The notes beneath the pieces are model-generated. The model ran no database searches. It was not told where the DNA came from and was given only the letters and a program-made list of their open reading frames with translations. From NCBI GenBank assembly GCA_964016885.1, contig OZ024742.1:241366001-241430000 (forward strand): a stretch of 64,000 bases of DNA. Direction: 5' to 3'. Positions 1 to 64,000 of the stretch are shown piece after piece (the stretch's first letter is position 1; each line of letters begins with the position of its first letter). This stretch comes from Eledone cirrhosa (lineage: Eukaryota). A program made the position numbers and the translations under genes.

Positions 1-22
1 AACTCTACTTTATGTATTGAAT

Positions 23-170
23 GATGGCTGCCTCCTCGTTATTGAGTATGGCCGTTGCACGATATACCATTATTAATTAATTATTAATTAATTCTATCGT
101 GCAATGTATGTGCGTGAAGATATTTTTTAAAGTGAGGAAAGACTGTGCACTGAGCCAATCCCACTCTCTG
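23..170 (-). mobile_element. 3' tail of RTE-type LINE or RTE-derived element
   Basis: Minus strand reads GGCCATACTCAATAACGAGGAGGCAGCCATC. The same tail recurs at ~26950, ~27455, ~42345 (+) and ~47700; at 27455 it follows an RTE-like Zn-finger remnant. Confidence 0.6.
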
Positions 171-424
171 AGCGACAGTAGCTATAACCCGAAAAGATCC
201 ACAGCATCGGTAACTGCTGAGCCGCAGATTTTATATCGGAGTTATCCCAGTTTCCTGAGTTCCTGACAAATGCTAGAGGTCCTTCACTCCCGGTGGTTTA
301 CCGCGTGATCTGGTGTCCAGCCCGACTATTTCTATGTCCCCGCGCATATACATACCCATGCACCTATGTATATACACATATACATACATATGTACATGTG
401 TATATACATATTTACACAATTTTG

Positions 425-585
425 GATAGCCATTGATTTTTATGAGTTCTTCCGCCCTTTGTCAGGTTGGTTTTGTTCTTTGTCCTGTAGGGTGTCCAAA
501 ATCCCCCTCCTCACCAAGTAAACTTGGTGGGGCTGTTGGTCTAGTCGCCGACGACCCGACCATGCGACAGGTTGTATTGAATACC
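425..585 (-). mobile_element. RTE-type 5' UTR-like fragment
   Basis: Homologous to 27870-28020 (CCCTCCTCACCAAG...GTCGCC-ACGACCCGACCATG-GACAGGTTGTA). Confidence 0.5.
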
Positions 586-734
586 CTCTTACTATGTATG
601 ATTGTAAATATATATATATATATATATTAGTAAAACACTTGTGGGTTATATCCGTAATATTAGAGCACTCAGTCCATGGGACGAGTTTGGTAGAAGTAGT
701 TCCACAACAGTTAATTCACCATTTGCTAGAACAA

Positions 735-1968
735 TTGCACATTGCCGGAAAACCCTTCTCTTCAACAATGGTGTAGCCTGGACAAAGAAATCAACTACTT
801 CAGAACTCTTCGACATATCAATGGGATCATTCGATAGTGCTGATATATGCGACACGGTTGGCTTATTTATATTAGATACTTTGCGAACTAGATTCCCGGA
901 CTTCCACTCGGGCTTATACTGCGACGATGGTCTGACCCCATCGAGTCATAAAAGTGATCACGATCTGGACCTTTTTAAAAAAAGATTTAATTGCAACATT
1001 TAATGAGTTAGCGCTTAGGATCACAGTAGCTACTAATCTTACTAGCGTAGATAACTTAGACATAAATTTAGGTCTTCGCACACATATCTTTAGACTCTTC
1101 CATAAACTAAATGAAAGCCTAAATTACATACACTCATGCCACCCAACTACAGTTTTTAGAAACTTTATGAAAAATATCGGCACTAGAATCTCTAACCTCT
1201 GTTCTAATCAAACAATCTTTGACAGAGCGGCACCCTATTACAAGGCGGCGTTAGCTAACAGCGGCTTCTCACAACCAGTTGCTTACTCCCCTCCTAGCGC
1301 CAACAACAATAGAAAAGGAAATCGTACTAACAGAAAAATAATTTGGTTCTTCTCCCTTCTCACTCAACGTTAAACGAATGTAGGTAAAAGACTTTTAGCT
1401 CTCTTAGATAGGCACTTACCCATAGGTCATAAATGCCGCTCCATCTTTAACAGACACATGGTGAAACTAGGATATTCCTGTGCTAAGAATATGAAGGCCC
1501 ACATCACCAAAAACCCTAAGAGCAGAACCCCACCAGGTTGCTTGTCCCCTTCAACAACAGTGCAACACATCCGCTGCAATTTACGAAGCTGTAGTCACTT
1601 CTAACCGACCAAATCAACAAGAAGCGGTCAAGTTCTACATAGGTATGGCGGAAGACCGGTTTAAAGAATGCTTCCTGAATCATCTGTCGACATTCAGAGA
1701 TCCGGACAAACGATCGTCCACGAAGCTCGCAAGCCACATATGATCCTTCAAGGATGCAGCCGTGGATTATTTCATTCAATGGAAAGTTATTATAAAGTCT
1801 AAGCCATACTAAAATGGGAACCCGTCTTGTAGGTTTTGCATTGAAGAAAGTATCAATATCATGAGGAGATTGCGTAATAGCGCTTGTCTAAATACAAGGA
1901 ATGAAATTTTCTCGCGTTGTCCACACGTTTCGAAACACCTATTACGTAATTTCAAAGCACCAGACTGA
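735..1968 (+). pseudogene. Disrupted PLE reverse transcriptase + GIY-YIG endonuclease ORF
   Basis: Track ORFs 641-1003 and 954-1373, plus manual translation of ~1543-1968: CPLQQQC..AIYEAVV..FYIGMAEDRFKECFLNH..STKLASHI*..IQWKVI..CRFCIEE..LNTRNEIFSRCPH. Contains frameshifts and in-frame stops. Confidence 0.85.
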
Positions 1969-2143
1969 CTACACGACGTAATAACTGGACTGAATAACAT
2001 GAATATTCTATTACATTTCGAGTTTTCACAAGTGTACGCCCCCATAGAACTAACGTGAGTTGCCTTCTCTTTGGGAAGTGACTTCTTCTGCACATGCGTA
2101 TTCGTTTAATTATTTTTCCTTTTCCGTATAATCTCATTTAAAG

Positions 2144-2179
2144 CGAGCTGATGATCCGAAGGTAAAACAATTGTTCTCG
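2144..2179 (+). ncRNA. Minimal type I hammerhead ribozyme in PLE pLTR (G12>A, probably inactive)
   Basis: cgag-CTGATGA-tccgaaggt-AAAA-caattg-TT-ctcg; stem I cgag/ctcg, palindromic stem III. Confidence 0.75.
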
Positions 2180-2211
2180 GAAATGGTGAATTAACTGTTG
2201 TAGAGTTACTC

Positions 2212-2252
<41 letters not shown>

Positions 2253-2256
<4 letters not shown>

Positions 2257-3261
2257 CGAATCGCTGCTGTTAGCGGCACCATTTAGTGTTTACCCCGTTC
2301 TTTGGTAGAACGAAATTTCTGTTGATGAAATGAGTCCTCTGTTCGATCATGAATACCACGAGCTTACAAGTTACGTATGTCTGATATTTGATTTCGGATT
2401 CATAGAAACACTTTAAACGTATAACGTTTGATTTGTCCAGGTGTATTTTTTGAACCTGTTAGTTCTTTCGTTACTTTGATATTGTGTGTTAGATTTTGCC
2501 TACCACAATGTTCAATTTGACAAGCTATTTAAACGTATGTTATTACTCTAAGGACCTACCTACCCTTGTCGAGTGCTTTGCTAACTCATTCATATCGTAG
2601 GTCGAATTTGCTTGCACACCGCCAAAGATTCGATTTTAGTAAGCCTCCAATTATATTATTTTCTCCAAGATTTAATAATTAACTAATTAATTAAATTAGA
2701 CACTTCTGTTGATTGGTTAATTATTTGTGTTTGTTTAATAACATATGGTTGAGAGCTTATTCTTAATGTTAGCGGAAATTATAATATTTCCTTTGTCTAA
2801 CACTTTGAATGACCCGCCCCAAAACCGGGGTTTATTTCCCTTGTTGGAAATAACACATGACAACTAAATGTTCGAATCGCTGCTGTTAGCGGCACCATTT
2901 AGTGTTTCGCCCCGTTCTTTGGTAGAACAAAATTCCTGTTGATGAAATGAGTCCTCTGTTCGATCATGAATACCACGAGCTTACAAGTTACGTAAGTCTG
3001 ATATTTGATTTCGGATTCATAGAAACACTCTAAACGTATAACGTTTGATTTGTCCAGGTGTATTTTTTCAACCTGTTAGTTCTTTCGTTACTTTGGTATT
3101 GTGTGTTAGATTTTGCCTATCACAATGTTCAATTTGTCAAGCTATTTAAACGTATGTTATTACTCTAAGGACCTACCCTTGTCGATTGCTTTGCTAACTC
3201 ATTCATATCGTAGGTCGAATTTGTTTGCACACCGCCAAAGATTCGATTTTACTAAGTCTCC

Positions 3262-3265
<4 letters not shown>
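2253..3265. repeat. 617-bp-period partial tandem (about 1.65 units) between (TA)n tracts
   Basis: 2253-2655 recurs at 2870-3265 with few differences. Confidence 0.85.
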
Positions 3266-3316
<51 letters not shown>

Positions 3317-3574
3317 AAAATATGGGTTGAGGAAGGCGAGTGTGTGTGGTTACTGATAACAAATGTTAGAAGGTAAGGCGACACAAACAAGAGATGGACG
3401 ATTCCCTTTCGTCAGCTGTTTACTACGGATCACGGGTGTTTCGGCGCATTATAAACAGAACATCTATCCGTAGCCACGAGGGAAAGAAACGATAGCGAAG
3501 GGAGAGGAAGAGAGAAAATAGAGAGAAGAAAAAAGAAAGAAAAATAGAAAAAAGAAGTAAACATACCGATAGAA

Positions 3575-3608
<34 letters not shown>

Positions 3609-3625
3609 ATCTATCTCTCTCTCTC

Positions 3626-3732
<107 letters not shown>

Positions 3733-3754
3733 GTGTATATATATATATATATAT

Positions 3755-3798
3755 AAGTATGTATACGTACATACATATATGTATACAGACGTACAGTA

Positions 3799-3867
<69 letters not shown>

Positions 3868-4290
3868 CATGCACACATATATATATGTACGTATGGTTTC
3901 ACCGAACATTTATTATAATGCTCGGTGTGTTTGTAAACAAACATCCCGAATTAAGCCGTACAGTGTACTAGTTTCAACCTTATTAGCTATCGTAATAAGC
4001 TTGAAACTAGTACATCGTTCCTTTGTCAGTGTTGAACAAATAAGCAACGATGGTTGCTAGACACTGTACGGCTTAATTCTGGATGTTTATTTACAAACAC
4101 ACCGAGCGTTATAATAAATGTTCGGTGAATCCATACGTACATATATATATGTGTGCATGTATATATATATATATATATATATATACAACTGTACGTCTGT
4201 ATACATATATGTATGTACGTATACATACTTATATTTAAGTAACAGCCGTACTAAGAGTGAAAAATGAAATTTCGTTTCATTTTTTCCGTT
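3755..4290. mobile_element. Fold-back (inverted) copy of a relative of the 467-bp hammerhead family
   Basis: Arms ~3755-3967 and ~4062-4230 are reverse complements; the centre carries AAGCTTGAAACTAGTACATCGTT, as in the ribozyme at 6646-6690. Confidence 0.75.
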
Positions 4291-4342
4291 TATATATATA
4301 TACATATATATATATGTATATATATATATATGTATGTATATG

Positions 4343-4694
<352 letters not shown>

Positions 4695-4729
4695 ATACTG
4701 TATATATATAAATATATACATACTTTGAT

Positions 4730-4912
4730 ACTTTAATAGGTTTCGGCCAGTATTGGCCCAGGCCATGTCTAACTTAATAGCACCACCTGGCGAAGTCTTA
4801 CAAATCAGTGTTTGGGCACCATGGCCCACCCGAGCAGAGAGTTATTGTTTACGGAGGCATATCCGGGTGTAGGAGGCTTATCCGGGATTTCTTGAAGGAA
4901 TTTATCCAAAGA
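4730..4912 (-). mobile_element. 3' end of a CR1/L2-group LINE
   Basis: Translation [27 protein letters not shown] resembles CR1-group ORF2 C-termini. Confidence 0.65.
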
Positions 4913-4916
4913 TATA

Positions 4917-5005
<89 letters not shown>

Positions 5006-5017
5006 GTATATATTTAT

Positions 5018-5065
<48 letters not shown>

Positions 5066-5100
5066 GTATATATGTACATATGTATATGTATATATGTATA

Positions 5101-5375
5101 TATTGTTATACTTGGGGAGGGTCATATTTGTGTAATAATATTGCCGGAATTAATAACAGAACACACTCACTGTTTGGTTGGTTTTCGCTTCTGTGTCTTT
5201 TATATCGGTTAATTTAATTTATTCAGTCCTCAATGTTGACATTGACTGACCAACGGTCAAAAATACAGATACAATATAGACACAAACACATATATATATA
5301 GTCTATCAAAGTTCTTTCGTTGCACATCTGCAACACCGTCAGTGGTGCTAATGTTTCCTCCCGTTGCATTGTATG
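5101..5375 (-). repeat. Dispersed ~270-bp repeat (family Y) with hammerhead-like core
   Basis: Homologous to both arms of 31192-31743. Confidence 0.7.
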
Positions 5376-5656
5376 TCTACGCCATCCTTATTTAGTCTGT
5401 TTATATATTTATTTATTTGTTTATTTTTTGTCTTCTCTGCGCATGCGTTTGTGTGTGTGTATAGTGTTTTGTTTGATGTGTGTTTGTGTTTGGGTGACTG
5501 TGTATTGGTTAATGTATTCTATCTTTACTAGTGTGTGTTTATATGAGTTTGTTGTTATTGTGCTTGTGTATGTATTTATTTATTTATCTATTTATTTATT
5601 TATTTATACTTCTCTTAGGTCAGTGTTGTTTGTTTGGGTGTTGTTGTTATTCCATT

Positions 5657-5728
<72 letters not shown>

Positions 5729-6062
5729 GTATATATATATATGTGTATATATGTGTATATATATGTATATATATATATGTATATATGTGTATATGTATAT
5801 ATATATATAAGTATATATGTGTATATATATGTGTATATATGTGTATATATATGTATATATATATATATATAATATGTATTTCTAATCATAATTTATATAC
5901 ATAAGCATACACATGCACTGGGGTTTATCAGATTGGTCAGTAAACAAGCTTCAAGTAGCTCTGGTAAATAGTCCAAGTGCCTTTTACAAGATTCACCTAT
6001 TGACCAATATTTTAGGAGAACAATTTTGTAAAACAAAACTATGCAGAAAACCTACACACACA

Positions 6063-6214
<152 letters not shown>

Positions 6215-6425
6215 GAATATATACCTGCGTGTCCAGAATCAGACATATCCGCACAATGATCGCGTCTCGAGCTGTCCGCCGGCGAAACAATTGTAACACA
6301 CAATAAATTGAGTTCAGATGCATCACTGATTTTTCGTTTTCTATTCTATCATACGCTGCTCTGTCAGAGCATAGAGTGCTCAACCGGCATACCGCCTATG
6401 GAAGCATCTTAGCTACCATTAGACA

Positions 6426-6459
<34 letters not shown>

Positions 6460-6483
6460 AATATATATACATATATATATATA

Positions 6484-6615
6484 TAACGAAGGAAATGTGG
6501 TAAGGAACCAGGTGGACCATAACGCACCAAAGTACTCAATACTTGAGGTAGTAGAGTGGGTAATAGGAACCAGTAAGACCCCGACAGCTGAGCTCAAGCC
6601 GTTTCGACGGCTAAT
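6484..6615 (-). repeat. Dispersed pLTR-like repeat (family X)
   Basis: Homologous to 30905-31130 and 46482-46665; more distant relatives at ~44080-44175 and ~45199-45315. Confidence 0.7.
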
Positions 6616-6645
6616 TCGAACGTTCAACTATCTGGCAGATGGGTA

Positions 6646-6690
6646 AACGGTGCTGATGATAGCTAACAAGCTTGAAACTAGTACATCGTT
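6646..6690 (+). ncRNA. Type I hammerhead ribozyme (467-bp family)
   Basis: aacggtg-CTGATGA-t-agct-aaca-agct-t-GAAA-ctag-TA-catcgtt; stem I pairs, palindromic stem III, GUA site. Confidence 0.85.
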
Positions 6691-7111
6691 CCTGTGTCAG
6701 TGTTGAACAAAAAGGTGACGTGGTTGCCTTAACACCGTATGGCATAAATTCAGGCTGTTCAGTTTGTTTACAAACGAACAAAGCGACGTTAGCGCCGCTA
6801 AACTGATACGTGCATATATGTATGTGTACCTGTATGCATATGTATGTATATGTGTATATATATATATATATGTGCATGCTACTGTACGTCTGTATACATA
6901 TATGTATGTACGTATACATGCATACTTACATTTAAGTAAGTGCCATACTAAGAGTGAGAAATGAAATTTCGTTTTCATTTTGTTTCAATTTATCGTTTTC
7001 GGTATGCCTGACCGATTTAACTCACTCAATATGCAAATTAGGCTGCTCAGCCGTTAATTTTCATAAGGAAAGTATATACTTTCGAACGTTCAACTATCTG
7101 GCAGATGGGTA

Positions 7112-7156
7112 AACGGTGCTGATGATAGCTAACAAGCTTGAAACTAGTACATCGTT
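7112..7156 (+). ncRNA. Type I hammerhead ribozyme (467-bp family)
   Basis: Identical to 6646-6690. Confidence 0.85.
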
Positions 7157-7579
7157 CCTGTGTCAGTGTTGAACAAAAAGGTGACGTGGTTGCCTTAACA
7201 CCGTATGGCATAAATTCAGGCTGTTCAGTTTGTTTACAAACGAACAAAGCGACGTTAGCGCCGCTAAACTGATACGTGCATATATGTATGTGTACCTGTA
7301 TGCATATGTATGTATATGTGTATATATATATATATATATGTGCATGCTACTGTACGTCTGTATACATATATGTATGTACGTATACATGCATACTTACATT
7401 TAAGTAAGTGCCATACTAAGAGTGAGAAATGAAATTTCGTTTTCATTTTGTTTCAATTTATCGTTTTCGGTATGCCTGACCGATTTAACTCACTCAATAT
7501 GCAAATTAGGCTGCTCAGCCGTTAATTTTCATAAGGAAAGTATATACTTTCGAACGTTCAACTATCTGGCAGATGGGTA

Positions 7580-7624
7580 AACGGTGCTGATGATAGCTAA
7601 CAAGCTTGAAACTAGTACATCGTT
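7580..7624 (+). ncRNA. Type I hammerhead ribozyme (467-bp family)
   Basis: Identical to 6646-6690. Confidence 0.85.
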
Positions 7625-7921
7625 CCTGTGTCAGTGTTGAACAAAAAGGTGACGTGGTTGCCTTAACACCGTATGGCATAAATTCAGGCTGTTCAGTTTG
7701 TTTACAAACGAACAAAGCGACGTTAGCGCCGCTAAACTGATACGTGCATATATGTATGTGTACCTGTATGCATATGTATGTATATGTGTATATATATATA
7801 TATATATGCATGCTACTGTACGTCTGTATACATATATGTATGTACGTATACATGCATACTTACATTTAAGTAAGTGCCATACTAAGAGTGAGAAATGAAA
7901 TTTCGTTTTCATTTTGTTTCA

Positions 7922-7974
<53 letters not shown>

Positions 7975-8212
7975 CATAGATAGAGAGAGAGATAAAAAGA
8001 AAAAATGAGAAAGATAGATGGAGAGTGAAAGGGGAGAGAGGGGGAGAAAGAGAAAGGGGGTTACATCCATAAATAAAGAAAAGGGGAGAGAGGATGTATT
8101 TCAGTGTGTATAACATTACTATTATTGCTGTTGACATAACCACTTTTACAGCTTATATTTCGATACAATTATTGTTATAATTACAACAGCTGTTCTAGAC
8201 TCGGCATCATGG

Positions 8213-8260
<48 letters not shown>

Positions 8261-8381
8261 GCTACTGTTACTACTACTACTACTACTACTGCTCTGCTGC
8301 TGCTGCTGCTACTACTACTACTAAATTATAAACATACACATGTATTTGCTTTGTTATTTCTGTTTGCCTTTTACATGCATG

Positions 8382-8448
<67 letters not shown>

Positions 8449-8458
8449 ATATATATAT

Positions 8459-8512
<54 letters not shown>

Positions 8513-8610
8513 TGCATAAATATATATACATACATAGAAATGTACATATATTTACGCACACATACAAACACACTCACATAGACAGAAGAGAGAGAGAGAA
8601 TATATTTCTG

Positions 8611-8648
<38 letters not shown>

Positions 8649-9086
8649 GCACTACTACTACTGCTGCTGCTGCTGCTGCTACTACTGCTGCTGCTGCTCC
8701 TGCTACTAATACTACAATTACTAATAATACTAGGTTTCATTAAATTTATTTTTGCTTTTGCTATAGACGCGATAGCACAGCTACCAATTCTATCTCAAAG
8801 AAAGTCTGTTGTCCTATTTACACTTTCCCTCAAAAAGATAGGGTTGGACACGACTGGAACCTTTTGATAATATATCTTTTCTTTCAAGCCTGGCCTAGGG
8901 CTAAAATACGACACTATGATATGTGGCGCTTACTACATTACTGCAGAACTAAGAAAAATATCGACAGTTATTTTTGCTGAATAAGGTTTTTTTCCTGTTT
9001 GATTCTGGATTGACTCACTGGTGAGGTGGTGTGGTGGTAGTGAGGAGGTTTGGTGGTAGTGAGGTGGTGCGGTGGTAGTTAGGTGT

Positions 9087-9131
<45 letters not shown>

Positions 9132-9756
9132 CGGTGATGTGGTGTGTGATAGAGGTAAAATCTTGATTAGATAGCTTACTATGATATCATTTATAAATGG
9201 TATATGTTATATTTTAAGGTGATGAATTTGCACAATCGTTAAACATCGGATGAAATTACTTGGCGTCATTTGTTCTAGCTCTCTTAATTCCGGGTTTAAA
9301 TCTCAAAAAGGATTTGAATTTTGGGTGTGGTTAAATAAAGTACCAGTCCAAAGCAATGGAATTTAATAATTACATTCTGAGTTCAAATTTACCCCCTTAC
9401 CCGTGCCCCATCAACAGTAAGGTTATTGCGAAGTGCTGCGAATTGATTCCAGAAATGCTTTTTTTTGCGGTTTTGTCTGCCGAGCCCATCACCCTCCTGT
9501 TCTTCTGTGACCCTAAAGCCCTTGTCTTTCCTTTTCCGTTTTTAAATATTAAAAAGAGAATGTTTATGAAACTCAAACGAAGTCACATAAACTAAATTTA
9601 TGCGCATTCATAAAAGAGCTTTGCATTTGGAAGGTGTAGCATGTCTTTCAATGTTTATATGTACTAGCTGAATTCATGGAAATCCCACGAGTTAACTAAA
9701 AACAACCACTAAGACATTCCGGCTGTATTGTTAAGTTATATACATAATCTCTCCCC

Positions 9757-9825
<69 letters not shown>

Positions 9826-10074
9826 GGGCGAAACAGATTGAGTCTAAAATCTGTCCGAGAGATGAAATGTTTTTGATACGGTCAGTATAAAATTAATATA
9901 TCATACTGTATGGTTAAGATTAAATTTTTAAAACATTAGTGTTATCTTATACCCCCGTAATTTTAGACACGAGATTTACTGTGTTTATTTATACATATAT
10001 ATTACTATATAATCTCGGTATTTATACTTTGAGCTTGTTTTAATTGCAGAGTACCTAACAGTTAGAAAAAGATC

Positions 10075-10690
10075 CGGTTAAGTGAAATATCCGGATAAGT
10101 GAATTCTAAAATCCCATTGTTACATAATGCTCGTGGTTTCTAATGTTTTGGCTTCTTTTAGTCAAAATAAAAGACAAATGCTAAGTAAAGAAAGTTTATT
10201 AGAATAACAAAAGAACAGCTAGAATTTATAAGAAAATTAATTAAACAAACATAAGAATAACTAAAAACATGGTAAAACTGAATTGAGTCAAACCATAAAA
10301 AGTTAGTACTTTTTAAAAAATGAATAAATAGAAGATTGTTTTCGCGCCGAAGCTCGTCGTTCCGCTACCATTTCGCGCTACCATTTCCACGCAATAGCTG
10401 AACGGTCAACCACCTCCCTCATGTTTATCGCACGTAAAAATGGAATTATTCCCGTGTCCCCTTTTCCGATCAAATCCCGCAGCAATTGTTTTCTGTAAAT
10501 CTGCTTTAGTGTCTCCAATACTCCCTGGTCCATTGGCTGAATAAGTGACGTAACGTTCGCCGGAAGAAATGCTGCCCGAATCTGTCCGTCTGCCGAAATC
10601 AAGTCCTCCTCATCCGGAGGTAGTATAGAAATAGCCGTCCGGTAAATCGAATTTCGGAAAAGCGATATCCGGATAAGCGAAGATGCACTG
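10075..10690 (-). mobile_element. pogo/Tigger DNA transposon remnant
   Basis: ORF 10378-10602 FLPANVTSLIQPMDQGVLETLKQIYRK is a DDE_1 pogo-type motif. TIR-like end CAGTGCATCTTCGCTTATCCGG at 10690 abuts TA. Left boundary uncertain. Confidence 0.8.
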
Positions 10691-11436
10691 TATATATATA
10701 TATTCGAAAGTAATGTTTTTTAATATATTCACTCGGGTAAAAATATGGGGAAAAGAAGTCGAAAATGCTATTGGAGTCTTTCAGAAGGTTTATTTACAAT
10801 AATTTATGACTTAACTGGTTTCACAAGTTTCATAATTTTCAAAAGTCAAGAGAGATGGAGAAATGTGTAGCTATGCCGACTTGTAACTTGTACTAATGTT
10901 GGGAATTTCTTCCAGTTATATACAGAAAATGTGACTCAGATTGCTATATGTTCGAAGTACAATTTGATAGGTTGAAAACGATCACGTGGTTAGGCATCGA
11001 ATATTTTGATCATTTCGCGCCAAAAATCGGAGTCTCTTGGTTCCTTCAGTTCTTTGCAGAGAAGTGACTCAAGTTCAAGGTTTATTTCATAAACTGAAAC
11101 CATTGTAGTTTTTGTAGAAGAAACAGGAAGACAACAACTGGAAAGTTTGATTTTCTAGAACTTGAGGGTTTTAACCTAGTTACACTGATTTCAAGTGGCA
11201 AGAAAAATTATATCACGGGATTAGACATCGAGTTTTGTGATACTTTCGCACTAGAAAATGGTAATGAATGTGGACAGTAGCAGTTCGTGCCTGCTGTAAT
11301 AGCATTTGGTATTGTTCTTGTGTCAATGCCCACAATTCAAAAGTACAGGAATTTTCTTTATATATGCGTGTTATTTTTTGTGTGTGCTATGTCCGAATAA
11401 CAATAACAACAACAAAAAAATTACCATCAACAATAA

Positions 11437-11835
11437 TAATTGTTTCTACTTTTGGCAGAGGGCCAGCAATTACCCAGTGGTTTACTGGTGCTTTATTTTA
11501 TCGACAACGTAAGGATGAAAGGCAAAGTTAATCTCGGAGGGATTTGAACTCAGAATGGCAAGGGCTGTAACTCTATGCGTCAAAGCATACTGCCAATCCA
11601 CATCAACCATAATAATTGTTTCTTATATAGGCACAAGGCCAGCAATTTTTGGAGGAGGGGAAAGTCGATTAAATCGACCCCAGTGCGTGACTGGTACTTT
11701 ATTTTATCGACCCCGTAAGGATGAAAGGCAAAGTTAACCTCGGCGGGATTTGAACTCAGATCATAAAGGACCGTAACTCTATGCGTCAAAGTATGGCGTC
11801 CGACCCTCTACCGATACTGCCAATCCACCGCCCCC
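11437..11835 (-). mobile_element. Two tandem tRNA-derived SINE copies (SINE-A)
   Basis: A-box-like TGGCAGTATCGG, B-box GAGTTCAAATCC, body GCCTTTCATCCTTACGGGGTCGATAAAATAAAGTACCAG. Confidence 0.85.
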
Positions 11836-11896
11836 ACATCAACCATAATAATAATGGTCCAATCAGCAAAACGAACAAGGATTGTACGTGATTGTG

Positions 11897-12303
11897 TATA
11901 TACTCACATATACACAAATACATACACAGATACATAATATATCTACACTCTCTCCACCACCACATTTACACTCACACAAGTCAACCCCCAACCTATTTTT
12001 AGCCGAACTCCCACTGTCATCACCTTTATTTCTCTCGCCCTCCCCATCTCTCTGTAATATGAGCAAATGGGGTCCCACGTGCTGGCCTCCCCACACAACC
12101 CCGGCGGACAGAATAGGGAAGGCGTTTCCCCGGAGGATGGTAATGGAGATGCGATGGAAGAGCCATTCCATCTCGCGAGGCTCACACCTGCTGCTGGCCA
12201 GCTCAGGACCTATGGTGGTAATTAGAGAGGTAGCCCTAGCGCCAAGGACACCAGATGTCTCCACTGCCAAGGGCACGACCGCAAATCTGTCGGAGAGCGA
12301 CAG
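11897..12303 (-). mobile_element. 5'-truncated CRE-like (restriction-like endonuclease) non-LTR retrotransposon
   Basis: FAVVPLAVETSGVLG..EWLFHRISITILRGNAF matches the CRE-type RLE C-terminus; 13-bp direct repeat GTACGTGATTGTG at 11884-11896 and 12304-12316 (TSD). Confidence 0.8.
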
Positions 12304-12651
12304 GTACGTGATTGTGGTGTGAGTGTGTGTATGTGTTTGTGTGTGAGATATAGGGTATCTCAACACACAATCCAAGAAATACAGTCATATCGCACCATTA
12401 AAACCCAAGAATGAAAATACCATTGGAAACTCATAAAATAATCAAAAGTAAAAGACAACCCAAATCACTTAAAAAAACTACTCACTAGCGCCAAATTACC
12501 CATCACAAACACATCACCAACAGTAAAAAAAGTGCAGTCGCCCTAATTGCGGTATTTGTATTGAAGAGACTGTACAAATTTAAATCAAGACAAACAATTT
12601 TTGTAAAAAAACATTTCACCTGTTCAACAAACATTTAATATATGCCATTAA

Positions 12652-12874
12652 CCCTTTAGCATTTACACCGGCCATACCCGGCCAGAATTCACTCACCGCT
12701 TTCTGTTCAAACTGGCCATAATCTGCTACTCATACTTAGGTTAAGGTAATGTTCTCAAATAAATAATATCAAATCTCATAATTTCGAGATTATATGAGAG
12801 AGCTAATTATGTGAGGTAAACCCTTTACCATGAAAATATAATAGTAAATATAGAGTAATGTAAATACTAAAGGG
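12652..12874. mobile_element. piggyBac-type MITE
   Basis: TTAA|CCCTTTAGCATTTACA ... TGTAAATACTAAAGGG|TTAA terminal inverted repeats with TTAA TSD. Confidence 0.8.
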
Positions 12875-13249
12875 TTAAATGTAAAGAGTGAAACGAAGAC
12901 TATATCGAGTAAACCAATTCACCCTCAGAAAGAGAATGACAATTCACCCGCCAACAATTGCGAGACCCGCCATAAGACAGATAACATATAGTGAGCACGT
13001 AGATTTGTGTGAAACGAACAAATCCTCCAAATTCCAGGTCTTTCCATTATATCGTTGTCTAGATAATGTCACAGAGCAAACACAAATAAATAAATGAAAT
13101 ATATTTATTGTAAAATACAAACCACGTCTGAATAGACGCTAACTACACCCCCCACCACCACACACATGTACACGTAATATTTGTCACCTTACTAATAGAA
13201 TTATTAGCATCTTTATTATTGCTATTGTTGTTGGCATTATTATGTTGCC

Positions 13250-27454: not shown

Positions 27455-28060
27455 ATGGTGGCTGCCAACTCGTTTTCGAGTATGGCCACTACTTTATATC
27501 CATGTAGGAGAACTCCTACCGATGCGCTGAACGAATGTGACTTTAGTCCAGCCAGCGACTTGAAAACTCTGGTACAAACACTACACTTGTGACAATTATT
27601 GACACATAGTGCTAGGCCCATGGTACCATGTGACGACAAGTGCAGAGAGATCTCCAGATATAAAGCAATGCCTGTGCCGTGAAGCTTTTATAGTGAGCAC
27701 AGGCACTGCACAAAGCCAGTCCCACTTTCTTAACCAAGATGATATTTACCAAAAAGAAGAACAAGTCAACATCATTGGATACCATCAGAGTTGTAGGTGT
27801 TATATCAGAGTTTTCCTTCTCCTAGAATTCTGCCTTGACAAAGGCTAAGGGGTCATCTCTCCCGGTAATTTTGGATGGCCATTGACTCTTAAGAGCTCCT
27901 TTGCCAGGTTTTGTTTTTAGTCCTGCAGGATGTCCAAAGTCACCCTCCTCACCAAGAAACCTTAGTGGGGTTGCCAGTTTAGTCGCCAACGACCCGACCA
28001 TGGGACAGGTTGTACTGGGATACATGTTATCAGTAGCACCAAGTGGTGACCTGACAGTAC
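27455..28060 (-). mobile_element. Non-autonomous RTE-derived element (5' UTR + 3' end)
   Basis: 5' UTR-like part 27790-28060, Zn-finger remnant HKCSVCTRVFKSLAGLKSH, shared 3' tail; flanked by (TACA)n. Confidence 0.65.
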
Positions 28061-28122
28061 ATACATATAGACATACGTACATACATACAAACATAGATAC
28101 ATATTAACATGCATACATACAT

Positions 28123-28175
<53 letters not shown>

Positions 28176-28382
28176 TATATATGTACATACATGCATTTAC
28201 ACATACATATATAGAGAGAGATATAGATATCCACCCATATATATGCATGCATGTACACATGTTATGTACGTATGTACGCATGTATGTATACATGTATGTA
28301 TGTATCTATGTATGCATGTATGTATGAATGTATGTATGCATGTATGCATGTATGTATGCATGTATGTATATATGTATCTCTT

Positions 28383-28429
<47 letters not shown>

Positions 28430-28438
<9 letters not shown>

Positions 28439-28453
28439 TCTGTACATATACAT

Positions 28454-28547
<94 letters not shown>

Positions 28548-28674
28548 ATGTGTGTGTGTGTGAGAGAGAGAGTGTATGTGTTTGTGCAAGGGTGTTTATG
28601 TGTGTGCTTTATGTATATAGTCAGGGGCCAATCTCTCTCTCCCTCTCTGTATATATACATATACATACACACAT

Positions 28675-28706
<32 letters not shown>

Positions 28707-28839
28707 GTGTGTATATGTGTGTGTGTGAGAGAGAGTGAGTATGTGTTTGTGTAAGGGTGTTTATATGTGTGCTTTAGGTATATAGTCAGGGGCCAATCTC
28801 TCTCTCCCTCTCTGTATATATACATATACATACACACAT

Positions 28840-28891
<52 letters not shown>

Positions 28892-29008
28892 GTGTGTGTG
28901 TGTGAGAGAGAGAGAGTATGTGTTTGTGTAAGGGTGTTTATGTGTGTGCTTTATGTATATAGTCAGGGGCCAATCTCTCTCTCCCTCTCTGTATATATAC
29001 ATATACAT

Positions 29009-29042
<34 letters not shown>

Positions 29043-29140
29043 GTATGTATGTATATGTGTGTGTGTGAGAGAGAGAGAGAGTATGTGTTTGTGCAAGGGT
29101 GTTTATGTGTGTGCTTTATGTATATAGTCAGGGGCCAATT
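28430..29140. repeat. ~165-180-bp minisatellite built from microsatellites, 4 copies
   Basis: Anchor TATAGTCAGGGGCCAAT at ~28616, 28781, 28957 and 29123. Confidence 0.9.
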
Positions 29141-29375
29141 TCTTTAGGACTACGTATATTCAAATATAATCATTTTTTTGTTTTTGTTTTTACTATGTTA
29201 AATTTTGAACAATATCGTTTCTTAGTTGATTATTCTTTTGAAGTTTCAAGACTTTTGAAGCCTCATTTTTAGACTGAGGATAATAGTTATCAGAGCGTGT
29301 TGTTCGACTATTTTACTGTAAGTAGTCAACAATTATGTCTTGAAACATTCATAGCTTAACAGATTTATGAACATT

Positions 29376-29555
29376 AGGATTGGCAGTATCGGTAGAGCGT
29401 CAGACGTCATGCTTTGAGTTATGGCCCTTTACGTTCTGAGTTCAAATCCCGGCGAGGTTAACTTTGTCTTTCATCCTTACGGGGCCGATAAAATAAAGAA
29501 CCAGTAATGCACTGAGGTTAATAGCTGGCCTTGTGCCAAAAGTAGAAACAATTAT
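29376..29555 (+). mobile_element. SINE-A copy
   Basis: A/B boxes and body. Confidence 0.85.
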
Positions 29556-29786
29556 TATATCAAAGTAATCAAAAATATGTAATGAAGAAATATGAAAAAT
29601 TAAAAACAAAAAACAAAAAAATTCAATATATACATAGTTACGATTGGATATAACACACACACAAACATACATAAAAAATACACACACAAACATACACGCA
29701 CACACATTAACATATATTCCTGTATGCTTGTTCGTGAGAACAAGGCCCATGGATCCATATATACATACATACATATATATATATTA

Positions 29787-30540
29787 AATTAATATATGAT
29801 AAACATTTACATGTTTTTGTTGCAATTGACAATAAATAGCTAGAATGAAATATCTTAATTCAAATACATATAGTCTGCCTGTACCGATCTAAAAAATAAT
29901 AAATCAATACTCACAAACATATACGGGCAAAAGGCCTTGGTGCCATTGAGTCTAAACTCTAAGTTATATTATATTACTGCTCCCTCAGTTGAGCTGAATT
30001 TGTAATCCCATATAAATGGCTGTTATTTCTAGCACTATGAGTGTGGGAGGCTAGAGGATTGGAATAAGTCGTGTGCAAAACCTCGTGTATTTTCGCTACG
30101 TTAACCAGACCTTAGATATTTTTCCGAGGTGAAGTTACTTAATTTGTCTGGGTACCTATTGATAAACACAGAAAATTAATTAACTCACTACTAATTAATT
30201 AATTATTTCACTATTATACCATCCTTTGTGAAACACGTTTAAGTTTTGAAGTTCGGACTGATCTGCGGAAAAAGTTTGTATTTTGAAATTTAAACGTGTC
30301 TAGGTACCAAAGCCTTTTGCCCGTATATGTTTGTGAGTATTGATTTATTATTTTTTAGATCGGTACAGGCAGGCTATATGTATTTGAATTAAGATATTTC
30401 ATTCTAGCTATTTATTGTCAATTGCAACAAAAACATGTAAATGTTTATCATATATTAATTTATACTGCTCAGAAGCGATTCTTAGAGGTAAAATAATTGT
30501 AAATGACCCCATTGAGTGTAAGCTCTAAGTTATATTACAT
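29787..30540. mobile_element. Element with 5' inverted arm and ~565-bp-spaced terminal direct repeat, in (TA)n
   Basis: 29787-29943 is the reverse complement of 30303-30461; CCATTGAGT.TAA.CTCTAAGTTATATT occurs at 29943 and 30508. Confidence 0.7.
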
Positions 30541-30904
30541 ATATATATATATTTATTAAAATAACAGATTAAAGTTTAAGCAAAGAATCGCTGCTTTCAC
30601 CCTTAACGGGATCTTCTGAAACTAACAAAGTCAATCTGTAAACGCAGAAGTGGATATTTCAAAAAGCGTTGCAACCGGAGGAAGACAGGAAGACGATACT
30701 TTGGTTCGTGGAAACGTTCCCTGGCATAGAACGGGAAAAAACGAATATAATACGTCATTAATAGGAGCGGTGAAAAACAATTATGCGCAAAGACAGAACC
30801 ACGTTTATGCTCAACGGTTCTTATATATTTGATATATATTTATCCTTATCGAGCCCTCTTTGGATTTTAGTCTTCAAATTTATTATTATTACTATATATA
30901 TATA

Positions 30905-31127
30905 TATAGGAAAATATTCAAGACCCCGACGGCAGATCTCGAGCCGTTCGACGGCTATTTCTGGACTAAATTGAATTTAATCCAGAATTTAGTCCAGAAA
31001 TAGCCGTCGAAACGGATCGAGATCTGCCGTCGGGATCTTGAACATTTTCCTATTACCCACTCTACTACCCTAAGTATTGAGTACTCTGGTGCATTATGAT
31101 CCACCTGGTTCCTTACCACACTTCCTT

Positions 31128-31130
<3 letters not shown>
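30905..31130 (+). repeat. Family X copy with 5' inversion
   Basis: 30905-30972 is inverted relative to 30987-31053; flanked by (TA)n. Confidence 0.75.
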
Positions 31131-31191
<61 letters not shown>

Positions 31192-31197
<6 letters not shown>

Positions 31198-31743
31198 ATA
31201 CTTGGAGAGGGTCATATTGTAGTAATATTGCCAGAATTAATAACAGAACACATTCACTGTTTGGTTGGTTTTCGCTTCTGTATCTTTTATATCAGTTAAT
31301 TCATTCGGTCCTCAATGTTTACCATTGACTGACCAACGGTAAAAAATGACGATATAATATAGATATAAACACATATATATAGTCTAACAAAGTTCTTTCG
31401 TTGCATATTTGCAACATCGTCAGTGGTGCTATTACGTTCCTCCTGATGTATTGTGTTGACAAGATGTCGTTAATATACAATAAAACAGGAGGAACACAAT
31501 AGCACCACTGTCGATGTTGCAGATGTGCACCGAAAGAACTCTATTAGACTATATATATGTGTTTATATCTATATTATATCTGTATTTTTGACCGTTCGTC
31601 AGTCAATGGTAAACCTTGAGGACCGAATGAATTAACTGATATAAAAGATACAGAAACGAAAGCCAACCAGACAGTGAGTGTGTTCTGTTATTAATTCTGG
31701 CAATATTACTACAACAATATGATCCTCCCCAAGTATAACAATA
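31192..31743. repeat. Inverted dimer of family Y
   Basis: Arms 31192-31445 and 31486-31743 are diverged reverse complements. Confidence 0.85.
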
Positions 31744-31802
31744 TTTGTTTCGACTCACGATTTCATATCAAAAACCTCGCAAAACAAATATATATATATA
31801 TA

Positions 31803-32163
31803 TACGATATATTAACAAATGGAAACTATATTTATAAAACCATATTTATTTCATTATACATATTTCAGGGACACCAAGTCAAATTATGGTGCGCTTTCAT
31901 CAGATAAAATATAATATAGATCAGTTTTATAAATAAATATTGACATACCCTTAAAGAATGTGACCATTTTTGTTGGAAGCTCCCGGATTCCAACAGAAAT
32001 GGTCGCATTCTTTAAGGGTATGTCAATATTTATTTATAAAACTGCTCTATATTATATTTTATCTGATGAAAGCGCACCATAATTTGACTTGGTGTCCTTG
32101 AAATATGTATAATGAAATAAATATGGTTTCATAAATATAGTTTCCATTTGTTAATATATCGTA
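31803..32163. repeat. ~175-bp-arm fold-back
   Basis: 31803-31978 vs 31988-32163. Confidence 0.85.
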
Positions 32164-32379
32164 TTTTTACTCCAATAATTTGTTGAATGCTTTATATCAG
32201 TTATGAAAATATTTGCTTGTTGTATCCCAACAATTTAAATATAACTTCTACATATATATATAAATATATATTTATTTAGGTTAATTTGTTCACCACTGGA
32301 TAGAACTGGTCATTCCGTATGGTCAATCCCGATGTAATATTATGGAGAGTACTCAACGTAATGCAACTCACCCGTCTTC

Positions 32380-32685
32380 TTTTGTGTAGTTGGTGGTGCG
32401 AGTACGGAGTTAATTATTATAAAATAATAGGAGGCTGGACTGGTGTAAATCCTTGGAAGGTTTATTATGCTATAATCATTTCAATGACCGGGTTCAGTAT
32501 GAATCCGGTGATTTCATCAGGTATTCGAAATATAACAAAGGAATATAACAGATAAAATCCATGGGGCTGAAAATCAATGGAGCTGAAAATCAGAGACAAG
32601 AGGACGACCGACTATTTAGCAGCTTCTACCTCAGTCGGTCGCCCAAACCTTCCACGGATTTACACCAGTCCAGCCTCCTGTTATT

Positions 32686-32690
<5 letters not shown>
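32380..32690 (-). repeat. pLTR-like element with degenerate hammerhead (32468-32524) and inverted arm
   Basis: Minus: CTGATGA-aatcaccgg..ccggtcatt-GAAA-tgat-TA, but stem I does not pair. 32418-32463 is inverted at 32645-32690. Relative at ~44565-44650. Confidence 0.55.
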
Positions 32691-32751
<61 letters not shown>

Positions 32752-32986
32752 TTAGAAACACACAGATACATGCGGACACACACATATATATACATGAATG
32801 CATCCGCACCCAACTGTGAGTTAAGGGTGCCAACTTCACCGATGTTGCTCAATGAATGACCGGGACAGACCAATTCAGTTGAACTAGACTGAACCAGTAT
32901 CAGAGTTAAAAATACATTATGAAGAGAGAAGAAACATTTAGATATAATTAGTAATAAAATGTATCATACCTAAATTGCTCCTAAAT

Positions 32987-33076
32987 TCCTCGACTACGTA
33001 GTTTCGTGGCATAAACAAAAACAATATATCATAAAGACATAGAGTCCCTGCGAGGTCTGCCGACTTATCAAGAGGA
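32987..33076 (-). ncRNA. U3-A8 variant hammerhead, long stem II
   Basis: Reverse complement of 33540-33629. Confidence 0.75.
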
Positions 33077-33539
33077 TACCTCATTTTACTAGTCTCAAGA
33101 ACGCGTCTACACGACGTGAGAAAGAATCCCAAAAGGCGGAGGGGGAGATAGTCACGCGATATAACGGTCGAGAAACAGAGCTAAGCCTCCTATAACCACG
33201 AAGAAAATACCACGGATGCATTCATGTATATATATGTGTGTGTCCGCATGTATCTGTGTGTTTCTAAATATATTGTTAATAACTCCCTCTGGTCGAGCAA
33301 TCTTTGAAGTGTGGGGACAACTGGAAAGCTTCCATTACTCATACTTCTAGCCTTCTTCACCACCTCTTCTGCGGCCTCGATATGAATACCCCCTCCGCCT
33401 CCGTGGTATTTTCTTCGTGGTTATAGGAGGCTTAGCTCTGTTTCTCGACCGTTATATCGCGTGACTATCTCCCCCTCCGCCTTTTGGGATTCTTTCTCAC
33501 GTCGTGTAGACGCGTTCTTGAGACTAGTAAAATGAGGCA

Positions 33540-33629
33540 TCCTCTTGATAAGTCGGCAGACCTCGCAGGGACTCTATGTCTTTATGATATATTGTTTTTG
33601 TTTATGCCACGAAACTACGTAGTCGAGGA
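33540..33629 (+). ncRNA. U3-A8 variant type I hammerhead, long stem II
   Basis: tcctc-TTGATAA-gtcggca...tgccac-GAAA-ctacgtag-TC-gagga. Confidence 0.78.
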
Positions 33630-34136
33630 ATTTAGGAGCAATTTAGGTATGATACATTTTATTACTAATTATATCTAAATGTTTCTTCTCTCTTCATAAT
33701 GTATTTTTAACTCTGATACTGGTTCAGTCTAGTTCAACTGAATTGGTCTGTCCCGGTCATTCATTGAGCAACATCGGTGAAGTTGGCACCCTTAACTCAC
33801 AGTTGGGTGCGGATGCATTCATGTATATATATGTGTGTGTCCGCATGTATCTGTGTGTTTCTAAATATATTGTTAATAACTCCCTCTGGTCGAGCAATCT
33901 TTGAAGTGTGGGGACAACTGGAAAGCTTCCATTACTCATACTTCTAGCCTTCTTCACCACCTCTTCTGCGGCCTCGATATGAATACCCCCTCCGCCTCCG
34001 TGGTATTTTCTTCGTGGTTATAGGAGGCTTAGCTCTGTTTCTCGACCGTTATATCGCGTGACTATCTCCCCCTCCGCCTTTTGGGATTCTTTCTCACGTC
34101 GTGTAGACGCGTTCTTGAGACTAGTAAAATGAGGTA

Positions 34137-34226
34137 TCCTCTTGATAAGTCGGCAGACCTCGCAGGGACTCTATGTCTTTATGATATATTGTTTTTGTTT
34201 ATGCCACGAAACTACGTAGTCGAGGA
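34137..34226 (+). ncRNA. U3-A8 variant hammerhead, long stem II
   Basis: Same as 33540-33629, offset 597. Confidence 0.78.
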
Positions 34227-34292
34227 ATTTAGGAGCAATTTAGGTATGATACATTTTATTACTAATTATATCTAAATGTTTCTTCTCTCTTC

Positions 34293-34338
<46 letters not shown>

Positions 34339-34340
<2 letters not shown>

Positions 34341-34545
34341 TGTAAAAGGTAAACAGAAATAACAACACAATCGGTACAGTTTATGGAAGGAATATATTAG
34401 GTTAATGCTTGAAATAGCAGGAAGTGGGTCTTCACGTTTCGGACGCTTGTCCTTCATCAGAAGAATAAGGTAGATTGAAGGCGGGGTGGAATTGGAAGAA
34501 ATCTCTTTAGATAAAAATAACAGGTCCATTCATGTTGACATCTCT

Positions 34546-34546
<1 letters not shown>
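34339..34546 (-). mobile_element. Second copy of the ~215-bp hammerhead element (ribozyme 34429-34464)
   Basis: tctt-CTGATGA-aggacaagcgtcc-GAAA-cg-TG-aaga; G at the cleavage position, probably inactive. Confidence 0.75.
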
Positions 34547-34593
<47 letters not shown>

Positions 34594-34748
34594 TTGGAGC
34601 TCTGAAATAGCAATATATATATGGATGTATATATAATGTATTTTGCAATACACTTTATGCTTAATTAAAAGCATTTTGAAGACCGTAAGCTATTGTTTTA
34701 AAGTAGTGACAAATTCACTCACTTTGATCTCAGCAAACAGGGGAGATA

Positions 34749-34792
34749 AGCCGACATGACATGTTTCGCTTTTGTTGAAGCTTATCAAGGCC
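34749..34792 (-). ncRNA. U3-A8 variant hammerhead (316-bp family)
   Basis: Reverse complement of 35372-35415. Confidence 0.8.
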
Positions 34793-35055
34793 AACTACCC
34801 CGCCTGTCTACTGAGATCAATGATGTTATATTCTTATAGAAATCTAGTAAATAATCAGGAGCTGATTATGCAGAGCGGTTGTTGGTCAGGCAGAAATTAA
34901 AAATTAGAATTGGAGCTCTGAAATAGCAATATATATATGGATGTATATATAATGTATTTTGCAATACACTTTATGCTTAATAAAAGCATTTTGAAGGCCG
35001 TAAGATTTCTATAAGAATATAACATCATTGATCTCAGTAGACAGGCGGGGTAGTT

Positions 35056-35099
35056 GGCCTTGATAAGCTTCAACAAAAGCGAAAAATGTCATGTCGGCT
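35056..35099 (+). ncRNA. U3-A8 variant hammerhead (316-bp family, one stem III substitution)
   Basis: ggcc-TTGATAA-gctt-caacaa-aagc-GAAA-aatgtcatg-TC-ggct. Confidence 0.72.
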
Positions 35100-35371
35100 T
35101 ATCTCCCCTGTTTGCTGAGATCAAAGTGAGTGAATTTGTCACTACTTTAAAACAATAGCTTACGGTCTTCAAAATGCTTTTAATTAAGCATAAAGTGTAT
35201 TGCAAAATACATTATATATACATCCATATATATATTGCTATTTCAGAGCTCCAATTCTAATTTTTAATTTCTGCCTGACCAACAACCGCTCTGCATAATC
35301 AGCTCCTGATTATTTACTAGATTTCTATAAGAATATAACATCATTGATCTCAGTAGACAGGCGGGGTAGTT

Positions 35372-35415
35372 GGCCTTGATAAGCTTCAACAAAAGCGAAA
35401 CATGTCATGTCGGCT
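35372..35415 (+). ncRNA. U3-A8 variant type I hammerhead (316-bp family)
   Basis: ggcc-TTGATAA-gctt-caacaa-aagc-GAAA-catgtcatg-TC-ggct. Confidence 0.82.
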
Positions 35416-35540
35416 TATCTCCCCTGTTTGCTGAGATCAAAGTGAGTGAATTTGTCACTACTTTAAAACAATAGCTTACGGTCTTCAAAATGCTTTTAAT
35501 TAAGCATAAAGTGTATTGCAAAATACATTATATATACATC

Positions 35541-35572
<32 letters not shown>

Positions 35573-35664
35573 AGCATTTAAGCAAATAATTTAATGACAG
35601 CCTCGCCATCAATGGCCAAAATTATTTTTCATTATTTTTCTTTGTGAACCAATTACATAATTTG

Positions 35665-36215
35665 TCAACAGCAGTCGAGAATGCCAGACTGCGCTGTTTC
35701 AAGATTCATTAATCATTCATTAGTGACATTCATTCAACCGATACAGAAATGGAAATAGACTGGAGTCTTTATAGATTTTGTATGATGAACATTTGCTGAA
35801 GATGCTGATTTGCATATAGTAAATAGAAAAGCTAGCTGGATGTGTCCATTTGTATATTGTGCAAAATTGGCTGGTTATAAATAATTGACAGTAGCACTAA
35901 GAGAACGATTAAGGATAATATGGGTGCATATACTACATGTTTATATATATACGTAGCCTCACTATTAACGATAAATAATTTTTTGTAACGAAAAAAAAAT
36001 GTTTTCTCTTTTTACTTTGTGAACGTGTCACATAATTTATTAGTAACGACCGAGAATACCAGACAGTGCTGTTTCAAGATTCGTTAATGTTTCATCAGTG
36101 AGTCTTTATAAATTGATGAACATTTGCTGGTGACGCTAATTTGCATATAGGAAATCGGCTGGAAATGTTCATTTGTCAGTACCGGTTGCTGTCTGGCATT
36201 TTCGACCGCCACTGA
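35665..36215. repeat. Two diverged copies of a small MITE-like repeat
   Basis: CGAGAAT(G/A)CCAGAC..GCTGTTTCAAGATTC at ~35677 and ~36051; inverted end GTCTGGCATTTTCGAC at 36191. Confidence 0.5.
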
Positions 36216-36499
36216 AAAAAATATAGTATATGCTTTCATATACACCCTTAGTAAGCTAGGTTAAAATAGAAATCCGAGCGTTGCTTTCACAAAGTTGACA
36301 TTAAGACAAGTTCGCCTCTCATTGCACTGACTAAATATTCATTCAAAATACTTGCTTCAACTCTGATTGTAGGAATTCACTCATCGTCTGCTTTTATGAG
36401 TATGGATCCTCTCAATAGAATTTCCGGTCTTGAAATTGCAGAGTTCACAGTTGATTGAACATGTTTTCGCTCTCTCTCTCTATCTAACTCTCTCCCTCC

Positions 36500-36565
<66 letters not shown>

Positions 36566-36583
36566 CATATATATTCCTATTCA

Positions 36584-36768
36584 TGGATTGGCAGAATCGG
36601 TAGAGGATCGGACGCCATGCTTTGACGCATAGAGTTACGGCCCTTGCCATTCTCAGTTCAAATCCCGCCGAGGTTAACTTTGCCTTTCATCCTTACGGGG
36701 TCGATAAAATAAAGTACAAGTAATGTACTGGTTAATTGTTGGCCTTGTGCCGAAAGTAGAAACAATTA
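36584..36768 (+). mobile_element. SINE-A copy
   Basis: A/B boxes and body. Confidence 0.85.
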
Positions 36769-36816
36769 TATGCATATATACATTTGCATAAATACACATA
36801 CTCGTATATATAGATT

Positions 36817-36910
<94 letters not shown>

Positions 36911-36944
36911 ATCTATACACACATATAGATACATATATATAGAT

Positions 36945-36975
<31 letters not shown>

Positions 36976-37637
36976 AATACACATATATTTATATACATCT
37001 ATACATATGCGTGACTGTGTAAGTATGGTAAGTATGTGTGTGTGAGAAACATGTCAGATCCTTAACACACACACACATATATATATATATATACATATAT
37101 ATACTTTCATTTTTACCTATGCATATACATGCATGCTTACACACACATAAATATAAGTATTTTTATAGTAACATTAATCTACAATTTTCTTTCAATTTCG
37201 GCGAATTTTTTTCTTGTTTTTCTCTCTTCTTTTTTCGTTACTCTTTTATTCACCTAATTCTTCTTTCTCTCATTCCTTCTATTTCATTCCATTCTTCTTC
37301 GTCTTATTTTTATAGTATATTTATTCCTATTCTATTTTCCCCTTTCTTTGTAGTTTTCTTTGTTTTGTCTTAGTTTCTTTGCAAATAGATTTTTTTTGTT
37401 AAGTTTTTACTGTATTTCACCTATTCGGCATTTTTATATATCGTTTCTTTATCGAGTTTTTCGGGGTTTTTTTTATATCAATTTTCTTTATTCTTTCTAT
37501 TATATATATTTCCTTCTATTTTATACAGCTCGTACTTTTAGTTCACTGGTAGTAATCCATTATTCGGTGCGTTTTATATATATATATATGTCTTTGTGTG
37601 TGTATGCAAGTAAGTATATATATATTTATGTATGTAA

Positions 37638-37693
<56 letters not shown>

Positions 37694-37723
37694 TATGTAT
37701 ATATATACATAAATATATCTATA

Positions 37724-37794
<71 letters not shown>

Positions 37795-38548
37795 CACACG
37801 TGTGTGTGTGTGTATATGCATGTAATTGTTCCTCCTTATGCATGATCTCTGTTCATTTTTATTTTCCTCACGTCTTTTGTTTGTTTTTTGTTATATGTTT
37901 TTTTCTGCAGAGTCTTGTGTCAGTTTCGAAATTTAGAAAAATTTTTTTAAAAGAAACTTTTTGGGGTAAGTTTAAAAAAATGAGATTGAGAAGTGTCTAA
38001 AGTTACTGATATGAAGCGATCATTTATTCATTCATTCCTTCACTTATTTATTTATTTATTAATTTATTTATTTAATTATTTGTTTGTTTGTTTCAAAGAA
38101 AAGATTATTCCGATCCCCTGAGTGTGTGGTATTTCGTTGATATTAGAAATGACTGTTCTGATTATTTTTTTTTTTTTTTAAATTTAGCGTACTAGTTTCA
38201 GATTACGTTTGGGTACACTTTTCTGTCTATCCTCAGAGGGCCTCATAAAATAGGCACCAATTACGTAGTGGGATCTAACTAATCATCTATATATTCTTTC
38301 ACAAATTCTGTCCTCTTGCATAAATAAAAAACGGATATTTAATGGAAAATATTGTCACTCAAGTACTGAATTCTTGCTTATATTTTTCAGAAGTTGGTTG
38401 AGGTAGTAAAGTGTCTGGCGAAATATACTGTACTATTTAGTTAGGTCACTAACTGTTGTCTGTTCAAATCGTGCTGGAATACCAATCAAGTGTAAAATAC
38501 CTCTTCCGGGGAAATATAATGTGTTTATTTAGAATAGACTAAATTTCT

Positions 38549-38910
38549 TGGTGGTATAGTGGTTAGAGAATTGGATTCCCAATCGTAAGGTTGCGAGTTC
38601 TATTCTCGGACTGGATGATGCATTATGTCCTTGATCATGACATTAGGGTCGGACGCCATGCTTTGCAGCATAGAGTTACGCCCCTTTATTATATGAGTTC
38701 AAATCCCACCGAGGTTAACTTTGCCTTTCATCCTTACAGGGTCGATAAAATAAAGTACCAGTAATACACTGAGATAATTTCTGGCCTTGGGCCAAAAGTA
38801 GAAACAATTATTTCCCACGTTGCTCTTTCTGCCAGGAGTTGCGACCGGTAGATAGTCTTAGCAATGGAAATCTCAATGGAGACTTTGTTTCGTTAGTCCG
38901 ATTTGACGAG
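38549..38910 (+). mobile_element. Second tRNA-derived SINE (SINE-B) interrupted by a 5'-truncated SINE-A (38645-38810)
   Basis: Head GGTATAGTGGTTAGAG..GAGTTC; the flanks join up to match the uninterrupted copy at 46890-47070. Confidence 0.75.
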
Positions 38911-53100: not shown

Positions 53101-56100
53101 CCAAGCCACCAACAGAAATGAAACTCCAACCCACCAACAGAAATGGAACACCAAGCCACTAACAGAAATGGAACACCAAGTAACCAACAGAAATGGAACT
53201 CCAAGCCACTAACAGAAATGGAACTCCAAACCACCAACAGAAATGGAACTCCAAGCAACCAACAGAAATGGAAATCCAAGCCACCAACAGAAATGGAACT
53301 CCAAGCCACCAACAGAAATGGAACTCCAAGCCACTAACAGAAATGGAACTCCAAGCCACCAAAAGAAATGGAACGCCAAGCCACCAACAGAAATGGAACT
53401 CCAAGCCACCAACAGAAATGGAACTCCAAGCCACTAAAAGAAATGGAACTCCAAGTTACCAACAGAAATGGAACTCCAAGCCACCAACAGAAATGGAACT
53501 CCAAGCCACCAACAGAAATGGAACTCCAATCCACCAACAGAAATAGATCTCCAAGCCACCAACAGAAATAAAACTCCAAGCTAACAACAAAAATGGACCT
53601 TCAAGCCACCAACAGAAATGAAACTCCAAGCCACCAACAGAAATGGAACTCCAAGCCAATAACAGAAATGGAACTCCAAGCCACCAACAGAAATGGAACA
53701 CCAAGCCACCAACAGAAATGGAACTCCAAGCCACCAACAGAAATGGAACTCCAAACCACCAACAGAAATGTAACTCCAAGCCACCAACAGAAATGGAATT
53801 CCAAGCCATTAACAGAAATGGAACTCCAAGACACCAACAGAAATGGAACTCCAAGCCACCAACAGAAATGGAACTCCAAGCCACCAACAGAAATGGAACT
53901 CCAAGCCACCAACAGAAATGGAACTCCAAGCCACTAACAGAAATGGAATTCCAAGCGACTAAAAGAAATGGAACTCCAAGCCACTAACAGAAATGAAACT
54001 CCAACCCACCAACAGAAATGGAAAACCAAGCCACTAACAGAAATGGAACTCCAAGTAACCAACAGAAATGGAACTCCAAGCCACTAACAGAAATGGAACT
54101 CCAAGCCACCAACAGAAATGGAACTCCAAGCAACCAACAGAAATGGAAATCCAAGCCACCAACAGAAATGGAACTCCAAGCCACCAACAGAAATGGAACT
54201 CCAAGCCACTAACAGAAATGGAACTCCAAGCCACCAAAAGAAATGGAACGCCAAGCCACCAACAGAAATGGAACTCCAAGCCACCAACAGAAATGGAACT
54301 CCAAGCCACTAAAAGAAATGGAACTCCAAGTTACCAACAGAAATGGAACTCCAAGCCACCAACAGAAATGGAACTCCAAGCCACCAACAGAAATGGAACT
54401 CCAAGCCACCAACAGAAATGGAACTCCAAGCCACCAACAGAAATGGAACTCCAAGCTAACAACAAAAATGGACCTCCAAGCCACCAACAGAAATGAAACT
54501 CCAAGCCACCAACAGAAATGGAACTCCAAGCCAATAACAGAAATGGAACTCCAAGCCACCAACAGAAATGGAACTCCAAGCCACTAACATAAATGGAACA
54601 CCAAGCCACCAACAGAAATGGAACTCCAAGCCACTAACAGAAATGGAACTCGAAGCCACTAACAGAAATGGAAATCCAAGCCACCAACAGAAATGGAACT
54701 CCAAGCCACCAACAGAAATGGAACTCCAAGATAACAACAGAAATGGACCTCCAAGCCACCAACAGAAATGAAACTCCAAGCCACCAACAGAAATGGAACT
54801 CCAAGCCACCAACAGAAATAAAACTCCAAGCCAATAACAGAAATGGAACTCTAAGCCTCCTATAGAAATGGAACTGCAAGCCACTAACATAAATGGAACT
54901 CCAAGCCACTAACAGAAATGGAACTCCAAGCCACCAACAGAAATGGAACTCGAAGCCACCAACAGAAATGGAACTCCAAGCCACCAACAGAAATGGAACT
55001 CCAAACCACCAACAGAAATGGAACTCCAAGTCACTAACAGAAATGGAACACCAAGCCACCAACAGAAATGGAACACCAAGCCACCAACAGAAATGGAACT
55101 CCAAGCCACCAACAGAAATGGAACTCCAAACCACCAACAGAAATGTAACTCCAAGCCAATAACAGAAATGGAACTCCAAGCCACTAACAGAAATGGAACT
55201 CCAAGCGACTAAAAGAAATGGAACTCCAAGCCACCAACAGAAATGGAACACCAAGCCACTAACAGAAATGGAACTCCAAGTAACCAACAGAAATGGAAAT
55301 CCAAGCCACTAACAGAAATGGAACTCCAAGCCACCAACAGAAATGGAACTCCAAGCAACCAACAGAAATGGAACTCCAAGCCACCAACAGAAATGGAACT
55401 CCAAGCCACCAACAGAAATGGAACTCCAAGCCACCAACAGAAATGGAACTCCAAGCCACCAACAGAAATGGAACTCCAAGCCACCAACAGAAATGGAACT
55501 CCAAGCCACCAACAGAAATGGAACTCCAAGCCACCAACAGAAATAAAACTCCAAGCTAACAACAAAAATGGACCTTCAAACCACCAACAGAAATGAAACT
55601 CCCAGCCACCAACAGAAATGGAACTCCAAGCCAATAACAGAAATGGAACTCCAAGCCACCAACAGAAATGGAACACCAAGCCACCAACAGAAATGGAACT
55701 CCAAGCCACCAACAGAAATGGAACTCCAAACCACCAACAGAAATGTAACTCCAAGCCACCAACAGAAATGGAATTCCAAGCCATTAACAGAAATGGAACT
55801 CCAAGCCAGCAACAGAAATGGAACTCCAAGCCACCAATAGAAATGGAACTCCAAGCCACCAACAGAAATGGAACTCCAAGCCACCAACAGAAATGGAACT
55901 CCAAGCCACTAACAGAAATGGAATTCCAAGCGACTAAAAGAAATGGAACTCCAAGCCACCAACAGAAATGAAACTCCAACCCACCAACAGAAATGGAACA
56001 CCAAGCCACTAACAGAAATGGAACACCAAGTAACCAACAGAAATGGAACTCCAAGCCACTAACAGAAATGGAACTCCAAACCACCAACAGAAATGGAACT

Positions 56101-59100
56101 CCAAGCAACCAACAGAAATGGAAAACCAAGCCACTAACAGAAATGGAACTCCAAGTAACCAACAGAAATGGAACTCCAAGCCACTAACAGAAATGGAACT
56201 CCAAGCCACCAAAAGAAATGGAACGCCAAGCCACCAACAGAAATGGAACTCCAAGCCACCAACAGAAATGGAACTCCAAGCCACTAAAAGAAATGGAACT
56301 CCAAGTTACCAACAGAAATGGAACTCCAAGCCACCAACAGAAATGGAACTCCAAGCCACCAACAGAAATGGAACTCCAAGCCACCAACAGAAATGGAACT
56401 CCAAGCCACCAACAGAAATAAAACTCCAAGCTAACAACAAAAATGGACCTTCAAGCCACCAACAGAAATGAAACTCCAAGCCACCAACAGAAATGGAACT
56501 CCAAGCCAATAACAGAAATGGAACTCCAAGCCACCAACAGAAATGGAACACCAAGCCACCAACAGAAATGGAACTCCAAGCCACCAACAGAAATGGAACT
56601 CCAAACCACCAACATAAATGGAACTCCAAGCCACCAACAGAAATGGAACTCCAAGCCACTAAAAGAAATGGAACTCCATGTGACCAACAGAAATGGAACT
56701 CCAAGCCACCAACAGAAATGGAACTCCAAGCCACCAACAGAAATGGAACTCCAAGCCACCAACAGAAATGGAACTCCAAGCTAACAACAAAAATGGACCT
56801 CCAAGCCACCAACAGAAATGAAACTCCAAGCGACCAACAGAAATGGAAGTCCAAGCCAATAACAGAAATGGAACTCCAAGCCACCAACAGAAATGGAACT
56901 CCAAGCCACTAACATAAATGGAACACCAAGCCACCAACAGAAATGGAACTCCAAGCCACTAACAGAAATGGAACTTGAAGCCACTAACAGAAATGGAAAT
57001 CCAAGCCACCAACAGAAATGGAACTCCAAGCCACCAACAGAAATGGAACTCCAAGATAACAACAGAAATGGACCTCCAAGCCACCAACAGAAATGAAACT
57101 CCAAGCCACCAACAGAAATGGAACTCCAAGCCACCAACAGAAATAAAACTCCAAGCCAATAACAGAAATGGAACTCTAAGCCTCCTACAGAAATGGAACT
57201 GCAAGCCACTAACATAAATGGAACTCCAAGGCACTAACAGAAATGGAACTCCAAGCCACCAACAGAAATGGAACTCCAAGCCACCAACAGAAATGGAACT
57301 CCAAGCCACCAACAGAAATGGAACTCCAAACCACCAACAGAAATGGAACTCCAAACCACCAACAGAAATGGAACTCCAAGATAACAACAGAAATGGACCT
57401 CCAAGCCACCAACAGAAATGAAACTCCAAGCCACCAACAGAAATGGAACTCCAAACCACCAACAGAAATGGAACTCCAAGCCACTAACAGAAATGGAACA
57501 CCAAGCCACCAACAGAAATGGAACTCCAAGCCACCAACAGAAATGGAACTCCAAGCCACCAACAGAAATGGAACTCCAAACCACCAACAGAAATGGAACT
57601 CCAAGCCAATAACAGAAATGGAACTCCAAGCCACTAACAGAAATGGAACTCCAAGCGACTAAAAGAAATGGAACTCCAAGCCACCAACAGAAATGGAACA
57701 CCAAGCCACTAACAGAAATGGAACTCCAAGTAACCAACAGAAATGGAAATCCAAGCCACTAACAGAAATGGAACTCCAAGCCACCAACAGAAATGGAACT
57801 CCAAGCAACCAACAGAAATGGAACACCAAGCCACCAACAGAAATGGAACTCCAAGCCACCAACAGAAATGGAACTCCAAGCCACCAACAGAAATGGAACT
57901 CCAAGCCACCAACAGAAATGGAACTCCAAGCCACCAACAGAAATGGAACTCCAAGCCACCAACAGAAATGGAACTCCAAGCCACCAACAGAAATAAACCT
58001 CCAAGCTAACAACAAAAATGGACCTTCAAGCCACCAACAGAAATGAAACTCCAAGCCACCAACAGAAATGGAACTCCAAGCCAATAACAGAAATGGAACT
58101 CCAAGCCACCAACAGAAATGGAACACCAAGCCACCAATAGAAATGGAACTCCAAGCCACCAACAGAAATGGAACTCCAAACCACCAACAGAAATGTAACT
58201 CCAAGCCACCAACAGAAATGGAATTCCAAGCCATTAACAGAAATGGAACTCCAAGCCACCAACAGAAATGGAACTCCAAGCCACCAACAGAAATGGAACT
58301 CCAAGCCACCAACAGAAATGGAACTCCAAGCCACCAACAGAAATGGAACTCCAAGCCACTAACAGAAATGGAATTCCAAGCGACTAAAAGAAATGGAACT
58401 CCAAGCCACCAACAGAAATGGAACTCCAAGCTAACAACAAAAATGGACCTCCAAGCCACCAACAGAAATGAAACTCCAAGCCACCAACAGAAATGGAACT
58501 CCAAGCCACCAACAGAAATAAAACTCCAAGCCAATAACAGAAATGGAACTCTAAGCCTCCTACAGAAATGGAACTGCAAGCCACTAACATAAATGGAACA
58601 CCAAGCCACTAACAGAAATGGAACTCCAAGCCACCAACAGAAATGGAACTCCAAGCCACCAACAGAAATGGAACTCCAAGCCAGCAACAGAAATGGAACT
58701 CCAAACCACCAACAGAAATGTAACTCCAAGCCACTAACAGAAATGGAACACCAAGCCACCAACAGAAATGGAACACCAAGCCACCAACAGAAATGGAACT
58801 CCAAGCCACCAACAGAAATGGAACTCCAAACCACCAACAGAAATGTAACTCCAAGCCAATAACAGAAATGGAACTCCAAGCCACTAACAGAAATGGAACT
58901 CCAAGCGACTAAAAGAAATGGAACTCCAAGCCACCAACAGAAATGGAACACCAAGCCACTAACAGAAATGGAACTCCAAGTAACCAACAGAAATGGAAAT
59001 CCAAGCCACTAACAGAAATGGAACTCCAAGCCACCAACAGAAATGGAACTCCAAGCAACCAACAGAAATGGAACTCCAAGCCACCAACAGAAATGGAACT

Positions 59101-62100
59101 CCAAGCCACCAACAGAAATGGAACTCCAAGCCACCAACAGAAATGGAACTCCAAGCCACCAACAGAAATGGAACTCCAAGCCACCAACAGAAATGGAACT
59201 CCAAGCCACCAACAGAAATGGAACTCCAAGCCACCAACAGAAATAAAACTCCAAGCTAACAACAAAAATGGACCTTCAAGCCACCAACAGAAATGAAACT
59301 CCCAGCCACCAACAGAAATGGAACTCCAAGCCAATAACAGAAATGGAACTCCAAGCCACCAACAGAAATGGAACACCAAGCCACCAACAGAAATGGAACT
59401 CCAAGCCACCAACAGAAATGGAACTCCAAACCACCAACAGAAATGTAACTCCAAGCCACCAACAGAAATGGAATTCCAAGCCATTAACAGAAATGGAACT
59501 CCAAGCCACCAACAGAAATGGAACTCCAAGCCACCAACAGAAATGGAACTCCAAGCCACCAACAGAAATGGAACTCCAAGCCACCAACAGAAATGGAACT
59601 CCAAGCCACTAACAGAAATGGAATTCCAAGCGACTAAAAGAAATGGAACTCCAAGCCACCAACAGAAATGAAACTCCAACCCACCAACAGAAATGGAAAA
59701 CCAAGCCACTAACAGAAATGGAACTCCAAGTAACCAACAGAAATGGAACTCCAAGCCACTAACAGAAATGGAACTCCAAGCCACCAACAGAAATGGAACT
59801 CCAAACCACCAACAGAAATGTAACTCCAAGCCACCAACAGAAATGGACTTCCAAGCCATTAACAGAAATGGAACTCCAAGCCACCAACAGAAATGGAACT
59901 CCAAGCCACCAACAGAAATGGAACTCCAAGCCACCAACAGAAATGAAACTCCAACCCACCAACAGAAATGGAAAACCAAGCCACTAACAGAAATGGAACT
60001 CCAAGTAACCAACAGAAATGGAACTCCAAGCCACGAACAGAAATGGAACTCCAAGCCACCAACAGAAATGGAACTCCAAACCACCAACAGAAATGTAACT
60101 CCAAGCCACTAACAGAAATGGAATTCCAAGCGACTAAAAGAAATGGAACTCCAAGCCACCAACAGAAATGGAACTCCAAGCTAACAACAAAAATGGACCT
60201 CCAAGCCACCAACAGAAATGAAACTCCAAGCCACCAACAGAAATGGAACTCCAAGCCACCAACAGAAATAAAACTCCAAGCCAATAACAGAAATGGAACT
60301 CTAAGCCTCCTACAGAAATGGAACTGCAAGCCACTAACATAAATGGAACTCCAAGCCACTAACAGAAATGGAACTCCAAGCCACCAACAGAAATGGAACT
60401 CCAAGCCACCAACAGAAATGGAACTCCAAGCCACCAACAGAAATGGAACTCCAAACCACCAACAGAAATGTAACTCCAAGCCACTAACAGAAATGGAACA
60501 CCAAGCCACCAACAGAAATGGAACACCAAGCCACCAACAGAAATGGAACTCCAAGCCACCAACAGAAATGGAACTCCAAACCACCAACAGAATTGTAACT
60601 CCAAGCCAATAACAGAAATGGAACTCCAAGCCACTAACAGAAATGGAACTCCAAGCGACTAAAAGAAATGGAACTCTAGCCACCAACAGAAATGGAACAC
60701 CAAGCCACTAACAGAAATGGAACTCCAAGTAACCAACAGAAATGGAAATCCAAGCCACTAACAGAAATGGAACTCCAAGCCACCAACAGAAATGGAACTC
60801 CAAGCAACCAACAGAAATGGAACTCCAAGCCACCAACAGAAATGGAACTCCAAGCCACCAACAGAAATGGAACTCCAAGCCACCAACAGAAATGGAACTC
60901 CAAGCCACCAACAGAAATGGAACTCCAAGCCACCAACAGAAATGGAACTCCAAGCCACCAACAGAAATAAAACTCCAAGCTAACAACAAAAATGGACCTT
61001 CAAGCCACCAACAGAAATGAAACTCCCAGCCACCAACAGAAATGGAACTCCAAGCCAATAACAGAAATGGAACTCCAAGCCACCAACAGAAATGGAACAC
61101 CAAGCCACCAACAGAAATGGAACTCCAAGCCACCAACAGAAATGGAACTCCAAACCACCAACAGAAATGTAACTCCAAGCCACCAACAGAAATGGAATTC
61201 CAAGCCATTAACAGAAATGGAACTCCAAGCCACCAACAGAAATGGAACTCCAAGCCACCAACAGAAATGGAATTCCAAGCCATTAACAGAAATGGAACTC
61301 CAAGCAACCAACAGAAATGGAACTCCAAGCCACCAACAGAAATGGAACTCCAAGCCACCAACAGAAATGAAACTCCAACCCACCAACAGAAATGTAACTC
61401 CAAGCCACCAACAGAAATGGAATTCCAAGCCATTAACAGAAATGGAACTCCAAGCCACCAACAGAAATGGAACTCCAAGCCACCAACAGAAATGGAACTC
61501 CAAGCCACCAACAGAAATGGAACTCCAAGCCACCAACAGAAATGGAACTCCAAGCCACCAACAGAAATGGAACTCCAAGCCACCAACAGAAATAAAACTC
61601 CAAGCTAACAACAAAAATGGACCTTCAAGCCACCAACAGAAATGAAACTCCCAGCCACCAACAGAAATGGAACTCCAAGCCAATAACAGAAATGGAACTC
61701 CAAGCCACCATCAGAAATGGAACACCAAGCCACCAACAGAAATGGAACTCCAAGCCACCAACAGAAATGGAACTCCAAACCACCAACAGAAATGTAACTC
61801 CAAGCCACCAACAGAAATGGAATTCCAAGCCATTAACAGAAATGGAACTCCAAGCCACCAACAGAAATGGAACTCCAAGCCACCAACAGAAATGGAACTC
61901 CAAGCCACCAACAGAAATGGAACTCCAAGCCACCAACAGAAATGGAACTCCAAGCCACTAACAGAAATGGAATTCCAAGCGACTAAAAGAAATGGAACTC
62001 CAAGCCACCAACAGAAATGAAACTCCAACCCACCAACAGAAATGGAAAACCAAGCCACTAACAGAAATGGAACTCCAAGTAACCAACAGAAATGGAACTC

Positions 62101-64000
62101 CAAGCCACTAACAGAAATGGAACTCCAAGCCACCAACAGAAATGGAACTCCAAACCACCAACAGAAATGTAACTCCAAGCCACCAACAGAAATGGAATTC
62201 CAAGCCATTAACAGAAATGGAACTCCAAGCCACCAACAGAAATGGAACTCCAAGCCACCAACAGAAATGGAACTCCAAGCCACCAACAGAAATGAAACTC
62301 CAACCCACCAACAGAAATGGAAAACCAAGCCACTAACAGAAATGGAACTCCAAGTAACCAACAGAAATGGAACTCCAAGCCACTAACAGAAATGGAACTC
62401 CAAGCCACCAACAGAAATGGAACTCCAAACCACCAACAGAAATGTAACTCCAAGCCACTAACAGAAATGGAATTCCAAGCGACTAAAAGAAATGGAACTC
62501 CAAGCCACCAACAGAAATGGAACTCCAAGCTAACAACAAAAATGGACCTCCAAGCCACCAACAGAAATGAAACTCCAAGCCACCAACAGAAATGGAACTC
62601 CAAGCCACCAACAGAAATAAAACTCCAAGCCAATAACAGAAATGGAACTCTAAGCCTCCTACAGAAATGGAACTGCAAGCCACTAACATAAATGGAACTC
62701 CAAGCCACTAACAGAAATGGAACTCCAAGCCACCAACAGAAATGGAACTCCAAGCCACCAACAGAAATGGAACTCCAAGCCACCAACAGAAATGGAACTC
62801 CAAACCACCAACAGAAATGTAACTCCAAGCCACTAACAGAAATGGAACACCAAGCCACCAACAGAAATGGAACACCAAGCCACCAACAGAAATGGAACTC
62901 CAAGCCACCAACAGAAATGGAACTCCAAACCACCAACAGAAATGTAACTCCAAGCCAATAACAGAAATGGAACTCCAAGCCACTAACAGAAATGGAACTC
63001 CAAGCGACTAAAAGAAATGGAACTCCAAGCCACCAACAGAAATGGAACACCAAGCCACTAACAGAAATGGAACTCCAAGTAACCAACAGAAATGGAAATC
63101 CAAGCCACTAACAGAAATGGAACTCCAAGCCACCAACAGAAATGGAACTCCAAGCAACCAACAGAAATGGAACTCCAAGCCACCAACAGAAATGGAACTC
63201 CAAGCCACCAACAGAAATGGAACTCCAAGCCACCAACAGAAATGGAACTCCAAGCCACCAACAGAAATGGAACTCCAAGCCACCAACAGAAATGGAACTC
63301 CAAGCCACCAACAGAAATGGAACTCCAAGCCACCAACAGAAATAAAACTCCAAGCTAACAACAAAAATGGACCTTCAAGCCACCAACAGAAATGAAACTC
63401 CCAGCCACCAACAGAAATGGAACTCCAAGCCAATAACAGAAATGGAAATCCAAGCCACCAACAGAAATGGAACACCAAACCACCAACAGAAATGGAACTC
63501 CAAGCCACCAACAGAAATGGAACTCCAAGCCACCAACAGAAATGGAACTCCAAGCCACCAACAGAAATGGAACTCCAAGCCACCAACAGAAATGGAACTC
63601 CAAGCCACCAACAGAAATAAAACTCCAAGCTAACAACAAAAATGGACCTTCAAGCCACCAACAGAAATGAAACTCCCAGCCACCAACAGAAATGGAACTC
63701 CAAGCCAATAACAGAAATGGAACTCCAAACCACCAACAGAAATGGAACACCAAGCCACCAACAGAAATGGAACTCCAAGCCACCAACAGAAATGGAACTC
63801 CAAACCACCAACAGAAATGTAACTCCAAGCCACCAACAGAAATGGAATTCCAAGCCATTAACAGAAATGGAACTCCAAGCCACCAACAGAAATGGAACTC
63901 CAAGCCACCAACAGAAATGGAATTCCAAGCCATTAACAGAAATGGAACTCCAAGCCACCAACAGAAATGGAACTCCAAGCCACCAACAGAAATGGAACTC
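50172..64000. repeat. 25-bp satellite CCACCAACAGAAATGGAACTCCAAG, running off the window end
   Basis: About 550 monomers with variant-defined multi-monomer blocks. Confidence 0.98.

Follow-up and report, generated by a model that had tools for sequence, protein, structure and literature searches.

A 597-bp tandem repeat with Penelope-type insertion ends and a long-stem-II hammerhead motif with a predicted pseudoknot

Animal non-LTR retrozymes are described as non-coding tandem units that carry one type I hammerhead each, occur in thousands of copies and reside in genomes in which Penelope-like elements (PLEs) are present (PMC7229834; bioRxiv 10.64898/2026.07.22.740005). PLEs in turn bear minimal hammerheads in their pLTRs, including the U3-A8 hammerheads of Schistosoma, of which about 1,300 were found via a PLE; these are reported as type I motifs with a palindromic stem III, a longer-than-usual stem II, U3-A8 covariation and close copies on the opposite strand, and their helix II is reported to have 6-8 bp and no recognized tertiary contact (PMC4209133). 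Natural U3-A8 cores are known and are reported to be active in vitro (PMC3088659). A further group of hammerheads, human C10orf118 among them, is described as stabilized by a predicted pseudoknot of 5-6 bp joining stems I and II (PMC3088659; crystal structure, PMC11300833). Insertions of endonuclease-bearing, Neptune-type PLEs consist of partial tandems with an inverted, 5'-truncated copy, a tail at one end only and (TA)n targets (PMC8557442, PMC3846280, PMC11167929). This structure has been explained by two internal priming sites, and a PLE reconstituted in vitro is reported to insert without need for cleavage (PMC11167929). What the hammerheads do in PLEs and animal retrozymes is regarded as an open question (PMC8557442, PMC11167929).

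We analyzed a window of 64,000 nucleotides from the 3.0-Gb genome of Eledone cirrhosa, in which a 597-bp repeat shares features with each of these four systems and departs from each. It differs from the animal retrozymes in its 59-nt stem II, its predicted pseudoknot, its U3-A8 core and the 10-nt palindrome of its stem III, and a comparison with pLTRs revealed no homology. Compared with the PLE hammerheads, its stem II is long (~19 bp), with an internal loop that forms the predicted pseudoknot, and the element has no ORF. The pseudoknot-stabilized hammerheads differ in the pairing partners: here, within a repeat family, the 5' flank of an open stem I is unpaired and is matched by a strand of an internal loop in a long stem II. 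The crystallized example is described as relying on a short loop II together with helix IV, an additional stem-loop (PMC11300833). The tail, at ~167-174 nt, exceeds the 30-40 bp reported for Neptune-type insertions, and the element is non-coding. We found no description of a long-stem-II internal-loop pseudoknot in retrozymes in the literature covered, mostly non-subscription papers, nor in passages of PMC6962438, PMC8490949 and PMC6155905; the supplements of PMC4209133 (one file), PMC3088659 (Dataset S1) and the retrozyme papers could hold such motifs. The element class and the U3-A8 swap are already known; the ribozyme architecture and the natural C3-G8/U3-A8 series described below are new. 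We regard it as probable that the locus is an inverted-plus-tandem copy of the 597-bp repeat with Penelope-type ends, likely a non-autonomous retrozyme copied by PLE enzymes, with a hammerhead predicted to be active via a pseudoknot that joins the long stem II to the sequence flanking stem I.

The insertion and its hammerhead motif

The locus is a single insertion between (TA)n runs (left flank 32687..32751, right flank 34296..34338), composed of two arms, one inverted and one direct, of 472 and 1,089 nt, respectively. The inverted arm (32745..33216, minus strand) is 5'-truncated and abuts (TA)n with its 3' end, at unit position ~247 past the cleavage site (fixed end 2), while the direct arm (33213..34301, plus strand) comprises 1.8 tandem units with a period of 597 and abuts (TA)n at unit position 76-80 (fixed end 1). 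Open reading frames across the element reach at most 110 aa.

The type I hammerhead motif TCCTC-TTGATAA-59 nt-GAAA-CTACGTAG-TC-GAGGA is letter-identical at 33540-33629 (+), 34137-34226 (+) and 33076-32987 (-), just as the original prediction of a hammerhead with a U3-A8 core had held; the 46-nt insert, the 10-nt palindrome ACTACGTAGT, C17 at 33624 and the period of 597 agree as well. Copy 1 (33533..33629, +) begins with the 5' strand of the pseudoknot (33533-38, with a private T>C at 33538), followed by stem I (33540-44 with 33625-29), U3 at 33545, A8 at 33550, stem II (33552-33610, enclosing the 3' strand of the pseudoknot at 33560-65), GAAA (33611-14) and the palindromic stem III (33614-23), and the predicted cut falls after C17. 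Copy 2 spans 34130..34226 (+), with pseudoknot strands at 34130-35 and 34157-62, U3 at 34142 and C17 at 34221; copy 3 lies within the inverted arm at 32987..33083 (-), with U3 at 33071.

The core thus reads UUGAUAA, GAAA and GUC, a hammerhead core in which U3-A8 is a compensated variant. G10.1-C11.1 and A15.1-U16.1 are constant in 40/40 family copies, a constancy partly fixed by the search patterns. A hammerhead scan of 185 kb of shuffled loci gave 0 matches, a 15-mer of the ribozyme has 6,344 exact matches in the genome compared with 3 for its reversed control, and the stem II insert folds at -18.0 kcal/mol versus -9.6 +/- 2.4 in shuffles, only 1 in 1000 of which matched it. Together, these data indicate that the motif is not a product of chance. 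For stem III, RNAfold gives no stable monomer fold, and a duplex between two copies is predicted at -12.9 kcal/mol; a 3-bp stem with a tetraloop is possible in the monomer.

A search of Rfam over 31700-35600 returned no match to the 597-bp motif at E values up to 10, and the hammerhead of the neighboring 316-bp family matched HH9 at 30.4 bits, below the cut-off of 52. Because the Rfam models lack a long stem II, the missing match says nothing about the fold. Over the whole window, the Rfam matches listed were low-scoring, mostly of microRNA type and on simple repeats. As the architecture escapes both short-stem-II descriptors and Rfam, the number of hammerheads in genomes of this kind is likely underestimated.

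Stem II and its predicted pseudoknot

The insert had been read as holding several small hairpins, and the fold rules this out: the 59-nt stem II folds as one interrupted hairpin, to which the insert contributes 7-8 bp, a 2x2 loop, 6 bp and a 5-nt loop, with pair probabilities of at least 0.96. The suggestion that the insert provides tertiary contacts fared better and can now be made specific, since the 5' strand of internal loop 1 (ACCUCR) complements UGAGGU, located one base upstream of stem I, in a predicted 6-bp pseudoknot. The outer pair of this pseudoknot is U-A in subfamily B (~82% identical, with at least 199 matches), U-G in subfamily A and C-G in two A copies; across 40 family copies it is U-A in 24, U-G in 12 and C-G in 2. 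With the pseudoknot included, the covariation score of the structure in these 40 copies was reached by 0/500 shuffles, which ignore kinship, and the nested structure without it did not score above shuffles within the family. Changes in the distal hairpin of the 597-bp family are one-sided only, almost all between A-U and G-U.

Canonical-core hammerheads with a long stem II were also found in flanking DNA, and a pattern search for them gave 8,195 matches compared with 64 for the control. From the C3-G8 long-stem-II pattern we sampled the first 30 loci and 20 picked for diversity, kept motifs whose stem I had at least 3 bp and whose stem II folded below -9 kcal/mol (43 motifs, reduced to 29), and joined one A copy and one B copy to them, for a total of 31 hammerheads. 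In 26/31, at least 4.5 positions pair in the same register window with differing sequences (for example AAAGA/UCUUU, GAGUU/AACUC and GGAAA/UUUCC among the relatives). Mean pairing was 5.42, compared with 3.92 when partners were swapped (0/5000 reached the observed value) and 3.73 when flanks were shuffled (0/2000), both controls ignoring kinship. Covariation of stems I to III, which a true hammerhead was expected to display, is present as U-A, U-G and C-G in stem I within the family and, in 50 C3-G8 relatives, as changes on both sides in 16/18 pairs, including 4/4 pseudoknot pairs. The 50-row alignment was model-fitted to the nested stems, with the pseudoknot columns outside the model; pairing in these columns stands at 78%, owing to a one-position change of register from group to group. 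The same pairing, in other sequences, recurs across the long-stem-II C3-G8 superfamily. Thus, a covarying pseudoknot is predicted to join the long stem II to the 5' flank of stem I.

Copies, ends and mode of spread

We mapped ~60 subfamily A loci, drawn from the first listed or best-scoring matches. The 3' ends of their arms (n=99) fell into two groups, 46 at 76-81 nt and 44 at 244-254 nt past the cleavage site, with 9 elsewhere, four of which are alignment splits. Within the window, internal copies of the two termini lie at 33700..33704 (+; end 1, a putative priming site of reverse transcription) and at 33868..33878 (+; end 2, ~167-174 nt past end 1, the counterpart of a PLE-type tail). Excluding one duplicate and one edge-cut locus, 30/35 two-armed loci combine both termini, one on each arm, and the insertions are flanked by (TA)n. 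Two fixed ends, one per side, match the PLE structure described in PMC8557442 and PMC11167929 and support copying by PLE enzymes; the PLE-type two-ended insertion is seen here directly for a retrozyme family, and gives genomic support to PLE enzymes copying retrozymes in trans via internal priming. The partial tandem, the inverted 5'-truncated copy, the one-ended tail and the (TA)n target are those of a non-autonomous PLE derivative, and the arrangement as non-coding tandem repeats, each bearing a type I hammerhead, is that of an animal retrozyme. The 597-bp unit is therefore likely a PLE-type mobile element, an identity absent from the original reading, and reads as a non-autonomous animal retrozyme.

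In the mechanism that we propose, the tandem units would be transcribed and would fold with a 5-bp stem I, a proximal stem II of 6 bp plus a bulged C, and UGAGGU/ACCUCR paired as the 6-bp pseudoknot. The pseudoknot would stand in for loop-loop tertiary contacts, with the distal hairpin closing off the internal loop in which its 3' strand is displayed. Stem III could form as 3 bp with a tetraloop in the monomer or as a 10-bp duplex between two tandem copies, and U3-A8 would take the place of the C3-G8 pair. Cleavage after GUC and subsequent religation would yield a 597-nt circle. A PLE reverse transcriptase/GIY-YIG protein would then nick (TA)n, prime at two AU-rich sites inside the unit, with a different site for each strand, and read through the cleavage site on the circle or on an uncut multimer.

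Consistent with such a template, 82/91 arms cross the cleavage site and 31/91 cross it twice, which requires that the template be circular or uncut. The 5' ends do not pile up at the site: eight real ones are found 4-20 nt past it and none exactly at it. The same observations would be made if this mobile element carried a slow or silent hammerhead, kept as a structural or protein-assisted element, and were copied from uncut multimeric RNA. Reports on other hammerheads lend this account some weight: an anole PLE hammerhead cut only with protein present and its core mutants inserted anyway (PMC11167929), minimal PLE hammerheads cleave weakly (PMC4209133), and no cleavage was reported for 8/9 Xenopus retrozymes (bioRxiv 10.64898/2026.07.22.740005); in addition, one PLE family of this genome has GCAA instead of GAAA. 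We nevertheless judge it unlikely. Between subfamilies A and B, the core is constant (0/12 positions changed), family C, a relative described below, keeps U3 in 15/15 and A8 in 14/15 recognized cores while N7 varies, and pseudoknots of this kind have been linked to fast cleavage in other hammerheads (PMC3088659). Across the ribozyme frame, 3/56 positions differ between A and B, all of them preserving pairing, versus 74/437 elsewhere, a conservation inflated by the retrieval of loci with exact ribozyme patterns. We continue to favor a hammerhead that would be active, in a retrozyme likely copied by PLE enzymes.

Several further features of the family were observed. A hairpin at 33785-33810 of the window (unit ~161-185) falls where points of 5' truncation and inversion are clustered (13/91 at 159-197), which could be either a reverse-transcriptase stall or a transcription start. 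Subfamily B copies L150, L154, L159, L166 and L168 have a TC-rich end 2, TTTCTCTCT, joined to (CT)n and not (TA)n, which suggests priming via complementarity between RNA and target. Inherited changes in subfamily A, read on the RNA strand, comprise 29 A>G and 15 T>C, versus 4 and 10 after insertion (Fisher p 0.028); the A>G excess could reflect A-to-I editing or selection for A-U/G-U pairs. An ADAR imprint was rejected, as what is seen in subfamily A is replicated neither in B nor in the 316-bp family or the PLE, and is also absent from the fixed A/B differences. In runs X4 and X6 the unit was covered at a depth of ~8 on single contigs, and these were not counted toward the family in other species.

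The U3-A8 core and the relatives of the 597-bp unit

The double change in the core had been called rare, which proved wrong: U3-A8 hammerheads are published (PMC3088659, PMC4209133), and this genome holds at least 19,793 U3-A8 matches to a general PLE-type pattern, compared with 11 C3-G8 matches. PLEs are abundant, with 10,596 GIY-YIG candidates. One of them, L091, encodes RT and GIY-YIG in a 938-aa frame with a Neptune-type CX4CxxC linker and an interrupted 5' part, and its U3-A8 hammerhead has 11,747 matches; the named closest relatives of the PLE protein are mostly from molluscan or mollusc-symbiont assemblies. In a quick endonuclease tree of 48 rows, four PLE families grouped with an SH-aLRT of 100, and the four families of this clade all have U3-A8 and the stem III ACCGGU. 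The L094 and L101 PLE families have C3-G8. Among 128 PLE-like loci of other organisms, many of them from one assembly, the sense strand held 22 C3-G8, 12 U3-A8 and 5 U3-G8 motifs and the antisense strand none. Hence the swap is recurrent. When contigs of metagenomes and genomes were scanned with a single protein, there were no matches; scans with an alignment gave some.

The 597-bp unit was said to be independent of the adjacent 316-bp family (1,075 genome matches), and we found no similarity between the two (z = 0.0). Its body, with the ribozyme excluded, matched the C3-G8 retrozyme families L419, L429, L408 and L414 at z 4.5-11.9, the best of 40 targets, with maxima of 7.6 for A and 11.9 for B; by comparison, the highest values were 4.7 for the 316-bp unit and 4.5 for the L109 pLTR, each seen in a single case, and 2.3 for the L091 pLTR. 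A third U3-A8 family, family C, has 157 exact matches. Its stem II measures 51-53 nt and its palindrome 12 nt, GUC and the pseudoknot are shared, and it shows homology to L419 as well as to the 597-bp unit, the latter with z up to 16.6. Other searches did not recover the relationship. An nhmmer profile from 9 C3-G8 bodies (~185 nt) missed the 597-bp unit, a C3-G8 covariance model scored it at 22-23 bits, no higher than a short-stem hammerhead and unreported at E 0.001 with default filters, and a search for a C3-G8 sister of its ribozyme gave 1 match compared with 2 in the control. In trees, family C stands beside the C3-G8 families L419 and L429, and A/B are on a long branch; the trees point weakly to a place for the 597-bp unit inside the C3-G8 long-stem-II superfamily. 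The trees neither establish nor reject a single U3-A8 origin inside the superfamily (p-AU 0.33-0.36).

As far as sequence comparison can tell, the 597-bp unit likely belongs to this superfamily. Given its distant homology to C3-G8 retrozyme families, a separate origin of its U3-A8 is most likely, by a C3-G8 to U3-A8 switch inside the superfamily, apart from the PLE clade and the 316-bp family. Of the two origins first offered for the shared core, a lineage of U3-A8 ribozymes thus applies to the four families of the PLE clade, and convergence most likely applies to the 597-bp unit. A derivation of the unit from the pLTR of the U3-A8 PLE clade (L091-like), with a common origin with the 316-bp family, would account for the U3-A8 in all four families of that clade, and the L091 family does have ends at +78-82 and +143-150, the second resembling end 2 of subfamily A. 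We nonetheless consider this derivation very improbable, as the 597-bp unit, the 316-bp unit and the L091 pLTR are mutually dissimilar (pairwise z 0.0, -0.6 and -0.4), the body matches C3-G8 retrozymes far above the L091 pLTR, and the end motif is lost in subfamily B. Scarcely credible, and the weakest account of all, is that the unit is a satellite spread at the DNA level whose ribozyme likeness is a relic: an array of ~20 tandem units with a short inverted start exists on contig C2 (G000:C2:334192000-334204400), but the copies are dispersed between (TA)n runs, are inverted and truncated to varying extents at the 5' end, and stop at fixed 3' positions, an end structure that largely refutes it, divergence is 0.34% within a locus versus 3.0% between loci, and the pair-keeping changes point to selection on RNA.

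The search for an autonomous homologue of the unit was negative (L091 pLTR, z = -0.6), and pLTR homology was absent among 50 GIY-YIG loci (of the 10,596 candidates) and the L091 and L109 pLTRs. L091, ruled out as sequence donor by its z values, is kept only as a candidate partner; an end motif is shared between the L101-type PLE and some C3-G8 families. A wider proposal, to which we give a little under an even chance, is that at least 14,000 retrozyme hammerheads of this genome form an undescribed superfamily, in which stem II is long and pairs through an internal loop with the 5' flank as a pseudoknot, and stem III is an extended palindrome. Such ribozymes would cleave efficiently, escape Rfam, switch between C3-G8 and U3-A8 on one scaffold and be copied from RNA circles by PLE enzymes that prime at two sites 100-170 nt apart. 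The natural series on this scaffold, with C3-G8 in L419/L429, U3-A8 in family C and the 597-bp family, and a covarying pseudoknot, allows the effects of the core swap and of the tertiary contact on cleavage to be measured.

Other hammerheads and repeats were noted along the way. On the WLWD contigs (L322-L346), PLE hammerheads that are close relatives of one another are found together with C3-G8, U3-G8 and U3-A8 cores, which suggests a wobble intermediate. A PLE pLTR hammerhead with GCAA for GAAA and U3-A8 was found at L107:5890-5930 and in L041, L054, L057, L059, L097 and L103, and the combination is present in 11/11 motifs listed for the L107-related PLE family; it is either a natural core variant or a dead ribozyme. 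Near position 3138 of L034 (-) lies a short U3-A8 hammerhead whose stem III is an 8-nt palindrome. The 316-bp family has the same inverted-plus-tandem layout at window 34587-35551, with two ends ~26 nt apart and a U3-A8 hammerhead with a short stem II, for which a flank/loop II pairing of 3-4 bp appears possible by eye. More C3-G8 hammerhead repeats or candidates are located at window 31802-32164, 46749-46818, 6615-7927 (an array with a period of 468), 45621-45683 and 46158-46212, with a stem II of 14-30 nt where measured. Tail-out inverted repeats beside (TA)n, negative in hammerhead scans, at 31190-31744, 29785-30462 and 32415-32693 are probably truncated PLE-type insertions. The window also contains two satellites, one of 25 bp in 553 copies (50181-64000) and one of 17 bp in 336 copies (20676-26399).
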